Assembly (NCBI GenBank): GCA_964580285.1
Contig: CAZOKB010000002.1
Span: forward strand, 34,770 to 98,769
Length of the DNA stretch: 64,000 nucleotides
Direction: 5' to 3'
Source: an uncultured Bdellovibrionales bacterium
GTDB lineage: Bacteria; Patescibacteriota; Minisyncoccia; Moranbacterales; UBA1568
Positions within the stretch are counted from its first letter, which is position 1. Every line of letters begins with the position of its first letter. The position numbers and the translations under genes are program-made. The notes beneath the pieces were generated by a model. That model had not been told where the DNA came from. It did no database searches and saw only the letters and a list, made by a program, of their open reading frames with translations. Shown here piece after piece: positions 1 through 64,000 of the stretch.

Positions 1-173
1 ATATGGTTAAATCAAAATCAGGGCGCATCTTTGCGCTTAAGAACCATGATGAGTGTTCGGTTGATATTACAAAAATCCTGAGTGATTTGGAAGATTTAGT
101 AAAAACAAGTGTAGAGCAAGATCGGCTTCGAGAAAGAATAAAGAAGGTATTTCCTTCGTTGAAAAAATAAGCA

Positions 174-1385
174 GTGGCTATGATTTCTTTGCGATCCATT
201 GTACGAGGAAATCATTTTTGGATATCGATTCGATATGCCATTCTTTCGCTATCTGGTTTTTTGATTTCTATTGTTTTTGCTAGGTTAGGGGATAAAGAGA
301 TGTATGGATCGTACCAGTATGTATTCTCCCTAGTCTCTCTTGTTTCGGTTTTTTCTATTCCTGGAATTTCTCTTTCTGCATTACGCAGTGTGGCTTACGG
401 GAACACCGGAGCTGTTTCGCGGGCTGTTAAAACGAGTATTCTCTTTTCGTTTATTGGTTCAATAGTATTAGTACTCGTTGCTCTTTTTCAGTATTCAAAA
501 GGGATGATGGTACTAGGAACTTCTTTTCTGATCACCGCTTCTTTCTTTCCGTTTTTTTATGGCTTTACTCCCTGGTACACCTTTTATGAAGGAAGGAAAA
601 ACTTTCAACCCGTTGTTTTGCGTTCCATCTTTCTTTCCGTTGCCTGGTTAGTATTACTCCCTATATTGCTTCTTTTAAAAGCCTCTCTCCCTGTTCTTAT
701 TTTTTCTTACTTTCTTCTCTCTTCCCTTTTGCTTGCTTGCTTTTTTTTCGAGGGGAAAAGGAAGCACTCTTCTGAAGGAAGGGAGAGTCTTTCTTTGTGG
801 TATGCTTTTATTGTAACGGGTCAAAAGTTTATTTTAAACATGACAGAAAACCTCCCGGTCTTATTAATCGGGTCTTTTTTTGGGTACTCAACGGTTGCTC
901 TTTTTCAGGTTTCGTATTTTCCTTTGTCAGCATTCGCAGCTTATTTTGGGGCACTTATTGCTACCAAGTTACCTGATTTTTTTCTTGGGAACGAACAAGG
1001 GGAGCAGAAGGATCGTGCCGTGTTCTTGCAGAGCTTGTTTAGTGGAATTTGTGCGAGTTTTTTTGTCGCTTTTTTCCTCACCTTCTTTTTCCGGATTTTT
1101 TATGGAGAAGATTATTCTGATTCACTGAAAATGGCATGGCTTCTTTTGCCTATGGTGCTACTTTTCCCACTAAAGACTTATTTATTGAATTATTTTACCG
1201 CAAAAGATAGAAATTTTTCTATTATGAAAATTATTGCTTTTGCCAATATTATTTCAACCCTTTTGTTTATTGGGCTTGGGAAAGCAGGGTATTCGTATCT
1301 GTTCATTATTCCTTTGTATATGTATGTGCTAAATGGAATAACTACTTTTTCATTGGCTGTTTTTTATAGCTATAGAAAGAAGTAA
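174..1385 (+). CDS. MOP-superfamily polysaccharide/oligosaccharide flippase (Wzx-like) membrane protein
   Basis: 403 aa, ~12 predicted TM helices, hydrophobic composition typical of Wzx/MATE-like flippases; first gene of a + strand glycan operon. Confidence 0.65.
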   Translation: MAMISLRSIVRGNHFWISIRYAILSLSGFLISIVFARLGDKEMYGSYQYVFSLVSLVSVFSIPGISLSALRSVAYGNTGAVSRAVKTSILFSFIGSIVLVLVALFQYSKGMMVLGTSFLITASFFPFFYGFTPWYTFYEGRKNFQPVVLRSIFLSVAWLVLLPILLLLKASLPVLIFSYFLLSSLLLACFFFEGKRKHSSEGRESLSLWYAFIVTGQKFILNMTENLPVLLIGSFFGYSTVALFQVSYFPLSAFAAYFGALIATKLPDFFLGNEQGEQKDRAVFLQSLFSGICASFFVAFFLTFFFRIFYGEDYSDSLKMAWLLLPMVLLFPLKTYLLNYFTAKDRNFSIMKIIAFANIISTLLFIGLGKAGYSYLFIIPLYMYVLNGITTFSLAVFYSYRKK

Positions 1386-1482
1386 ATCAATTAAGTCCGA
1401 ATAGAGATAGAGAAAATTGTATCAATGAAACAAAAAGAGTATAATAAAATGGCTTATTTATAGGAAAAAAATAATTTTTTTT

Positions 1483-2421
1483 ATGGAAAATACTGTTCAA
1501 TTAGAAACTATTCCTTGTCCGTTGTGTGCTTCTACTGCTTTTGCGGTTGTATATCCTGGAAATTTTCCTAACGAGCTTTCTCAGGAGTTTTTGACGAAGG
1601 TGTATTGTTCTTCGAGTGATCAGACGATTTTTGAGCAAGTGGTTCGTTGCAATAAGTGCGAATTGGTTTATTTAAATCCAAGACTTCATTCAGATGTTAT
1701 TGTTGATTCTTACGCACAGGGAGAGGATGCAACATTTGTTGAACAGGATCTGATGCGAATCAGAACTTTTGTCGCTGCCCTTCAATGGCTGCGAAGAAAA
1801 TATCGCTTACGTTTTTCTAAAGAGACGAAAGTACTGGATATTGGATGTGCTGGCGGTGCTTTTTTGCGAGCTGCACAGAGTTTGGGTTTGTCGGCAGTTG
1901 GAGTAGAGCCGAGTAAGTGGCTTGGTGAATACGCAAGATCTAAGCATGGTCTCGAGGTGTATACTGGCACCTTATTTGATCATCCTTTTCCTGAAGCTAG
2001 CTTTGATGTAGTAACCCTCTGGGATGTGATTGAGCATGTGCCGGATCCGAGTTCTGAATTAAAAGAAGTGTATCGAATTTTGAAGCCTGAAGGATTGCTT
2101 GTAGTTAATTATCCTGATTTTGGAAGCTTAGCGTCCATGATAATGGGAAAGAAATGGCCATTTCTTTTAAGTGTGCATCTGGTGTATTACACTCGCAAGA
2201 CAATACGACGACAGCTAGCAAAGGCAGGTTTTAGAGTTTCTTGTATTCGTCTTCACTGGCAAACACTTGAGTTGCGCTATGTTTTGAAGCGAGCAGCTGC
2301 TTATTTTCCGTTTTTAAAATTTGTAGGAATTTTGGTTGAAAAACTTGGAATTGGTTCTTTTCCTTTGAAATACTGGATAGGACAAACTCAGGTGGTGGCA
2401 AAAAAGAAGTATGTCCAATAA
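1483..2421 (+). CDS. class I SAM-dependent methyltransferase with N-terminal Cys4 zinc-ribbon
   Basis: motif LDIGCAGGAF (SAM-binding motif I), acidic motif II (DVVTLWDVIEHV), N-terminal CPLC...CNKC. Confidence 0.8.
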   Translation: MENTVQLETIPCPLCASTAFAVVYPGNFPNELSQEFLTKVYCSSSDQTIFEQVVRCNKCELVYLNPRLHSDVIVDSYAQGEDATFVEQDLMRIRTFVAALQWLRRKYRLRFSKETKVLDIGCAGGAFLRAAQSLGLSAVGVEPSKWLGEYARSKHGLEVYTGTLFDHPFPEASFDVVTLWDVIEHVPDPSSELKEVYRILKPEGLLVVNYPDFGSLASMIMGKKWPFLLSVHLVYYTRKTIRRQLAKAGFRVSCIRLHWQTLELRYVLKRAAAYFPFLKFVGILVEKLGIGSFPLKYWIGQTQVVAKKKYVQ

Positions 2422-3082
2422 TCTTTCTGAAATTGAAGTAGTGATATTCGACATGGATGGGGTGTTGTTTCTCTCGAGTGATTGTCACGAACGGGCTTTT
2501 CGGGAAGTCTTACAAAAAATCGGTATTACGGATTTTGCCTATGCCTCTGTGGCGGGGATGCGGACAGAGGAAACAATAGAAAAGATTTTGATTGAAAATG
2601 GGAGATTAGTTTCCTTAGAAACCGTGCAAGAGCTTGCAAATGCAAAACGGAAACGAGCACTTGAATTTTTAGGGAAAGAAGGGGAAATCACCCCCCAAAG
2701 TAAAGAACTTATTGCATCTCTTCGAAAAAAATATCGGCTTGTCTTGGCTTCTTCGGCCTCTCCTCAGACTGTAGAGCTTTTTTTGCAAAAAAGCGGATAC
2801 TCAGACGCCTTTAAACTGTGTCTCAATGGGGCTATGGTAAAAGAAGCAAAGCCGTCTCCAGAGATTTATTTATTGGCTGCAAAAAGGCTTGATATAGAGC
2901 CAAAAGGGTGTATAGTAGTTGAAGATGCAATAAATGGCGTGGAGGCAGCTAAGAAGGCCGGAATGCTTGCTGTTGCTGTTTTAGGGACAGAGGTTCCCGA
3001 GAAACTCTTAGCTGCCGGAGCTGATTACCTTATCAAAAATCTTGCAGAAATAGAACCGATTTTGCTTACCAGGCCTATATGA
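2411..3082 (+). CDS. HAD-superfamily hydrolase, subfamily IA (beta-phosphoglucomutase-like phosphatase/mutase)
   Basis: N-terminal VIFDMDGVL (DxDG nucleophile motif), C-terminal VEDAINGVEAAKKAGM (HAD motif IV); 11-nt overlap with upstream gene. Confidence 0.8.
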   Translation: MSNNLSEIEVVIFDMDGVLFLSSDCHERAFREVLQKIGITDFAYASVAGMRTEETIEKILIENGRLVSLETVQELANAKRKRALEFLGKEGEITPQSKELIASLRKKYRLVLASSASPQTVELFLQKSGYSDAFKLCLNGAMVKEAKPSPEIYLLAAKRLDIEPKGCIVVEDAINGVEAAKKAGMLAVAVLGTEVPEKLLAAGADYLIKNLAEIEPILLTRPI

Positions 3083-3888
3083 AAATTCTAACATTTGAGG
3101 AAGTGCATCGTTCTTGTGGTGTAGGGCTAGACCCTTCGCTTTGGACGGTAGTAATTCCGGCTGCAGGGAAAGGAACTCGTCTTGGTTATTCTAAACCGAA
3201 AATTCTTTATCCTATAGCAGGAAAGACTATTCTTGATAGAATGATCGATCTTCTTTCTCCATTTTGTGCAAATTTTAAGTTTGTATTTTCTCCTCTCAAT
3301 GCTTCTTATGCTGCGCATATTGTGGAGGATCGATTAGGATCTCGTGGAAAATCCCTTGTTATAGAAAATTCTAAAGGTATGGCTGATTCTATTTATCGTG
3401 CCATTCCAGAAATCACAACCCCCTATACTCTTATTATTTGGGGTGATCAGCCGGCGATTTTACCGGAAACTATCCGTGCTCTTATGGAGATCAAGCAATC
3501 TTACGAAGAAACAACTTTGGTGCTTCCTCTGGTATCGCGGGAAAATCCATATGTTCATTATGAAAGTAATGAAGCTGGTTGTTTTATTCGTGTGCTTCAG
3601 AGGCGCGAAGGAGATATGATGCCGTCGATTGGAGAAAGTGACTGCGGAGTTTTTGCTTTTAATACAAAAGAGTTACAAGGAGTTTTCCGACAAGAAATTG
3701 AAAAAGGGATTTCGCTGAGTCAAGTTACGAAAGAGTGGAATTTTCTTCCTTTACTCCCTCAGTTTGATACTAATAGTGAAGCAGTAAAGGCATTGCGCTT
3801 GGATTCTTTGGAACAAACAATTGGTGTGAATGATGCTCAGGATGTTGCAATTCTTGAGAAATATTTTAATGAGTTATCCGTGAAATAA
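3079..3888 (+). CDS. nucleotidyltransferase (MobA-like / sugar- or phospho-compound NTP transferase fold)
   Basis: VVIPAAGKGTRLG glycine-rich NTP-binding loop typical of RmlA/LicC/IspD/CofC-like nucleotidyltransferases; ATGA overlap with HAD gene. Confidence 0.75.
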   Translation: MKILTFEEVHRSCGVGLDPSLWTVVIPAAGKGTRLGYSKPKILYPIAGKTILDRMIDLLSPFCANFKFVFSPLNASYAAHIVEDRLGSRGKSLVIENSKGMADSIYRAIPEITTPYTLIIWGDQPAILPETIRALMEIKQSYEETTLVLPLVSRENPYVHYESNEAGCFIRVLQRREGDMMPSIGESDCGVFAFNTKELQGVFRQEIEKGISLSQVTKEWNFLPLLPQFDTNSEAVKALRLDSLEQTIGVNDAQDVAILEKYFNELSVK

Positions 3889-3893
3889 AGAGT

Positions 3894-5951
3894 ATGCTAA
3901 AGGATGAGGGGGTAAAGTTGCGGGTAGTGATGTTCTCAGGAGGAAGGGGAACCGGTGTTCTGACAGAAGCGCTTTTGAAGTATCCAGATATAGAACTTAC
4001 ACTTCTGGTGAATACGTACGATGATGGTCTTTCTACGGGACTATTAAGGCGCTTTATTCCTGGTATGTTAGGTCCATCTGATGTACGAAAAAATATTTCT
4101 CGTTTTCTGAAAATTCGAAGCGATGCTGCTTCTCAGGCATTGCATTGGCTTATCGAATATCGTTTTCCAGAAGATATACAGACCGAGCGAGCATTGAATA
4201 TACTGAATGATTTTATCTCACTTGAGAACCGTAAAGTGATTACGGGCGAACTTTTATCTATGAGAGAAAAACTCTCTCTCGGGCAAGCTAAAAAAGCAAG
4301 TGAGTACTTAGCAGTTTTTCTTGCTTATTACACAGAACGCATTGCTGTTTCAGAATTCACTTTTCAAGATTGTTCTTTTGGAAATTTACTTTTTGCAGGA
4401 TGTTACTTGGTGAACGGAAATGATTTTAATAAAGCGATTAAAGATTTTTCTCAATTCGCAGAAATTGGTGATCGAGTATTAAATATCACAGATGGCGAAA
4501 ATCGAGTACTGGTTGCAATAAAAGAGAATGGACAGTATCTGCATGATGAAGCAAGTATTGTAGGTCCTCAGGATGCTTCTCGAATTCAAGAAATTTTCCT
4601 TTTACGAGATTATCTGGATAAAGCGACACATTCATTGAATGAATTTAAAATTGATAACGTCCGGTTTTTAAGGAATATTGAATCTCTTCCTCGAATTAGC
4701 CCAACAGCAGAAAAGGTGTTACAAGAGGCGGATATTATTATCTATGGCCCTGGGACACAATATTCATCGCTTCTTCCATCGTATCTAACTTCTGGTGTTG
4801 CGGAAATAATTCAAAAAAATACGCGTGCTGAAAAAATTTTTATCGCCAATATTGCACGTGATTATGATATTCTTGGCGAAGATGCAACTACTTTAGTGAA
4901 AGCCTTTTTGTTTAATATGAGCCGTAAGGTTGAAGGCATGGTGCGATGCCAAGATGTGGTGACCCGGTTCTTTTTTCAGAAACCTGAAGTAAACGAAAAC
5001 GAAGAAACCCCGTATGTTCCTTTTGACGCAAAGGCCTTTGAATATCCTCTAGAAAAAGTAGTATGGATTGATTGGGAGGGAGAGAAGGGTAAGCATTCTG
5101 GAAGCAAAACGATTTCTGAGCTCCTCTTGCTTGTTGAGGGTGCGCTGCAGAAGAAGGTTTCGCATGTTTCTCAAAAGGTTTCTATTATTGTTCCTGCGCT
5201 CAATGAGGAGCGGACAATAAAAAATACACTTCAAGATCTTGCTCGCTTTCAATTTTCTGGATTCTCTTTGGAAAAAGAAATTATTGTGATAGATGGTGGA
5301 TCAACAGATAAGACATACGAAATAGCGAGTGCAGAACCTACAGTAAGGGTATACCGGAGTAATGGAGGGAGAGGAAAAGCGCTTCGATTGGGGCTTGAAA
5401 AAGCAAAGGGGGATATTGCAGTTTTTTTTCCAGCAGATGCAGAATACCTTGTAGAAGATATCGCGCGAGTTGTTTCTCCGTTAGTGAGCCAAGAGTTCCC
5501 AGTAGTCTTCGGAAGTCGAGCTTTTCGTACTAATGATCTTAACGGAACACTGAAGCGGATTTACGGGAAGAAGGGATTTTTGTACTTTATCAGTAAATAT
5601 GGAGGAGTGCTTCTAAGCGTGCTGACATTAGTCATTTATCATCGTTTTGTTAGTGATCCATTGACGAGTCTTAAGGGCTTTAATTCACGTATTTTTCGTG
5701 ATCTTCAATTTACTCGTAGCGGTGTTGACTTTGATATGGAGCTTATCGCAAAAATCGCTCGGAAAAAATATGTTATTCTAGAAGTACCAGTGAGTTATAA
5801 GGCAAGAACTATCCAGGAAGGGAAAAAGATTACCGTACTTGATGGTTTGCGGTGTCTATGGACATTGCTACGTTTTTCTAGTTGGAAGCAAAAGAGAATA
5901 TCAGAAACCCAATATGCCAAAAGTATCAATCGTTATTCCAGCGTACAATGA
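3894..5951 (+). CDS. fusion protein: N-terminal CofD/YvcK (UPF0052) family domain + C-terminal family-2 glycosyltransferase
   Basis: N-term VVMFSGGRGTGVL...LTLLVNTYDDGLSTGLLRRF matches the GGxGT and DDGGSxGRLR signatures of the CofD/YvcK superfamily. C-term VSIIVPALNEERTI...IIVIDGGSTDKT...PADAEY is a canonical GT2 (DPM1-like). No Met/stop at the junction. Confidence 0.75.
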   Translation: MLKDEGVKLRVVMFSGGRGTGVLTEALLKYPDIELTLLVNTYDDGLSTGLLRRFIPGMLGPSDVRKNISRFLKIRSDAASQALHWLIEYRFPEDIQTERALNILNDFISLENRKVITGELLSMREKLSLGQAKKASEYLAVFLAYYTERIAVSEFTFQDCSFGNLLFAGCYLVNGNDFNKAIKDFSQFAEIGDRVLNITDGENRVLVAIKENGQYLHDEASIVGPQDASRIQEIFLLRDYLDKATHSLNEFKIDNVRFLRNIESLPRISPTAEKVLQEADIIIYGPGTQYSSLLPSYLTSGVAEIIQKNTRAEKIFIANIARDYDILGEDATTLVKAFLFNMSRKVEGMVRCQDVVTRFFFQKPEVNENEETPYVPFDAKAFEYPLEKVVWIDWEGEKGKHSGSKTISELLLLVEGALQKKVSHVSQKVSIIVPALNEERTIKNTLQDLARFQFSGFSLEKEIIVIDGGSTDKTYEIASAEPTVRVYRSNGGRGKALRLGLEKAKGDIAVFFPADAEYLVEDIARVVSPLVSQEFPVVFGSRAFRTNDLNGTLKRIYGKKGFLYFISKYGGVLLSVLTLVIYHRFVSDPLTSLKGFNSRIFRDLQFTRSGVDFDMELIAKIARKKYVILEVPVSYKARTIQEGKKITVLDGLRCLWTLLRFSSWKQKRISETQYAKSINRYSSVQ

Positions 5952-6654
5952 AGAAGCATTCATAGGAACGCTTCTCGAGACTATCTTACAGGTTGATCTC
6001 AAATCTATCGGTTTTGAAAGGGAAATTATTGTAGTGGATAATGGCTCAAAAGATAGAACTCATGAGATTGCGAGTGCCTTTCAGGAGGTACGTTGTCTTC
6101 ATCTAGACGTGAATCAAGGAAAGGGTGGAGGAGTGAAATATGGCGTAGCAAATGCAACTGGTGATTATATTTTGATCCAGGATGCTGATCTTGAATATAA
6201 CCCAAAGGATTATATCCCTCTCCTCAAGCCACTTTCGAAATCTCCTCAGTCCTTGTCGGTATACGGGAGTCGAATTCTTGGTGAGCTTCAAGAGGGAGGG
6301 GCGAGTTGGCTTCCCGGAAAACACAAAGATAAATCTCTAGCTACTTATATTGCTAATACCATTCTTTCTTTATGGGCGTTTTTATTATACGGGCGTTATA
6401 TGACAGACACGCTGACTGGGTATAAAGTCTATCCAGCAAAGCTTCTTCAAAATTTTAGTATTCAAACTTTTGGTTTTGAGACGGATCATGAATTAACCGC
6501 AAAATTACTTCGAAGTGGTGTCAAAATTATTGAAGTCCCGGTTTCGTATCAGCCCCGGACATTAGAAGAAGGAAAAAAAATACGTGCCATTGATTTTGTT
6601 ATTGCTCTTTGGACATTTTTAAAATTTCGATTTGTATTTAAGAAAAATTTTTAA
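5914..6654 (+). CDS. family-2 glycosyltransferase (polyprenyl-phosphate sugar synthase-like)
   Basis: MPKVSIVIPAYNEE...IIVVDNGSKDRT...DADLEYNP; start chosen at MPKV (38-nt overlap with upstream gene). Confidence 0.85.
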   Translation: MPKVSIVIPAYNEEAFIGTLLETILQVDLKSIGFEREIIVVDNGSKDRTHEIASAFQEVRCLHLDVNQGKGGGVKYGVANATGDYILIQDADLEYNPKDYIPLLKPLSKSPQSLSVYGSRILGELQEGGASWLPGKHKDKSLATYIANTILSLWAFLLYGRYMTDTLTGYKVYPAKLLQNFSIQTFGFETDHELTAKLLRSGVKIIEVPVSYQPRTLEEGKKIRAIDFVIALWTFLKFRFVFKKNF

Positions 6655-6661
6655 AAACGGG

Positions 6662-7066
6662 ATGATTAGATTGATTCTTGAAAAATTTCCATTAAAGCGC
6701 CTCATAAAATTCATTATCACAGGCGGCGTTGCATTGGCTATTGATATGGCTATCTATTTTATTTTGACCCGCTATGGAAATATCTATTATCTTTTTGGTC
6801 GGATAATTTCTTTAGGAATTGCAATTATTTGGAACTTCAGTATTAATCGTATCTGGACCTTTTCAGCTCTATCTGGAAAAGTGACGCAGCAAATGCCGCG
6901 TTTTCTGGTAGTTATTTTTTCAACGTCTCTTTTAAGTTTGATACTCATGCATATCGGAGTCTCTGTTTTTCACTTTAATGATCTCCTTGTATTGATTGTA
7001 GTTGCTGTTACCACAACACTGATTAATTTTTCTGCTCATTCATTTTGGAGCTATTCAAAATATTAA
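6662..7066 (+). CDS. GtrA-family small membrane protein
   Basis: IKFIITGGVALAIDMAIYFIL ... IAIIWNFSINRIWTF; typical GtrA topology and position directly after a GT2. Confidence 0.75.
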   Translation: MIRLILEKFPLKRLIKFIITGGVALAIDMAIYFILTRYGNIYYLFGRIISLGIAIIWNFSINRIWTFSALSGKVTQQMPRFLVVIFSTSLLSLILMHIGVSVFHFNDLLVLIVVAVTTTLINFSAHSFWSYSKY

Positions 7067-7067
7067 T

Positions 7068-8759
7068 ATGAATTTTCTTAAAACAAACTATTGGAAATTT
7101 CTTTTTTTAATCCCTTTTTTTATTCTTCTTGAATTTAGTGTTCACCCAATCACCTTTGGTCCTGATCGATGGATCCATGATTCACCAGTGCACCAACTTA
7201 ATGATCCGAAATATCTTTCAGAGGATTGGTATACCAAAATGGCAGTAGATAGTGGAGTGTATAGCTTTTATGCGAAGCTGATTCATGTTTCAGATTTTCT
7301 CCATATCAATGAAGAACGTTGGCGGCAAGTACTCTATCTTTCCTGCTTGGCTTTGATTTATTTTTCAATGATGCGAATGAGTCTTCTTTTTACCAAAAAT
7401 ATTCTTGTCATACCGATCGTAGTCTCTCTTCATGCATTTGTGATGACTTTCTATCCTCCTTATTGGATGTATGGAAAGTTTTTACAAGTTGATGGTGGAC
7501 TAGCTCCTCGATCTATCGGGGTGGCTTTTTCTTTTTTCTCGCTCTTTTTTCTTTTGAAGGGTGCTCGAATAATTCCTTGGGTTATTCTCGGCCTTTCAAC
7601 TCTCATTCATGTTTCTAATTCCTTCATCGTTTTTACGCTCTTTTTTTCTGCTTGGTTTGTATGTGAGCTTATACATAAGACGAATGGTAGTAAAAAGCTC
7701 TTTATTAAAGAACTTGTCCGTAAGTCCTTTGCTAACTTTGGCATATATATTATTTCAGGAGGATGGTTTGCTTTGTATATAGCGACACTTACCTCAGGGC
7801 CGGTTTCTTTCTCAGATAATAAGTTTATTTGGTCATGGATTTATTTCCGAGCGCCATACATGGCACTTACTGAGGTCCCAAGTTTTTTTTGGGTAGTTTT
7901 TTTCGCTCATATTGTCGGAATGTTTACGGGGTGGTTTCTTTTGAGAAGATTTAAGGAAATTACCAATAAATATCTCGTTGATATTTTAGGGTTTATTGGG
8001 GTGGGTGCGGCATTGTATTTATTTATATTTTACTTTTTTTCTATAGTTTTTCCGTGGCTTCCTGGATTCCAATTTTATTCTATTCGGATTATATATTTTA
8101 CTTATTTCTCAACCTATTTCATTTTGGCTCTTGTTGTTGTTATGCGATTCAGGTGGAGTATGAATCTTTTTCTTGATTTTGTTTCTAGGAAATATAGGTT
8201 TTCTTTGCATTATCTTTTTTATTGTGTCTTTATACTTTTTTCTCTTGTTGTGGCTGGTTATATCACCTTTACCTTGAGTCAGGAATTGGCCAAGAGAGGA
8301 CCAGACAACTTACGTATTTCTTTATATCGATTTCTTCATATTGAAGAAGCTTATCCAGAACAGAGTGTTGTTATGAGGTATCTTTATGATCATCCTCAGC
8401 CTTTCCTTTCTCCGGTAGCGGGGTGGTTAATGCCTGTTGGTTCGCCATATCTTCCGAGTGTTGTCACGGTAAAGTCATTTGGATTTACTCGAACTGGTCT
8501 CGAAGAATGGTTTGAACGATTAAACGATATTAGTAATGGCGATTTGGAACGGAGATATCAAGCACAAGAAAAATCCGGAAAATATAAGCCGGTTATCATT
8601 GATTGGCTAAAAGTGTATTCAAATCTTTCTGCTCGTGATGTTCTTTTTCTTTCAGAAAAATATCATTTCAATCTTTTCCTTGCATACAAAAATACACGCT
8701 ATCCATTTGAGGTTGTAGTAGAGGACGAGAATTATCGGCTTTACCGAGTTTCAGAATAA
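7068..8759 (+). CDS. large polytopic membrane protein (possible GT-C-type glycosyltransferase or polymerase), function unknown
   Basis: 563 aa, >12 hydrophobic segments, 1-nt spacing from gtrA-like gene. Confidence 0.55.
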   Translation: MNFLKTNYWKFLFLIPFFILLEFSVHPITFGPDRWIHDSPVHQLNDPKYLSEDWYTKMAVDSGVYSFYAKLIHVSDFLHINEERWRQVLYLSCLALIYFSMMRMSLLFTKNILVIPIVVSLHAFVMTFYPPYWMYGKFLQVDGGLAPRSIGVAFSFFSLFFLLKGARIIPWVILGLSTLIHVSNSFIVFTLFFSAWFVCELIHKTNGSKKLFIKELVRKSFANFGIYIISGGWFALYIATLTSGPVSFSDNKFIWSWIYFRAPYMALTEVPSFFWVVFFAHIVGMFTGWFLLRRFKEITNKYLVDILGFIGVGAALYLFIFYFFSIVFPWLPGFQFYSIRIIYFTYFSTYFILALVVVMRFRWSMNLFLDFVSRKYRFSLHYLFYCVFILFSLVVAGYITFTLSQELAKRGPDNLRISLYRFLHIEEAYPEQSVVMRYLYDHPQPFLSPVAGWLMPVGSPYLPSVVTVKSFGFTRTGLEEWFERLNDISNGDLERRYQAQEKSGKYKPVIIDWLKVYSNLSARDVLFLSEKYHFNLFLAYKNTRYPFEVVVEDENYRLYRVSE

Positions 8760-8772
8760 AAAAGAAATCCAA

Positions 8773-9981
8773 TTATCTCCTTTCTATTGCTTCTCGGAAT
8801 ACACCCTCAATTTTTTCTGAGATAAGAGCTTGATGGAATTTTTTACTATACAGATCAAGAGAGTTTTTTGAATGATCTTCTAGTAGCGTTGAATCTTTAA
8901 GGTATTTTTCTACAGAAGAAATAATAAAATTTTCAATTATTTTGAGTTTTCCTGTATTTTGTAGTGAAAAAAGTTTTGTGTAAAAATCCTTTGGATTGTA
9001 ATAGCGGCCAAACATTTGGTATGTTTCTGGATTGTAGTCTCTAAGTGGATTAGGGTATGTAAATCCATTTAATCCTTCCCGTACCATTTCTTTTGTAGCA
9101 TATTGATCTGTGATAATGAGAGGCATACCATACGAGAGAGCCTCGACTAAAACAAGACCAAAGCCTTCCCGGTACGTTGGAAGGAGAAGGATGTCATGAG
9201 TTTGATACATTTCTGCCATTTCTTTTTCATTTAATTTTGCGTCTTGCAATGTAAGGCCTGGCAAGGAACATAAATAATCAATATCCTCTTTTCGTAGCAT
9301 GTGGAGGGCGGTAATAATTGTGAGACTGACATTTTGGTGGGTTTGTCTGAGTTTTTCATAAGCATGAGCTACTTCCATTCCTCCCTTCATGTAGAATGTT
9401 CCAGGAAAAAGAAGTTTTAGGGTTCCATCAAAACATTTGGGTGTCGATGTCCCTGCTTCTTCTGATGGAATGGGATAAATAACTATACTTTTTTTCATTA
9501 GAATTTTTTGTGTTCTTTCCCCGTAGTTTACAGAAGCAAAAAAGCTTTTTTTTGAAGCTTCGCTTACAAAAATAAGCTGTTTGCAATTAGATCGAGTTGC
9601 AAAAAAACCGATAATCCATCTGGCGATTGGATTTTTGGCAATTCCAAGATCGTAATTGTAGAGAGCAAGTCCTGTCTCTATATAAGTACAATATGGTTTT
9701 TTAGTAAGGAGAAGGCAGCCGTATGTAAATAAAAGATCACCTCTCTTTTTAAAATAAGGTCGTATATTAGGAATGCCAAGTATGCGTCGGAGTCTGTTTT
9801 TCCAGTGTGTTTTAAATCGTAAAATTTCCTTTTCAAATGTTGGAAGCTTGTGGTAGCTTCCTCCAGTCATGGGTGGATTTGCAATGTTAAAGAAAGTAAA
9901 ATATTTGAGTTGTTTTCCGAAGTTTAATACAAATTTTCTTAGATAAGGCTGAAAAAGGATTACTTCGTATTTTTTATCCAT
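8773..9981 (-). CDS. GT4 (GT1-fold) glycosyltransferase
   Basis: C-terminal REGFGLVLVEALSYGMPLIITD (E-x7-E retaining GT motif). Confidence 0.8.
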   Translation of the reverse strand: MDKKYEVILFQPYLRKFVLNFGKQLKYFTFFNIANPPMTGGSYHKLPTFEKEILRFKTHWKNRLRRILGIPNIRPYFKKRGDLLFTYGCLLLTKKPYCTYIETGLALYNYDLGIAKNPIARWIIGFFATRSNCKQLIFVSEASKKSFFASVNYGERTQKILMKKSIVIYPIPSEEAGTSTPKCFDGTLKLLFPGTFYMKGGMEVAHAYEKLRQTHQNVSLTIITALHMLRKEDIDYLCSLPGLTLQDAKLNEKEMAEMYQTHDILLLPTYREGFGLVLVEALSYGMPLIITDQYATKEMVREGLNGFTYPNPLRDYNPETYQMFGRYYNPKDFYTKLFSLQNTGKLKIIENFIISSVEKYLKDSTLLEDHSKNSLDLYSKKFHQALISEKIEGVFREAIERR

Positions 9982-9991
9982 AAGAATATTG

Positions 9992-10975
9992 TTAGGTGAG
10001 GATGTTTATATACTTTTGAGTCATGCTTTTTATATTAAATCGCTCCCTGGCTTTATTATTAGTTTGTATTTTTAGTCTACTAAGTCTTCCGGGGGGTATT
10101 TCTTGTATTATTTTTGAAAATTTTTCGTAACTTTCTTTGCTAAATGGATAGGAGTTTGTGAATGGATTGTGATTTATTACGTTAACATGATAACCGTTAT
10201 GCTCGTTTTCGATAATTTCGGAAATACTACCGCGATTAAAGGCAACAACAGGGAGTCCTGCTGCCATAGCTTCAAGAACGCTATTTGGGCAGGCGGATTG
10301 ATCAGAAAAGAGGAAAACGTCGTACTGATTGAGAATAGTCAAAAGAGCTTCATTGTCCTTTTTTCCCTTAAAGTGTATATGCGATGGCAGGTTTTGAAAG
10401 AGATAGGTTAAGTTTTCGGTATATGAGCCGTAGATATCCAAAGAGAAATGATTCGGATCGAGAAGCTTAACTGATTCTATGATTGGTTCAATCTGATCTC
10501 TTCTTCGAAACTTTGCAAAGGTGAGGAGTTTAAGAGGAGAATGCGGGGTAGGATTTTCTCTAGGCTGTATCTTTTCTATATCGACTCCATTATAGATAAT
10601 AGTGATCTCTTTTGCTTTTGTTTTTCCGAGGAATTTTTCGCAGGAAGTTTTGCTGAATTCGCTTTGATAAATGACGGTATCAGCAAAAAAATTATGAATA
10701 ATCTTCATTTTGAGATTATAGAACCAATACCGTTTTCCTGTAGGTGTAGCAGGATGATAGACGCCGTCTAATCGTTGGATTATTTTTTTTCTCTTAATTT
10801 TTGCGTAGAGAGGAAAGAATAGCGAGCAGTCAGTAATGATAAAAAGTACATCAAAATTTTTTTCAAAATTGAAGATAATAACAAATCCTCGTTTGATCAG
10901 TTGTTTGGAAAACTTCCCAACGAAGGTTGAAGTGCCGCCTATATCCTTTGTCGAAAAGGGGATGAATATTTTCAT
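9992..10975 (-). CDS. GT4 glycosyltransferase
   Basis: PNSVLEAMAAGLPVVAFNRGSISEII; start set at MKIFIP giving ATGA overlap with upstream GT2 gene. Confidence 0.8.
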   Translation of the reverse strand: MKIFIPFSTKDIGGTSTFVGKFSKQLIKRGFVIIFNFEKNFDVLFIITDCSLFFPLYAKIKRKKIIQRLDGVYHPATPTGKRYWFYNLKMKIIHNFFADTVIYQSEFSKTSCEKFLGKTKAKEITIIYNGVDIEKIQPRENPTPHSPLKLLTFAKFRRRDQIEPIIESVKLLDPNHFSLDIYGSYTENLTYLFQNLPSHIHFKGKKDNEALLTILNQYDVFLFSDQSACPNSVLEAMAAGLPVVAFNRGSISEIIENEHNGYHVNVINHNPFTNSYPFSKESYEKFSKIIQEIPPGRLSRLKIQTNNKARERFNIKSMTQKYINILT

Positions 10976-11766
10976 AGAGTTGCTTTCCGTTTCAGTTTTT
11001 TTAACCATTGCGGTGCAATGGCGACTAAGATTGGTTCGGCAAGCCATTTGTATTCACAGAGAGATCTTTTGTATCGCCTGAGGTATTTGATTCGAGTTTT
11101 AACGCATTGGAGCATCTGGTCTTTCTGATTTTTTCCATCAGAAGTAAGAGTGTTTTCGATATTTCGAAAACAGAGAAATTCGGGGATATTAGCAAAAGAA
11201 GATTGTGGGAGAAGGCGAAGCCAGAGATCGTAATCTTGTCCGTAGTAGACGGTTTCGTCATATCCTTCCACCTCTTTGATTTTGTTTGTTCGGAAGACAA
11301 CGCAGCTATGGGCAAATGGATTGTGTTTGAAAATATTTCTTTTGATTTCCTCGTTTGTTTCTGGGAGAGTAATTCTTTTTAATCCTTTTGAAGAGATATT
11401 TTCGTACCAGGTTCCGACGAGATCACAATCAGGGTGGTTTTCGAGAAAGTAGATTTGTTTTTCAAGTTTTTCTGGATGCCATTTGTCATCAGCATCGATT
11501 CTGGCGGTGTATGGCTCAGTAATAAATGATAATCCTTTGTTGAGAGATCGAGTAAGGCCGATATTGGTTTCATTTGCTAAAAGAAAAAATCTCTCTTCTC
11601 CGAATCGGTTTTGCCATTTCTTAAGAGAATTCAATGTGTCATCTTTTGAACAATCGTTTATAGCAATGATTCGAAAGTCTTGAAAAGTTTGTACTGAAAG
11701 ACTTTCGAATGTTTTATCGAGAGTTTTTTCTGCGTTATAGAGCGAGATAAGTACGGCGCATTTCAT
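10972..11766 (-). CDS. family-2 glycosyltransferase
   Basis: MKCAVLISLYNAEKTL...IIAINDCSKDDT...RIDADD. Confidence 0.85.
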   Translation of the reverse strand: MKCAVLISLYNAEKTLDKTFESLSVQTFQDFRIIAINDCSKDDTLNSLKKWQNRFGEERFFLLANETNIGLTRSLNKGLSFITEPYTARIDADDKWHPEKLEKQIYFLENHPDCDLVGTWYENISSKGLKRITLPETNEEIKRNIFKHNPFAHSCVVFRTNKIKEVEGYDETVYYGQDYDLWLRLLPQSSFANIPEFLCFRNIENTLTSDGKNQKDQMLQCVKTRIKYLRRYKRSLCEYKWLAEPILVAIAPQWLKKLKRKATL

Positions 11767-12866
11767 AGGGAATTGAGGAATTTTCTTAGTGACTCAGAAC
11801 TTGCTTTAAGAGAGAGATTTTTATGTATGAATTCTTTAGCTGCTGTCCCGATCTTTCTTGCTTCCTCTAGATTATCGAGAACTATGCGTATTGCTTGTGC
11901 GATATCGTTTGATGATTGAACTGGAACAAGAAAGCCAGTCTTTTTATTTTCAATGAGAACACGGTTTTCTGGGATATTCGTGGTAATAATAGGCAACGAG
12001 CATGTCATGGCTTCGAGAATAGCATTGCTCATTCCTTCAAAAAGAGTGGGAAGGACAAAAAGATGGGAAATTTTGAGAAGCTGAGGGACGTCGTTCCGGC
12101 GGCCGAGAAAAAGAATGTTTGCTTGGGAAGCGTAATTTTTAATCTGTTGTTTGAGGTTTTCTTGCTCGATTCCATCACCAACAAGGAGGAGTTTGAGTGG
12201 TCTTTGGTTGATGTGATGAAGTTCCTCGAAGGCTTCAAGAAGATATCGATGTCCTTTGTTTGGATGGAGGTTAGCGACACAGATAATGACGAAATCATCA
12301 GGGTTAATACTGAGAGATGTAATAAGGTTTTGATCTGGTTTTACTGAATCAAAAAAGTCAGTATCAATTCCTGTTGATACCACGGTAATTTTTTTCTGTG
12401 AGACCCCGAATTTTTCTACATAAGCATCCTTCACTGCTTGGGAATTTGCAAGATAGTGAAAAACAAAAGGTTTTGATATCTTTTCAAAGATTCGAGCAAA
12501 AAAATAACGAGAATAATTGTAGGTTGTCCCAAGGAAGGGAATGACCGGAGCGGAAGTAATCTTTTGAAGGGCAAAACGACCAATTGTGTCGGCATGAAAA
12601 AGGTAGGTAAGAATAATATCTGGTTTTTCTTCACGAACCAGTTTTCGAAGTCGAAAAACTCCACTAATATCAATTATTCCATTACAATGAACTGTTTCTA
12701 CGGGAATACCACTGGCAACAAACTTCGGAGTAAGTTCACCAAGTTCTTTTAAAGTGATAATTTTGTGTTCAAAATCAGAAAGTAGTGGAAGAGTACGTAG
12801 AAGGGCGTTTTCCCATCCTCCGTTACCAAGTGATTGGATGACATGAAGAATCTTTTTTTTCGGCAT
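11763..12866 (-). CDS. GT4 glycosyltransferase
   Basis: FEGMSNAILEAMTCSLPIITTNIPENRVLI...GFLV. Confidence 0.85.
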   Translation of the reverse strand: MPKKKILHVIQSLGNGGWENALLRTLPLLSDFEHKIITLKELGELTPKFVASGIPVETVHCNGIIDISGVFRLRKLVREEKPDIILTYLFHADTIGRFALQKITSAPVIPFLGTTYNYSRYFFARIFEKISKPFVFHYLANSQAVKDAYVEKFGVSQKKITVVSTGIDTDFFDSVKPDQNLITSLSINPDDFVIICVANLHPNKGHRYLLEAFEELHHINQRPLKLLLVGDGIEQENLKQQIKNYASQANILFLGRRNDVPQLLKISHLFVLPTLFEGMSNAILEAMTCSLPIITTNIPENRVLIENKKTGFLVPVQSSNDIAQAIRIVLDNLEEARKIGTAAKEFIHKNLSLKASSESLRKFLNSL

Positions 12867-12885
12867 AAGAAGAGATACCTTCTAG

Positions 12886-13974
12886 CTATCGTGTCCCTAC
12901 ACAGGTGATACCAGCCTCTGGATGCTCGAAGGATTGAACGTCCTTAAGTCTTCCGTCCCGAAACCATTGCTCGATTTCCTCAAAAAAGTAATAGTTGCTT
13001 TTTGGAGTCGCGAGGACATCAAAAGCGTCGTTGAGCTTCATGTTGAATGGAAAATGTGCATAGTAGGCAAACGGAAGTCTAGTTGCCAATTCCTTGAACC
13101 CGATTTTCTCGAGAAGTTTTCCGAAGAGATTGATAAGATGAACGCCAAACCCAGGAAGATAGCAGAACTTGAAGAGGATTGGTTTCGGGAGCTTCTTCAG
13201 AATGTCACGGAGCGGTTCGTAGAAATAAATAGCGCGCGCGTTGTTACGTCGGTTGTATACCCAGATCAAGAATTTCCCGCCCGAAGTAACAGTTTTTGGA
13301 AGCTTGAGGAAGCCTTGTTTTGGTCTTGGGAGATGATGAAGGACGCCGATAGAATAGGAGACATCAAAGGTGCCAAGGAATGGCATTTTATAAATATCAG
13401 CCTGGATAATACAGACATTCGGGAGATCCTTGGTCATGTCATAGGCTACCTCGACAGTTTCGCCGAGATCAGAACCAAAGGATACTTCGGTGCCAGAGAG
13501 CGCGGCCCACTTGGTGAAGCGTCCAGACCCGCAGCCGATATCGAGCGTCTTCTTTTCTTTGAGATTTTCTTCTTTCAAAAACGGTGAGAGAAAATGGAAG
13601 AAATTGTTTTTCTCGTAGTCGTTTTCTTTGTAGATGTACTTCCATTCATAAGCAAAGCTCTCGGCGGTTTTCTTTTGATGTCGCCAGAAAGCATCAAGAT
13701 CAGGAATAGCATCTATAGCTTTCTGCCATTCTTCGCTTATGTGAGGAGTAAGTTTTTCTTTGCAGGTATTAAAGAAATCTTGATGGACTTGGAGAAGGTT
13801 TTCTTTGAGTTCTTCTGTGAGAATTCTTGGGATCCCATTGATAATTGGATACCATGATTGCTCGGCAGTTAAAATGCCTGAAACAATATGTGGACCGTTT
13901 TCCTCGAAGATAGTGATTTCAAATGGCTTGTGCGAAATCGGATCAGAAAGATACTGGAGGTGCTCGTGTCTCAT
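12886..13974 (-). CDS. SAM-dependent methyltransferase with N-terminal Trm112-like domain
   Basis: LDIGCGSGRFTKWAAL (motif I); N-terminal ...YPIINGIPRIL Trm112-like segment. Confidence 0.8.
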   Translation of the reverse strand: MRHEHLQYLSDPISHKPFEITIFEENGPHIVSGILTAEQSWYPIINGIPRILTEELKENLLQVHQDFFNTCKEKLTPHISEEWQKAIDAIPDLDAFWRHQKKTAESFAYEWKYIYKENDYEKNNFFHFLSPFLKEENLKEKKTLDIGCGSGRFTKWAALSGTEVSFGSDLGETVEVAYDMTKDLPNVCIIQADIYKMPFLGTFDVSYSIGVLHHLPRPKQGFLKLPKTVTSGGKFLIWVYNRRNNARAIYFYEPLRDILKKLPKPILFKFCYLPGFGVHLINLFGKLLEKIGFKELATRLPFAYYAHFPFNMKLNDAFDVLATPKSNYYFFEEIEQWFRDGRLKDVQSFEHPEAGITCVGTR

Positions 13975-13995
13975 CGTTTCGGAATTATGAGTTAT

Positions 13996-14024
13996 AGAAA
14001 AAAGAGCTTTAATTTAGCTCTTTT
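13996..14024 (-). terminator. intrinsic terminator downstream of asnB-like gene
   Basis: AAAGAGCT-(7 nt loop)-AGCTCTTT hairpin followed on the minus strand by TTTTTTCT. Confidence 0.55.
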
Positions 14025-14061
14025 CCATTATATCACAGCTATTTATTTTGTGGCATGAAGT

Positions 14062-15948
14062 CTAAAAATACTCTTCAAACCAAAGTTCAAGAGTGAGAAG
14101 TGCCCAGATATGGGGAGAAAAATTGATGCTTGTGTTGCAGTGCTGATCAAGGATGTGCTCGATATATTCTTTGCGGAAGAGCTGGTCTTTGATGAGACGG
14201 CCGTTCAGGAGTTTTTCTCGTGTGTAGTCTTTGAGTTCATTACGAAACCAGTCATTGATGGGGACACCGAATCCCATCTTTGGCCGAAACATGACTTCAT
14301 CAGGTATGATGCCGCGAAGCGCTTCTTTGAGAATGTATTTCTTGTTGTTCAGTCCTTTGAGCTTCAGATGGAATGGAATCCCTGCTGAGAGTTCAAGCAT
14401 TTCGTGATCCAGAAAAGGGGATCTGCCTTCGAGTGCAACAGTCATCGTGGCGATATCAACTTTTACCAGGAGATCATCAGGAAGGTAGGTGGAAAAATCA
14501 GCGTAGACTGCTTGTTCTGCTCTCTGGGATGACCCGGATTGATTAAATTCGTGAGCGATCAGATCGTATGTGTCATTTCCCCAAACCTTCGCTTTGAATT
14601 CGTCAGTGTAAAGTTCTGCTTTTTGAGGATTGGTAAAATAGGAGGTGTAGTCCATATATCGCCTTCGGTAGTCTTCTCTGAGTGAGCGGCTGAACCGATG
14701 AATACGATCGAAAAGAGTGTTTTGGATAGTGTCGGCTGCGAGCCTGGCAAGAGGAGTTCCGAGATTTTTATGGAGAAATCCGAGTCGATCAAAAAGAAGC
14801 GAAATCTGGAAGGCTGCATAACGACTGTAGCCGGCAAAATTTTCATCTCCGCCGTCTCCGTTGAGAGCGACGGTGACGTGTTCGCGGGTGAGCTGAGAGA
14901 CGTAATAAGTAGGGAGTGCACTCGAATCAGCGTAGGGTTCCTCGTACTGTTTTGCGAGCATCGGAAGGAGTTCGATGGCATGCGGCTCAACAATGAATTC
15001 GGTGTGATCGGTCTTGAATCGATCAGCGATCATTTTTGCGTATGGGAGCTCATTGTACTTCTCTTCTTTAAAGCCAATGGAAAAGGTCTTAATGGGTTTA
15101 TCGGAATGCCGGGCCATCATAGCTACGATGGCACTGGAATCAACCCCGCCTGAAAGGAAGGCACCGATTGGCACATCGGAAATCATGCGGAGGCGAGTTG
15201 ATTCATCGAGCTTATCAATGATACGTTTTTTCCATTCATCTTCTGAGAGATCAAGCTTTTTTGAGTAATCAAGTTTCCAGTACCGCTTTTTTTCAAGAGT
15301 ACCGGTTTTAATATCGAGGGTGAGTGAGTGAGCAGGTTCAAGCTTTTTGATGTCCTTGAATCCGGTCATTGGGGCGGGGACATACTGAAGCGTCAGATAA
15401 TGATGAATCGCTTCGTAGTCAGGCTCTCTATGATATTCCGGTTGTGTCAGGATAGCTTTAAGTTCAGAGGCAAAGAGGAAAGTTTTCCCGTCAAAGAAGT
15501 ATTTGAGTGGCTTCTTGCCGACACGATCCCGAGCAGCGAAAAGTCGCCCTTTTTTTTCATCGTAGATGGCGAAAGCAAACATGCCGCGGAGATGATCGAG
15601 GCATTGCTCTCCGTATTTGTCGTAGAGTGCAAGGATAACTTCTGTATCTGAATGGGATGCAAACGTATAGCCTTCTTTTTCGAGAAGAGTACGCTTCTCT
15701 TGGAAGTTGTAAATTTCGCCATTGAAGACAATCTCATAGCGGTCAAGGTAGCGCATCGGCTGGTGGCCGAGCGGTGAGAGATCGATGATCGAGAGGCGAC
15801 GATGGCCGAGACCGACTTTTTGGTCGGGGGAAATATATACACCGCCATCGTCTGGACCGCGATGGAGGATAGCGTGATTCATTTGTTCGATCTCAGGAAG
15901 AAATACTTCTTTTGATGAAAGAGAAATTTTTCCAGCGATGCCGCACAT
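14062..15948 (-). CDS. asnB: asparagine synthetase B-type glutamine amidotransferase (glycan amidotransferase, WbpS-like context)
   Basis: N-terminal MCGIAG (Ntn Cys), SGGVDSS PP-loop, full-length ~630 aa; start set at MCGIAG. Confidence 0.9.
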   Translation of the reverse strand: MCGIAGKISLSSKEVFLPEIEQMNHAILHRGPDDGGVYISPDQKVGLGHRRLSIIDLSPLGHQPMRYLDRYEIVFNGEIYNFQEKRTLLEKEGYTFASHSDTEVILALYDKYGEQCLDHLRGMFAFAIYDEKKGRLFAARDRVGKKPLKYFFDGKTFLFASELKAILTQPEYHREPDYEAIHHYLTLQYVPAPMTGFKDIKKLEPAHSLTLDIKTGTLEKKRYWKLDYSKKLDLSEDEWKKRIIDKLDESTRLRMISDVPIGAFLSGGVDSSAIVAMMARHSDKPIKTFSIGFKEEKYNELPYAKMIADRFKTDHTEFIVEPHAIELLPMLAKQYEEPYADSSALPTYYVSQLTREHVTVALNGDGGDENFAGYSRYAAFQISLLFDRLGFLHKNLGTPLARLAADTIQNTLFDRIHRFSRSLREDYRRRYMDYTSYFTNPQKAELYTDEFKAKVWGNDTYDLIAHEFNQSGSSQRAEQAVYADFSTYLPDDLLVKVDIATMTVALEGRSPFLDHEMLELSAGIPFHLKLKGLNNKKYILKEALRGIIPDEVMFRPKMGFGVPINDWFRNELKDYTREKLLNGRLIKDQLFRKEYIEHILDQHCNTSINFSPHIWALLTLELWFEEYF

Positions 15949-15952
15949 AAGA

Positions 15953-17626
15953 TTATTTCTTTTTTTCCTGATAGACAACTATTTCACCAAACTGTCTATC
16001 TTTTGAAAAGTTAGCTAGATTTGGTAGTGATATATTCGTGCAATTTACTTCAGAAAAGGGTTGTTCTTTAGAGAAGATAGAAAATTTAGAAAGGATTCTA
16101 AAGAATTTTTCAAATAAATTTCTGTAAGAATAAGAATCGCAATTTTTGGTTGCACTTACGTAGAACTTTGCCCGAGAAAGATCACCACCTCTCTCAGGTG
16201 CTTTTGTTTGGTAATTTAGAAACAGCTGAGTATTGATAAAGGTTGCTTCTGGAGAATAAACGATTTTTTCCTCCGGGGAAGTGTTATAGGTCAGGTATTC
16301 GAGTAATTCATCTGAAATAGCAATATTTTGTGCCTGATTAAGATATGCATTCCAGAGATACGCATATACGGATGAAAGTGTGATGGATACAAGCAGAACA
16401 ACAAGAGTTAGTCCTTTTAGAGCTATAGAATAGATCCTTAATGGAATGTTTTTTGAAATTACTTTAAGCCAAAACCACGCAGCCTGCCCATACAATAGAA
16501 ATGTTACAGGCCAAAGATAAATAAGCGCCCTTTCCCCATTTATATTCAGGGAAGATATAGCGACAAAAAGTATGCCAGCAATATAAAGGCTAAGAAGTTT
16601 AAACTGTTTAAAATAGAAAAGGATCACTAAACAGAAAAAAAGCAACGGATACCCAAGCCAGTTGAGGAATATTAATTTAAAATAATTCTCTTCTATTTTT
16701 TTCCAACCCAAAAACATTATATTTTTCTTTTCTTGAGTGCTGGATAGGAAGTTGGATGATTCTGTTGTATTTTTTTTGTTTAGAATTGTTTCAGAGGTGT
16801 TAGTTGTTTCAGTTGTAGATTTATTTTCAACTATACTCTTGGTGATAAATTCGGGACTATATGGATTTCCATAGGAAGTATGGGAATAATATATAGCAAC
16901 AGGAGCGTAAACAATAATGCTAATAGTACAGAAAAAAATTATCTTTTTGAGTAACTGACGATCAATGTTTTTTGTCAGAAGCGAAAATAGAACAAAGAAG
17001 AGGAAAAGAATACACAAAAAATAAAGACTAAGAACGTGATTGAATATATAGAACGGAGAAATTACTCCAAGAATAATCAGCCATTGTTTTAATGTATGGT
17101 CAAAAAGAATTCCGAGAATAAAGAAAAAGAACGCAAGAGAGAAGAAGCTCGGAACGACCCAAAAAAATCCATGATAAGCCCCTGATCCGTTGTAGAGCGC
17201 TAGAATAAACAGAGAAAAGGCTATGAAGTTTTTATTGTTATTACAAAGTCTTTTCAAAAAAAATAACAATGATCCGAGAAGAAGAATGGTCCCAATGTAG
17301 AAGCCTAGATGATAAGTTTCAATTGCATTTAACTCAAGAAGTTTTCCGATTGTCCCAAAGAAAAGTCGATAGGTAAGATGATCAAATCCTGTATATGTAT
17401 CAAAATTTACCGGATTATCTTTGCAAAAAATAAAACTCTTACACTGCAAGACAGAGTCAATATGTTGTATGTACACATATGAATCATCGGGACTTGGTGG
17501 TATATGCCTATTGTTCCAAAGTGTCCCTATAAGAAAGAATTTCCAGATAATAAAAAATATGGATACAACAATGATCCACTTATTTTGTTTCGTCCAGTCA
17601 ATTATCTGTTTTTGATTAAATTGCAT
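15953..17626 (-). CDS. polytopic membrane protein with Thr/Asn-rich low-complexity loop, function unknown
   Basis: ~14 hydrophobic segments; internal STTETTNTSETILNKKNTTESSNF segment; start set at MQFNQ to avoid 66-nt overlap. Confidence 0.55.
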   Translation of the reverse strand: MQFNQKQIIDWTKQNKWIIVVSIFFIIWKFFLIGTLWNNRHIPPSPDDSYVYIQHIDSVLQCKSFIFCKDNPVNFDTYTGFDHLTYRLFFGTIGKLLELNAIETYHLGFYIGTILLLGSLLFFLKRLCNNNKNFIAFSLFILALYNGSGAYHGFFWVVPSFFSLAFFFFILGILFDHTLKQWLIILGVISPFYIFNHVLSLYFLCILFLFFVLFSLLTKNIDRQLLKKIIFFCTISIIVYAPVAIYYSHTSYGNPYSPEFITKSIVENKSTTETTNTSETILNKKNTTESSNFLSSTQEKKNIMFLGWKKIEENYFKLIFLNWLGYPLLFFCLVILFYFKQFKLLSLYIAGILFVAISSLNINGERALIYLWPVTFLLYGQAAWFWLKVISKNIPLRIYSIALKGLTLVVLLVSITLSSVYAYLWNAYLNQAQNIAISDELLEYLTYNTSPEEKIVYSPEATFINTQLFLNYQTKAPERGGDLSRAKFYVSATKNCDSYSYRNLFEKFFRILSKFSIFSKEQPFSEVNCTNISLPNLANFSKDRQFGEIVVYQEKKK

Positions 17627-17634
17627 GAATTTGG

Positions 17635-18798
17635 TTAATAAACAGAACCTTTTAAGATTTTTTTGAATACTTCTAAATATCTTTCGATAGAGTGTGGCCA
17701 CGAAAATTTATCATTTACTTTTTGATAGGCATTTTCTCCTAAGGACTGCCGAAATGTTGGATTATTGAGTAGTTTCTCTAATTTTTCAGCAAGAGACTGT
17801 ATATCATGTGGCTGGATGAGAAATCCATCTTTATGGCCAGAAATGACTTCTCGGGTACCGCCAACATTGGTAGCGATTATGGCTTTTTTGCAGAGAGCAG
17901 CTTCAATGACAGTAGTAGGAATTCCTTCTGAATAACTTGGATTAACAAAAATATCGGATACCTTCAAGAGTGCTATGGCTTCATCAAAACGACGGTGCCC
18001 AAAAAAAGTAACACTTTCTTCAAGATCTTTTTCTGAAACAAGATTTTCTAATCGCTTTAATTCTGGTCCATCCCCAATGATGAAGCAGTGAAAAAGTTCG
18101 TGATTCAAAGTGCTAATAGCTGCTATTAGATCCTTTACTCCTTTTCCATCAATGAGTCTACCGATGTAGCTAATGATGACTTTATTTTTATGATCTCTTT
18201 TAAAATTAGCGGCTTCTTGGATACGAAAAATATTTTCACTTTCAATTCCACGGTATATTACATGACAGTCAGTTCGTCCTGAGAGTGTATGAACAAACTC
18301 GGCTGATGCGTGTGAATTTGCTATGACAAGATCAGCGCGACAAATTACAAAACGTCCAAAGATTTGGTCATAAAGAATGCCGAGTTTTGTTTTGCAGTAT
18401 CCGTTGAATTGAGCATAACTTGATCCATGTTCGATATGAACAAGAGGAAATTTTCTTTTTTTGGCATAGTACCAGGCCATGAGAGAAGTAAAGAAAAATC
18501 GAGTACGACAAATAACAAGACTATAGTCATCTTTAAATAAAAGCTTCCATTGTTTCCAAAACGCACGTGACCAAAATTTTGGAAGAGGGTAGTTGTGTAT
18601 TAATTCGAAAGCAGGGAATCGCACTATTCTTACATTATTATGGCGTATTTCAGTTTCTGGGGCTTCTTGAGGAAGTCTCGGAGTAAATACAAAAATTTCT
18701 ACACCCTTCTTTGAAAGGTATTTATTAAACTCATCGCTATGCGTTTCCAGTCCGCCAATATGCGGAGGATAGTATGGTGAAAATATGAGGAGCTTCAT
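17635..18798 (-). CDS. GT4 glycosyltransferase
   Basis: SEGIPTTVIEAALCKKAIIATNVGGTREVI...GFLI. Confidence 0.85.
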   Translation of the reverse strand: MKLLIFSPYYPPHIGGLETHSDEFNKYLSKKGVEIFVFTPRLPQEAPETEIRHNNVRIVRFPAFELIHNYPLPKFWSRAFWKQWKLLFKDDYSLVICRTRFFFTSLMAWYYAKKRKFPLVHIEHGSSYAQFNGYCKTKLGILYDQIFGRFVICRADLVIANSHASAEFVHTLSGRTDCHVIYRGIESENIFRIQEAANFKRDHKNKVIISYIGRLIDGKGVKDLIAAISTLNHELFHCFIIGDGPELKRLENLVSEKDLEESVTFFGHRRFDEAIALLKVSDIFVNPSYSEGIPTTVIEAALCKKAIIATNVGGTREVISGHKDGFLIQPHDIQSLAEKLEKLLNNPTFRQSLGENAYQKVNDKFSWPHSIERYLEVFKKILKGSVY

Positions 18799-18799
18799 T

Positions 18800-19171
18800 T
18801 TATTCTTCTTGTTCCTCTGATGTGCCTTTGAGCGCTTCTTGTCGTGTGAGGGTAGTAAACTGTTGCTCGAGGCGTTCGATGGCGGAGAGGAGTTTGAAAA
18901 TCATAAGGAAGACAAGAATGAAGCCAACGAGGATGACGGCGTTGATATTGCCCGAGATGCCAATCCAGAGGGCGACATCGTTGCTCAGGTTTGGCCAGAT
19001 GGCGATGGCTGCCATGCCACCCCAAACAATGATACGCACGGCGAGCTTGATAAAAGTCTGTCCGCTCTCATGTTTGATAAAATTTTTAACACCCTGGCCG
19101 ATCATGAAGAGGGCGAGGATGGCGATGACTATCTGGTAAAGCGCGAAGGACATAATAGGGTCAATTAACAA
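18800..19171 (-). CDS. small membrane protein (DUF2304-like partner of GT2 genes)
   Basis: 123 aa, three hydrophobic helices, charged C-terminal tail, located immediately downstream of a GT2 gene as in GT2-DUF2304 pairs. Confidence 0.5.
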   Translation of the reverse strand: MLIDPIMSFALYQIVIAILALFMIGQGVKNFIKHESGQTFIKLAVRIIVWGGMAAIAIWPNLSNDVALWIGISGNINAVILVGFILVFLMIFKLLSAIERLEQQFTTLTRQEALKGTSEEQEE

Positions 19172-19205
19172 TTAACAAAAAACAGATAACAATTTAACTG
19201 ACAAT
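19162..19205. repeat. AATTAACA(A/G)TTAACAA motif copy with local inverted repeat (GTCAATTAAC ... GTTAAATTGAC-like)
   Basis: sequence GTCAATTAACAATTAACAAAAAACAGATAACAATTTAACTGAC in the 22-bp gap between two minus-strand genes; related to the IRs at 21843 and 22308. Confidence 0.4.
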
Positions 19206-19889
19206 ATTCCAAATAATTTTGTAGAGCGTTTTGATGCCGTTCAGGAGGCTTTGTTTGTGAATTTTACCCATTGAATAGTCAGTATAGCGCACTTGGATGG
19301 GAATTTCCTGGTATTTGAGTTGGTATTTGTAGATTTCCCGGATCACCTCGCTATCGTATTCGTAGCGATCGGTTTTGGTATTGATCACTTCGGCGGCATG
19401 GCGGGAGTACGCGCGGAAGCCAGACTGGCTATCGGTCACGTAGAGACCATAGAGATACCACACCAGAATATTTCCGATTTTGTTGTGCAAAATCTTGTAG
19501 CCCGGCATGCCCTTGGGATTGATGAGTCGGGATCCAAGGACGACATCGCAGTGATTCTTCTGGATGGGGTTGATAAGGTTTTTAATATCATGCGGGTCGT
19601 GCTGGCCATCGCCATCCATGGTGATGATAATATCAGCTCCGAGAAGCTTAGCGGCCTCGATACCGGTTTTGGTAGCCGCGCCCTTGCCCCGGTTAATCTG
19701 GTGTTTGAAGGCGATGGCGCCAGCTTGTTTGGCTGCGTCTTGGGTCTGATCCTTTGAGCCGTCATCTATTATGACGATGTTGGAGTACCCGGCATTACGG
19801 ATCTCGTGAATGACTGAAGTAATAACCGTTTCTTCGTTATAGGCCGGAACGACAACGAAGATCTTGTGAGGGAGGGAGGAAGAAGTCAT
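19194..19889 (-). CDS. family-2 glycosyltransferase (polyprenyl-phosphate glycosyltransferase-like)
   Basis: KIFVVVPAYNEETVI...IVIIDDGSKDQT...DGDGQHDP. Confidence 0.85.
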   Translation of the reverse strand: MTSSSLPHKIFVVVPAYNEETVITSVIHEIRNAGYSNIVIIDDGSKDQTQDAAKQAGAIAFKHQINRGKGAATKTGIEAAKLLGADIIITMDGDGQHDPHDIKNLINPIQKNHCDVVLGSRLINPKGMPGYKILHNKIGNILVWYLYGLYVTDSQSGFRAYSRHAAEVINTKTDRYEYDSEVIREIYKYQLKYQEIPIQVRYTDYSMGKIHKQSLLNGIKTLYKIIWNIVS

Positions 19890-19916
19890 AACAGTGTTAG
19901 TGAAGAGAAGGTAGGC

Positions 19917-20789
19917 TTACATCTCTATAAAAGGAAAAAAGGATGAGACTTTGGAAATGAGGCTGGCGTGACGGAAAGGCTTAGAAAGAACGCGGTAGCG
20001 GCCGGTGATTTGATTGAGGCGGATCTTCCAGAGAGCGAAGATCATATTGATGGAATCACGGAAGACGCGAACATTGGTATTGCGCGGATCACGCTTGATG
20101 ACGACAGGGAGTACAGTCACCTTATAGTTGCGTTCGGTAGCCAGAAAAAGAATTTCTGCATCAAAGGCAAAGCGATTGACCGATGAGCGTCCAAAAAGGT
20201 CGAGGGCAGCCGCTCGGCGGAAGAGCTTAAAGCCGCACTGTGTATCGGAAAACTCAAAGTTTCCCAGGATAAGAATTTGGAGTAAATGGAAGGCACGGGC
20301 CATAAGAACGCGGTACCAAGGGGAGGGTTCTTCAAAATGTGACCCCGAGAGCAGGCGCGAGGCGATAGCGATATCGGCATTTGAGAGGGCGGGAAAAAAT
20401 GTTTCCAGTTCTGCAATCGGAATGGTAAGATCGGCATCGATAAACATCACTGGATCGAAGGTGCTCTTGAGGATACCAGCACGGACAGCAGCGCCTTTGC
20501 CACGGTTACGGGTAAAAGAAAAAACCTTGAGAGGAATATCAGTCCGCTCAGCTTTAAGTTTTTGAACGATATCAGGGGTGCCATCCGGACTACCATCAGT
20601 GACGACGATGATTTCAAAGCGAGTAAAACGCGGCTTGAGAAATTCTGCGACAGTAAGAATGTTGTCACGGATTACCTCGGCCTCCTTATAGCAGGGGATG
20701 ATGACGGAGATTTCTGGGTGCATAGCAATGGGTTTGGACTGGTGGTTTTTTGGATGAGATTCCTCGACTTCGCTCGGAATGACAGACAA
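19917..20789 (-). CDS. family-2 glycosyltransferase
   Basis: ISVIIPCYKEAEVI...IIVVTDGSPDGT...DADLTIP. Confidence 0.85.
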   Translation of the reverse strand: MSVIPSEVEESHPKNHQSKPIAMHPEISVIIPCYKEAEVIRDNILTVAEFLKPRFTRFEIIVVTDGSPDGTPDIVQKLKAERTDIPLKVFSFTRNRGKGAAVRAGILKSTFDPVMFIDADLTIPIAELETFFPALSNADIAIASRLLSGSHFEEPSPWYRVLMARAFHLLQILILGNFEFSDTQCGFKLFRRAAALDLFGRSSVNRFAFDAEILFLATERNYKVTVLPVVIKRDPRNTNVRVFRDSINMIFALWKIRLNQITGRYRVLSKPFRHASLISKVSSFFPFIEM

Positions 20790-20902
20790 AAAGCCCTTCT
20801 TACAGAATACCAGCTTTCGGGGAGTTGAAAAAGGTCCGAAAGGCCCATTTGCAAGGGATTTTTGAGAGGGGTATACTAGAAGAAAGCTAAATATTTGATG
20901 CT

Positions 20903-21841
20903 ATGAATGAACAGCCGTATCTGTCGGTAGTTGTTCCGCTCTTTAATGAAGAGGGGAATGTGAGAGAATTGCATAAGCGTATCCGCGAGGCGCTTCAGAA
21001 AATCGGGAAGCCATTTGAGATTATCTTTGTTGATGATGGTTCTAGGGACAAAACCCGTGAAGAATGCGTTGGTCTTTCCCCACTCAAACTGATTGTCTTT
21101 CGTAAGAATTTTGGTCAGACCGCAGCGTTTGATGCTGGTATCAAAGCAGCGCTTGGTGAGATTATCATCACCTTAGATGGTGATTTGCAGAATGACCCGG
21201 AAGATATTCCGCTTCTCTTGGAGAAGATACAGCAGGGGTTTGATGTGGTTTCGGGCTGGCGGTTTAAGCGTAAGGACCCGTTCATGAAGCGCTTCTTTTC
21301 GCGAGGAGCCAACTTTCTCCGTTCGATTCTCGTCAAAGATGGTATTCATGATTCGGGTTGCAGTCTCAAGGCGTATAAGCGAGAGTGTTTTAAAGAAATT
21401 GATCTTTTTGGTGAAATGCACCGGTTTATGCCAGCTCTCCTGGCGCTCGATGGGTTTCGGGTTTCCGAAGTCAAGGTTTCTCATCATCCTCGTGTGCATG
21501 GCGTAACCAAGTACAATTGGCGGCGGGCGGTCAAAGGCTTTGTTGATATGATCGCTATTTGGTTCTGGCGCAAATATTCACATCGGCCCATTCATCTCTT
21601 TGGCGGTGGCGGTATCGTACTATCGGTGATTGGAAGCGGAATTCTGTTATGGATGCTGATTGAAAAGCTCGTATTCAAAGCTTCTTTGGCTGAGCGCCTC
21701 TGGCCGCTTATTGGTATCTTCTTTGTGCTTATTGGTGTGCAGCTGTTTATTTATGGACTGTTGGCAGATATCATCGTGCGCAACTACTACCATATGCGCA
21801 GCCGCATGAATTACTCGATTCGAGAAGTAATAAACCAATAA
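20903..21841 (+). CDS. family-2 glycosyltransferase with C-terminal TM helices (ArnC/GtrB-like polyprenyl-phosphate sugar transferase)
   Basis: LSVVVPLFNEEGNV...IIFVDDGSRDKT...DGDLQNDP plus two C-terminal hydrophobic helices. Confidence 0.85.
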   Translation: MNEQPYLSVVVPLFNEEGNVRELHKRIREALQKIGKPFEIIFVDDGSRDKTREECVGLSPLKLIVFRKNFGQTAAFDAGIKAALGEIIITLDGDLQNDPEDIPLLLEKIQQGFDVVSGWRFKRKDPFMKRFFSRGANFLRSILVKDGIHDSGCSLKAYKRECFKEIDLFGEMHRFMPALLALDGFRVSEVKVSHHPRVHGVTKYNWRRAVKGFVDMIAIWFWRKYSHRPIHLFGGGGIVLSVIGSGILLWMLIEKLVFKASLAERLWPLIGIFFVLIGVQLFIYGLLADIIVRNYYHMRSRMNYSIREVINQ

Positions 21842-21842
21842 C

Positions 21843-22322
21843 CAATTAACAGTTAACAACTAACAGAAAACAAAGCCAGTAAACAGCGATGAAAATAACA
21901 GTCAACGGAGAACAGAAAACGAAAAGCAATGGAAACGGATATTCTGAAAGAAAAGATGGATTTTTTGGCAAGGGGAGTATACACAGCGACGAAGTTTTTT
22001 CCAAAAAGATGAAATATACGGACTTACCTCGCAGATCAGAAGGGCATCGTTGTCAGTAATCCTGAATTATATCGAAGGTTTTGCACGAGGAAGAAACAAG
22101 GAGTTGAAAAATTTTCTGCATATCTCCCATGGATCTCTTAAGGAGACGAAATATCTTCTTTTCTTCTGCGCTCGAGAGGAATATATCCAAAAAGATCAGT
22201 ATGAGAAATTAATGGTGTTGACGGATGAAATAGGTGCGATGTCATGGAAACGGATTGAAAAAATGAAGACGAAGATAGTAGATGATAATATAGTTGGTGT
22301 CGGTATCGTTAACTGTTAATTG
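21843..22322. mobile_element. 480-bp IR-bounded cassette carrying a four-helix-bundle gene (possible miniature insertion / IVS-like element)
   Basis: perfect 15-bp inverted repeat CAATTAACAGTTAAC (21843-21857) / GTTAACTGTTAATTG (22308-22322); arms extend as imperfect (AATAAAC)n / (GTTTATT)3 repeats. Confidence 0.35.
21957..22319 (+). CDS. four-helix-bundle protein (TIGR02436-like; family first described inside 23S rRNA intervening sequences)
   Basis: ...QKDEIYGLTSQIRRASLSVILNYIEGFARGRNKE...HISHGSLKETKYLL matches the YxLTxQxRRAxxSIxxNIAEG core; start set at in-frame ATG 21957 (ORF track lists only the TTG-initiated 22050 portion); N-terminal region shorter than canonical. Confidence 0.6.
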   Translation, partial: WIFWQGEYTQRRSFFQKDEIYGLTSQIRRASLSVILNYIEGFARGRNKELKNFLHISHGSLKETKYLLFFCAREEYIQKDQYEKLMVLTDEIGAMSWKRIEKMKTKIVDDNIVGVGIVNC

Positions 22323-22346
22323 TTTATTGTTTATTGTTTATTGACT

Positions 22347-23654
22347 ATGAAATTAGCATTTATCGGAGTGGGGTATGTGGGACTGGTAACGGGAGCATGC
22401 ATGGCGGAACTCGGGCATACGGTTATTTGCGCGGATGTTGATAAGAAGAAAATTGCCAAGCTCAAGCGAGGAGTGATGCCTATTTACGAATTAGGTCTTG
22501 AAGAGTTGGTAGAAAAAAATGTCAAAGAAGGGCGGCTCTCTTTTACTGCTTCTGTGGCAACAGCTATGAAGGCCTCAGAAGTAGTATTCAGCGGGGTCGG
22601 GACTCCGGAAGACAAGAAAACGGGTAAGGCAGATATGCAGTATGTGCATGCGGTCGCCCGTGAGTTTGGCAAGAACTTGAATGGCTACAAGATTTTGGTT
22701 AACAAATCGACGGTTCCGGTGGGAACGGCGGATATCGTGCGCGATATCGTAGCGCACGCGAGCAAAGGGAAATATGAATTCGATATCGTCTCGAATCCGG
22801 AATTCCTCCGTGAAGGAGCGGCGATCAAGGACTTTTTAAATCCTGATCGCGTGGTAGTGGGAGTGGCTTCGGACCGGGCTAAGGCGATCATGGAAAAAAT
22901 TTATCGTCCTATTGCTCGTACTGGCCGACCAGTGATGATGACGGATATCCGTTCGGCTGAACTGATTAAATACGCGAGCAATGCTTTCCTGGCGACGAAG
23001 ATCACTTTTGCCAATGAGCTGGCGAATTTCTGCGAGCTCTCGGGAGCGAATATCAAGGAAGTCTCAAAGGGCATGGGGCTTGACAGTCGCATCGGATCAC
23101 GTTTCCTCTATGCAGGTATTGGCTATGGCGGCTCGTGCTTTCCGAAAGATGTCCAGGCGCTCATGGAGACGGGGAAAGAATACCAGTTCGATTTCTCGAT
23201 CATCCGTGCGGCTGACCGGGTGAATGACCAACAGAAGATGCGTCCATACGCAATCGCCAAGAAACATTTTAAAAATCTCAAGGGGAAAACGTTTACACTC
23301 TGGGGACTTTCGTTCAAGCCACGCACAGATGATGTGCGCGAAGCCCCGGCGCTCTATGTGGCTGAGGCCCTGCTCAAGGCGGGTGCCAAGGTGCGGGTGT
23401 TTGATCCGGTGGCGATGGAGAATTTCTCGCTGGCATTCGCCGACAAGCGTCTCAAGTACACCGAGAGCGCGTATGAGGCCGTCGAAGGCGCTGATGCACT
23501 GCTTGTCATGACCGAGTGGGATGAGTTCCGTACGACAGAATATCCAGAGCTTGCTGCGCGTATGAAAGAACGTGTCATTATTGATGGTCGCAATATCTTT
23601 GATCGTTCTGAGGCTGAAAAAGAAGGGTTTGTGTATTACGGTATTGGAGTGTAG
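22347..23654 (+). CDS. ugd: UDP-glucose 6-dehydrogenase
   Basis: MKLAFIGVGYVGLVTGACMAELGH N-terminal Rossmann signature, catalytic GGSCFPKD, full length 435 aa. Confidence 0.9.
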   Translation: MKLAFIGVGYVGLVTGACMAELGHTVICADVDKKKIAKLKRGVMPIYELGLEELVEKNVKEGRLSFTASVATAMKASEVVFSGVGTPEDKKTGKADMQYVHAVAREFGKNLNGYKILVNKSTVPVGTADIVRDIVAHASKGKYEFDIVSNPEFLREGAAIKDFLNPDRVVVGVASDRAKAIMEKIYRPIARTGRPVMMTDIRSAELIKYASNAFLATKITFANELANFCELSGANIKEVSKGMGLDSRIGSRFLYAGIGYGGSCFPKDVQALMETGKEYQFDFSIIRAADRVNDQQKMRPYAIAKKHFKNLKGKTFTLWGLSFKPRTDDVREAPALYVAEALLKAGAKVRVFDPVAMENFSLAFADKRLKYTESAYEAVEGADALLVMTEWDEFRTTEYPELAARMKERVIIDGRNIFDRSEAEKEGFVYYGIGV

Positions 23655-23697
23655 GGGTATCAAGTGTACCGTGTAAAGTATTAAGTAGAGGAAACAC

Positions 23698-24849
23698 ATG
23701 AAGATTCTTTTTCTTAATTACGAATATCCTCCGCTCGGGGGTGGGGCGGGAAACGCGACGCAGTACCTGCTCTCGGAATACGCGAAGCAGCCTGATCTCG
23801 AAGTCCATCTGGTGACGTCGTCGATCGATGGGTTTCCACATGACGAATGCCTTGGCGGACGAGTGTTCGTGCATAGCGTCCCGATCGGAAAGAATGCCGA
23901 GAATCTTCATTTTCAGTCGCAGAAGGATTTGCTCATGTATGCCTGGCGTGGCTATGCTAAGGCGGAGGCGCTGCTTGCCGAAGGGGGTTATGATGCCATC
24001 CATGCGTTTTTTACGGTTCCTTGCGGATATATGGCTCTGCGGCTCGGTAAGAAGTATGGCGTGCCGTACATTGTGTCGCTCCGAGGAGCGGATGTCCCCG
24101 GATTCAGCGAACGGTTTACTTTTTTGTATACTTTTTTAAAACCTCTCATTCGGCAGGTCTGGCGTGAGGCAGCGCAGGTGATTGCAGTGAGCCTGGGCAT
24201 GCGGCGCTTGGCTGAAAAGACGGCACCAGCTCAACCAATGCGGGTGATCCCGAATGGCATTGCTCTAGAAGAATTTCCGGTGGCTACGATGAGGAATGAT
24301 GACGCCTTACGAGTGATTTCCACTTCGAGACTCACTCCGCGTAAAGGATTGCGTTTTCTTATTCAAGCCCTAGCTGAACTGAAGCATGAAAATCAGGCCA
24401 GAAATATCGAGGTACTGCTGATTGGAGATGGTCATGAGAGTGAGTCGCTGGAGCATTTGGCTCGGGAGAGCGGGGTGATAGAGCAGGTACAATTTATTGG
24501 TCGAGTAGAACATACTGAACTCAAGCAATGGTATGCGGGGGCGGATGTTTTTATTCTTCCGTCTCTCAATGAAGGTATGAGTAATGCGATGCTTGAGGCG
24601 CTTGCTTCGGGGTTGCCTCTTTTGGTAACACGGACAGGTGGAGCGGATGAAGTCTTGGAGGAAGGTATTAATGGGTTTGCGCTTGCTATGGGTTCGGCTC
24701 ACGATATCGCCGAAAAACTCTTGCGTTTATACGACGATCGAGCGCTTAGGCAGCGCATGGCTTTGGCGAGTCGGCGCAAAGCTGAGGCTATGAGCTGGGG
24801 TAAGGTAGCGGAACAGTACGTGCAGGTGTATCAGTCACTGAAACAATAA
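23698..24849 (+). CDS. GT4 glycosyltransferase
   Basis: MKILFLNYEYPPLGGGAGNA...NEGMSNAMLEALASGLPLLVTRTGGADEVL. Confidence 0.85.
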   Translation: MKILFLNYEYPPLGGGAGNATQYLLSEYAKQPDLEVHLVTSSIDGFPHDECLGGRVFVHSVPIGKNAENLHFQSQKDLLMYAWRGYAKAEALLAEGGYDAIHAFFTVPCGYMALRLGKKYGVPYIVSLRGADVPGFSERFTFLYTFLKPLIRQVWREAAQVIAVSLGMRRLAEKTAPAQPMRVIPNGIALEEFPVATMRNDDALRVISTSRLTPRKGLRFLIQALAELKHENQARNIEVLLIGDGHESESLEHLARESGVIEQVQFIGRVEHTELKQWYAGADVFILPSLNEGMSNAMLEALASGLPLLVTRTGGADEVLEEGINGFALAMGSAHDIAEKLLRLYDDRALRQRMALASRRKAEAMSWGKVAEQYVQVYQSLKQ

Positions 24850-24851
24850 GT

Positions 24852-25790
24852 ATGCAGCTGAAAAAAAAATTCTGGATACTTACTGTAAAGCTCGGTATTG
24901 GTACGGGGCTTATTGTGTGGCTCATAGAGAAAGTCAATTGGTCGGTGGTGCTTGAAAAGCTCGCGCATATGTCACCGATGTTTATCGGGCTGTATGTCGT
25001 GTTGCAGCTTGCGGGGAATATTATTTCCGCCAAGAAATGGCAGACTATCGCTTCGCATAAGCATCAGGAACTCATGTTCACTGTGAAGGAAGGTTTTTTT
25101 ACGTACTTAACTGGGGCGTTTATCAATAATTTCCTGCCGTCAACGCTGGGCGGGGATGCTTATAGAGGCCTCTGGTTGGCACAGAAAACCGAAGCCAAGG
25201 CTGCTTCGCTTTCTACGGTGGTGTTTGATCGTTTTATCGGTTTGTGGACGACCGCGCTCTTAGCTCTGATCTGTTCGCTTCCGCTCTGGAAACATTTTTT
25301 TACCGATACAGCCTTCCGTTTGGCTCTGCTTGGTTTGATCGGGTTTCTCTTGGTGGATCTCTTTATTACCTATGCCTATTTTCAACCATGGTTTCATCGA
25401 TTACTGTCCTGGTTACCGTTTCAGGTGCGGCGACTGATTCAAGAAGTGATTAGTTTTACAAAAAAAGGTATTTGGACCATTGGCAGCTTGTATTCGCTTC
25501 TGTTTGCGTTCGTAGGGATAGCATTCTCGAATTGGATGCTGTTTCATGCATTAGGCAGCCCTATTCATTTCCTCACTTTCCTGAGTGTGATTTTTCTGGT
25601 GACGATTATCTCGGCGGTGCCGCTCTCGATCAATAATATTGGTATCAAGGAATGGGCCTACGTAACTTTTTTTGCGTTGGTTGGAGTGAGCGCTGAGGTA
25701 GCTGTGACTGCTGCTTTACTCTCTCGTTTTATCCAGATGCTCATATCCTTTATCGCGCTCCCACATTATCTTCGCAGCAAGGGTCGTTAG
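24852..25790 (+). CDS. UPF0104 / lysylphosphatidylglycerol-synthase-TM-region family membrane protein (flippase-like)
   Basis: 8 TM helices, GGDAYRG motif characteristic of the family; follows a GT gene. Confidence 0.6.
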   Translation: MQLKKKFWILTVKLGIGTGLIVWLIEKVNWSVVLEKLAHMSPMFIGLYVVLQLAGNIISAKKWQTIASHKHQELMFTVKEGFFTYLTGAFINNFLPSTLGGDAYRGLWLAQKTEAKAASLSTVVFDRFIGLWTTALLALICSLPLWKHFFTDTAFRLALLGLIGFLLVDLFITYAYFQPWFHRLLSWLPFQVRRLIQEVISFTKKGIWTIGSLYSLLFAFVGIAFSNWMLFHALGSPIHFLTFLSVIFLVTIISAVPLSINNIGIKEWAYVTFFALVGVSAEVAVTAALLSRFIQMLISFIALPHYLRSKGR

Positions 25791-25804
25791 GGGGGGGCAG
25801 GAAG

Positions 25805-28081
25805 CTATTCTTCAAAATGATAGACGCGGACATACTGGGATGGCCGATCGTTAATATTAAGTTCAAACACAGGATCCGCTTTGGTATAGTACTGATCAAA
25901 ACGGATCAACCCAGGTTTTTGATGAGCGATTTCTGAGACCATCATTTTCGCGGTGCGGTTCTTGCGATCCGAAGAAACAACAATATAATCCAGTCCTTCT
26001 CGTCGAAGAGTTTCATAGTTGCGACCGCGCTTACAATGACCCACGAAGAATTTACAGACCCCGTCTTTGTCGGTCCAGACGAGGAGGTTTTTTGCGTCTG
26101 GAAGATTATTGAGGTATTGGGCGGCCTCATAGCTCCCTGAACCCATATCTTTCACATTCGTATGGTACTGATTTGGAAGGAGACTGGAGGCATAGGAGAG
26201 CGGGAAAGGAGTTGTGGCGAGCGTACCGGTACCGATAAGTAGTAAGAGAGTGGTTACCAGGAGTGCGGAATGGCGGCGTAGGAAAACGAAGCGGTGCTCG
26301 AGTGGTTTGAGTACCCAGGTGAGGGAAATGCCAGCCATGATGGCGGCGATAGGGAAGAGGATAATCTGATAGCGTACGATCATGGCCACATTGTTGACGG
26401 TAGCTCCGAGGTAGTAGAGGAGGATAAAAATGATGAAGTAGAAGGTAGATCGACCACGGACGCTTTCAAAAAAGGTCAGCTTGAGTAAGGCTATAGCCGC
26501 GGTAACCAGCAGGAAGAAAGCCAGGGGAAGAATACCAAAAATGAAAGGGTAGAAATTCGTGAGGAAGATGCCGATAAAATCACTGCGACTCCCGATAGTT
26601 TTCGGTGAAGCCAGAAGTTCGGAAAAATCATACGGGAGCATATGGTTCCAGGCGATAGTGAGTACGGCTAAGAGACTCACGCAAAAGAGAGCGCTCACAG
26701 TGATGGTTATGTACCGCTTGAAACGATCCAGAATGGCGAGGGCAGCGCTGACGATACGTGCGCGGTTAGCGAATTGATCAACCAGGATAAAGGCAATCAG
26801 CATGAGGAAAAGCGGTGCCACTTTTTCGAAGGCTTGACTGTACAGAGTGGAGGTGAGGATCTTGGAGGGTTTGATCCAGACCGCCGGAAAGAACGCGTAG
26901 AAAGTAGCGAGGGCGGCATAGATAAGGAGACCGAGTTCGATCAAGGAGCGCTTCAGGAAAACTCCAAATAACTGCTGCGTCGGCCGATGGTAGAGGTATT
27001 CGAGAAAGATGAGTCCGATAAAAAAGACAAAGAGAATATTGGCCACATATTTGGTCAGGAGAGCGAGGCCGAGAAAAACACCTGCCAGAATGAGGTAGCG
27101 AGCCAAGCGTTTTTTAAGGAAGAGGAGGTAGGAAAGGAGCGAAAGGGGAGTGAAAATCCACAGGAGCGAATCGGGGTTGATGATCTTTGCCATGCCGATG
27201 AGGATGGGTGAAGTGGCCAGAAAGGCATAAGAAAAAAGAGCGGTTTTTTTGCCGAAGAGACGCTCGAGAAAAAAGTAGAACAGAGGCAATAAAAGTGTGA
27301 TGACAATGAGTTCGGGAAGCCGGAAGGTAAGATAAAATGCTTCAATAGGATTGTTTTCATCGCTGCCCTTGATGTATTTGTGTTCCTTAGGAGCTTTGAA
27401 CCACATACCCGGACCAGTCGCCCAGGCGACCGTGATGCCTGGCTTATCGCTGATATTTGTTCCTTTCCAGTTGTGTTCTTCTATTTTATGCCAGTATTTA
27501 CCGATGCGTCCGTTATACCAGAGCGGTTCATCAACCGCAGCAAACTTGGTGAGTCGCACCATCGCGAAACTAAAGAAGATGAGGGTGCTCACGAAAATAA
27601 GCAGGAGCGTAATGGCTCCTTGGCGGCGGAACCATTCGCCTGGAGTGAGACCTCGGGGGGCGGAGGAGTTCGGTTGGGTAACGCGCATACTTGAGAGAGC
27701 AAGAGCGGAAATCAGGAATCCAGCGAGCATCATATAGGCGCTCTGTGCGATCTGGAACAGGTAGTGGAAATTTTTTGATTCAATAAGACCGTAGGTGAGA
27801 ATAAACCACGCCGGAAAAGTGGTGAACAATAGTTTACGCAGCAGTGCTCGCCAAGCGGTTGGCCGATTGTAATAGAACATGGCGCCGAGGAGAGCTGTGC
27901 CGAGCAAGGCAAACCCGGTATAAAAAAGATTATTGCTTTCGGCTATACGCAAGAAGGTCAGCGACGTTGTTTGGGGGGCAATGAAAAAAAGCGTATTGAT
28001 ACCAAGGAGTACGCCGATCACTGAGAAGAGACGATTTTCGAGGGTAGACAAAGTGGCTGCTAAGGGTTTCCCGAGTGTCAT
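25805..28081 (-). CDS. GT-C fold membrane glycosyltransferase, GT39/ArnT-like (paralog 1, with N-terminal extension)
   Basis: multi-TM N-half, FAAVDEPLWY loop motif after a TM helix analogous to the DE motif of PMT/ArnT; ORF stays open 130 codons upstream of the GT39-like core so the long start is retained. Confidence 0.55.
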   Translation of the reverse strand: MTLGKPLAATLSTLENRLFSVIGVLLGINTLFFIAPQTTSLTFLRIAESNNLFYTGFALLGTALLGAMFYYNRPTAWRALLRKLLFTTFPAWFILTYGLIESKNFHYLFQIAQSAYMMLAGFLISALALSSMRVTQPNSSAPRGLTPGEWFRRQGAITLLLIFVSTLIFFSFAMVRLTKFAAVDEPLWYNGRIGKYWHKIEEHNWKGTNISDKPGITVAWATGPGMWFKAPKEHKYIKGSDENNPIEAFYLTFRLPELIVITLLLPLFYFFLERLFGKKTALFSYAFLATSPILIGMAKIINPDSLLWIFTPLSLLSYLLFLKKRLARYLILAGVFLGLALLTKYVANILFVFFIGLIFLEYLYHRPTQQLFGVFLKRSLIELGLLIYAALATFYAFFPAVWIKPSKILTSTLYSQAFEKVAPLFLMLIAFILVDQFANRARIVSAALAILDRFKRYITITVSALFCVSLLAVLTIAWNHMLPYDFSELLASPKTIGSRSDFIGIFLTNFYPFIFGILPLAFFLLVTAAIALLKLTFFESVRGRSTFYFIIFILLYYLGATVNNVAMIVRYQIILFPIAAIMAGISLTWVLKPLEHRFVFLRRHSALLVTTLLLLIGTGTLATTPFPLSYASSLLPNQYHTNVKDMGSGSYEAAQYLNNLPDAKNLLVWTDKDGVCKFFVGHCKRGRNYETLRREGLDYIVVSSDRKNRTAKMMVSEIAHQKPGLIRFDQYYTKADPVFELNINDRPSQYVRVYHFEE

Positions 28082-28155
28082 AGATGTTGTACCATGATAT
28101 TAAGGCCAACAGGCGAATTTCCCGGCTGGTTTGCCCCTATAATAGCGTAAAATGT

Positions 28156-29976
28156 ATGGATATTAAAGGCAGGCATGGGCAATGGGCTTCTGGTGTGGTC
28201 GTGGCGCTCATGGTTATCGTTTGTGTGGGATTCTTTCTTCGGAGTTACCATTTTGGCGACTGGCTACACTTCGAGCTTGATCAATCGCGCGATGCCCGGG
28301 TTATCGATGATGCTTTCAGAGGTTCGGTGGCGGATCTTCCGCTTCTCGGACCCAAAGCAGGAGGAACTTTTCTCCGACTGGGTCCCTTCTTCTATTATTT
28401 CCAATACCTCTCCGGTCTTGTATTTGGTGCTCACCCGGTAGGCTATGCGATGGGAGTGATGCTTCTTTCGGTGGCAACGATAGGAGTCTTCTTTCTTTTC
28501 GTGCGACGTCTTTTTTCTGACCGGATCGCCTTGGGTCTTGCGGGGATTCTGGCGACCTCTCTCTTTTTTGTCATGTATGGTCGTTTTGCTTGGAACCCGA
28601 ACCCGCTGCCATTTTTTGTGCTCTTGGGTTTGTATGCGCTGCTTCGATCGGTTGATTTGCACGAAGAACATCGAGGATACTGGTGGCTTCTCTGTGTAGC
28701 TGCTTTTGGTATCGCGTCACAGCTCCATTTTTTAGCCTTTTTGGCTTTACCCATCATACTGGGAATCTTTTTGTTGTTACGTCGCCCACGGTATTCATGG
28801 AAAGCGTGGGTGGGAGCGGTGCTGCTTGTGGGAGCGCTCTATTTCCCGGTGCTTTTAAATGAGATCGAGACCGGTGGGCGGAATTCACAAGAATTCATTC
28901 AGGCAGTCACCAAAAAATCAACCAAAGAAAGCCGCTCGCTTCCGGAGAAATTTTTGCGCGATGTGAGTGAGCATGGCTTGGCGAGTTTAGTCATAGTCAC
29001 AGGTTTTGAAGGAGGGGCGTTTCCTGCATTTCGTATCGAAGATGGTACCCTCGTACGGCGCTGCGTTAACCGTTGCGATGCTGGTAAATGGTATGGGTCG
29101 GCAGCGCTTGTAGTTTTGGCTGTGGCAATAAGCGCTTTCTTCTGGCTCTGGTGGCGGGAACGCGAACGAGCGAAAGCGGATTTTCTCCTCCTGACGGGCA
29201 TCTGGTTTGGAGTGACTTTCCTTCTTTTTCTCCCGCTTTCTTATGGCATTGCTCCGAGATTTTTTCTTCTTTCTGGACCAGTCTTTCTTATCTTTCTCGG
29301 AGCCCTTTTGACACTGATGGAACGTCTGTTTTATCGGCACTCCGTGGGGAAAATGTTGAGTCTCTCTCTTCTCGGTCTGTGTATCGGTTCGAATCTTTTC
29401 TTTGTGGCTGGTCGGTTTAGCGAACTGGCTCGGGCGGGGAGTGAAGCGGTGGATAGCGCCCCGGATCGTGTCTTAAAAGAACGTATTCGGGTGACATTGG
29501 AACAGCAGAACAAGATCATTGATTTTCTGGCTTCCCGCTCCAAAGAGACTGGTTATCCAGTATATATGTTTAGTGAGCCGCAGCATCGCCGAGCGCTCAA
29601 ATACTTGCTTGAGCGGCGCAGTGTTGAAAATGCGGTCTTGGGTTTTGATGGGGTGTATCGGCAAGGGGTGTACTATATCATTTTGCGGGCTCATTCGGAC
29701 CACGAAGATGCTCTCCGTAAGTACCGTGCGAGTTATATGGTTGGGAAGAAAACAAGTTTTGGTACGTTGGTCGCTTTCGAACTTTTTCCAAAACCAGAAG
29801 CTATCGGAGGAGAGCGCCAGGACTTTAGTCTAAAAAAACCTTCCGATTCCACAGCCCCGCCTCGCTATACCTGGCGTGAGTGGCTGGATCGCAATCAAAC
29901 CATACAGACAGATAGCGAAGCGGATGATACGGTGGATGCGTCGATCGATGATACTACCGATGAAGGCGGTAATTAA
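28156..29976 (+). CDS. GT-C fold membrane glycosyltransferase, GT39/ArnT-like (paralog 2)
   Basis: TM1 then LRSYHFGDWLHFELDQSRDARVIDDAF, >10 TM helices, C-terminal soluble domain; start placed at MDIKG (ORF opens at 28084, 2 bp from divergent start). Confidence 0.65.
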   Translation: MDIKGRHGQWASGVVVALMVIVCVGFFLRSYHFGDWLHFELDQSRDARVIDDAFRGSVADLPLLGPKAGGTFLRLGPFFYYFQYLSGLVFGAHPVGYAMGVMLLSVATIGVFFLFVRRLFSDRIALGLAGILATSLFFVMYGRFAWNPNPLPFFVLLGLYALLRSVDLHEEHRGYWWLLCVAAFGIASQLHFLAFLALPIILGIFLLLRRPRYSWKAWVGAVLLVGALYFPVLLNEIETGGRNSQEFIQAVTKKSTKESRSLPEKFLRDVSEHGLASLVIVTGFEGGAFPAFRIEDGTLVRRCVNRCDAGKWYGSAALVVLAVAISAFFWLWWRERERAKADFLLLTGIWFGVTFLLFLPLSYGIAPRFFLLSGPVFLIFLGALLTLMERLFYRHSVGKMLSLSLLGLCIGSNLFFVAGRFSELARAGSEAVDSAPDRVLKERIRVTLEQQNKIIDFLASRSKETGYPVYMFSEPQHRRALKYLLERRSVENAVLGFDGVYRQGVYYIILRAHSDHEDALRKYRASYMVGKKTSFGTLVAFELFPKPEAIGGERQDFSLKKPSDSTAPPRYTWREWLDRNQTIQTDSEADDTVDASIDDTTDEGGN

Positions 29977-30024
29977 GAGACAGTATTCGAATGCAAGAAG
30001 TAATTATTTGTCTAGGTAAAGCGT

Positions 30025-31557
30025 ATGGAACTGAATTGGAAGAAAACATGGATGGTTCTCGGTCTTATCTTGGTACTTGGTTTTGGTATGCGTGTGTATC
30101 ATTTGGGAAATAATGCCTTCGTAGCGGATGAATTCTTAGACATGAATTCTGCATATGGTTATTTCAAAACTGGGGAATGGAAAGCGTGGGATTTCAATTC
30201 TGGTCAGTCGAGTCAAGTGAATATCAATGAAGCGCGGGATGAGCGGGCGAATATCTACAAGTGGCAGGTAGCCGAGCTTTTCCGTGTACTGCCACCGACC
30301 GAGGCGACTGCGCGGAGTGTGAGCGTCTTCTGGGGTGTTGTTTCGATGCTCGTTGTGTTCTGGAGCACTCTTGTTTTCACAAAACGCAAAGAAGTTGCTC
30401 TCATAGCCACTTTCCTGTTTGCGGTATCGGTGGCAGGGATTATTTTTGATCGGCGGCTGCGGATGTACGCGATGTTTTTTCCGGCTTACCTGGCTTTTGC
30501 GACAACGGTATATCAGGCCTTGGAGTTGGAATATCGCGGCAGAATTAAAGCCTTGCGGATGCTCTGGGAAAAGACAGGAATCCATGGATGCTATGCACTT
30601 CTTACCGCTCTTCTCGGAAGCATATCTCTTCTGGTACACCAGCTTTCGGCGGTGATGGCGTTTTCTCTCGCAGCATACCTCTTGGTACAAGCGGTGCTAG
30701 CTTATCGCGAGACGAAGTCGGTGAAAAATAAGTATGCCGTACTCTTCGGGCTTGGTATGCTGAGTGTGGGAGGGTTAGCTCTCGTTGTGCCGCAGTTCGT
30801 CCGCTCGTTTGCAGCGGGACTTATCTGGTTTGATGATCACTATAGTTACATCGGGTATGTACTCCAGGATTTCGCGCACCCATTACTGGGAGTGTTACTC
30901 ATGGTATATGGTGTCCATTACCTCGGTATCCAAATGAAAGACAAGAAGGCTGCCTGGTATGTCACGCTTTCATTCCTGGTACCACTCGCGCTCGCGATTT
31001 GGTTCTTCCACCGCAATGCTGGTCCGCAGTATATTTACTTCGCGCAGTCATTCGGTTTGATCTTGGCAGCCCTCGGAATGTGGCGTATCTGGACCGCTGT
31101 AAGCGAGAAATTTCCTGAATGGGGCAAGCGAGGGATGTACACCGCTCTCGTCTTTCTTTTCCTCTTAATTCCAAATTACGGCTACTTCTTAGAAGAGAAC
31201 AATACCTACCATGAAACATCGTCGGGTGGGAATCCAAATTATCGAAAAGTGTTTACTTTTTTCAAAAAGGAACGACTTGCGAGCGATGTCCTTGTAACGA
31301 GGAATTTCCGAAACTACTATTTTTCGGGAGCAAATGTCCGCATCTTTGATCTCGGGGATGAGATTGATCGTAGCCGTATGACCGTGAATCAATTCTTGCT
31401 TATTCGAGAATCAAATCCGACCGGATGGGTGATCCTTTCCGACAATGATATGAATGACTATATTTCCAAGGATCTTCGAATGTATTTTGAGCGGAACCTT
31501 GAGCGAGTAAGTAATGATCAGGTTCGCGGATCGGTGTTTGTGTATACGTGGAGATAG
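30025..31557 (+). CDS. GT-C fold membrane glycosyltransferase, GT39/PMT-like (paralog 3)
   Basis: TM1 then MRVYHLGNNAFVADEFLDMNSAYGY (DE motif loop), ~11 TM helices. Confidence 0.7.
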   Translation: MELNWKKTWMVLGLILVLGFGMRVYHLGNNAFVADEFLDMNSAYGYFKTGEWKAWDFNSGQSSQVNINEARDERANIYKWQVAELFRVLPPTEATARSVSVFWGVVSMLVVFWSTLVFTKRKEVALIATFLFAVSVAGIIFDRRLRMYAMFFPAYLAFATTVYQALELEYRGRIKALRMLWEKTGIHGCYALLTALLGSISLLVHQLSAVMAFSLAAYLLVQAVLAYRETKSVKNKYAVLFGLGMLSVGGLALVVPQFVRSFAAGLIWFDDHYSYIGYVLQDFAHPLLGVLLMVYGVHYLGIQMKDKKAAWYVTLSFLVPLALAIWFFHRNAGPQYIYFAQSFGLILAALGMWRIWTAVSEKFPEWGKRGMYTALVFLFLLIPNYGYFLEENNTYHETSSGGNPNYRKVFTFFKKERLASDVLVTRNFRNYYFSGANVRIFDLGDEIDRSRMTVNQFLLIRESNPTGWVILSDNDMNDYISKDLRMYFERNLERVSNDQVRGSVFVYTWR

Positions 31558-31580
31558 TATTGAAAAATAAAAAAAAAGAT

Positions 31581-31608
31581 GCCCCGATTCGGTTGTCGGG
31601 GCTTTTTA
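31581..31608 (+). terminator. intrinsic terminator after GT39 paralog 3
   Basis: GCCCCGA-ttcggttg-TCGGGGC followed by TTTTTAT. Confidence 0.7.
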
Positions 31609-31856
31609 TGCTGCATGGAGCGCTTTCATTTCTCGGCGCTCTCCATTTGACTTGCGGGTTGGAGGGTCCTGGCGACGATGCGCCAGAAGAGGGAGATTCC
31701 TTGGAGCGTGATTGCGCACGCGGCAAGAGTGAAGAAGAATGGATTCGGTGGTGTCACGGTGATTCCTTTCTTTGTGTTGAGGTTAAGTGGCTACTGCTCT
31801 TTTATTGTAGATCTGATATTTGGTGGCGTAAAGAAATTGTCAAGATGGTTTTTGGG

Positions 31857-31914
31857 AAAATAAAAGCCCTTCGGGAGGTCTCCTGATTTTCAGGGGGAAT
31901 TCCTCTCGAAGGGC
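31857..31914 (-). terminator. intrinsic terminator for high-GC small gene
   Basis: 13-bp stem (GCCCTTCGAGAGG / CCTCCCGAAGGGC, 1 mismatch) then TTTTATTTT on the minus strand. Confidence 0.45.
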
Positions 31915-31944
31915 AGTGTGCGCGGCTGTTTGGCCGCAGCTCGA

Positions 31945-32334
31945 TCAGCTGACGCCGCCGGTGCCGACCAGGCCGATGTTCGCAGCCGCGGCGAGCTCTT
32001 CGCGCGAGACGCCGATGGGCGGGGAGGCCGTCATGCCACCGAGCATCGTCTTGGAGTCGCCGGCACCGACGTTGATCATTGCGCGCTTGTCGACCTTGAT
32101 GGCCAGCGCGGTGGCGTCTCCGAAGCCACCGCCGGTGCCGTTCTTGGCGGTCAGGGCATTGGCGGGCGGCACAGACTTGGCGTTGTCGGCGTAGGCGTAC
32201 ATGCTGCCGGTTTCCTTGGCGACCGTGTTTTCGGCACTCTGCGTGACGGCAGCGGTCGGCGGGTCGGAAGCGGCGAAGGCAGCGGGCGCGGTCAGGGCAA
32301 CGAGGGCAGCGAGCAACAGGTGTTTCCGTTTCAT
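31945..32334 (-). CDS. small secreted protein (Sec signal peptide), very high GC, likely foreign origin
   Basis: MKRKHLLLAALVALTAPAAFA/AS signal peptide with AxA site; Gly/Ala-rich mature part; ~68% GC versus ~50% in flanks. Confidence 0.5.
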   Translation of the reverse strand: MKRKHLLLAALVALTAPAAFAASDPPTAAVTQSAENTVAKETGSMYAYADNAKSVPPANALTAKNGTGGGFGDATALAIKVDKRAMINVGAGDSKTMLGGMTASPPIGVSREELAAAANIGLVGTGGVS

Positions 32335-32397
32335 GATGCGGTCTCCTGTGACAGTGGATGGGTTTGCTGATTACAAACCTGAATCGATGTGTTGATT

Positions 32398-32450
32398 CAA
32401 ATCAGCAGGATGGGAATTTGCACTGAAAAAACGCCCAATCTGCTGATTTG
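32398..32450. promoter_or_regulatory. 11-bp perfect inverted repeat CAAATCAGCAG / CTGCTGATTTG upstream of the high-GC gene
   Basis: arms at 32398-32408 and 32440-32450 separated by 31 bp, 64-116 bp upstream of the minus-strand start codon. Confidence 0.3.
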
Positions 32451-32532
32451 GATGGCCTGTTTGAGCCATTGAAAGTACTAAGAGCTATTATCTATAAAAT
32501 GGCATCTCGTGTCAAGTTTTTTTGAAGGCTAT

Positions 32533-34005
32533 CTAAGACTTCTTGCCGAAGAGCTTGGCAAACGGTGCCCAGTCAGATGGTTTCAGTTCTCCGAAGAGCC
32601 GAAGGAGAATGAAGTAAAAGACGAAGAGGCAGGCGCCCGAGATGATGAAGGTAATGGTTCCATGTGGCAGGAATTTCGCAAGGAGGGTGATGAGGAGAGA
32701 GGAGATGAATGAGAGGGCGATGGTGCGCATCGGAAGCCTCGCAGTGAAGTGTTTCTCGGTATATATGAGGATGGCGATCATGAGGAGGAGCGAGATGATG
32801 GTCGTTGAAAGGGCGGCGCCGATGAGCGCGTACTTTGGAATAAGAAGGAAATTGAGGATGATCATGCCAAGGAAACCGAAAAAAGAGAGTTTCATCGGGA
32901 TTTTTACCAGATTTGCGCCATTGAGAGCGAAAGAAAGAACATAGAATACTGTAAGGAATCCGACGCCGATGGTGAAGATGTTCATGGGTGCTGCGGCGTC
33001 GAGGTATTTTTCGCCATAAAAAAGATTGAGGATTTGTGTGGAATAGGCGATCATGAGGGTGACAAATGGAAAGAGGAGGAGTGTCATAAGCCTGAGGGAT
33101 TTGTTGACGAGATTTTTTGTTTCCTCGGTATTTCGCTCGGCGGTCGTTTTTGATATTGCTGGGAGGAGTATGATAGTGAGCGCGTAAAAGAGATAGTAGG
33201 GGATGCGACCGACCGTGATGGCGGCATTGTAGATACCGGTCAGGTAGTCGCTTTGGAGAAGACTCTTCACGAAATAGAGATCGAGCGTGAGGATGAATTC
33301 GTAGAAAAGAAGAAAAAGCGTGAGTGGCCAGGCATAGGTAAGGAGGGTTTTTCCGGAGAAATCGATGGTTTCATTTTTCGCCTGCTTGGTGGCAGGGAAG
33401 TATTTGTGCGTGATGAAGATATCGCACAGAAGAGCGATAGTGAAAACAAAAAGTGGTGCGGCGATGTAGCCTGAGACTGCGCCTTGCACACCGAAGAAGT
33501 AGGCGAAGCTGATAATGAAAACGATGCGAGCTAGGGCACGGGTAGTTTTTAGAATAGCCTGCAAGCGGAAGAAATGAAGGCCGGTGTAGTAGTAGAAATA
33601 AAATGAGGCAGCGGCGAAGGCTGGGATGATGAGGGAAGAAAGCTGAAAGAGCGGAGTAAGCGTGGCATCATGAAGCGCCCAGGCGAGAAGCGGAGATGAG
33701 AAGAAGAAAAGAGCCGTAACTCCGAGCATAAGCATGGCTTGCATGCGCATAGCTTTGTATTTGATGCCCATGATTTTCTCCGGAGCGCTCTCGAATATTT
33801 CAGCGAGATATTTGGACATGGCAGTCGGGATTCCATTGCCAATAAGGATGATAATCATGGTTGTCATGGTAACAATGATGCTGTAACGACCATAATCAGC
33901 AGGCCCGAGAATGCGGCCGACCGAAGAATGGATGACATACCCGGCGATATTGAAGATGATTTCCGACACTGTGAGCCAGATGAGCGCGGAGGAGAATTTT
34001 TTCAT
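32533..34005 (-). CDS. MOP-superfamily (Wzx/MurJ-like) polysaccharide flippase
   Basis: 490 aa, 14 TM helices, composition and length typical of 'polysaccharide biosynthesis protein' flippases. Confidence 0.75.
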   Translation of the reverse strand: MKKFSSALIWLTVSEIIFNIAGYVIHSSVGRILGPADYGRYSIIVTMTTMIIILIGNGIPTAMSKYLAEIFESAPEKIMGIKYKAMRMQAMLMLGVTALFFFSSPLLAWALHDATLTPLFQLSSLIIPAFAAASFYFYYYTGLHFFRLQAILKTTRALARIVFIISFAYFFGVQGAVSGYIAAPLFVFTIALLCDIFITHKYFPATKQAKNETIDFSGKTLLTYAWPLTLFLLFYEFILTLDLYFVKSLLQSDYLTGIYNAAITVGRIPYYLFYALTIILLPAISKTTAERNTEETKNLVNKSLRLMTLLLFPFVTLMIAYSTQILNLFYGEKYLDAAAPMNIFTIGVGFLTVFYVLSFALNGANLVKIPMKLSFFGFLGMIILNFLLIPKYALIGAALSTTIISLLLMIAILIYTEKHFTARLPMRTIALSFISSLLITLLAKFLPHGTITFIISGACLFVFYFILLRLFGELKPSDWAPFAKLFGKKS

Positions 34006-34110
34006 AGTGATTTTATTCGAAAGAATACCTCTATTATAGCGTATTTTGGCTTATTTACGAAAAATAAAAAGGGATACCGCAGTATCCCATGTCGTGATTG
34101 CCCGGTGAAG

Positions 34111-34338
34111 TCAGGGATTTCCCCACCCCTTTCTCTTGGCGAGACTGTCCATGCCGGTTTGGACTTTGAAACCTTTTGGTGCCGGTGGAAGTGGTGTTCC
34201 GCAGGTTCGACGGAGATACTTGTCCATCGGTTTGGCGGCTTGCTCGGCTGCCATCGCTGCTCTTTGTCGCTCGAGCGATCGGTTGATGAACATGTCATCA
34301 AAGGCGTGAGTCATGTTTTCCTCCTGTTCGTTGAACAT
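34111..34338 (-). CDS. hypothetical small protein
   Basis: 75-aa ORF between tmk-like gene and flippase on the same strand; no recognisable motif. Confidence 0.3.
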   Translation of the reverse strand: MFNEQEENMTHAFDDMFINRSLERQRAAMAAEQAAKPMDKYLRRTCGTPLPPAPKGFKVQTGMDSLAKRKGWGNP

Positions 34339-34368
34339 GCTTCCGCTATACCAATACTGGACACTCCG

Positions 34369-35001
34369 TCAAATCAGCTTTTGAATTTCCTGAAAAATAA
34401 CTTCTTTGTCTCTGTTTGCATCGATGGTGATCATATCCCAATCGGAGAGTTTTTGTTTGAAGAGGGCTTGTTTGGTGCGGAGATACTCGATACCTTGCTC
34501 CGGAGCGCGATCGCGAGCCATGATGGTTTCGGGAGCTACATCAAAGTAAAAAGCGATATCCGGACGGACGAAAAAGTGTTCAATAAGACACATACGAAAA
34601 TGTGGCGAAAGCAGAAAAGTAATGAATTGTGAGGGCTGTTTTTGAGAGAGGAGGTATTCGGTATTGATGAACGAATCTTGCAGAGATCGATCAGAGAGAA
34701 GGTAGTCGAATGGTTCTCGTTTGAGTTTTTTCAAGAAGCTGCGGAAGCGGAGAGTATCGATAAAAAGAAATTTCTGTCGGAGAAGAATAGAAAGCCAAGA
34801 GGCTTGAGTCACGCCTTTTTCTTTACCGGCTTCAAAATTCTTTTCGCCTTTTAGGGAACGACTCAGGCGGTTGGCGAGAGAAAATTCGACAGCGTGAAAA
34901 TAGGCAACTTTTTTGCCTTCGCGCTCGAGATGTTCTTTGAGAAGCCTGAGTTGGGTCGATTTCCCTGACCCATCTACGCCGGAAAAAGTGACAAATTTCA
35001 T
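34369..35001 (-). CDS. tmk: thymidylate kinase-like P-loop kinase
   Basis: MKFVTFSGVDGSGKSTQ Walker A in Tmk arrangement, DR(S) motif, LID-like basic region. Confidence 0.65.
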   Translation of the reverse strand: MKFVTFSGVDGSGKSTQLRLLKEHLEREGKKVAYFHAVEFSLANRLSRSLKGEKNFEAGKEKGVTQASWLSILLRQKFLFIDTLRFRSFLKKLKREPFDYLLSDRSLQDSFINTEYLLSQKQPSQFITFLLSPHFRMCLIEHFFVRPDIAFYFDVAPETIMARDRAPEQGIEYLRTKQALFKQKLSDWDMITIDANRDKEVIFQEIQKLI

Positions 35002-35007
35002 AAAAAT

Positions 35008-35076
35008 TTGTCATCCTGAGCGAAGTCGAAGGATCTTATAGAAGAAATGCAGATTCCTCGACAAGCTCGGAATGAC
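35008..35076. repeat. imperfect palindromic element (two ~27-bp arms, 16-bp spacer)
   Basis: TGTCATCCTGAGCGAAGTCGAAGGATC ... GATTCCTCGACAAGCTCGGAATGACA; begins 7 bp upstream of the tmk-like start codon. Confidence 0.45.
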
Positions 35077-35140
35077 AGAAATAATGTACTGTCTAAAGGT
35101 ACCAAAAAGTATTCTTATGAGCAATGCGCTTTCTAGGTAA

Positions 35141-35171
35141 TAAAAAACCTCATGCAAACTATCGCATGAGG
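35141..35171 (-). terminator. intrinsic terminator after gene 35206..35517
   Basis: CCTCATGC-(8 nt)-GCATGAGG hairpin followed on the minus strand by TTTTTTATT. Confidence 0.6.
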
Positions 35172-35205
35172 CTAATATGAGAAAACAGCTTGTCTAATCA
35201 ATAGA

Positions 35206-35517
35206 TCATCTGCCAGTAAACGCACGAGCTACCTTGATGATTTCATCTTTAGGGTAACCGGAATGATGTTCCTGTAGGGAAAAATCAGAGAGGCATCCGA
35301 TACGTTCGAAATCTGCTTCTGGGTCGATCGGAAATGGCGTGCCAATGGCCTTGAGGCATTCTTTTTCGCTGTGGGACTCGATAATGAAGGGGACGCATAC
35401 ACCGAGGGTCAGGAAACAGGCAGTGAGTTTGTATCTGCCGCTACCAACCTGGGCAGGATCGTCCTTGTAGAGGAATACGGTTGTGTCGTTTATGGGGCGT
35501 GGTGGGTATTGAGACAT
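35206..35517 (-). CDS. hypothetical protein
   Basis: 103-aa ORF with RBS-like context and its own terminator; no motif recognised. Confidence 0.45.
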   Translation of the reverse strand: MSQYPPRPINDTTVFLYKDDPAQVGSGRYKLTACFLTLGVCVPFIIESHSEKECLKAIGTPFPIDPEADFERIGCLSDFSLQEHHSGYPKDEIIKVARAFTGR

Positions 35518-35668
35518 CTCGTTCTCCTTGTGACGGGGTTTGGTAAGGTACGGTCTAAATTCAGATAGTTCACTGTGTCATATGTTTGTTCGGACGTCAA
35601 TTATAATCTCTGTTTTCATAAAAATCGTATAGACTAAAAGCGTTAATAGGTGCTATTCTCAGCAATAT

Positions 35669-37054
35669 ATGAGCCTGCAATCGCTCTCCAAAAATCTCTT
35701 CTTAGCATTTGTGTTTTTCCTTCCGTTTCAGATGGTGTATTTTTTGCGTGAGCCATTTATACACGGAGAGAAGTGGCAGTACGGGACTGTCGCTGTCTAT
35801 GCGTCGGACGGTATATTATTTTTAGTCCTCATCCTTTTTTTCGTTTCCGGTGGTTACATCAGGAAGATTTTTGATTTTAGATATTGGATTTTGGATCTGA
35901 AATCTAGAATCAAACATCTAAAATCAGAATCGGCGCTACTTGTAGCACTGATTCTCTGGGCCGGGCTTTCTATCATGTGGGTGCCGGATCGGTTCTTGGC
36001 TGGGTATTTTTTCGTGAAGCTTTCTCTAGCTGTCGGACTCTTCCTGGCGGTTCGATCACTTGGCGAAAGATCAGTGCGAGGTGTGATACTGGCGTTGATC
36101 ATCGGGGCGGTGCTCGAGAGCGTGCTGGGGATAGGGCAATTCCTCACTCAGTCGACCTTTGCATCGACCTGGCTCGGTATGAGCGCGCACGAAGCAGGCC
36201 TGGCTGGAACATCGGTGTTAAAAATTGATGGCCAGCGTTGGTTGCGAGCGTATGGTACTTTCCCGCACCCAAATATGCTCGGGGGATTCCTCGCGGTCGT
36301 ATTCACGCTTGGGGTCGGATACGCCACTTTTTACGGTGAGAAATATATCCGAACCGTCCTATTGAGTCGCGCTGAACTTCGAGAGAGCGGCGCCTCACTT
36401 CAAGACCGGTTTTGGGATACCGTTCGTATGGCAGGTATCGTAGTGGCTTTAGCGGTAATCCTTCTTGGTCTCATTCTGACGTTTTCGCGCTCGGCTTGGC
36501 TAGGGGCGGTTCTCGGTACCATAGCGTATGGTATATGGTGTATCAAGTATCCTGTATGGCGGAAGCCGTATTTTTGGATACTGGGAGTATTGGGAATAGC
36601 AGCGGTAGTTTTTATCGGATTGCTCCACGAAACAGTATTCCCAAGATTTGATACAGCGGTCATCGAACGAGAAGGATCAGTATCAGAGCGCGTGCAATCG
36701 CTCCGGGATGCCGAGCGTGTCATCGGTGAGGGGAATCTCCTGCTGGGAACGGGAGTAGGCAACTTTACTGCAGCCGTGATGCTACTTGAGCCGGTACGGC
36801 CGGTCTGGAGCGTGCAGCCAGCGCACAATGTCCCTGTGCTCATCTTTGCTGAGCTCGGCTTAGTCGGTTTTTTGTTGTTTGTAGGATTTCTTGTATTTTC
36901 TTTGTCTTCGATTCTAAAATCCAGAATCATAAATCCAGAATCTACAATTCTTATTGTTCTTCTCCCAAGCCTTTTCCTTGATCACTGGATCTGGACGTCG
37001 CATTTCGGCCTATTCTTCTTTTTCTTGCTCCTTGGATTCGCTGTGCGGAAATAA
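35669..37054 (+). CDS. O-antigen ligase / Wzy_C-domain membrane protein (paralog 1)
   Basis: ~11 TM helices with large periplasmic loop containing FSRSAWLGAVLG (Wzy_C signature-like R-S-A-W-L). Confidence 0.75.
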   Translation: MSLQSLSKNLFLAFVFFLPFQMVYFLREPFIHGEKWQYGTVAVYASDGILFLVLILFFVSGGYIRKIFDFRYWILDLKSRIKHLKSESALLVALILWAGLSIMWVPDRFLAGYFFVKLSLAVGLFLAVRSLGERSVRGVILALIIGAVLESVLGIGQFLTQSTFASTWLGMSAHEAGLAGTSVLKIDGQRWLRAYGTFPHPNMLGGFLAVVFTLGVGYATFYGEKYIRTVLLSRAELRESGASLQDRFWDTVRMAGIVVALAVILLGLILTFSRSAWLGAVLGTIAYGIWCIKYPVWRKPYFWILGVLGIAAVVFIGLLHETVFPRFDTAVIEREGSVSERVQSLRDAERVIGEGNLLLGTGVGNFTAAVMLLEPVRPVWSVQPAHNVPVLIFAELGLVGFLLFVGFLVFSLSSILKSRIINPESTILIVLLPSLFLDHWIWTSHFGLFFFFLLLGFAVRK

Positions 37055-37223
37055 TGAACAGCTCTCGCTTCGCAGAAATCTTGCGGAAAATGAGTATGGC
37101 TGCTATCCTCTCTTGAGAGACATTTTATATGTTACACAATCATTCTACAAAAACCTGGTCTGGCTTTGTTTGTAATACCCTTTCTTTCCTGATTGAGCGG
37201 TAGTTTTTGTGATTGTCTTGCTT

Positions 37224-37246
37224 CCGCCCATCAGGCGGTTTTTTTT
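37224..37246 (+). terminator. intrinsic terminator
   Basis: CCGCC-catca-GGCGG followed by TTTTTTTTC. Confidence 0.5.
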
Positions 37247-37267
37247 CTTTTTACCAGGAGAAAAGTC

Positions 37268-38074
37268 ATGTTCATTCCTCAATCAGGGGTTACGATCCAT
37301 AATCATAACTTCTCTGTAGTTCTTTCACACCGTCGACCATCAAAAGTGATAATCGCTGTTCCGCATGACGGGCCTATGCGTGATGATTTTTCTGGGATAT
37401 TCCAGATCCGATCATCGGGTGTCCAGGTTCGTGATATGCATGTATGGCAGATCGTTAGTGATGTTACCCGCCAATGTCTGAAGTTCGATATGACGGTTGA
37501 TACGATCCGTTTTCTCATGGCACGATCCTATGTGGATGTGAATCGTACGATGTTCAGTGAGCCTGATCTTTGTCCTGATACTGCCGGACAGACGGCTTTC
37601 GATGATCATGGTCTTGAAACGATGTATAGGTATTACCATAGTGAGCTTGACCGCCTTCTGGATGCATCGGTTCGCGAGTATGGGGCGGAGAATGTTTTGT
37701 TCCTAGATATGCATGGTTTCAGCAAGCAGCCTGAGTTTGTCTATAATTCTGGCGGCGGCGAATACCGTCCATTCGATATCATTCTCGGAACAGCGAATCG
37801 GACGACGATCAATCACGGAGATATTGATCGGCAACTCTTTAGATTTATGGAAATGAAAAGTTATACGGTGTTTCTGCCCACGGAAAAGCCGATTTTTCCG
37901 GATGGTGATCCGTATAGCGCTGGTCATTTTACGCGTCTGTATGCCAAGAGGTACGGCATCAATACGATCCAGGTAGAGATCGCTGCCTGTTTTCGTATGG
38001 GAGAAAACTCGAAAGATGCAGGAGAGAAATTAGCTGCGGATATATCTGAGTTTTTATCTCAATATTACGCATAA
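37268..38074 (+). CDS. N-formylglutamate amidohydrolase (FGase) family-like hydrolase
   Basis: VIIAVPHDGPMRDDF and FLDMHGF resemble the FGase/zinc-dependent amidohydrolase signatures; AGGAG 8 bp upstream of ATG 37268. Confidence 0.5.
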   Translation: MFIPQSGVTIHNHNFSVVLSHRRPSKVIIAVPHDGPMRDDFSGIFQIRSSGVQVRDMHVWQIVSDVTRQCLKFDMTVDTIRFLMARSYVDVNRTMFSEPDLCPDTAGQTAFDDHGLETMYRYYHSELDRLLDASVREYGAENVLFLDMHGFSKQPEFVYNSGGGEYRPFDIILGTANRTTINHGDIDRQLFRFMEMKSYTVFLPTEKPIFPDGDPYSAGHFTRLYAKRYGINTIQVEIAACFRMGENSKDAGEKLAADISEFLSQYYA

Positions 38075-38161
38075 TGCGAATCAAAAAACCGCTTCGGTCA
38101 ATATGACGGAGCGGTCTTTTCTTTTTCCCTATTCAATATTCCATATTCGATATTCTTTCTC

Positions 38162-39664
38162 CTAGTACATAATCACCGAGATCGGCTGCATGCGGGCAAC
38201 AGGCTTCACAATCTGGTTCTCGATGACGCTTTCGATGACGTCGTCGGCGCGCTTGTAGTGCGAGGAGTCCTGCTCGATGACCTTGGAAGAGCGGCCGTTG
38301 TAGAGACGGACGCCTTTAGCTTCAAGTTTTTTGTCGAGCTCAGCTTTGTTTTCTGGGATGACATCCTCGGTTTTCTTAGCGGATTTGCCAGCACCATGAT
38401 TACAAGAATAGAAGCTGGAATCATTGTCGTCCGTGCCTACACAAAGATAGGCTTCCGTTGACATGGAAGTCGGAATGAAAGCTGGTTCGCCGGTCTCCTT
38501 GAAAACCGGATGATCCGACATGCGGGAGGGACCGTAGGCGCGACTGGTACCGTTGCGGTGCACCCAGATATTTTTTCCGAAGTGCTCTTCTTGCGACACG
38601 AGAATATGGGGCATGTCGTAGATGAGTTCCATCTCAATGTCGCGACCAAGGACGCGCTCCGCAGTCTTGGCGACGTTGTGCGCGATGACAGCCCGGTTGG
38701 CATGGGCGAAGTTCGAACAGGCATTGCGAGCAGCCATATAGAGCTTGCCGTCCTCGCCTTCACCATCAAAAGCGATGAGTGGTTCTTGCTTCCCGAAATC
38801 AGAAGCGCGGATTTTCTCGGCAATGAGCGAGACGATTTTCTTGTACGGCGTGCTCCAGAAGAAGCGCCCGATATTCATAAGGATAGCGGTGGATTTATGT
38901 TCCCGTTTCTTCGCAGTGTACATGTACATAGTGTACTGGCCGAGGATGCCAGACCCGCAGTGAATCATGAAGACATAGTCACCATTCTTCACGCCAAGCT
39001 TCTCTGCAATCGCTGCATCTTCGATGCCGGTGATTTTCATGAGATCAAGGAAGTGATTGCCGGCCGCACCGAGAATACCGGAGCGGAATTGAGCAAAGAA
39101 GAGGAAGAGCGGAGGAATGATATTGGTGATTTCTTTCTTCGTCATCTCGCGATCGAAAAAATTGCCGCGATCAAGCGAGTTCTCAGCTTCGTGTTTGGTC
39201 TTGATACCGAGGTGTTGGATGAGCGGTTGTATGCCCTGGCGGCAGATATCTACGATGACCCGGAAGGGGAGGTAGGTGCCGATGTAGGCTTTGGTGGGCA
39301 CGACGGGAACGAGCGCCTCAAAAAGCCGCTTGATTTCTTCCTCAGTGGTATTGTTTTCGTTCAAGTTGGTCCGGACCAAGCGCATGCCGCAGGCGGGGTC
39401 GCTATCGTTCAATTGAGGAAGAATATATTTTTCGGAAGTGACCGTGGTGCCAGTCGCGTTTTTGCGGCCTGGTTTGCTATGCACATCGGCCATAGCCGCG
39501 ATATGGTGGAAAACCTGAGCGTTACTCGCGACGCTTTCAAGTTGGACAAGCGTCTCCTCATTCGGCAAGAGTGCGTCTTGGACATGGAAAACAACGGACA
39601 CTTTCATTTTCTCGGTTTGGAGTTCGCTCCGGTACCCGGAAACTTTTTTGAGAGCATTGATCAT
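38162..39664 (-). CDS. rtcB: RNA-splicing ligase RtcB
   Basis: AMADVHSKPGRKNATGTTV (metal-binding His region), DSDPACGMRLVRTNL, SCNHGAGKSAKK (HGAGR-like), ANRAVIAHNV; start set at MINALKK. Confidence 0.85.
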   Translation of the reverse strand: MINALKKVSGYRSELQTEKMKVSVVFHVQDALLPNEETLVQLESVASNAQVFHHIAAMADVHSKPGRKNATGTTVTSEKYILPQLNDSDPACGMRLVRTNLNENNTTEEEIKRLFEALVPVVPTKAYIGTYLPFRVIVDICRQGIQPLIQHLGIKTKHEAENSLDRGNFFDREMTKKEITNIIPPLFLFFAQFRSGILGAAGNHFLDLMKITGIEDAAIAEKLGVKNGDYVFMIHCGSGILGQYTMYMYTAKKREHKSTAILMNIGRFFWSTPYKKIVSLIAEKIRASDFGKQEPLIAFDGEGEDGKLYMAARNACSNFAHANRAVIAHNVAKTAERVLGRDIEMELIYDMPHILVSQEEHFGKNIWVHRNGTSRAYGPSRMSDHPVFKETGEPAFIPTSMSTEAYLCVGTDDNDSSFYSCNHGAGKSAKKTEDVIPENKAELDKKLEAKGVRLYNGRSSKVIEQDSSHYKRADDVIESVIENQIVKPVARMQPISVIMY

Positions 39665-39674
39665 ATATTTTTTT

Positions 39675-40790
39675 CTAAAGGGATGCGTAAATATCTTCGT
39701 ACTGTCGGACCGTGTCTTTGAGGTTAAAGTACCGTTCCACAAAGGTGCGGGCATGGCGACCGAGCGAAGAGCGTACCTCCGGGTTATCTCTTAAGTAAGC
39801 AATTTTTTCGGAGAGCTCTCCTTTTGAACCTCGTGGTATGGTAACGCAGATATCGTTTCCTGAAAACTCTTTGAAAATAGGGAGATCGGAAAGGATGACC
39901 GGTTTGCCGCAAGCATAGGCTTCGATGATGACGAGCGGTACATCAAACTTTCCTTTCATATCTCCGACGGGGAAAATCATAACATCAGCCAAATTATAGA
40001 GCTTGGGCATGTCGGCATAGGTATCGGTAAAACGAATACGATCGAGCATACCAGCCTGCTTAAAACGTTCAGTAATTTCAATTTTCTTGAGACGATCATC
40101 GTCGTGCTTGACTCGGCAGGCGAAGACGAATTTCATATTCGATGCAGGGTGTTGCTGATAGTGTTCAATGAGCCACTCGGTGAGCATGTCGGTCGCACCG
40201 AGGCGGACGTACTCGCCAGGGTACATGACTACGAAATCGTCCGCAGTTAAGTTGAAGAAAGTTAGGGCTTCGGGATCCTTGGATTGCGGTTGGTAGAGCG
40301 AGAGATCGGTACCCGGATAGATGCGGGTAACATTATCGAAACCGACGTGCTCGAGGATGTCTTTGGAATAATCCGAGTAGACGATGATGCGATCGGCAAA
40401 GAGGAGTTGTTTCCACTGCTTCACTCCGTAGAGGTCCTCACGCAAGGTGGCAATGGTCTGAACGGTCTTGCCGTGCGTCGGTCGGCTGAAGAAATTGATG
40501 AGGGAAGTGTTCTTACGGGTCGGCGTGAAGAGATAGTGCGTGATATCGTATTTTCTGCGGAGGCCGCGGAGCGTTCGGAGGAGACGAAGCTTTTCCGAGA
40601 AATCCAACTCATTCTTGGTATAGCAAGGAATCTGGGTGACATGTGTGGGAAGATCAGAGAGCCAGACAGGTGTAGTCAGGATACTGACATGGTGCTCGTG
40701 CATGGATTTTGCCAAGAAGTAGGCGAAGTTTTTTGAGGCTTCATCCCAGGGTGGGACCAATGGACGAGTGGCCAGGAGAATTTTTTTCAT
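39675..40790 (-). CDS. GT4-like glycosyltransferase
   Basis: GKFDVPLVIIEAYACGKPVILSDLPIFKEF...RGS in GT1-fold C-terminal domain. Confidence 0.7.
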   Translation of the reverse strand: MKKILLATRPLVPPWDEASKNFAYFLAKSMHEHHVSILTTPVWLSDLPTHVTQIPCYTKNELDFSEKLRLLRTLRGLRRKYDITHYLFTPTRKNTSLINFFSRPTHGKTVQTIATLREDLYGVKQWKQLLFADRIIVYSDYSKDILEHVGFDNVTRIYPGTDLSLYQPQSKDPEALTFFNLTADDFVVMYPGEYVRLGATDMLTEWLIEHYQQHPASNMKFVFACRVKHDDDRLKKIEITERFKQAGMLDRIRFTDTYADMPKLYNLADVMIFPVGDMKGKFDVPLVIIEAYACGKPVILSDLPIFKEFSGNDICVTIPRGSKGELSEKIAYLRDNPEVRSSLGRHARTFVERYFNLKDTVRQYEDIYASL

Positions 40791-41025
40791 ACGCTAGCAA
40801 AATGCTTATACAGGGGATATGTATATAGTACAAGAAGCTCGCGTTTTGGTCATCTTAGGGGATAAAGAAAATTTTCTGTTTAACGGAGATGAAGCATGTT
40901 GAAAAAAACTATCACAGACAATTCTCAGGCAAGGAGAGGGAAGGATGCTTGCTTTTTTCTCTGAAATGTGGCAGATTAGTCGCGTAAGTTCCTTTTTTTA
41001 GTGTTCAATACGGAGGTGAAAAATC

Positions 41026-41688
41026 ATGGAAGGACTGGAAGAGTTTGTCTGGCTTGCATTGCCAGGGTTGGTGACTCTCTTAGTTGTTTTGCTGAGCGTG
41101 ATTTTGGTGTGTGTAGTAGCTATTTTCAGAGCGCAGTATGTACACGCTCACGCTCAGCCGGGAGTATTGCCGGTGTACTCCTCTCAGAATCCTGTTTCGG
41201 ATCGAATGCTCACGGAGTATCGAGGGCTATGTCGTTGCGATAAATTGATAGCTGATCTCAAGGCGTTTTTCCCGAATGTATTTTCTTCGGAAGATATTGG
41301 TGAAATCCATGGCTATCTCAACTTTATCGCTCAGGATATACATCTGTTCTTGGCTAAGATGCCGATCCGCATTCACTTGTCAGAGACGTGTCCCTGCGAT
41401 CATGTCCGGCCAGGGCAGGGGTTTTTGATGATGATGCCGCATGATTTTGAAGAGGGGGTTATCAAATACCAGACGCTTTTCACGCTTCCTGTTGAAGCCT
41501 GCGTGGGAAGTCTGGAAGCCATTCAGGCGGAAGAGGAAACGGTATTTGAACCCCTCGGCCAAAGCAGCTGTTCGCAATCACGTTGCTCAAGCCAGAAACT
41601 GATCGTGGCTTGTCCTGATTCAAGAACGGACGATAATTATCAGGTGATCGTTTTTGTGCCCAAATACGTTGTACGTACCCGGCGGTGA
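41026..41688 (+). CDS. hypothetical protein with N-terminal TM anchor
   Basis: 220 aa, one N-terminal hydrophobic helix, followed by strong terminator. Confidence 0.45.
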   Translation: MEGLEEFVWLALPGLVTLLVVLLSVILVCVVAIFRAQYVHAHAQPGVLPVYSSQNPVSDRMLTEYRGLCRCDKLIADLKAFFPNVFSSEDIGEIHGYLNFIAQDIHLFLAKMPIRIHLSETCPCDHVRPGQGFLMMMPHDFEEGVIKYQTLFTLPVEACVGSLEAIQAEEETVFEPLGQSSCSQSRCSSQKLIVACPDSRTDDNYQVIVFVPKYVVRTRR

Positions 41689-41702
41689 TTAACCCCTTAA
41701 AG

Positions 41703-41737
41703 GCCCTAGATGCGAAAGCATCTAGGGCAATTTTATT
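41703..41737 (+). terminator. intrinsic terminator
   Basis: GCCCTAGATGC-GAAA-GCATCTAGGGC (11-bp stem, GAAA tetraloop) then AATTTTATT. Confidence 0.75.
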
Positions 41738-41782
41738 ACTAAGTGAATACAACCGAGTATCGGTGCATTTGTCGAATACCTG

Positions 41783-42268
41783 TTATTTTCGATACAAAGA
41801 AAAAACGTGGTTCGGTTGATTCGTCGGCCAGACACGGATAGCGGCCGTTTCGCCGAGAGGACTTTCGGGAGTGATGGTTCTTTCGCTCGCTGAAGGTACG
41901 GTAATGACGCGGCTTTCTATGGTCTCTGAATCATTTTTTATTTCGTAGGCAAAAGTTTCGGTTGAGGTATGATTGACGATGATGAAACGATTATCCCGTA
42001 TATTAGGATCAGCAAAGGCGAGTGTCCACCAGTTTTTCTTATAATCAGGATCCAGTTCGCGGTCATTTTTCATAAAAAGAAAAGCGCCTGAAAGAAAGAT
42101 GAGTCCAGCGATGATGAAAGCGGAGAGGTGCCGCTTGAGAAGGGTATCAGCGTGCATAGATGTGAATTTTATCAGAGGCATAGATGCGGGAAAATTCCGG
42201 AGATTTTTCAAACTGCGGGGCGTCAAAGCGAGGATTGACCATGATGTATTTGACACCGGTACCTTCAA
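41783..42268 (-). CDS. hypothetical protein with N-terminal signal/anchor (start uncertain, possibly 42181 or 42157)
   Basis: hydrophobic LSAFIIAGLIFLSGAFLF segment; overlaps upstream gene end if the longest ORF is used. Confidence 0.4.
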   Translation of the reverse strand: MKVPVSNTSWSILALTPRSLKNLRNFPASMPLIKFTSMHADTLLKRHLSAFIIAGLIFLSGAFLFMKNDRELDPDYKKNWWTLAFADPNIRDNRFIIVNHTSTETFAYEIKNDSETIESRVITVPSASERTITPESPLGETAAIRVWPTNQPNHVFSLYRK

Positions 42269-44063
42269 AGCAGGCTTGGGCTCGGGGGGTATTCGGAATA
42301 GCGATCATATCGAGAGTGCAGTGTTCGCGGTCACTGGATTCGTAGCGGCCGAAGTAGCCTCGAGAGAGCGGGAAGAAATAATCACGCATGAAAAAATGTT
42401 TGATCCAGGAATCAGCCACGATATAGTTGTGATCCTTGAGCACAACATCGGTGGGTGTAGTGTGGTTTGCTAGGTAGCGCGAAGCCGCGAAGGTTTCTAG
42501 TGCTTCGGCGGACTTGGGTGAAGCAAGTAGGGCTTGTCCATTATCGGTAAAGCCAGAAACAAGAGCAAAGGTGAGTGTGAGGACTACTAATGGCGTCGTA
42601 AGTGAAGGTTGAAGTTTTTTCTGGGTGATGGTTATGAGCCAAGCCAAGCCAAGGCTCGCGGCTACTCCTATGGGGAAAGAAAAATAGGTGCCGATACGAT
42701 TAGAAGGGATATTGAGAAAGAGCCAGTCTGGGCGGTAGGCCATGAAGAAAAGCATAAGGGTCCAACCGAGAATGAAGCTGGCGGTTATTGAACGGCGGAA
42801 TATGAAGAGGGTGAGCAGGCTTCCGACGATGCCGAGAGCAAAGCGTGCATCACCAGCTGTAGAGGTGATCTGATCGAGTGAGAGTCCGATGCGGGTGGTC
42901 TTAGTGGGTGTGCCGAGAGCGGTACCTACGGCGTGCGTTTCGATATATGTCGGCATCGCTACGAAAAAGAAAAAGCTTATGGCGAGGAGAGCAATGATGA
43001 GCGGAGCGGGTTTAAGAAAAGTGACTAAGAGGGTTTGTATGAAAGTTTTGAGTACAGTCAGATGGCTCAGGATGAGTAATAGGCCGATGCCGATAAGTGC
43101 GTAGAGGAGCACTAGAGTAGAAAGATGATGCGTGTAGGCAAGCGCAAAGGTAAACACGAAACCCAGTCCGAGTAAGCGCGAGTTCTTTTCTTGGAAAGCG
43201 CGCAGAAAGAGGAGGAGAATAAGCGGGAGAAAAAGATTGCCGAAAACATTGCCGATGACACCGCCTGAAACAAATTTTGCCTGAGGTGAAGCCAGGGTGT
43301 AGAGCGGTCCGAAGAGCAAGAGGGCTGCCAGCGCTGCGAGTTCGGGTGAGAAAAAATGTTTGAGAGCTGATCCATCTACGAGGCGGTAGACTAAGACGAT
43401 GAGCGCAAAAAGACTCATGAGATTAATGATAAGGAGAAACACAATTGGAAAGGCTGAAAAAAAGTCTTCTTGAGTGAGAAAGGCGAGAGCGGCTAAAGGG
43501 AGGTGTTCTCCGATAATAAAATCAGCGATGGGTTCTGGCTGGGCGATATGAATATCACCAGGAATATCCACGACATTACTCTCGCGATAGTCAGGCAGGG
43601 CATGGGTTTCTACAATCGTTTTAGCCCAGTAGAGGTGGTGTCCGAGGTCAGTGGCGGTAGGAACGATAGCGTTGGAAAGATAGAAAGTTTTTATACATAG
43701 GGTGAGCGCAAAGAGGAGAAGGAAAGCGACACGTTCTTTTTTTGATCGAGTCAGCGGAAGAACGTGGCGTTCATCAAAGAGCGGCGCTCGTGGGCGCAGC
43801 CATTTTTTTTTGGCTATGCCGGCGAGTATGATGACCAAGAGAAGTGTGGCGAGCAGGCCTCCGCCAAGAGAAATACCTGCCTTGCCCAAAGCGATCATGG
43901 AAAAATCAATCAGTGTAATACCGAGTACGAATGAAAAGAGTAGGGCCTCAAGACGCAGATAGGATTCATGAGCGACAAAAAAAGAACGCCATAAAACATA
44001 CCCAGCTGCAAGGATGAGCGCGAGAGTTACAAAAAAAAGAAAAGCGTGGAATATCGGAATCAT
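42147..44063 (-). CDS. large polytopic membrane protein (possible polymerase or GT-C-like), function unknown
   Basis: 638 aa, >14 hydrophobic segments, C-terminal soluble domain. Confidence 0.55.
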   Translation of the reverse strand: MIPIFHAFLFFVTLALILAAGYVLWRSFFVAHESYLRLEALLFSFVLGITLIDFSMIALGKAGISLGGGLLATLLLVIILAGIAKKKWLRPRAPLFDERHVLPLTRSKKERVAFLLLFALTLCIKTFYLSNAIVPTATDLGHHLYWAKTIVETHALPDYRESNVVDIPGDIHIAQPEPIADFIIGEHLPLAALAFLTQEDFFSAFPIVFLLIINLMSLFALIVLVYRLVDGSALKHFFSPELAALAALLLFGPLYTLASPQAKFVSGGVIGNVFGNLFLPLILLLFLRAFQEKNSRLLGLGFVFTFALAYTHHLSTLVLLYALIGIGLLLILSHLTVLKTFIQTLLVTFLKPAPLIIALLAISFFFFVAMPTYIETHAVGTALGTPTKTTRIGLSLDQITSTAGDARFALGIVGSLLTLFIFRRSITASFILGWTLMLFFMAYRPDWLFLNIPSNRIGTYFSFPIGVAASLGLAWLITITQKKLQPSLTTPLVVLTLTFALVSGFTDNGQALLASPKSAEALETFAASRYLANHTTPTDVVLKDHNYIVADSWIKHFFMRDYFFPLSRGYFGRYESSDREHCTLDMIAIPNTPRAQACFEGTGVKYIMVNPRFDAPQFEKSPEFSRIYASDKIHIYAR

Positions 44064-44117
44064 GGCTTCTGTTTTTGAGATTCGGACCGTCTTCCCTATG
44101 AGTCAGTATAGCACTGA

Positions 44118-45197
44118 TCAAACAGATTTTTTGGCTATTTTTTCGAGAGTCTCAATATAGCGTTGAGCGATCATATTCCAATGGAAAGTGTCTTCGATGA
44201 AGCGCGCTGCCCGGTCTCCGATTGTGCGACGCTCATCTTCGTTTTCAGCCAACTCATTGATAGTCTTAACAAAGCCATCAATGCGTTCCGGTTTGACGAG
44301 AAAACCGTTTTTCCCATGGGTAATGGCATCGCGGAGACCTTCGAGGTCAGCAGCGACAACCGGAAGGCTAGCTGAACCAGCTTCAATAACCGCTATACCA
44401 AAACCTTCCATATCCCCAGGTACACGGATATTAGGTTGGACAAAAATATCAGACGAATTGAGAAGGGTGAGCATGTCATCTCCGGAGACTCGACCGAGGA
44501 GGAGTACGCGGCCCTGCATGCCGGCGGTGCTGATCGCATCACGGACGGCTGATTCATCGGGACCAGAACCGGCAATAACATAAAGAATGTTGCCATTCAA
44601 ATGAGGGAGAGCTTGCTGAATAAACCAGGCTACCCCTTTCCGTTTTGCCAGACGCCCAAGGGTAAGCAGAACAATATTGCCTTCGAGTGATCGCCCCAAG
44701 AGCGTTTCGAGCCGTTCCCGATTCCGTTCGCCAGAAAAGCGTTCGGTAGCCACACCGTTGGGAATGACGAAGCATTTGTGAGCAGCTAAACCATGTTCAA
44801 TAGCCTGGGTTTTCGTGTGTGTGCTGACACAGAGGTAGCCATCAAGTTTCTTTAAAAAATGCTGTACCCAGAGGCGTTGGTAGAAGGGGAGTGTGTAGGT
44901 GATATCAAGACCATGTAAGACCGTAACGATTGTTTTGGACGGAAAAAGATACTTTAGTCCGGCACCAATAATCGCTAAGACCCCATCACCTAGGAGGAGG
45001 GTATCGGCACGAAACAGGAGAACGCAGGCGCGGATGAAGGCATAAGGAAAAAACCAGGGGAGCGCTCGTTTTCCATGCCGATTAGCAATGAGTGTTGTGG
45101 TGGCAAACTTCGGAAGCCACTCGGCCAGTGCCGCGTTCTGGTTCTCAATACCGCCAGTAACGGGAGGAAAGGCTCGAGAGATGAAAAGTATATTCAT
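44118..45197 (-). CDS. GT4 glycosyltransferase
   Basis: GDMEGFGIAVIEAGSASLPVVAADLEGLRDAI...GFLV; start set at MNILFISRAF. Confidence 0.8.
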   Translation of the reverse strand: MNILFISRAFPPVTGGIENQNAALAEWLPKFATTTLIANRHGKRALPWFFPYAFIRACVLLFRADTLLLGDGVLAIIGAGLKYLFPSKTIVTVLHGLDITYTLPFYQRLWVQHFLKKLDGYLCVSTHTKTQAIEHGLAAHKCFVIPNGVATERFSGERNRERLETLLGRSLEGNIVLLTLGRLAKRKGVAWFIQQALPHLNGNILYVIAGSGPDESAVRDAISTAGMQGRVLLLGRVSGDDMLTLLNSSDIFVQPNIRVPGDMEGFGIAVIEAGSASLPVVAADLEGLRDAITHGKNGFLVKPERIDGFVKTINELAENEDERRTIGDRAARFIEDTFHWNMIAQRYIETLEKIAKKSV

Positions 45198-45220
45198 GAG
45201 GAGGACTTGAACTGGAGGAT

Positions 45221-46174
45221 TTAACGTTTTTCGTACCGTTCTTTTTTCGCCAGGTACATCATGTCTTCGGTAAGCCGGCGATTGGTTTTGATCATATCGG
45301 CTATGAGCGAGAAGACGAAGAACTGAAGGCCGATGACGAAGGTCGCAAGCGATGAGATAAGGTAGTTGCGATAGGGAGTAATCTTCCAATCCTGAAAGTA
45401 GTTAAAGAGAAAAGCAATGAAAAGAGTGAGGGAGATAAGCATGAGCACAAGTCCGGGCACACCGAAAAACTTCATCGGTCGGACATCACGGACCGCTTTG
45501 AGGATGATACGGAAGCTATTGTTGATATAGCCAAAAATACTCTTCACTACACGGGATTTCCGATCGGCAAAGTAGGTCACGGTGACGGGAACAAAAGCGA
45601 GTTTCAAGTTTTTCCCCAGCACATCGATAATCACTTCTTGAGTGTAGGTAAAGTCTCCGGGCAGATTGAGTCGGAGGAGCGTCTCTCGGCTGTGAGCCCG
45701 GAAGCCGCAGGTAAGGTCTGGGATAGTGGCGTTCATGAAACCGCCGATGAGACGAGCAGCAAAGCGATTGAGCACGTTCTTGATCCAAGGGATATTCTCA
45801 GCCGTCGAGAGGGTGAAGCGGTCGGCACTGACCATATCGGCAGTGTGGTTCAGGATAGGCCGGATGAGCTTCTCGATATCCACGGGGTCAAACTGGCCAT
45901 CGGCATCGATATTGACCATGATATCAGCCTGATTCTCAAGGGCGCGTTCAACAGCATGCCGGAAGGTTTTACCGACACCGCGATTGACACCATTCGTATA
46001 GACGAAATCAGCCCCGGCTTCGCGGGAGACTTCAATAGTACGATCTTTGGATCCATCATCAATGACTTGCACAAGCACCTCGGTAATACCATCAAAGGTA
46101 CGAGGAATACGTTGTATAGTTTGACCGATTTTCTCATCTTCGTTATAAGCCGGGATGTTGACAATGAGGCGCAT
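45221..46174 (-). CDS. family-2 glycosyltransferase with C-terminal TM helices
   Basis: MRLIVNIPAYNEDEKI...VIDDGSKDRT...DADGQFDP. Confidence 0.85.
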   Translation of the reverse strand: MRLIVNIPAYNEDEKIGQTIQRIPRTFDGITEVLVQVIDDGSKDRTIEVSREAGADFVYTNGVNRGVGKTFRHAVERALENQADIMVNIDADGQFDPVDIEKLIRPILNHTADMVSADRFTLSTAENIPWIKNVLNRFAARLIGGFMNATIPDLTCGFRAHSRETLLRLNLPGDFTYTQEVIIDVLGKNLKLAFVPVTVTYFADRKSRVVKSIFGYINNSFRIILKAVRDVRPMKFFGVPGLVLMLISLTLFIAFLFNYFQDWKITPYRNYLISSLATFVIGLQFFVFSLIADMIKTNRRLTEDMMYLAKKERYEKR

Positions 46175-46212
46175 AGCATCAGGTTAAAAGTCAAAACGTA
46201 GCGAACCTCCCT

Positions 46213-46524
46213 TTAGGGGATCGGTTGTGTCTGTATTGTACCAGAAGTCGACTGATCTGTGGTCTCGACTGGTTCCGAAGGATTTTTTTTCTTGATAAAC
46301 AGCTTTGGATCGAGGGTTGCGCATTTCCAGTCGCATGTTTGTTTGAGGCCTTCAACACCAGTACGAATGAGATCTTTTTGGCACTGGGCGAGTTCAGCTT
46401 CGCAGGCTGTTTTGCGTGTATTGAAGTAATGCCAGTTGATGTCATATCCGGCGTACTTCATAACAAAATACGCAACTGCTGCGATATGAATGAGCCAGAG
46501 AATATGTTTGAGGAGGGAGAACAT
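46213..46524 (-). CDS. hypothetical membrane-anchored small protein
   Basis: 103 aa, N-terminal hydrophobic helix, 4 Cys in soluble part. Confidence 0.4.
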   Translation of the reverse strand: MFSLLKHILWLIHIAAVAYFVMKYAGYDINWHYFNTRKTACEAELAQCQKDLIRTGVEGLKQTCDWKCATLDPKLFIKKKNPSEPVETTDQSTSGTIQTQPIP

Positions 46525-46637
46525 GTAATCAAAGAACAGCGAACAACGAGCAATCAGCAGAAAGGTATCTAAAATTCTGCAAATTGATAACGAGGATTTC
46601 CTGTTTATTGTTATGTGTTAGCTGAATAGTGATTGAA

Positions 46638-47918
46638 CTACCGGCCGATACCCTTGTAGCGGATGCCGGCTTTAAGGAAAGCATCCTTGTCGAGGCAGTT
46701 CTTGCCATCAACAATAGCCTTGATCTTGTGTTTTTTGAGGAGGGCAGGGGTGATGAGTTCCTTGAATTCCCGATGATCGGTCGCGAGGACAAGCGCAGCG
46801 GATTTCTTGAGGATGGCATCGAGTGACTTGGCGGTGGAGAGGCGGAGGAGGTGCGGGTCATAGGTGATGACCTTAGCCTTATGCTCTTCAAGGTGTTCGA
46901 TGATATCAATAGCTGGAGATTCGCGGAGGTCATCGATATTCGCCTTGTAGGCCAGACCGAGTACGCCGACCGCCGTTCCGTTTAAGGCAATCTTAGCGTC
47001 GTTCAGGAGGTCCTGCAGGAGCTCAACCGTGTAGGCGGGCATGGAATTATTGATTTCACGGGCGATTTTGAGAAAACGATGGTCAAAGCCGGATTGTTTG
47101 GCACGCTCGATCAGATAATACGGGTCGACTGGGATGCAGTGGCCACCGACGCCACAGGACGGAAAGTGCGGCATAAAGGAAAAGGGCTTGGTCGAAGCGC
47201 CCTGAATGACATCCTTCACATCAATATCAAGGACATCAAACGAGCGAGCGAGTTCATTCACGAAGGCGATATTGATATCGCGGAAGGAGTTCTCCACGAC
47301 TTTCACGGCTTCGGCTTCTCGGATGGATTTCATCGGGCGAATTTCTCCGTCGACGATCGCGCGGTAGAATTCGAGTGCCAGTTTGAGACCTTTGGCATCG
47401 AAAGCGCCGACGACGCGGGGGATATTGGTAACATTCCATTTCTCATCACCCGGATTGATGCGTTCAGGGCAATGAGCAATGAAGACGTCCTTCCCGAGCT
47501 TGTGACCGTGCTTCTCAAAAATCGGACGAATAACCTCTTCAGAGACGCCTGGGTTGACGGTTGATTCAAGGACGACGAGTGCTCCCTTCTTGAGGTGTTC
47601 GGCGGAGACAGTTGCAGCCGAAATGACCGGCTCAAGGTCCGGGTAGTACATTTCATCTACCGGAGTCGGGACACAAATGAGGACGATATCCGCATCGCAG
47701 AGACGCTTCGGATCAGTGGTGGCTTCAAAGGGAAATTTGGGGATATTTTCAATAAGATAACGGTCTTCGATCGGACTTTTCTTCTTTTTGAGTACGGCAA
47801 CTTTTTCTGTATGGGTGTCGAAGCCGATAACCTTGTACCCGCGTTCGACCGCCCGCACTGCCAGAGGAAGACCAACATACCCGAGACCGATCACCGCCAC
47901 TGTTTTCTGCATAGTCAT
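46638..47918 (-). CDS. nucleotide-sugar dehydrogenase (UDP-GlcNAc/ManNAc 6-dehydrogenase-like, WbpA/WecC family)
   Basis: VAVIGLGYVGLPLAVRAVERGYKV Rossmann motif, catalytic Cys region GGHCIPVDP. Confidence 0.85.
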   Translation of the reverse strand: MTMQKTVAVIGLGYVGLPLAVRAVERGYKVIGFDTHTEKVAVLKKKKSPIEDRYLIENIPKFPFEATTDPKRLCDADIVLICVPTPVDEMYYPDLEPVISAATVSAEHLKKGALVVLESTVNPGVSEEVIRPIFEKHGHKLGKDVFIAHCPERINPGDEKWNVTNIPRVVGAFDAKGLKLALEFYRAIVDGEIRPMKSIREAEAVKVVENSFRDINIAFVNELARSFDVLDIDVKDVIQGASTKPFSFMPHFPSCGVGGHCIPVDPYYLIERAKQSGFDHRFLKIAREINNSMPAYTVELLQDLLNDAKIALNGTAVGVLGLAYKANIDDLRESPAIDIIEHLEEHKAKVITYDPHLLRLSTAKSLDAILKKSAALVLATDHREFKELITPALLKKHKIKAIVDGKNCLDKDAFLKAGIRYKGIGR

Positions 47919-48006
47919 TTCTTATACGGATAAGCTATACTGTATTGTAAAGCGGCCAATTCGGGCTGGCAAGCTTTTACTCTCATGCAAATGATATTTT
48001 TTACGT

Positions 48007-48630
48007 ATGATTCTGACTCCGAAAATTGAGAAAGCTATCACTCGGTCCGCCGAACTGCATCGGCATCAGGAGCGCAAGGGGAATGGAGCACCCTATATCG
48101 TGCATCCGTATTCAGTGGCGTTTCTTCTAGCGCACTATACGGAAGATGAAGATATTATTTGCGCCGGTCTCTTACATGATATCTTGGAAGACGTGCCGAG
48201 CTACGGAGCGCAGCGGATGCAAGAGGAGTTTGGTGAACGGGTATACCGGATTGTGCGAGAGGTGACGGAAGACCGTGATCCGACTATGGGCTGGCGACTA
48301 TTGCCGCGTCAGCGTCAGTGGAAGGAACGCAAAGTACGTTATATTGAAAATCTCAAGAACGACAGCGAAGAAGCGCTGCTCATCGCCTGTGCCGACAAGA
48401 TCCAGAACCTCCGTTCATTAGTAGATACCTATGCCTTGCGAGGGGACGGGCTCTGGTCGAGTTTTCGCTCGGGTAAAGAAGAGATGTATTGGTTTTATAC
48501 GACCGTGTTTGAGGTGATTGCTGAGCGGTTCCATCACCCGCTGGTCCACGAGTTCAAAAAATCCTTAGAAGAAGCAAAAAAACAGGTTTTTCTAGGGGGT
48601 AGGAGCGGAACTATTGACAGGTCTATTTAA
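48007..48630 (+). CDS. RelA/SpoT-type HD-domain (p)ppGpp hydrolase-like protein (small alarmone hydrolase-like)
   Basis: AELHRHQERKGNGAPYIVHPYSVA...ICAGLLHDILEDVP matches the SpoT hydrolase HD motif (HxxQxR...PYxxHP...LLHDxxED). Confidence 0.7.
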   Translation: MILTPKIEKAITRSAELHRHQERKGNGAPYIVHPYSVAFLLAHYTEDEDIICAGLLHDILEDVPSYGAQRMQEEFGERVYRIVREVTEDRDPTMGWRLLPRQRQWKERKVRYIENLKNDSEEALLIACADKIQNLRSLVDTYALRGDGLWSSFRSGKEEMYWFYTTVFEVIAERFHHPLVHEFKKSLEEAKKQVFLGGRSGTIDRSI

Positions 48631-48879
48631 AAGTGCTATACTGTTTTTTCATCCTGAAATTTGACGGATGAGAAGAAGGATGGTAAAAACCTTCTTAAAG
48701 AGTTCTTTGGGAATTTTCAGTGATGCGACAATAGGCACAAGAGTGATCATCGGTAGCTTTTTTGTTCGGAAAGAAGATTTCGGAGCAAAGAAGCTACCGA
48801 CGTGGTAGTTGTAGTACCCCCTTTTGAGGAGAAACTGCATGTCCACCCATTCGCCCCCCGTCAATGTCGATGAGTCTTA

Positions 48880-49375
48880 TATCTTTTTCGTCAAGTCCGC
48901 CGCCAGCATCGCCATGGGCATCAGCAAGATCTGATCCGGCACACGCGGCCGCTGATCCTCAGTAGGAAAAATCCTTGCTCGAGAGAGTAGGGTGCTTTCC
49001 ATGAGCTGATAGGATCGTCTGCCACCGGGTCTGCAAGTCCAGCCGGCGCCGGTCGCGGGACCATATTTTCGGTCGACCACAAGTCTTCCGGAGATTCGTT
49101 GCCCGCGACCGGCCTCCCGGCACCACCTTGCGCGTAAGCAGTGGCATGCGAGCCGCTGTCGTCTTCGGCATCTCGCGCGCCGGCCTATCTCCCTAAAGTT
49201 TGGGAGGCCGCCGCGCACGCCGTACGCGCATCACAGGAGGCAAGTATGACCATCGCGTCAACATGTATTCCCGCTTGTCTCGGTCCGCCACCACTCGCTA
49301 GCCAGCACCGCGACGCTTGGGCCGTCGTATGGACCGGCTGGCCTGATTGATTCAGGCTGAGACACTCCATCAACG
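48880..49375 (+). ncRNA. candidate structured ncRNA (unclassified), ~65% GC, ORF-poor
   Basis: no credible ORF on either strand; dense perfect stems (e.g. 12-bp GCCGGTCGCGGG 49048-59 / CCCGCGACCGGC 49102-13); ends in a terminator; boundaries approximate. Confidence 0.3.
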
Positions 49376-49420
49376 CTCCCGTGTGAATCTCTCATGATTC
49401 GCCCGGGAGTTTTTCTTTTT
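49376..49420 (+). terminator. intrinsic terminator at 3' end of GC-rich segment
   Basis: CTCCCG-(21 nt)-CGGGAG followed by TTTTTCTTTTT. Confidence 0.5.
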
Positions 49421-49675
49421 CTGAATACAAGTATATTTTCATTGTGAGAGATCTTGTGTGTAAGCAGGCGTTCTCTTGGTATCCGAGTTTTCTTTTTGGG
49501 AGGCTCTTTTTGTCTGAGCGGGCATGGTTTCCGTGTGAAACACGGAAGAGCTCAAACAAAAAATGAGGAAGCGAAGCGGCTGGGCGAAGCGCACGTACTC
49601 CCAAAAGGGAAATTTGGATACCAAGAGGTTTTGCTATTTTTTCTTCGTTCTCTTTTGCTGATACAATAGATTTAT

Positions 49676-50911
49676 ATGAAAATTGGCATCAATGCATCAT
49701 TTTTGCGGAAACCGGAAACCGGTATCGGACAGGTGACGGCTAACTTTTTGGAAAAGTTAGCCGAATATGGAATGCAGAATATCGAATATCGAAAAGAATC
49801 CCAAAAATCTACATTCGATATTCAACATTCTACATTCATCCTGTATGCCCAGGAGCCGACTGATATCGCATTACCCGAGAACTTCGAGGTAAAAACCTTT
49901 CTCCCGCGCTGGTGGAGGCGCGATGATGTGCCGCGGCAGTGGCTCTGGGAACGAGAGCTGGCTAAACGAGCGGTTGCAGACGGCTGTGATGTCTTCTTGT
50001 CTCTCTACCAGTCCGCAACGATCTTTCCAAAATCCAAAATCCCTGCCTTGCCGGCAGGCAGGAAAAATCAAACATCGTCGCCTCGACATATCATGGTGGT
50101 GCACGATATTATCCCGAAGCTGTTCCCGGAGTATGTCGGCAGGCTTTCTCAACAGTGGCACTGGAGAGCTATTGAAAGAGGTATTCAAAAGGCGGATCGC
50201 TTAGTAGCCGTCTCTCAGTCAACGAAGAATGACTCAATACAGTATTTGCATATTCCTGAAGAGCGACTGATAGTGGCCTACCCAGGAGTCGCACCAGTAT
50301 TTCATCGGAACACTGAAGATGCGGAAGTGGACGCGGTCTTGTCTCGCTACGGACTTGAGCGGGGGTATATTTACCACGGCGGCGGATTGGAGATTCGAAA
50401 AAATACGCGCGCGGTACTGGAAGCCTATACGCTCTTGCGCCGCCAGTATACGACAGAGCCGTGCCCCTCGCTGGTGATTTCTGGACAGATCCATGCTCAG
50501 ACGAATCGGCTCGCCACGGATGTCGAAGGGATAGCGGATACTTTGGGACTCACAGAACATGTGCATATTTTAGGGCGAGTACCTCTAGAAGATTTACCAG
50601 CGCTCTACCGCGGAGCGGCTGTATTTGTCTACCCATCGCTCTATGAAGGGTTGGGTTTGCCACCACTCGAGGCATTTTCACAGGCAACACCAGTTATTGC
50701 GGCTCGAGCAGCTTCGCTTCCGGAAGTGTGTGGGCGGGCGGCGCTTTTCATTGATCCTCGGCGCCCGGATGCGATAGCCCTTGCTTTGGAGCGCGTATTG
50801 AAGGAAGCTACATTGCGGGAAGAACTCAGTCGTGAAGGACAGACACGTCTGCAGGCTTTTTCGTATGAGTACTTTACTCGTGTTGTTATGGATCAATGCT
50901 TGTCTTTATGA
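49676..50911 (+). CDS. GT4 glycosyltransferase
   Basis: YEGLGLPPLEAFSQATPVIAARAASLPEVCG...ALFI. Confidence 0.8.
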   Translation: MKIGINASFLRKPETGIGQVTANFLEKLAEYGMQNIEYRKESQKSTFDIQHSTFILYAQEPTDIALPENFEVKTFLPRWWRRDDVPRQWLWERELAKRAVADGCDVFLSLYQSATIFPKSKIPALPAGRKNQTSSPRHIMVVHDIIPKLFPEYVGRLSQQWHWRAIERGIQKADRLVAVSQSTKNDSIQYLHIPEERLIVAYPGVAPVFHRNTEDAEVDAVLSRYGLERGYIYHGGGLEIRKNTRAVLEAYTLLRRQYTTEPCPSLVISGQIHAQTNRLATDVEGIADTLGLTEHVHILGRVPLEDLPALYRGAAVFVYPSLYEGLGLPPLEAFSQATPVIAARAASLPEVCGRAALFIDPRRPDAIALALERVLKEATLREELSREGQTRLQAFSYEYFTRVVMDQCLSL

Positions 50912-52482
50912 ACATACTTGAAAATACGCAGAGATGGTCGCTCTGGCTTCGCCAGCATTATATGGCGTGTACGCTTCAGGGAGTCAACGTGGTGCTCGGG
51001 GTGCTTGGGCTTTGGTGTTCCCTTCGAGGAATACTTCCGTTGAGTGCGGTGAATTTTTGGTTCTTTTCGTTTTTGGTTTTTTTAGTAGCGCTGTATCGGC
51101 CGATTTGGATCTTTCTCTTGCTGGTGGGAATGTTGCCCTATGAAATCATCAACCTGGCTCCGGTGGAGTTAGGGGTTTTTTTGCGGCCGTATCAATGGCT
51201 GCTCGTTATCTTGATCGGAGCGCTTTTGGTAAGAAGCCTAACAAAACGCCCAGTGGTACAACGTATCTATTTTGAGTGGTGGGATATTTTACCGCTCCTC
51301 TTTTTGGCAGGTGCCGGCTTCGCGGCTCTACGGGCCGAACCATCTGGTCCGGCTTTCAAGCTGGCTTTCGTGTTGGCAAGTTTTGTAGCCCTTTTGTTTG
51401 TGGCAAAGGTATTGGTACGGAGTACTCGGGAGCTGGTCCATGTAGTCCCTTTTCTCTTGACTTCTTTCGGGGTAGTAGCGATATGGTCTGTCCTCCAGAA
51501 TGTATTATTCGCAATGGGTACAACGAGCTTTGAGATTATGGCCGGTCGGCCGAACGGGACGTTTTCCGAGGCTGATTGGTTGGGTATGTATATGCTTTTT
51601 ATAGCGGCTATAGCGCTAGGCTGGCTCTATCGTCAGACAGTACAGGAACAGAAATGCAGCACCTTGTTTCTTCCGCTGAGTATCTTGTTTATGAGCACGC
51701 TGGTGCTTGTGCTCTCCATGACCCGGAGTGCCTGGCTCGGTTTTGCGGCTATGGGAGGTTTCTTTGCGCTGGCTACGCTCGTAACCTTTGGGAAGCTCGG
51801 TACGCCGAAACGAGGACTGCTTTTACTGGGGTGTACGGGGACTGTCGTTGTATTGGCGATCGTTATAGTACCGGTATTCCATGTATCACGTTTCAATCTT
51901 TTTGAGCGAGCGGTTTCAACGGGAGGGGTGCAGAAGATAACTATTGCTTGTACAGAAGCACGGTCTCTTCCTGAACGCATTCAGTCTTTAGAAGAGTTAC
52001 CGGCTTTAGGGTGTCAGCATATTAATCTAGAAGAGCGCGCAGCTTTTGAACGGGCTGGCTTAGTGGTGACAGAGATTGGCCGAGATGATCCGAATGTTTC
52101 TGTACGGAAATCGATTTATGAGCGCACTTTTGCAGTACTTAAAACACACCTGGTGCAGGGTATTGGGTGGGGTACTATTGGGTACCGACTAGGTACTGAT
52201 GAACGTGGTGCTGCGCTCAATGCGAGCAATATATTTCTTGAATTTTGGCTGGGGAGTGGACTCATTGGTTTTCTGGCCTTTTCGATACTCTGGTTTGCGC
52301 TCGGCTTTCAGTCTGGCCGCTTGGTATTTTCGGGAGGACAGTCCGAGCTGGCTTTTCCAATGTTTTTTCATACAGCCTGGCTTGGTTTGACGGTTTTTAA
52401 TCTTTTTAATTCAGGTGTCCTTTTAGGCTTCTTCTTTTTCTTCCTTGGACTCGGCGGGCTTTTGTGGATGAAAAAGAGATAA
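50896..52482 (+). CDS. O-antigen ligase / Wzy_C-domain membrane protein (paralog 2)
   Basis: ~12 TM helices; SMTRSAWLGFAAMGG motif (RSAWLG as in paralog 1). Confidence 0.65.
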   Translation: MLVFMNILENTQRWSLWLRQHYMACTLQGVNVVLGVLGLWCSLRGILPLSAVNFWFFSFLVFLVALYRPIWIFLLLVGMLPYEIINLAPVELGVFLRPYQWLLVILIGALLVRSLTKRPVVQRIYFEWWDILPLLFLAGAGFAALRAEPSGPAFKLAFVLASFVALLFVAKVLVRSTRELVHVVPFLLTSFGVVAIWSVLQNVLFAMGTTSFEIMAGRPNGTFSEADWLGMYMLFIAAIALGWLYRQTVQEQKCSTLFLPLSILFMSTLVLVLSMTRSAWLGFAAMGGFFALATLVTFGKLGTPKRGLLLLGCTGTVVVLAIVIVPVFHVSRFNLFERAVSTGGVQKITIACTEARSLPERIQSLEELPALGCQHINLEERAAFERAGLVVTEIGRDDPNVSVRKSIYERTFAVLKTHLVQGIGWGTIGYRLGTDERGAALNASNIFLEFWLGSGLIGFLAFSILWFALGFQSGRLVFSGGQSELAFPMFFHTAWLGLTVFNLFNSGVLLGFFFFFLGLGGLLWMKKR

Positions 52483-52511
52483 AGTAAACAGAAAAATAAT
52501 AGGCCATTGCT

Positions 52512-53645
52512 ATGCATACGATCGCTATTGATATCCGGCTTTTGGGAAAAAAACGTACGGGTGATGAAATGGTGTTCCGCTTTTTAACCAAAGAGGTGTT
52601 GGCTTTAGATACGGTAAATCGGTATATCCTTCTGACAGATGAAACCGATCAGGGGAAACTTTCAGTGGTGCATCATGAACTCGGGATTATCGGGAATGAA
52701 CGGGTAGAGGTGAAGACATTGCCTGGAAAGAATCGTTTTATATGGAATCTGTTTTCGGTCCCGTATTTTCTGTGCCGCTGGCGTGTGGATGTTTTTTATA
52801 CGCAATATATTCTGCCGCTTTTTGTACCGCAGAGAACTCGGGTAGTGTTGCATATCCACGATGTTTCGTTTCGGGCCTTGCCGTGGCTCATTAATTGGAA
52901 AGACCGGTTTTTTCTCTCGGCGCTTATCCCACATGCTCTGAGGCGGGCGAATACGATTGTGGTACCATCAGTTTTTACTCAAGAAGAAATCGTTGCATAT
53001 TACGGAGTCGCATCGGACAAAATAGCCGTAATACCCAATGCGCTTGGCGATGGATTTGAGTCTGAGGCCAGTGATGCAGCAGTCGCTTCGGCAAAAAAGA
53101 AGTATGCGTTGCCGGAGCGGTATGTGGTAGCGGTAGGGACTTTGCAACCACGAAAAAATCTCCCGCTCTTGATTAGAGCTCTGGCGCGACTGCGGGAACG
53201 AGATCCGAATCTCCAGCTTGTTATAGTGGGGAATCGAGCGGGGCACCACGTAGACAGGGATATTGATCATGCTATTGCTGAAACGGCACTAGGAGTGAAT
53301 GTTATATTTCCGGGCTTTGTGGAGGCGAGTGATCTTCCAGCGGTGATAAAAGGGGCGTGTGTGTATGCGTTTCCATCTCGTTATGAAGGATTCGGTATTC
53401 CTCTCCTTGAGGCGATGAGTCAAGGGGTGCCGGTGGCCGCCGCGGATATCCCGTGTTTACGAGAAGTGGCCGGGGAGGCAGCACTCTATTTTGATCCTTT
53501 GAGGGTTGATGCCTGTGCAGAAATCTTGTATACTCTCACCATTGACTCTGATCTTAGAAAACGGCTTATAGAAGCCGGAAAATCGTGTGTATCGCGGTAT
53601 TCCTGGAAACGGAGCGCTCAATTGTTACAAGAAATATATGCCTGA
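52512..53645 (+). CDS. GT4 glycosyltransferase
   Basis: YEGFGIPLLEAMSQGVPVAAADIPCLREVAGEAALYFDP. Confidence 0.8.
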   Translation: MHTIAIDIRLLGKKRTGDEMVFRFLTKEVLALDTVNRYILLTDETDQGKLSVVHHELGIIGNERVEVKTLPGKNRFIWNLFSVPYFLCRWRVDVFYTQYILPLFVPQRTRVVLHIHDVSFRALPWLINWKDRFFLSALIPHALRRANTIVVPSVFTQEEIVAYYGVASDKIAVIPNALGDGFESEASDAAVASAKKKYALPERYVVAVGTLQPRKNLPLLIRALARLRERDPNLQLVIVGNRAGHHVDRDIDHAIAETALGVNVIFPGFVEASDLPAVIKGACVYAFPSRYEGFGIPLLEAMSQGVPVAAADIPCLREVAGEAALYFDPLRVDACAEILYTLTIDSDLRKRLIEAGKSCVSRYSWKRSAQLLQEIYA

Positions 53646-54849
53646 AAATTACTTTATGAAGGGGGTAGCGACAGATCCAAACATTGGTAAGTCGGCTCCA
53701 GAGAAACCAAAGAAACGCAAGGGATGGAAAATTGCTCTGGCGGTGGTGGCTTTTCTTGCGATTGTAGGAGGAGTGTTTGCGTGGAAAACCGGAATGATCC
53801 TGAACAAGATTTCCGGAGGGAATGCGAATCTTTTTAAGAGTCTGGTGAAGAGTCTGCCGGGTGTAGAAAAAACCCTCAAGGGTGAAGAAAATGGGAAAAT
53901 CAATATCCTGCTCTTGGGTATGCGCGGTGAAGGAGTGGCAGGCGGGGGGCTTTTGGCGGATACCATTATGGTACTGTCGATTCATCCGAAACAGAACGAT
54001 CAGGATCAAGCACGTGCCTCATTGGTTTCTATCCCGCGAGACCTCTATGTAAAAGTGCCAAATCGGGATGAACAGAGGAAGATTAATGCCGTCTATGCCT
54101 TAGGAGAAGAGCGCGGACCAGGCGGAGGCATGGAGGATATGCGAGCGATCGTAGGCGAGATCAGCGGTATGGATATTCCTTATGCCGTAGCTATCAATTT
54201 TCAAGGATTCAAAGATCTGGTCAATGCCCTTGGAGGAGTGAATGTCACTCTCGAGCAGCCGTTTGAGGAGGCGATTCAATTCCGTGAGCCGCAAGTGTGT
54301 GATGCGTATGTTTTTACGGTACCAACCAAGCCGCCGCAGTACCAGTATAAGTACTACACACGCAAGGATGGTACGCGGTATATCTCAAAAGTATACCCAC
54401 TCTGTTATAACCCGAATGTTGAGTGTGGAGGTGACTTCAAGCTTCCGGCAGGGAGTAACGATCTCGATGGTGACAAAGCCCTTTGTTTTGCTCGTGCCCG
54501 GTACCAAACAAGTGACTTTGAGCGTGCCAAGCGGCAACACCAGGTTATTCAGGCGATTAAGAAAAAGGCTCTGAGTACCGGAACGCTGACCAGTTTCGAT
54601 AAGATCAACGGGGTTGTTAGTAGTCTTGGGAATAATGTCCGTACCAACCTTGAAGCTTGGGAAATGCAACGATTCTTTGCTCTGTATGTGAAGACGGGTG
54701 ATATTGATCCGCAGTCGAAGGTCCTTGATACCACAGAAGAAGGGCTGCTCTATCATCCGGAAAAGAATGATCCGAATGCTGGTTATATTCTCTTGCCACG
54801 CGGAGAAAACTATGACCAGATCCGAGCGCTTTTCCAGTCCTTACCCTAG
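53638..54849 (+). CDS. LytR-CpsA-Psr (LCP) family phosphotransferase/ligase
   Basis: TM anchor then INILLLGMRGEGVAGGGLLADTIMVLSIHP...SLVSIPRDLYVKVP (LCP core motifs); ATG overlaps stop of upstream gene. Confidence 0.85.
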   Translation: MPENYFMKGVATDPNIGKSAPEKPKKRKGWKIALAVVAFLAIVGGVFAWKTGMILNKISGGNANLFKSLVKSLPGVEKTLKGEENGKINILLLGMRGEGVAGGGLLADTIMVLSIHPKQNDQDQARASLVSIPRDLYVKVPNRDEQRKINAVYALGEERGPGGGMEDMRAIVGEISGMDIPYAVAINFQGFKDLVNALGGVNVTLEQPFEEAIQFREPQVCDAYVFTVPTKPPQYQYKYYTRKDGTRYISKVYPLCYNPNVECGGDFKLPAGSNDLDGDKALCFARARYQTSDFERAKRQHQVIQAIKKKALSTGTLTSFDKINGVVSSLGNNVRTNLEAWEMQRFFALYVKTGDIDPQSKVLDTTEEGLLYHPEKNDPNAGYILLPRGENYDQIRALFQSLP

Positions 54850-54887
54850 GGCTGGCTGAGGCTTGGGAGCTAACTTAAAAAAATCGG

Positions 54888-55706
54888 ATGGAACCGCTCG
54901 TGACGATCGCTATTAACGGTTATAAAAGTCCGGAACTACTCCGGTTGTGCTTGCAGGCCCTGTATCGAGAATTGAAGGGGGTGGATTTCTCATATGAGGT
55001 GATTGTGGCGGACAGCGAGACGGAAGAAGATACGGAGCTTATTATGCGGGAAGAGTTTCCACAAGCACGCTTTTTTCCTTTCATGGCTAATGTTGGTTTC
55101 AAGACACTGTTCAATATTTCGCTCAAAGAAGCCAAAGGAAAATACGTTTTCCTTATCAATAGCGATATCTTGATCGAGCGCAAGACACTTCCGGTGCTCA
55201 TGCAGTACTTAGAAGAGCACCCGGATACTAAGCTGGTTGGTCCAAAACAGATGAATTTTAATGGGACGCTCCAGCTGAGCTGTTTCCGTTACTATCAACC
55301 TAAAACCATACTCTATCGACGGACATGGCTTGGGAAGCTTCCCTTTGGGAAAACACATTTGAATTGGTTTTTGATGAGTGAATATGATCATCAATCGCCA
55401 CGAGCTGTGGACTGGATTACCGGTTCAGCTATGCTTGTTCTCCGGGAGGCAGCGCTAAAAGTTGGCCCGATGGATGATCGCTTTTTCATGTACATGGAAG
55501 ATGTGGATTGGTGCCGGCGTTTTTGGGAAGAAGGCTACCGAGTGGTCTATGATCCCGAGGCTCTCGTCTACCATTATCATGCCAAGGGGAGTGCACGAGG
55601 AGGGATATTCGGTCTCTTCTTTAATAAGCTGACCTGGTGGCATATTATGAGCGCCTACCGGTATTTTATGAAGTATTATGGCCGGCCGGTGCCGAAGGTA
55701 GAGTAA
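54888..55706 (+). CDS. family-2 glycosyltransferase (rhamnosyl/galactosyl-transferase-like)
   Basis: VTIAINGYKSPELLRLCLQAL...VIVADSE...FLINSDILIE...GSAMLV. Confidence 0.8.
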   Translation: MEPLVTIAINGYKSPELLRLCLQALYRELKGVDFSYEVIVADSETEEDTELIMREEFPQARFFPFMANVGFKTLFNISLKEAKGKYVFLINSDILIERKTLPVLMQYLEEHPDTKLVGPKQMNFNGTLQLSCFRYYQPKTILYRRTWLGKLPFGKTHLNWFLMSEYDHQSPRAVDWITGSAMLVLREAALKVGPMDDRFFMYMEDVDWCRRFWEEGYRVVYDPEALVYHYHAKGSARGGIFGLFFNKLTWWHIMSAYRYFMKYYGRPVPKVE

Positions 55707-55728
55707 AAAACAAGCAAGAAAAAAATGT

Positions 55729-57009
55729 ATGCGTGCATCCGAACAAACAGGAGTAACTGAAGCAGAACGCGAACGGGGTTTTCATTTGTTTAAGAAATTT
55801 TTCTTATTTTTTATAGTGCTTGCTTTGATTGGCCTTGCTTTTTTTAGCGGTTATGAACGTGGTCGAGGATCCCTTTCGCTTGGGGATGGGCCGGCTATTT
55901 CTCCGGAGGGGGCGATTATTCTGGATAAGAATGAAAAAGCGAACGAAGTGGATTTTGGTTTGTTCTGGAAGGTTTGGGATATTCTCAAGGATAAATTTGT
56001 GGATAAGTCCAAGCTTGATGCTAAACAGATGCTCTATGGGGCTATCGATGGCATGCTGGCTTCTACCGGAGACCCGTACACGACCTTCTTTGATCCGAAG
56101 GAGAATCAGGAATTCCAAGAAGACATTACGGGAAATTTTGAAGGGATTGGTGCGGAAATGGGTATCAAGGATGATGTCTTGACGGTGATTGCTCCGCTTG
56201 AAGATACGCCAGCGGCGCGCGCTGGCCTGATGGCTGGCGATAAGATCTTGAAGATTGATGGTGAGACGACGAGCAATATAGCGCTTGAAGAAGCGGTGCA
56301 CCGTATCCGGGGGAAGAAAGGGACTGAGGTGACACTGAATATTTTCCATGAAGGGGATGAAGAGACAAAAGATGTAGTGGTGAAACGGGACGTTATTCAT
56401 GTGAAGAGCGTGCGTTTTGAAATGAAAGCCGATGCTACGGCCTATATCCGTGTGAATCGTTTTGGTGAAGAGACGGCAGCTGAATTTGATCAGGCGGTAC
56501 AGCAGGCTATAGCTGCCAAAGCGCACGGACTCGTCATTGACTTACGGAATAACCCGGGGGGGCTTTTGGACAGTGCTGTTGATATAGGGAGTTTTCTGTT
56601 GCCAGATCGCTCGGTGGTGGTCGTTGAAGAGAATGGTAAGGGAGTGAAACACGAGCTCAAGACAAAGGGTGGGGATGTACTTTCGAAAATACCTACCGCT
56701 GTGCTGATTAACGAAGGTAGTGCGAGCGCATCGGAAATTCTCGCGGGGGCGTTGCGTGAAAATCGGGAGAATGTGCGTTTGATAGGGAAGACATCCTTTG
56801 GGAAGGGATCGGTACAAGAATTAGTGAATGTCACTAAAGATGCTGCTGTGAAGATTACGGTAGCCAGATGGCTTACGCCGAAGGGGAATCAAATCAATAA
56901 AGTGGGTATTGCTCCGGATGATGAAGTTACCCTGACACGGGAAGATGTGGCCGCCAAGAAAGACCCTCAATTAGAGAAGGCTTTAGAATGGTTAAAAGAC
57001 CAGGAGTAG
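55729..57009 (+). CDS. ctpA: S41-family C-terminal processing peptidase
   Basis: N-terminal TM, PDZ (GDKILKIDGETT), LVIDLRNNPGGLLDSAVDI S41 signature, catalytic Ser/Lys region. Confidence 0.9.
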   Translation: MRASEQTGVTEAERERGFHLFKKFFLFFIVLALIGLAFFSGYERGRGSLSLGDGPAISPEGAIILDKNEKANEVDFGLFWKVWDILKDKFVDKSKLDAKQMLYGAIDGMLASTGDPYTTFFDPKENQEFQEDITGNFEGIGAEMGIKDDVLTVIAPLEDTPAARAGLMAGDKILKIDGETTSNIALEEAVHRIRGKKGTEVTLNIFHEGDEETKDVVVKRDVIHVKSVRFEMKADATAYIRVNRFGEETAAEFDQAVQQAIAAKAHGLVIDLRNNPGGLLDSAVDIGSFLLPDRSVVVVEENGKGVKHELKTKGGDVLSKIPTAVLINEGSASASEILAGALRENRENVRLIGKTSFGKGSVQELVNVTKDAAVKITVARWLTPKGNQINKVGIAPDDEVTLTREDVAAKKDPQLEKALEWLKDQE

Positions 57010-57081
57010 GAAGGGTTCTTGACGGTGATTTTTGAGCACTCTATACTTAAGAGTGCTCCAGTAATTCAGTAAGACAATGGT

Positions 57082-57363
57082 ATGAAAAAACCGAATATCA
57101 AACCGCTCGGAGAGAATGTATTGGTACTTCCGGAGAAGGCCGAAGAAAAGACTTCCGCGGGTATCTTTTTACCAGATACGGCTCGCGAGGAACGTCCGCA
57201 GCAGGGTCGTGTGATGGCGATTGGCGATAGCGAGAAGATCAAGGTCTCCGTCAATCAGAAAGTCATCTATAACCGCTATGGAGGTACCGAGGTGAAAGCG
57301 GACGGTGCAGAATACCTTTTGGTTTCTAATAAGGATATATTGGCTGTTATTGAGACGGCGTAG
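57082..57363 (+). CDS. groES: co-chaperonin GroES
   Basis: MKKPNIKPLGENVLVLPEKAEEKTSAGIFLPDTA...GRVMAIG...YLLVSNKDILAVIE, 93 aa. Confidence 0.9.
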   Translation: MKKPNIKPLGENVLVLPEKAEEKTSAGIFLPDTAREERPQQGRVMAIGDSEKIKVSVNQKVIYNRYGGTEVKADGAEYLLVSNKDILAVIETA

Positions 57364-57388
57364 TGTCTTTGTGCTTCATAAAAAAAAT

Positions 57389-57423
57389 CGCCCTGAGACT
57401 TTTGGTACGGGGGCGGTTTTTTT
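57389..57423 (+). terminator. probable intrinsic terminator after groES
   Basis: CGCCC...GGGCG GC-stem followed by TTTTTTTTAT. Confidence 0.45.
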
Positions 57424-57566
57424 ATGACTTAGGATAATTGATCACATTTTTTTGTTCAGAGTTAGATTATAAAGAGTGGTTTAAAATATGAGCCTCTTTT
57501 CTCTCGCCTAAGCGCAGAATGAGTATCTGGTATACTGAAGGTGCTCTAAAAAGTAATGCATGAACT

Positions 57567-57908
57567 ATGAAAAAGTTTCTCGTGCTCTATTTAGCCCCCG
57601 CCACAGTGTTGGAAGAATGGATGCGGAAACCAGAGGAAGATCGCAAAGCAGGAGAAGAGAAGATGAAGAAAGAGTGGGATACCTGGATGGAGTCTCACCG
57701 TGATGTTATCAAGGAAACAGCGGGAGCAGGGAAGACTAAGAAAGTAACCAAAGAGGGTGTAACGGATACTAAAAACGACATCATGCTTTACTCTATCGTT
57801 GAGGGTGAATCGGCTGAAGCAGTAGCTGAAATGTTTCGGGATCATCCACACTTTGGTATTCCCGAGGCATCAATCGAGATTATGCCAGTGAATTACTTGT
57901 CCGAATAA
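57567..57908 (+). CDS. hypothetical small conserved-looking protein
   Basis: 113 aa, plausible start with RBS, no motif assigned. Confidence 0.5.
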   Translation: MKKFLVLYLAPATVLEEWMRKPEEDRKAGEEKMKKEWDTWMESHRDVIKETAGAGKTKKVTKEGVTDTKNDIMLYSIVEGESAEAVAEMFRDHPHFGIPEASIEIMPVNYLSE

Positions 57909-57932
57909 GAGAAAATACTTCTAGTAGCTTTA

Positions 57933-58292
57933 GTGCGGTGGAGGAGTATGGATATTTCAAGAAAAAAATTTGTTCTTCTCTTCCTCATGACGGGGTTTGT
58001 TTTTCTGTTTGTCACCACGTCACTTTTGGGATCAACGGGCCCTCGAGGTTTCCCTCAACCACCCGATTCTGTCCTGAGAACAGGGAGTGACTCACCTGTA
58101 GCTTGGAAGCGGGCGGCATCTATGGTGCTGTTGCCTTTGAAAATCATTTTGATAGGACCTTTGGCGTTGCCACAGGTGAATTTTTTGAAAGATGATCCGC
58201 CACCTCCGTTTGTGGGTATCTATTTTCTTTTTTACTGGACTCTCCTTGCTTCCGTACTGCATTATTGTTTTGGGAAATTGAAACGTTCTTAA
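57933..58292 (+). CDS. hypothetical membrane protein
   Basis: 119 aa, two hydrophobic helices. Confidence 0.4.
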   Translation: MRWRSMDISRKKFVLLFLMTGFVFLFVTTSLLGSTGPRGFPQPPDSVLRTGSDSPVAWKRAASMVLLPLKIILIGPLALPQVNFLKDDPPPPFVGIYFLFYWTLLASVLHYCFGKLKRS

Positions 58293-58300
58293 AGGAAAAA

Positions 58301-58332
58301 AATAGGTTCGAACTTCTTCTAGAGCTCGGAGC
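58301..58332. repeat. 32-bp intergenic motif, copy A (AATAGGTTCGAACTTCTTCTAGAGCTCGGAGC)
   Basis: one of three near-identical copies (also 60679 and 63799); contains palindromes TTCGAA and GCTCGGAGC. Confidence 0.55.
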
Positions 58333-58348
58333 GAGAATTTCAAGATTA

Positions 58349-58378
58349 TTGACATCTGGGTAATTTTTTGCGTATTAT
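58349..58378 (+). promoter_or_regulatory. sigma70-like promoter upstream of metF
   Basis: TTGACA -18 bp- TATTAT, 59 bp upstream of metF start and 17 bp downstream of motif copy A. Confidence 0.55.
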
Positions 58379-58436
58379 ATTGTCCGTAGCAAACATTTGT
58401 TTGCATGACGAGTTCTTCAACAACGGGGTGCTAAAA

Positions 58437-59282
58437 ATGACCAAGATAAGTTTTGAGGTATATCCGCCGCGGACCGTTGATCCGGACGGTTTAAACAGTC
58501 TTTCTGATCTGGTACGCGTGCTTCGGTTAGCTCTCAATCCCGAGTTCGTTTCAGTGACTTGCGGCGCTGGTGGCTTTGGAAGCCTTGCCACTACGGAATC
58601 AGTGGATGCGATTCTTAAGATTTGTCCTGGCTTGCAAGTTGTACCGCACATGGTCTGTAATGGGCGCAGCGTGGCTGACATACGTAACCATTTGGATTAT
58701 TACATTGGCCAACGGGGACTCTCCAGGGTTCTCGCTCTGCGGGGCGACAATCCGTCTGGCGTATTGGGTTCGGGAGGGGAATTAGCTTACGCTATTCGTT
58801 TGGTGGAGCTCGTTCGTCAAACATATACCGACCTAGATATCGGTGCCGCCTGCTATCCGGAAAAGCACGTCCAAGCCGATAGTCTTCGCTCGGATCGCAC
58901 CTATTTTTATGAGAAGGTCCAAGCAGGAGTAAGTTATGCCATAACCCAGTACTTTTTTGGTCTTGACTCGTACTTCTGGTTCTTGGATGATTGTGGAAAA
59001 CTTGGCATCGACATCCAAATTCTTCCAGGGATTATGTTGTTTTCGGATTTCGAGAAGATGCGGCGGATGGCCAAGATACATGGTGTGGATATTCCGCGGT
59101 GGCTTTCCGCTCGCATGGAGGGATATGATCCGGAAGATCAGGCGAAGATTGCCTTGGATGTAGTCACGAACATGTGTCGTGTGCTTATCGATAGAGGTGT
59201 TCCTTACCTACATTTTTTCATCATGAACAATAAGAATCGAGTTCTGGATGTTTGTGGTCGGCTTGGGCTTACGAGGGAGTAG
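58437..59282 (+). CDS. metF: 5,10-methylenetetrahydrofolate reductase
   Basis: ISFEVYPPRT (MTHFR N-terminal signature SFEFFPP-like), TIM-barrel length ~280 aa; start set at MTKISFE. Confidence 0.85.
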   Translation: MTKISFEVYPPRTVDPDGLNSLSDLVRVLRLALNPEFVSVTCGAGGFGSLATTESVDAILKICPGLQVVPHMVCNGRSVADIRNHLDYYIGQRGLSRVLALRGDNPSGVLGSGGELAYAIRLVELVRQTYTDLDIGAACYPEKHVQADSLRSDRTYFYEKVQAGVSYAITQYFFGLDSYFWFLDDCGKLGIDIQILPGIMLFSDFEKMRRMAKIHGVDIPRWLSARMEGYDPEDQAKIALDVVTNMCRVLIDRGVPYLHFFIMNNKNRVLDVCGRLGLTRE

Positions 59283-59597
59283 GTTTTAGCGTCCGGATAA
59301 TTTATGGTCTTTCACCAAATGAGAAGTGATCCCCGATCCTTTCTTAGGCCGCATGGTATCGTCTAGCGGCTTTTTTCTTTTTCAAACAAACACAAGAAGA
59401 CCCTGTATTTCTTTCAGTGAAACAAGGGGATCAGGAAACGCCTCCTCCCAATCAAACGTTCGAGAGCTGTCTCGCCAAGCGAGCATAAGCGAAAATGCAT
59501 TCATTGAGGATGCGTTTTTTCTTTAGGAGGAATATACTTGAGAATAGGGGTTTCTTAGATACGGATGTCTGTAGATGTGTTTTTTTATGAAAATAAG

Positions 59598-60066
59598 ATG
59601 AGTAAAAATAATATTTTCAAACTGGTGATTTCAGTCGCTGTTTCCGAGTATCATCGGTTCGGTTTTTACCGCGCCATCAATCCCGGCGTGGTATGCGGGG
59701 ATCGTGAAGCCTGCGCTCAATCCGCCGGCATGGGTATTCGGTCCGGTCTGGACGACGCTATTCGCTCTGATGGGTATTGCGGCGTTTCTTATTTGGAAGA
59801 AAGGGCTAGATCGCAGGGATGTACAGATCGCTCTCGGCATATTTCTCGGTCAGCTGGTCCTGAATGCGTCCTGGTCAATCATCTTTTTCGGTCTGCATTC
59901 TCCGGGCGGCGCGCTTATCGAGATTATTTTCCTCTGGTTATCAATCTTCGCGACCATCATCGCTTTTGTTAGGGTCTCCAAATCAGCCGCTTGGTTGCTC
60001 GTACCGTATATTCTCTGGGTCAGCTTCGCTGCGTATCTCAACTATTTAATCTGGATTTTGAACTAA
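59598..60066 (+). pseudogene. tspO: TspO/MBR family tryptophan-rich sensory protein with apparent +1 frameshift near codon 16 (or sequencing error)
   Basis: frame A: MSKNNIFKLVISVAV (59598-59642); frame B: ...PSIIGSVFTAPSIPAWYAGIVKPALNPPAWVFGPVWTTLFALMG... (to 60066). Removing one T in gctgTTTccg restores a canonical TspO N-terminus. Confidence 0.6.
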
Positions 60067-60067
60067 G

Positions 60068-60583
60068 ATGTCCAGGCAAAAAAGAAAAATTATAACGGTT
60101 AGCGATAGAATGCAAGACGGATACCGATACGAGTTAACTGAGCCGGTTGGAAAAAATTTCGATCCATCATTCAGGCCGGAACTGACTCCGAAAGAGATGC
60201 TGGCACTTGGGGTTTTTGGCGGGAAATATATGACTGATTGCCGGGAAGAGTTTCCGTCTGATTGGTTCAAATACGCTAAATTCAATGCTGATTTTCACGA
60301 TCCGAAGCTGAATTTCTTCCGAGTCAGAGCTTCGCAGCCGCTTTCTGTTTGGAAAAAGAAAGGCTGGATATGGAAGGATGATCCGCGGGGCTGGTTCCAA
60401 TGGTACTGCCGCTACTATATGGGCCGCAGATGTCCGGATGATATGCGGCAGATAAAAAGATGGAGGGCTATTGTCCGACATATCGCGCAGGTAAAGAAGC
60501 ATTGCCGGAAGGAGAATCTGAATTGTCGTCCCCGCCAGCGCCAGATGCTTTTGCACTGGGCGTATGATTCCAGAAAAATGTAA
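60068..60583 (+). CDS. hypothetical cytoplasmic protein (Trp/Cys/Arg-rich)
   Basis: 171 aa, starts 2 nt after tspO stop; no motif assigned. Confidence 0.5.
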   Translation: MSRQKRKIITVSDRMQDGYRYELTEPVGKNFDPSFRPELTPKEMLALGVFGGKYMTDCREEFPSDWFKYAKFNADFHDPKLNFFRVRASQPLSVWKKKGWIWKDDPRGWFQWYCRYYMGRRCPDDMRQIKRWRAIVRHIAQVKKHCRKENLNCRPRQRQMLLHWAYDSRKM

Positions 60584-60678
60584 AAGCTCATTATTTTTTC
60601 TTGGTATGATAACGTAGTCAGCCGGCAGAGAGCAGCGAGTACCCCTATCTGATATTTTTGCTTTTTGTGTTCTCATCA

Positions 60679-60710
60679 AACAGCTTCGAACTTCTTCCAT
60701 GGCTCGGAGC
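60679..60710. repeat. 32-bp intergenic motif, copy B (AACAGCTTCGAACTTCTTCCATGGCTCGGAGC)
   Basis: 28/32 identical to copy A. Confidence 0.55.
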
Positions 60711-60852
60711 TTACTTACAAAAGAGCCGATCCATGCCTCTTTTGTTCGATTTCAGAGGCTCGAATGTTGCGGATGGATAAGTAGTGTAAAGTATACTTGA
60801 CATCGATAGTAGATAGAATACACTAAAGGTATGTAAAGTATATTTTACATAT

Positions 60853-61059
60853 ATGGGAGAGACTATCGAAAACAGAATAGATTTTTATCGCAAGAGAATA
60901 GGGGTGACGCAGGAGGCGCTCGCTCTCTCTGTCGGGGTGACGCGGCAGACTATTATCGCACTCGAAAAGGGAAATTACATTCCTTCGGTATTACTCGCGC
61001 TCAAAATCGCTCAATTTTTTAAGGAACCAGTAGAAAAAGTTTTTAAAGTAAAGCTATGA
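60853..61059 (+). CDS. XRE-family helix-turn-helix transcriptional regulator
   Basis: RIGVTQEALALSVGVTRQTIIALEKGNYIPSVLLALKIAQFF (HTH_XRE), 68 aa. Confidence 0.85.
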   Translation: MGETIENRIDFYRKRIGVTQEALALSVGVTRQTIIALEKGNYIPSVLLALKIAQFFKEPVEKVFKVKL

Positions 61060-61427
61060 AATTTTTTTCACAACTCTTTTCGGAGACAGTAGTCACGGGA
61101 GCGTTACTCGTTGTTCTCGTGTGGTTTATTAACCCATTCGATTTTTTGATGACGGATGTCTTTCACATGACTCTGCTCGGTCTCGTCGTAGCCTTTTTTG
61201 CGATCTTTGCGATGTTTTTGTGGAAGGAAAACGTTGAAGATGAACGAGAACGATTGCACCGTTTCATTGGTGCGCGGTTTGCTTATACGGTAGCCGGCAG
61301 TTTGCTTCTGATCGGGACAGTGGTGCAAGCCTTGTCTCATGATGTTGACCTGTGGCTTCCTGCTACCTTGGCGGCTATGGTGTTTGCCAAGATAGCTGGG
61401 CGCTGCTATGCCAGGCGACAGTATTAA
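61056..61427 (+). CDS. small membrane protein co-transcribed with XRE regulator
   Basis: ATGA overlap with regulator gene; 3 TM helices. Confidence 0.6.
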   Translation: MKFFSQLFSETVVTGALLVVLVWFINPFDFLMTDVFHMTLLGLVVAFFAIFAMFLWKENVEDERERLHRFIGARFAYTVAGSLLLIGTVVQALSHDVDLWLPATLAAMVFAKIAGRCYARRQY

Positions 61428-61461
61428 ATTTTAATTAATTTATTTTTTAATCTACAAACAT

Positions 61462-62040
61462 ATGGGAAAGATACTGGGGCTCGTGATCGGGGGGATTGTC
61501 ATTGTTGGAGGAGCGTGGTGGTTTTTGGACCGACCAGATGATGCATCCAAAATGATGCTAGAAAAAGATACCATGGTGCAAGAAGAAGAGAAGATGGCAC
61601 CTAAGAATGAGATGAAGGAATCGGATGCGCCTGTAGAAGACAAGATGATGGAGAAGACGGAAAGTACTACGATACCGGAGAAGAAAGTGAGTGAGACGGA
61701 TGGTGCGATGATGGCCAAGGGCGCATATGTGGAGTATGGTCCTAATGTCTTAGAGGGGAGTAAGGCTACCAAGCGAGTACTCTTCTTCTATGCGAGCTGG
61801 TGTCCGCTTTGTAAGCCAGCTGATGCTGAATTTCGTGACCGGATGAGTGAGATCCCAGAAGGCGTGACGGTGATTCGGGTGAATTATAATGACCCAAGTA
61901 CTGATCAGGCAGAAAAGGATTTGGCGGCGAAGTACGGTGTGACGTATCAGCATACTTTTGTTCAAATCGATGGCCAGGGCAATGTCGTTACCAAATGGAA
62001 TGGCGGTAAAATAGCGGAACTTCTTAAAAACATAAAATAG
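61462..62040 (+). CDS. membrane-anchored thioredoxin-like protein with Met/Glu/Lys-rich linker
   Basis: N-terminal TM, FFYASWCPLCK CxxC motif, thioredoxin-fold length C-terminal domain. Confidence 0.75.
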   Translation: MGKILGLVIGGIVIVGGAWWFLDRPDDASKMMLEKDTMVQEEEKMAPKNEMKESDAPVEDKMMEKTESTTIPEKKVSETDGAMMAKGAYVEYGPNVLEGSKATKRVLFFYASWCPLCKPADAEFRDRMSEIPEGVTVIRVNYNDPSTDQAEKDLAAKYGVTYQHTFVQIDGQGNVVTKWNGGKIAELLKNIK

Positions 62041-62041
62041 T

Positions 62042-63775
62042 ATGCTCTTACTCATCACCTTTGCTTTTTTGGCTGGTGTTGTCACGGTGCTTTCGCCCTG
62101 TATTCTTCCTATTCTCCCGCTCATTCTCTCGTCGAGTTTGGGCGGCGAGGATACTGGGCGGGCCCGGCCGCTGGGAGTGATCGTGGGGTTTGTGGCGAGT
62201 TTCACCTTGTTTACGTTGTTCCTCTCAACACTGGTCAATGTACTCGACATATCAGCTGATGCACTCCGTTTGTTTGCTGTGGTGGTCATCGGCGTGTTTG
62301 GAGTATCGCTCCTCGTGCCACAGTTTCAAATGTTCATGGAAAAGATGTTTTCACGACTCACCGGACTTGCACCTCACTCTACCGAGAGAAAGGGTTTCAG
62401 TTCCGGATTATTAGTCGGGTTTTCTTTGGGGCTTTTATGGACGCCGTGTGTCGGACCAATTCTTGCTTCGGTGATTTCCTTGGCCCTCACCGGCAGCGTG
62501 ACTTTGACAGCCTTTTTTATCACCCTTGCTTATGCTTTTGGTACAGCTATTCCTATGCTCCTTATCATGTGGGGTGGTCGGGAGCTTCTCAATCGTGTTC
62601 CATGGCTGCTTCGGAATACAGGGAACATTCAAAAAGGATTTGGAGTACTGATGATTCTTGTTGCTTTTGCTATTTACACCAATGCAGACCGAACCTTCCA
62701 AACCTATATAGTAAATACCTTTCCGCAATACGGGGTCGGCCTGACTCAGTTTGAGGATCAAGATTTCATTCAGAGAGAGCTTAATAAGCTTCGAGGTGAA
62801 GAGAAGGAGGGTACGGAAACAAAACCAGGAAAACTGATGTCTGATCTCTTGCCTAAGGGCCCTAAGGCTCCCGAGCTCATTTCAGGTGGTATTTGGATTA
62901 ACAGCGAACCGCTTTCACTGGAAGTGCTTAAGGGTAAGGTGGTGATTGTTGATTTTTGGACCTATTCTTGCATCAATTGTCAGCGCACCCTCCCTTACCT
63001 CAAGCAGTGGCATCAAAAATATGCGGACAAAGGCCTGGTGATTATCGGTGTGCATGCACCAGAATTTGAATTCGAGAAAAGCGAAAAGAATCTTCGGAAA
63101 GCCGTTGGAGATTTTGGCCTTACATATCCGATCATGCAGGACAATGACTTTGCTACTTGGCGTGCATACCAGAATCATTATTGGCCAGCTAAGTATTTCA
63201 TCGATAAAGACGGGGTAGTCCGCTATACTCACTTCGGTGAGGGAGCCTATGATGAAAGCGAGCGCGTGATCCAGCAATTGCTCGAAGAGGCTGGCGCTGA
63301 GTCAGTATCTCAAGCCATAGAGAATCCGACATATCAAAACTATGCACGAACTCCCGAAATATATCTAGGGTATGAACGTATAAAGAACTTCGCTTCGCCA
63401 GAACGAATTACCCGGAATCAAGCGGCTCTGTATACTGCGCCAACCCGTCTTCCAAGAAACGGGGTGGCATATTCTGGGGAGTGGAGCGTTATGGGCGAGT
63501 ATGCTCATCCGAAGAAGGGAGCAGTACTCGAAATGGACTTTGAAGCTAAAGAAGTGTTTCTGGTGATGAGACCAATGCTAGGAGAGGCTCAAATAAAGGT
63601 GCTCATAGATGGTAAAGAGCAGTCTCTCGGAGAGGATGTTGTTCAGGAAGGAAAGGTGGTGGTTGATTCAGACAAGCTGTATAAGCTTATACTTCTTGAA
63701 AATCCAGGACATCATCTTTTGAAGTTGGAATTTCTTGATGATAATGCAGAGCTTTACGCGTTTACTTTTGGATGA
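62042..63775 (+). CDS. DsbD/CcdA-type transmembrane electron-transfer domain fused to C-terminal thioredoxin/redoxin domain
   Basis: VLSPCILPILPL (DsbD_2 Cys-x-x-Pro TM motif), second TM Cys region, C-terminal VVIVDFWTYSCINCQRTLPYL (TlpA/redoxin CxxC). Confidence 0.8.
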   Translation: MLLLITFAFLAGVVTVLSPCILPILPLILSSSLGGEDTGRARPLGVIVGFVASFTLFTLFLSTLVNVLDISADALRLFAVVVIGVFGVSLLVPQFQMFMEKMFSRLTGLAPHSTERKGFSSGLLVGFSLGLLWTPCVGPILASVISLALTGSVTLTAFFITLAYAFGTAIPMLLIMWGGRELLNRVPWLLRNTGNIQKGFGVLMILVAFAIYTNADRTFQTYIVNTFPQYGVGLTQFEDQDFIQRELNKLRGEEKEGTETKPGKLMSDLLPKGPKAPELISGGIWINSEPLSLEVLKGKVVIVDFWTYSCINCQRTLPYLKQWHQKYADKGLVIIGVHAPEFEFEKSEKNLRKAVGDFGLTYPIMQDNDFATWRAYQNHYWPAKYFIDKDGVVRYTHFGEGAYDESERVIQQLLEEAGAESVSQAIENPTYQNYARTPEIYLGYERIKNFASPERITRNQAALYTAPTRLPRNGVAYSGEWSVMGEYAHPKKGAVLEMDFEAKEVFLVMRPMLGEAQIKVLIDGKEQSLGEDVVQEGKVVVDSDKLYKLILLENPGHHLLKLEFLDDNAELYAFTFG

Positions 63776-63798
63776 TTTTCCGATCTTTCTAGATAATA

Positions 63799-63830
63799 AA
63801 TAGGTTCGAACTTCTTCCATCGCTCTGAGA
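63799..63830. repeat. 32-bp intergenic motif, copy C (AATAGGTTCGAACTTCTTCCATCGCTCTGAGA)
   Basis: 27/32 identical to copy A, located between stop codon and a terminator hairpin. Confidence 0.55.
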
Positions 63831-63841
63831 ACTGAAATTTA

Positions 63842-63866
63842 AGGCTTTTCTAAGCCTCATTTTTTG
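63842..63866 (+). terminator. intrinsic terminator after dsbD-like fusion gene
   Basis: AGGCTT-ttct-AAGCCT hairpin followed by CATTTTTTG. Confidence 0.5.
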
Positions 63867-64000
63867 TACTACAAATAGGACGTTAGAACCTGTATAATGG
63901 AGTTCATGAGAAGCGTCATTCGAAACATTATAGAAGGTATTTCGCCATATGATTCTCTAGAGAAAGAACACATAGAGAATACTTTGAATTGGATTGATAG

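Follow-up and report, generated by a model that had tools for sequence, protein, structure and literature searches.

The stretch of 64,000 nucleotides analysed in this work, hereafter the window, is as a whole a compositionally mosaic surface-glycan locus with GC contents of 0.33-0.52. It includes a short GC-rich islet located between a gene for a 510-aa GT39-like protein and a gene for a Wzx-type flippase, as the first-pass annotation of this DNA had placed it. Three genes for glycosyltransferases of the PMT/PMT_2 type (PF02366, PF13231) and a Wzy-like gene are also found beside the islet. As judged from its anatomy, the islet would be a single-gene unit of ~660 bp (about 31857-32521) that lies on the minus strand and carries its own terminator. 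The features assigned to it and to its borders are given in Table 1. In the lineage-specific spacer at its left side, the ORFs of 108 or 112 aa called by different gene callers conflict with one another, and neither has family support.

Table 1. Features of the GC-rich islet and its borders, in positions of the window.
Feature	Position	Strand	Description
Lineage-specific spacer	31603..31856	.	GC ~0.50; between the bidirectional terminator of the 510-aa gene (31581-31602) and the islet terminator
Intrinsic-terminator-like element	31857..31914	-	13-bp stem (12 pairs), 23-nt loop with a small inner hairpin, followed by UUUUAUUUU
GC-rich tract	31911..32314	.	GC 0.70 against a background of 0.47; coincides with CDS and 3' UTR; from segmentation and composition profiles
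3' UTR, stop codon to terminator	31915..31944	-	30 nt; GC 0.67, counted from the sequence
CDS, 129-aa orphan protein	31945..32334	-	Stop codon included; GC3 0.85, GARP 0.41, consistent period-3 GC signal
Signal-peptide coding region	32272..32334	-	Residues 1-21, predicted; read from the sequence
Shine-Dalgarno site, putative	32342..32346	-	AGGAG, 8 nt upstream of ATG; read from the sequence
5' leader, putative	32335..32480	-	~146 nt, with the start set from the promoter match; GC ~0.42, host-like
Inverted repeat/leader hairpin	32395..32453	-	Perfect 11-nt cores CAAATCAGCAG / CTGCTGATTTG; -24.4 kcal/mol, z = -4.2
Sigma-70-like promoter, predicted	32487..32515	-	TTGACA - 17 nt - GATAAT; 11/12 matches
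Strain-level breakpoint	32521..32522	.	L001 and L007 match the window leftwards and carry different sequence upstream

The borders of the GC-rich tract were defined by two-state maximum-likelihood segmentation, with a GC content of 0.696 within the tract as compared with 0.474 beyond it; support for the left edge covers 31865-31933 and that for the right edge 32297-32329. In windows of 200 bp, the GC content is 0.675-0.70 across 31900-32299 and ~0.42-0.54 in either flank. When the 64-kb window is read in segments of 400 bp (mean GC 0.452, sd 0.059), its maximum of 0.695 falls at 31911, and the jump from about 50% to about 68% GC first annotated at roughly 31,900-32,400 is thus real and marks the richest 400 bp of the window. 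The ORF at 31945..32334 has GC1, GC2 and GC3 values of 0.63, 0.56 and 0.85, whereas GC3 is 0.45-0.62 in the neighbouring genes and 0.52 +/- 0.05 in the host, with a maximum of 0.64 among the genes of the window.

The contribution of the protein sequence to these values was assessed by codon resampling, in which the protein sequence was held and the codons were redrawn 5000 times from the usage of 29 neighbouring genes. Amino-acid composition alone raised the expected GC content from 0.48 to 0.57. The resampled expectation was 0.571 +/- 0.015 for GC and 0.531 +/- 0.042 for GC3, as compared with observed values of 0.682 and 0.853 (z = 7.6), which none of the 5000 draws reached. Amino-acid content hence accounts for only about half of the GC excess of the ORF, and the composition is foreign beyond it, as the earlier description of GC3-rich foreign codons had implied. 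Codons ending in C and codons ending in G are both enriched, and those ending in A are nearly absent. The encoded protein is rich in GARP and poor in FYMINK residues to an extent outside the host range, the GARP fraction being 0.41 against 0.25 +/- 0.03 in the host, where it does not exceed 0.30. The GC content of the 3' UTR indicates that the GC-rich DNA runs beyond the CDS. The enrichment of both C- and G-ending codons, the GARP-rich protein and the GC-rich 3' UTR together form the signature of mutational pressure in a high-GC genome.

The product of the minus-strand ORF begins with MKRKHLLLAALVALTAPAAFA/AS. Its start comprises the n-region MKRKH, with the expected charge, a hydrophobic core LLLAALVALTAPAAF (mean Kyte-Doolittle value of 2.7 over residues 6-16) and the residues A-F-A at positions -3 to -1, with a predicted cut at A21/A22 and without a lipobox cysteine. 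This n-h-c pattern, as read from the sequence, agrees with the initial assignment, and the protein is predicted to carry a classical Sec/signal-peptidase-I signal. The predicted mature protein of 108 residues is rich in Ala, Gly and Thr, with a Pro/Ala/Thr-rich N-terminus (ASDPPTAAVTQSAENT) and Gly-rich stretches, and includes 18 Ser and Thr residues but no Cys and no Trp. AlphaFold, run on the mature protein without an alignment, gave mostly coil with a pLDDT of 48 and no confident fold; the mature protein is probably largely disordered.

Along the ORF, one codon position holds a GC content of 0.80-0.90 in every 90-nt sub-window. Comparison of the ORF in L001 with that in the window revealed three SNPs, two of which are at codon position 3; the other is A10V, a conservative change inside the hydrophobic core of the signal peptide. 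The overlapping plus-strand ORFs described before are present (92 and 150 aa). Only one other frame, on the plus strand, shares the third-position GC signal; it contains the 92-aa ORF and is broken by a stop codon. A homologue search with this frame found none, and the idea that the islet is a donor gene read in the opposite direction was rejected.

Promoter matches of at least 11/12 were found at three places in the 64 kb, all of them intergenic or at gene starts. From the one at the right side of the islet, transcription would yield a 5' leader with a predicted folding energy of -43.8 kcal/mol (z = -4.7) and four predicted hairpins, of which the inverted repeat forms the largest; three copies of TGCTGATT lie within 84 nt of the leader. 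The core CAAATCAGCAG at 32398-32408 is perfectly matched by its complement at 32440-32450, and both are embedded in a 25-nt pair (32395-32419 and 32429-32453) with 80% complementarity. The cores are situated 64-116 nt upstream of the ATG, as originally reported. No other perfect copy of the core was found in the 64 kb, and its interpretation as a dispersed repeat or a regulon motif was therefore discarded. The suggestion that the repeat could be an operator needs to be modified. The adjacent genes include no regulator gene. Relative to the -10 box, the repeat is found 34-92 nt downstream, and its perfect cores are 31 nt apart; hence a leader RNA hairpin fits at least as well as an operator. 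The predicted hairpin would affect mRNA stability or translation, and the three copies of TGCTGATT leave protein binding at the leader possible.

At the other end of the unit, the arms of the terminator-like element (31866-31878 and 31902-31914) are 13 nt long and 92% complementary, with a predicted energy of -26.9 kcal/mol (z = -4.3). The 13-bp-stem terminator annotated earlier was thereby recovered, with 12 of 13 positions paired and a U-run. It has the GC-rich stem and the U-tract of an intrinsic terminator but a loop longer than the usual 3-8 nt, and it was missed by a consensus scan because the loop exceeds 8 nt. Such a structure would be atypical yet plausible as a terminator.

A second GC-rich patch is present in the window at 48.65-49.43 kb. 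It has no period-3 signal and its fold scores z = -7.3. The islet and the second patch are laid out alike: a near-consensus promoter is followed by a leader that is richer in AT and includes a long hairpin, then by a GC-rich payload and lastly by a terminator. Both are placed exactly at intergenic boundaries.

Relatives of the orphan protein were sought in several collections. A word-indexed search of 5.8 billion clusters returned only 99%-identical variants from the same species, and an exhaustive phmmer search of 1.84 billion representatives returned only same-species variants together with P0002, which was dismissed as a repetitive junk ORF matching the signal-peptide region only. No relative of the gene was detected in plasmids by tblastn and blastn, and none of the protein in phages by tblastn, in IMG/VR or among PDB sequences. 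Searches of Pfam, NCBIfam, PHROGs and PADLOC assigned the protein to no family. Weak matches spanning the signal peptide and the first part of the mature protein were obtained for DUF4148 (PF13663) and for the mycobacterial hemophore Rv0203 family (TIGR04530), with E values of 0.48 and 0.066 and scores of 11-13 bits as compared with cut-offs of 27 and 120. Membership in either was rejected, as the scores are below the cut-offs and the matches are limited to the signal or a low-complexity region. Altogether, no donor homologue was found among about 15 billion proteins, and the high-GC donor lineage that had been expected to be identifiable did not emerge from the cluster, representative, plasmid, phage, IMG/VR or PDB searches. 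By these searches, the protein appears to be a strict orphan whose donor lineage cannot be named. As a donor homologue is absent, it is composition and phyletic pattern by themselves that point to a horizontal origin.

In the assembly collection, the exact 129-aa protein is recorded in 37 blocks or more and on at least 21 contigs (NCBI, JGI/IMG, ENA, Logan), the longest contig carrying the gene being 135.8 kb. Eleven loci from different runs are 98.9-100% identical to the window through both GC transitions and have the same junctions. Mis-assembly and contamination, both raised as concerns in the first-pass annotation, are refuted by the same junctions in many independent assemblies. The orphan gene is fixed in all sampled strains. 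The more divergent strains L001 and L007 also retain the unit and switch to unrelated sequence exactly 5' of the -35 box (Table 1), so that a recombination joint marks the right-hand edge of the unit. The alternative 27-mer at this breakpoint was searched for and not found anywhere else. The population is nearly clonal: its SNPs occur in a few recombination tracts only, against an otherwise clonal background, and therefore the SNP-free islet was not accepted as a sign of a sweep.

The 510-aa membrane protein flanking the islet has hundreds of homologues, among which identity falls directly from 100% to 69%. Those with a named source come mostly from Candidatus Moranbacteria, and one source calls the protein a GT39 glycosyltransferase; L012, a relative that carries a homologue, is a MAG labelled Bdellovibrionales. 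The drop in identity from 100% to 69% suggests that the host belongs to an isolated lineage of Moranbacteria (CPR). The 510-aa gene and the Wzx-type flippase gene are kept in convergent orientation in six relatives (L012-L017), whereas the contents of the slot between them differ. In the two closest relatives, the slot includes homologous ORFs of 127 and 146 aa (38% identity, E = 2e-20), three others have unrelated ORFs of 187, 197 and 217 aa, and L016 has an 88-nt gap with no ORF. None of the slot ORFs of the relatives resembles the orphan ORF, has an extreme GC3 or matches a known family, and they do not look like secreted proteins. The orphan gene is thus missing at the syntenic position in all related genomes that were examined (the same six).

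At the DNA level, homology to L012 ends at 31554 and restarts at 32537, and the entire ~975 bp between the flanking genes is lineage-specific. A remnant of the ancestral slot gene was looked for in the window and none was found, nor was a counterpart of the promoter and leader found in the relatives. There are no closer relatives with which the insertion ends could be mapped, as neighbour-protein identity falls from 100% to 69%. Since the slot of the relatives holds other ORFs or nothing, the event would be a replacement in a hypervariable slot and not a simple insertion. Accordingly, of the single-gene insertion proposed at first, the single-gene unit and its absence from relatives stand, but insertion gives way to replacement, as the two closest relatives carry a different gene. 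The proposal that it was recent can be bounded only: the event would postdate the split from lineages whose neighbouring protein is ~69% identical, with the gene being fixed in all sampled strains.

Traces of mobility were also sought. No tRNA was found near the islet and no integrase or mobility gene in its flanks, and the window has no second copy of the unit. A check of both GC transitions for a target-site duplication, as had been advised, gave nothing convincing. The only candidate was a 9-bp direct repeat, GGTCTCCTG, at 31877-31885 and 32340-32348. Its chance frequency is ~0.02, and only when boundary windows of +/-40 nt are taken. The left copy is part of the terminator hairpin, the right one corresponds to the ribosome-binding site, and the pair is probably coincidental. 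Likewise, terminal inverted repeats formed by the terminator loop and the loop of the leader hairpin (14/17 matches) were rejected as being at chance level for a 1.5-kb region.

The explanation preferred here, with a probability of about 0.68, is that the islet is a genuine chromosomal single-gene unit with an exported product, that its coding part and 3' UTR came from a high-GC genome, and that it entered the surface-glycan locus of a Moranbacteria lineage by slot replacement, taking the place of the small slot gene that the nearest relatives carry. The unit would consist, in order, of the near-consensus sigma-70-type promoter, the structured ~146-nt leader, the AGGAG site, the 129-aa ORF and the hairpin with U-run terminator. 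After export and cleavage behind A21, its product would be a 108-residue protein that is extracellular or located at the cell surface. As the GC contents of the promoter and leader are host-like, the donor fragment would begin almost exactly at the start codon, and this would require that it was captured behind a resident promoter or remodelled later.

An alternative considered unlikely is that the DNA is foreign but the ORF fortuitous and non-functional, the fragment having been coding in a high-GC donor and then fixed by drift in the near-clonal population. Stop codons are rare at 68% GC, such that 3 or 4 of the 6 frames are open across the islet, the protein has neither relatives nor a predictable fold, and polymorphism is too low to show constraint; all this would be expected of such a fragment. 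However, a random fragment would seldom have a start codon exactly at its beginning and a terminator at its end, and here the ATG, the AGGAG at 8 nt, the n-h-c signal with AxA, the stop codon and the terminator are all correctly placed, with an 11/12 promoter and a structured leader upstream, and the ORF is intact in every occurrence. Only a slim chance is given to a native or de novo gene whose GC content results from selection, for example from extreme codon bias in an Ala/Gly-rich, highly expressed secreted protein. The rise in expected GC due to amino-acid composition, the preference of the host for some C-ending codons (e.g., CTC for Leu), the near-consensus promoter, which fits high expression, and the nearly exact coincidence of the GC-rich tract with the CDS would all agree with it. 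Selected codons, in contrast to mutational GC pressure, do not explain the joint enrichment of C- and G-ending codons, and the non-coding 3' UTR is also 67% GC. Moreover, the GARP-rich, FYMINK-poor protein is beyond the host range, no gene of the window exceeds a GC3 of 0.64, and no homologue is present in other Moranbacteria despite the conserved flanking genes.

A GC-rich patch in a genome of lower GC content is often an RNA gene, and the second patch of the window, with its z of -7.3, behaves as such. Nevertheless, it is very improbable that the islet tract itself encodes a structured RNA without coding function, or represents a DNA element bound by protein, with an incidental ORF: on neither strand does folding exceed that of dinucleotide shuffles (z = +1.3 and +0.4), a strong period-3 signal is present, and a scan against Rfam 15 gave no match at the gathering threshold or even at E <= 1. 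The opposite behaviour of the second patch demonstrates that these tests can tell coding DNA from RNA, and for the islet they favour a coding nature. Finally, chimeric assembly, or the joining of contaminant DNA to the contig, might produce the abrupt change of composition and the lack of anything related outside the same species, but this reading is refuted by identical junctions in at least 11 independent samples processed by different pipelines (Logan, JGI, ENA, NCBI).

It is also conceivable, though quite unlikely, that the islet belongs to a set of two or more self-contained GC-rich units, specific to the lineage, that arose by a common mechanism, either as small promoter-carrying cassettes or by repeated capture of host DNA. 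If an episymbiotic CPR cell had repeatedly captured DNA from a high-GC bacterial host, the orphan protein would be a surface effector that derives from the host or is directed at it, and the adjacent PMT enzymes might glycosylate it. The islet would gain in interest if the two GC-rich units proved to share an insertion mechanism, or if a high-GC host proved to be the donor.

CPR bacteria, whose genomes are tiny, live attached to other cells, and most of their secreted and surface proteins are uncharacterised. Such proteins are likely tools of the CPR lifestyle. Under the preferred reading, that of a unit of high-GC origin with an exported product, the islet would mark gene flow from a high-GC partner into the Moranbacteria lineage, and a foreign secreted orphan that is fixed in the species and located beside protein-glycosylation genes would be a candidate host-interaction factor. 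With low confidence, it is suggested that the orphan protein acts at the cell surface or in host contact and may be a target for O-glycosylation by the adjacent PMT-family enzymes. Features of a PMT substrate, as far as they can be recognised from sequence, are present, including a Sec signal, Ser/Thr residues in Pro/Ala-rich stretches and adjacent PF02366 and PF13231 genes.

High-GC Actinobacteria produce small Sec-secreted proteins rich in Ala, Pro and Thr that are O-mannosylated by PMT (GT39) enzymes, e.g., mycobacterial Apa. The orphan protein is similar to the Apa-type proteins in its Sec signal, its Pro/Ala/Thr-rich mature N-terminus, its high-GC codons and the adjacent genes of the PMT/PMT_2 family. 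However, it has no sequence similarity to any of them, and the slot ORFs of the relatives are not secreted-looking.

A literature search yielded nothing on islets of this kind in Moranbacteria. As compared with the horizontally acquired orphan islets known from surface-polysaccharide loci such as O-antigen and capsule gene clusters, the present one differs in that no donor, mobility gene, tRNA or flanking repeats were found, in that only the CDS and 3' UTR have a foreign composition whereas the promoter and leader look native, and in that the host is a CPR bacterium. It is alike in its atypical GC content and codon usage, in comprising one small gene with its own predicted promoter and terminator, in its syntenic absence from relatives, and in its location in a mosaic glycan locus with a flippase, Wzy and glycosyltransferases. 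Orphan genes of atypical GC content are well known from variable slots of glycan loci, and the islet is a further example of this phenomenon.

The GC content of the window changes in a large step at ~19 kb. Most of the first part (1-19 kb) has a GC content of 0.33-0.41 (GC3 ~0.3), the exception being 12.9-16 kb, where an Asn-synthase gene and its neighbour lie in DNA of GC ~0.45, and values of ~0.48 (GC3 ~0.52) are found from 19000 to 64000. The low-GC part carries genes for GT2 and GT4 glycosyltransferases, a methyltransferase, a CofD-GT2 fusion and a second flippase-like protein. Given this compositional step, the surface-glycan locus is a mosaic, and was probably put together from several sources.

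Besides the islet, a second GC-rich stretch occupies a 1-kb gap without genes, flanked by an HD-domain gene on one side and a glycosyltransferase gene on the other. This stretch begins directly after an 11/12 promoter match that has an extended -10 (48614-48642), and at its end, near 49378-49425, is a CUCCCG...CGGGAG hairpin followed by a U-run. A period-3 signal was absent from 48614-49430, and the RNA was predicted to fold far better than shuffled sequences (z = -7.3 for the plus strand and -3.9 for the minus strand). No match was found in Rfam, even at E <= 1, nor in Pfam for the ORFs of this stretch, nor in the plasmid comparison. Two small ORFs preceded by strong Shine-Dalgarno sites were read by eye. 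In two relatives, L019 and L020, this stretch is missing and its flanking genes are ~100 nt apart. This ~780-nt stretch is a candidate for a new structured RNA or for a foreign element.

Features of the second GC-rich stretch and of strain variation (window positions unless a contig is named)
Feature	Position	Strand	Details
Second GC-rich stretch	48614-49430	+	GC 0.61 at 48880-49400
Small ORF, 31 aa, MSTHSPPVNVDESYIFFVKSAASIAMGISKI	48839-48934	+	GAGGAG-7nt-ATG; inside second GC-rich stretch; read by eye
Small ORF, 34 aa, MTIASTCIPACLGPPPLASQHRDAWAVVWTGWPD	49247-49351	+	AGGAGG-6nt-ATG; inside second GC-rich stretch; read by eye
Unrelated replacement sequence	L001 1-27; L007 3-29		joins window at 32521/32522
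Dense SNP tracts	22500-24000; 25000-29500; 30500-31000; 41500-42000		strain comparison

The flippase gene to the right of the islet (32537-34007) is 82% identical at the DNA level to its counterpart in the related islet-free locus L012 (12240-13710), whereas the neighbouring 510-aa gene is only 68% identical. This contrast suggests that the flippase gene either is under much stronger constraint or has been exchanged between lineages by recombination. In two strains (runs SRR12404957 and DRR438487; contigs L001 and L007), the islet and its promoter are retained and the flippase end is replaced, exactly at the -35 box (32521/32522), by the unrelated sequence GGAGTGCCATATGTGGTGGACGCATAC, at which both contigs terminate. 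A search for this 27-mer found no occurrence beyond these two contigs. On the other side of the islet, the spacer between the two terminators (31603-31856; 250 nt, GC ~0.50) is annotated differently by different pipelines, as a 108-aa minus-strand gene or a 112-aa plus-strand gene, both lacking family support. The spacer may also hold a hydrophobic minus-strand ORF of 43 aa (31626-31757), for which a promoter is weakly matched at 31832-31804.

SNPs between strains are clustered in a few dense tracts, with 9-29 SNPs per 500 bp, against an otherwise identical background, and 100% identity over 8-16 kb is seen among several samples that come from different studies. The pattern indicates that the population is nearly clonal and widely distributed, and that recombination has brought in foreign alleles only locally.

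An 89-aa gene at about 22050-22320, placed from coordinates 20015-20284 of locus L003, matches PF05635 (23S_rRNA_IVP), a family to which the Avd accessory proteins of diversity-generating retroelements also belong. Such retroelements are common in CPR genomes.

What the first reader, a model, noticed from the sequence alone, without database searches (positions are those of the whole stretch)
48740..49420. ORF-free, ~65% GC, palindrome-dense segment ending in an intrinsic terminator: candidate structured ncRNA next to a (p)ppGpp-hydrolase-like gene
Between the HD/SpoT-like gene (ends 48630) and the next GT4 (49676), no ORF has a credible start, composition or homology. The 48880-49375 stretch is about 65% GC in a 50% GC background. 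It contains multiple perfect or near-perfect stems, and the segment ends in a hairpin plus T-run on the + strand, consistent with a discrete transcript. I tested it mentally against tmRNA; it lacks the T-arm GGTTCGA motif and a tag ORF. I also tested it against RNase P RNA; it has a GCAAGUCC...GGACCGGCU pair that could mimic P4, but the other universal blocks are not convincingly present. I therefore leave it unclassified.
Basis: partly seen in the sequence, partly recalled or inferred. Interest (0 to 1): 0.5.

Follow-up and report, generated by a model that had tools for sequence, protein, structure and literature searches.

The report
Lineage-specific hairpin-rich small transcription unit
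The GC-rich stretch is real and folds unusually well, but it is not a known or widely conserved RNA: it is the fast-changing body of a small accessory transcription unit found only in a few Moranbacteria-like (candidate phyla radiation) lineages, whose one solidly conserved part is a 24-base-pair RNA hairpin near its 5' end.

Summary
The observation largely holds. Positions 48880-49375 are 61% GC against a 45% GC window. There is no long ORF, no codon periodicity and no protein homologue. Folding is significantly better than in shuffles, and a canonical intrinsic terminator sits at 49375-49421. "ORF-free" is too strong: two short ORFs (31 and 34 aa) have strong Shine-Dalgarno sites.

Rfam and ARAGORN find nothing, so this is not RNase P RNA or tmRNA.

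Comparison of the same HD-GT4 junction in 13 other lineages shows a promoter-to-terminator cassette. A near-consensus promoter overlaps the HD stop codon, and a homologous terminator sits before GT4's own promoter.
- Two lineages, including the closest relative, have almost nothing between promoter and terminator.
- Four lineages share a leader with a 24-bp hairpin (window 48748-48802). It has five compensatory pairs and an invariant U.G wobble.
- The body downstream is mostly unalignable between lineages. Only 49181-49341 matches a separately promoted unit in one relative. Helices H3 and H4 are unique to this species.

Best reading, at moderate confidence: an accessory, roughly 770-nt structured RNA carrying short translated ORFs, with no link to the HD gene. 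Function is unknown, and the number of relatives is too small for covariation analysis of the body.

The parts
48614..48642 (+). Promoter P1: TTGACA, 17-nt spacer, TGcTATACT. It overlaps the HD stop codon (48628-48630).
   Evidence: 11/12 matches plus an extended -10 TG. An equivalent motif sits at the same place in L120, L130, L121, L013 and L125 (read).
48650..48670 (+). 5'-terminal stem-loop (CAUCC/GGAUG). It contains the block AAATTTGACGGATG, which is shared with L013 and L125.
   Evidence: pair probability 0.75. Searches show the identical block in L013 and L125.
48748..48802 (+). Conserved leader hairpin of 24 bp. Its 5' arm, GCUUUUUUGUYCGGAA, is nearly invariant.
   Evidence: 92% of cells paired, 5 pairs changed on both sides, covariation 0.267 against 0.185 in shuffles (1/500 reach it), and 45-63% paired in the slid controls. 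U.G at columns 27-57 is invariant; pair probability 0.99; the covariance model scores 73-80 bits on the + strand and 29-42 bits on the - strand, and finds a single copy per locus.
48802..48846 (+). Helix H2. It encloses the Shine-Dalgarno site GAGGAG (48826-48831) and the start codon of sORF1.
   Evidence: pair probability 0.92-0.94.
48839..48934 (+). sORF1, 31 aa: MSTHSPPVNVDESYIFFVKSAASIAMGISKI.
   Evidence: Gene callers annotated it in L002, L003, L005 and L007. GC by codon position in this frame is 0.35/0.47/0.78. It is a singleton cluster in the protein collection. A Shine-Dalgarno site plus ATG at the same relative place in L011, L121 and L125 encodes unrelated peptides.
48953..49017 (+). 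Helix H3, a composite GC-rich stem-loop found only in this species.
   Evidence: pair probability 0.89-0.97. No similarity in any relative.
49042..49121 (+). Helix H4: a 5-bp, a perfect 12-bp and an 8-bp stem. Found only in this species.
   Evidence: inverted repeat I6, 100% complementary. (pair probability 0.99-1.00). No similarity in any relative.
49166..49222 (+). Helix H5, the 5'-UTR hairpin of the sORF2 module. It is homologous to the 5'-UTR of 'unit 2' in L125.
   Evidence: window 49181-49248 matches L125 3231-3303 at 70% (E 2e-4), where neutral third-codon-position identity is 0.39; a partly shared architecture, but the covariation term is about 0.
49235..49350 (+). Shine-Dalgarno site AGGAGG (49235-49240) and sORF2 (49246-49350, 34 aa: MTIASTCIPACLGPPPLASQHRDAWAVVWTGWPD).
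   Evidence: The block AGGAGGCA(A/G)GTATG is conserved in L125. A colinear second match links 49305-49341 to L125 3333-3369 at 73%. The peptide similarity is seen only in a hand alignment and is not found by tblastn.
49276..49364 (+). Helix H6, a three-tier stem overlapping sORF2.
   Evidence: pair probability 0.89-0.93.
49375..49421 (+). Intrinsic terminator: stems GCUCCCG/CGGGAGU and GUGAAUC/GAUUCGC, followed by a U-run.
   Evidence: pair probability 0.99-1.00. Homologous to the terminators of L011, L120 and L130 through the inner motif TCGAA..GATTCG, with the outer stem changed on both sides.
49471..49629 (+). A separate rod-like hairpin of about 160 nt, found only in this species, between the terminator and the GT4 promoter. 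It lies outside the finding.
   Evidence: inverted repeats I1 and I5. (z -6.25 on the + strand). (z -5.85 on the - strand). No counterpart in L011 or L121.
49659..49667 (+). GT4's own extended -10 promoter (TGaTACAAT), 8 nt before the ATG at 49676. This implies a leaderless mRNA.
   Evidence: The motif is conserved in every relative with a GT4 gene. L011 and L121 are 90% identical across it.

Best explanation
Positions 48650-49420 are one accessory, independently transcribed RNA of about 770 nt. It is a lineage-restricted insertion between two elements that are conserved at this junction: a strong sigma-70-type promoter overlapping the end of the HD gene, and an intrinsic terminator upstream of GT4's own leaderless promoter.

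The RNA is modular:
1. A 5' leader whose 24-bp hairpin is conserved by base-pairing in four other Moranbacteria-like lineages. I infer that it acts as a stabilising or processing stem, for example an RNase III-type site or 5'-end protection.
2. A Shine-Dalgarno-led 31-codon ORF whose start is partly buried in helix H2.
3. Two stable GC-rich stem-loops (H3, H4) unique to this species.
4. A module made of hairpin H5, an exposed AGGAGG site, a 34-codon ORF and the terminator. This module is homologous to a separately promoted mini-unit in one relative.

I read it as a small structured mRNA or dual-function RNA that carries short translated ORFs. It evolves by rapid replacement, insertion and deletion of its body. 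It is not a housekeeping or catalytic RNA.

Shown here: the unit boundaries by sequence signals, RNA-level conservation of the leader hairpin, lack of conservation of most of the body, absence from the nearest relatives, and no known family.

Inferred: transcription itself, translation of the sORFs, and the role of the hairpin.
For: - Promoter with 11/12 matches plus an extended -10 TG; terminator pair probability about 1.0.
- Leader hairpin covariation with an invariant U.G wobble, which places the structure on the + strand RNA.
- The same promoter and a homologous terminator are present with almost nothing between them in L120 and L130. HD and GT4 abut in L017, L025 and L128.
- Constraint calibrated against third codon positions of the HD gene. 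For L013 vs L125 the neutral value is 0.67, against leader 0.88, post-ORF hairpins 0.90 and terminator 0.86. For the window vs L125 the neutral value is 0.39, against 0.70-0.73 for 49181-49248 and 49305-49341.
- A strong Shine-Dalgarno site plus ATG recurs after the hairpin in the window, L011, L121 and L125, and before sORF2 in the window and L125. Only 7 of 47 native genes in the window have even a weak Shine-Dalgarno match.
- sORF1 shows GC3 enrichment of 0.78.
- The body folds better than shuffles on the + strand: z -3.9.
Against: - No expression data were available.
- The peptides are not detectably conserved. tblastn finds no cross-lineage match. My hand alignment of sORF2 with the L125 ORF has differences at codon positions 1/2/3 of 6/9/9 out of 23, so there is no third-position bias.
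- L011 and L121 share nucleotide similarity across a frame-shifting indel.
- In L013 both sORFs are lost while the flanking hairpins are kept at 86-90% identity. That favours an RNA-level function over a peptide function.
- An open frame of 34 codons in 61% GC sequence is not improbable by chance (about 0.37 by my own estimate).
- H3 and H4 have no homologue, so nothing shows they are functional.
Confidence: 0.4

Rival explanations
1. Purely non-coding accessory RNA. The conserved leader hairpin and the other GC-rich hairpins are the functional parts, for example as a protein-binding or regulatory sRNA. The short ORFs and their Shine-Dalgarno-like motifs are incidental or structural.
For: - The hairpins are better conserved than the ORFs between L013 and L125: 0.86-0.90 against 0.37, and sORF2 is deleted in L013.
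- sORF2 shows no third-position bias and no peptide match (and hand alignment).
- Positive covariation for the leader hairpin.
- Fold z-score of -3.9 for the window body and -4.3 for L013 unit 2.
Against: - A hexamer Shine-Dalgarno site at optimal spacing from an ATG occurs twice here and again in relatives. By my estimate the chance expectation is about 0.01 per 500 nt each.
- The body is unalignable and its fold z-score is about 0 in L011 and L121.
- No Rfam family matches.
- The unit is absent from the nearest relatives.
Confidence: 0.27
2. Non-functional or selfish DNA. The gap between a gene's stop codon and its terminator is a safe site that has accumulated foreign GC-rich fragments and palindromic (MITE-like) insertions. 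Only the promoter, the terminator and perhaps the hairpin matter.
For: - Presence/absence polymorphism and very different contents at the same junction: nothing, a 166-174-aa ORF, a 37-aa membrane peptide, or the leader unit.
- H3, H4 and the 160-nt rod at 49471-49629 are unique to this species.
- The segments next to the hairpin are less similar than synonymous sites: 0.37-0.42 against 0.56-0.67.
- The genome holds at least one other foreign-looking GC-rich island.
- The window's hairpin is closer to L013's (0.82) than to L011's (0.73), opposite to the HD protein identities.
Against: - Genomes of candidate phyla radiation bacteria are compact.
- The unit is 99.8-100% identical in ten loci from independent samples.
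- No second copy of any part is found in the 64-kb window.
- No match to plasmids or phages.
- No period-3 relic of a gene.
- The leader and the sORF2 module are conserved far above the neutral level.
Confidence: 0.2
3. Long regulatory 5' leader (an attenuator or processive-antitermination element) of the downstream cell-envelope polysaccharide operon (GT4, Wzy, GT4, LytR-CpsA-Psr, GT2). Read-through of the terminator would be controlled by the hairpin or by translation of the sORFs.
For: - The promoter-then-terminator arrangement directly upstream of the operon is conserved in all lineages, including the minimal ones.
- The operon's content is established.
- The sORF2 stop codon lies 24 nt before the terminator stem in both the window and L125.
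Against: - GT4 has its own strongly conserved extended -10 promoter placed for a leaderless mRNA.
- The terminator is strong.
- No alternative antiterminator pairing was identified.
- No Rfam match to known antitermination or leader RNAs.
- The minimal lineages have only about 12 nt before the terminator.
Confidence: 0.1
4. Divergent housekeeping RNA (RNase P RNA, tmRNA, 6S or SRP RNA), or a relic of a protein-coding gene.
For: P4-like strings at 49033-49040 and 49331-49339, plus high GC and stable structure.
Against: - No Rfam hit to any of these families even at E<=10; ARAGORN finds nothing.
- The region is absent in L120 and L130 and unalignable in other relatives.
- No period-3 signal.
- No protein homologues.
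Confidence: 0.02

Closest known systems
Dual-function sRNAs and small structured mRNAs that encode short peptides (for example SgrS/SgrT, RNAIII/hld, SR1/SR1P; named from general knowledge)
   Same: A short, independently promoted and terminated transcript with stable stem-loops and embedded Shine-Dalgarno-led ORFs of a few tens of codons. It is lineage-restricted.
   Different: There is no sequence or structural homology to any of them (no Rfam hit). No target or base-pairing region was identified. The peptides are not conserved between lineages. The body is far more variable than in those families.
Type I toxin-antitoxin toxin mRNAs (hok/sok-like; named from general knowledge)
   Same: It sits in a variable intergenic site, has a strong promoter and a highly structured 5' region that partly buries the ribosome-binding site of a short ORF, and shows a patchy distribution among close relatives. 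At the same junction L123 carries a Shine-Dalgarno-led 37-aa ORF with a hydrophobic stretch and a basic tail.
   Different: The window's peptides are not clear transmembrane toxins. No antisense promoter was found. The leader hairpin is absent from L123.
GC-rich intergenic-region ncRNA candidates found with the Breaker-laboratory approach (DIMPL; PMC8723152, abstract seen)
   Same: It was detected by the same signature: a long intergenic region that is GC-rich relative to the genome and folds stably.
   Different: Those candidates are accepted only when many representatives show covariation. Here only the leader hairpin passes such a test, and the GC-rich body does not recur.
Leader and processive-antitermination RNAs of polysaccharide operons (EAR, and the leader hairpins associated with LoaP, a NusG paralogue; named from general knowledge)
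   Same: It lies upstream of a glycosyltransferase/Wzy/LytR-CpsA-Psr cluster and pairs a conserved hairpin with an intrinsic terminator.
   Different: There is no Rfam match. The operon has its own conserved promoter after the terminator. No NusG paralogue was seen among the neighbouring genes I scanned.

Membership tests
Bacterial RNase P RNA (Rfam RF00010/RF00011) | Match to the covariance model (universal core with helix P4 and conserved regions CR-I to CR-V) | tested here: not met
   No hit at the gathering score in the window and none at E<=10 in 48550-49750.
Bacterial RNase P RNA (Rfam RF00010/RF00011) | Essential gene conserved in close relatives | tested here: not met
   The segment is missing in L120 and L130 and cannot be aligned in L011, L121 or L013.
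tmRNA | tRNA-like domain plus a tag reading frame | tested here: not met
   ARAGORN finds no tRNA or tmRNA in the window. No Rfam hit.
Any curated Rfam 15 family | Score at or above the family's gathering threshold | tested here: not met
   Zero hits in the window and in six related loci. Only sub-threshold chance matches appear at permissive E-values.
Intrinsic (Rho-independent) terminator | GC-rich stem-loop directly followed by a U-run on the transcribed strand | tested here: met
   14 bp at 49375-49410 with pair probability about 1.0, followed by UUUUUCUUUUU.
Conserved structured RNA element (leader hairpin) | Base pairs kept through compensatory changes in independent lineages | tested here: met
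   5 of 24 pairs changed on both sides, 92% of cells paired, and the result exceeds both the shuffled and the slid controls. Only five sequences were available.
Conserved structured RNA (GC-rich body, H3-H6) | Homologues with covarying helices | tested here: inconclusive
   H3 and H4 have no homologue. H5 has two homologues, a partly shared fold and a covariation term of about 0. There are too few sequences to decide.
Small protein-coding gene (sORF) | Ribosome-binding site and start codon conserved at the same position in relatives | tested here: met
   A Shine-Dalgarno site plus ATG follows the hairpin in the window, L011, L121 and L125. AGGAGGCA(A/G)GTATG is shared by the window and L125. 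Both are lost in L013.
Small protein-coding gene (sORF) | Peptide conserved, with substitutions biased to third codon positions | tested here: not met
   No cross-lineage tblastn match. Differences in the sORF2 hand alignment are 6/9/9 by codon position. No database homologues.
Type I toxin-antitoxin | Hydrophobic toxin peptide plus an overlapping or adjacent antisense RNA gene | tested here: not met
   No minus-strand promoter was found in 48400-49800. The window's peptides are not clearly membrane-spanning when read directly.
Pseudogene or relic of acquired coding DNA | Residual codon periodicity or translated similarity to proteins | tested here: not met
   Period-3 power is 0.76 against 10-13 for real genes. 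No family or homologue hits. No plasmid or phage similarity.
Repeated mobile element (MITE/REP) | Multiple copies in the genome | tested here: inconclusive
   No second copy in the 64-kb window. The rest of the genome was not available.

The most novel reading that the evidence does not exclude
The conserved promoter and 24-bp hairpin could mark a cassette-like site in Moranbacteria-related bacteria. Downstream of it, GC-rich 'cargo' would be exchanged or captured faster than synonymous sites change. That would make it a new kind of hairpin-anchored variable RNA locus, for example a recombination or capture site, or a guide- or decoy-type RNA, rather than an ordinary small gene.
Probability: 0.06. 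Interest if true: 0.7.

Novelty: new member of a known kind. Interest (0 to 1): 0.3.

Why it matters
Non-coding and small-ORF content is almost unstudied in candidate phyla radiation bacteria. This locus offers a concrete, lineage-restricted transcription unit with one RNA hairpin supported by covariation. It also shows a junction that repeatedly gains and loses small genes. A second point is practical: in this genome a GC-rich, well-folding spacer is not enough to call a conserved structured RNA, because most of the signal here is species-specific. The practical value is modest unless expression data or more relatives reveal a function.

Tried and rejected
- **Known RNA families.** RNase P RNA, tmRNA, 6S, SRP, riboswitches, introns and every other Rfam family gave no hit at the gathering score or at E<=10. 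ARAGORN found nothing.
- **Pseudogene relic.** No period-3 signal, no Pfam or NCBIfam match, and no homologue for the 69-aa ORF. The 113-aa ORF hit only a tandem-repeat artefact protein.
- **Plasmid or phage origin.** No blastn match.
- **Repeated element.** No other copy in the window.
- **Pattern scans for the hairpin.** The metagenome scan returned only the same species (L106) plus chance hits. The viral-contig scan returned nothing.
- **Same-species contigs for covariation.** They are 99.8-100% identical, so uninformative. L011 and L012 differ only by the length of a C-run.
- **Functional link to the HD gene.** Rejected, because other lineages have HD and GT4 adjacent.
- **Diversity-generating retroelement, retron or integron ideas.** No reverse transcriptase or integrase was found among the 17 neighbouring proteins scanned between 35.7 and 59.3 kb. 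Not every ORF in that span was scanned.
- **Assembly chimera.** Rejected, because independent assemblies agree.
- **My first impression that the sORF2 peptides are homologous.** Downgraded, because tblastn does not recover the match.

Full report
**Observation**

The spacer between the HD_4/HD gene (48007-48630) and the GT4 gene (49676-50911) is 1045 nt.
- Positions 48880-49375 are 61.3% GC, against 45.2% for the window and 49% for the 5-kb flanks. Only 0.4% of 496-nt windows are this GC-rich.
- The region has no long ORF. Its codon periodicity power is 0.76, against 10.7-13.2 for three real genes, one of them a 68% GC gene.
- It has no Pfam or NCBIfam match.
- Its two longest frames have no real homologues among billions of proteins.
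- It folds better than dinucleotide shuffles. The z-score is -6.1 for 48740-49420. For the body alone it is -3.9 on the + strand and -2.0 on the - strand, while the GC-rich coding control gives 0 to +1.
- Seven local helices have pair probability of about 0.9 or higher. The last is a canonical intrinsic terminator at 49375-49421.
- The sequence is not an assembly artefact. Ten loci from independent samples hold the spacer at 99.8-100% identity.

- GC is about 61%, not 65%, and the background is 45-49%.
- The region is not strictly ORF-free. GAGGAG, 7 nt, then ATG opens a 31-codon ORF at 48839. AGGAGG, 5 nt, then ATG opens a 34-codon ORF at 49246.

**Known families**

Rfam 15 gives no hit at the gathering score in the whole window. 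Only chance matches appear at E<=10 around the region. ARAGORN finds no tRNA or tmRNA. Homologous loci also give nothing.

**Unit boundaries**

A near-consensus promoter (TTGACA, 17 nt, TGcTATACT, at 48614-48642) overlaps the HD stop codon. Together with the terminator it defines a + strand unit of about 770 nt. GT4 has its own extended -10 element (TGaTACAAT, 49659-49667) 8 nt before its ATG. That element is conserved in all relatives and implies a leaderless mRNA.

**Comparative evidence**

HD and GT4 homologues place the organism among Moranbacteria-like Patescibacteria. I recovered the same junction from 13 other lineages.
- In L017, L025 and L128/L129 the two genes abut.
- In L120 (HD 85% identical, the nearest relative) and L130-L133 the spacer is about 100 nt. 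It holds the same promoter, about 12 nt, a small terminator and the GT4 promoter. The inner motif of that terminator (TCGAA..GATTCG) matches the terminators of the window and of L011.
- L123 carries a Shine-Dalgarno-led 37-aa ORF with a hydrophobic stretch and a basic tail.
- L126 carries a 166-aa ORF.
- In L015, L016 and L122 the gene downstream of HD is different, and GT4 does not follow.
- Four lineages share the window's leader: L011/L012 (HD 72%), L121 (71%), L013 (66%) and L125.

So the promoter and terminator are the ancestral frame. The leader and body form an insertion/deletion polymorphism inside that frame.

**What is conserved**

The 24-bp hairpin at 48748-48802 is the one element present in all five lineages that carry the unit.
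- On the five-sequence alignment, 92% of cells pair and 5 pairs have changes on both sides. The covariation score is 0.267, against 0.185 in shuffles (1 of 500 reach it). Slid controls pair only 45-63%.
- An invariant U.G and several other wobble pairs place the structure on the + strand RNA. The covariance model scores 73-80 bits on the + strand and 29-42 bits on the - strand.
- There is a single copy per locus.

I calibrated constraint against third codon positions of the HD gene.

| Pair | Neutral identity | Conserved segments | Weakly similar segments |
|---|---|---|---|
| L013 vs L125 | 0.67 | leader 0.88; post-ORF hairpins 0.90; first terminator 0.86 | ORF1 region 0.37; sORF2 deleted in L013 |
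| L011 vs L121 | 0.56 | hairpin 0.79; GT4 promoter 0.90 | ORF 0.42; 3' region 0.38 |
| Window vs L125 | 0.39 (saturated) | leader 67% over 190 nt; 49181-49248 70% (E 2e-4); 49305-49341 73% | rest of the body unalignable |

Segment identities for the first two pairs come, and the sORF2 deletion. The two window segments 49181-49248 and 49305-49341 align with L125's separately promoted 'unit 2'. So the 3' third of the window's body (H5, the Shine-Dalgarno site, sORF2) is an old, constrained module. H3 and H4 (48953-49121) have no counterpart anywhere.

**Coding or non-coding?**

For translation:
- Strong Shine-Dalgarno sites at ideal spacing occur twice in the window and recur in L011, L121 and L125.
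- Only 7 of 47 native genes in the window show even a weak Shine-Dalgarno match.
- sORF1 has GC3 of 0.78 and was annotated by gene callers.

Against a peptide function:
- No cross-lineage peptide similarity is detectable.
- My hand alignment of sORF2 shows no third-position bias.
- L011 and L121 keep nucleotide similarity across a frame shift.
- L013 has lost both ORFs while keeping the hairpins.

I therefore rank 'structured small mRNA or dual-function RNA' first (0.40). 'Pure ncRNA' is close behind (0.27), followed by 'tolerated selfish or foreign insertions' (0.20) and 'operon leader or attenuator' (0.10).

**Relation to the HD gene**

None is apparent. The unit is absent or different in most HD-GT4 junctions. 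The surrounding genes form a cell-envelope polysaccharide cluster.

**Verdict**

This is a real, discrete feature that is partly constrained at the RNA level. It is lineage-specific and modular, and it is not a member of any described RNA family. The GC-rich palindromic body that prompted the finding is mostly species-specific. On present data it cannot be called a conserved structured ncRNA.

Noticed in passing
window 31945-32334 (- strand); GC-rich island 31850-32370: This is the only other GC-rich island in the window (65-70% GC). It is a real 129-aa gene with a signal-peptide-like N-terminus (MKRKHLLLAALVALTAPAAFAA), a Shine-Dalgarno site, GC3 of about 0.85-0.90 and strong period-3 signal. 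It looks horizontally acquired. It has no Pfam family and sits in a 3-member cluster seen on 21 contigs.
   Followed up: partly
window 49471-49629: A rod-like hairpin of about 160 nt (a 31-bp lower stem and nested upper stems), with z -6.25 on the + strand and -5.85 on the - strand. It lies between the unit's terminator and the GT4 promoter. It is specific to this species and may be flanked by GTT on both sides. It could be a MITE-like insertion or a separate small RNA.
   Followed up: partly
window, starts of 47 genes (for example 49676, 25805-28081, 46638-47918): Native genes almost never have a Shine-Dalgarno sequence (7 of 47 weak matches). Several have a -10-like TACAAT/TATAAG element a few bases before the ATG, which suggests widespread leaderless or Shine-Dalgarno-independent initiation in this organism.
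   Followed up: partly
L123 4361-4474: At the same HD-GT4 junction, a relative carries a Shine-Dalgarno-led 37-aa ORF with a hydrophobic stretch and a basic tail (MQVFLATVGPIVLVIFLGAILAYCLHLYDQRRKGRKS), followed by a terminator. This resembles a type I toxin.
   Followed up: no
L013 4599-5123; L125 768-2188; L126 3856-4356: Other lineages hold uncharacterised ORFs at this junction. L013 and L125 have a 174-aa ORF, which has no Pfam or NCBIfam match in L013. L126 has a 166-aa ORF. L125 also has a 66-aa ORF rich in hydrophobic residues and a 197-aa ORF with a signal-peptide-like start. The junction is a hotspot for small accessory genes.
   Followed up: partly
L011 about 5014-5020 vs L012: The only differences between two near-identical contigs in this spacer are three extra C residues in the poly-C arm of the terminator stem (C7 vs C10). 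This is homopolymer-length variation in a terminator.
   Followed up: no
L013 5615-5795 and L125 3165-3450: In these relatives a second mini-unit has its own extended -10 promoter (TGTGGTATAAT) and its own terminator. L125 keeps a 23-codon Shine-Dalgarno-led ORF there, while L013 has deleted it but kept the 5' hairpins.
   Followed up: yes
window 38162-39754 (- strand): An RtcB RNA ligase gene lies within the glycosyltransferase-rich region.
   Followed up: no
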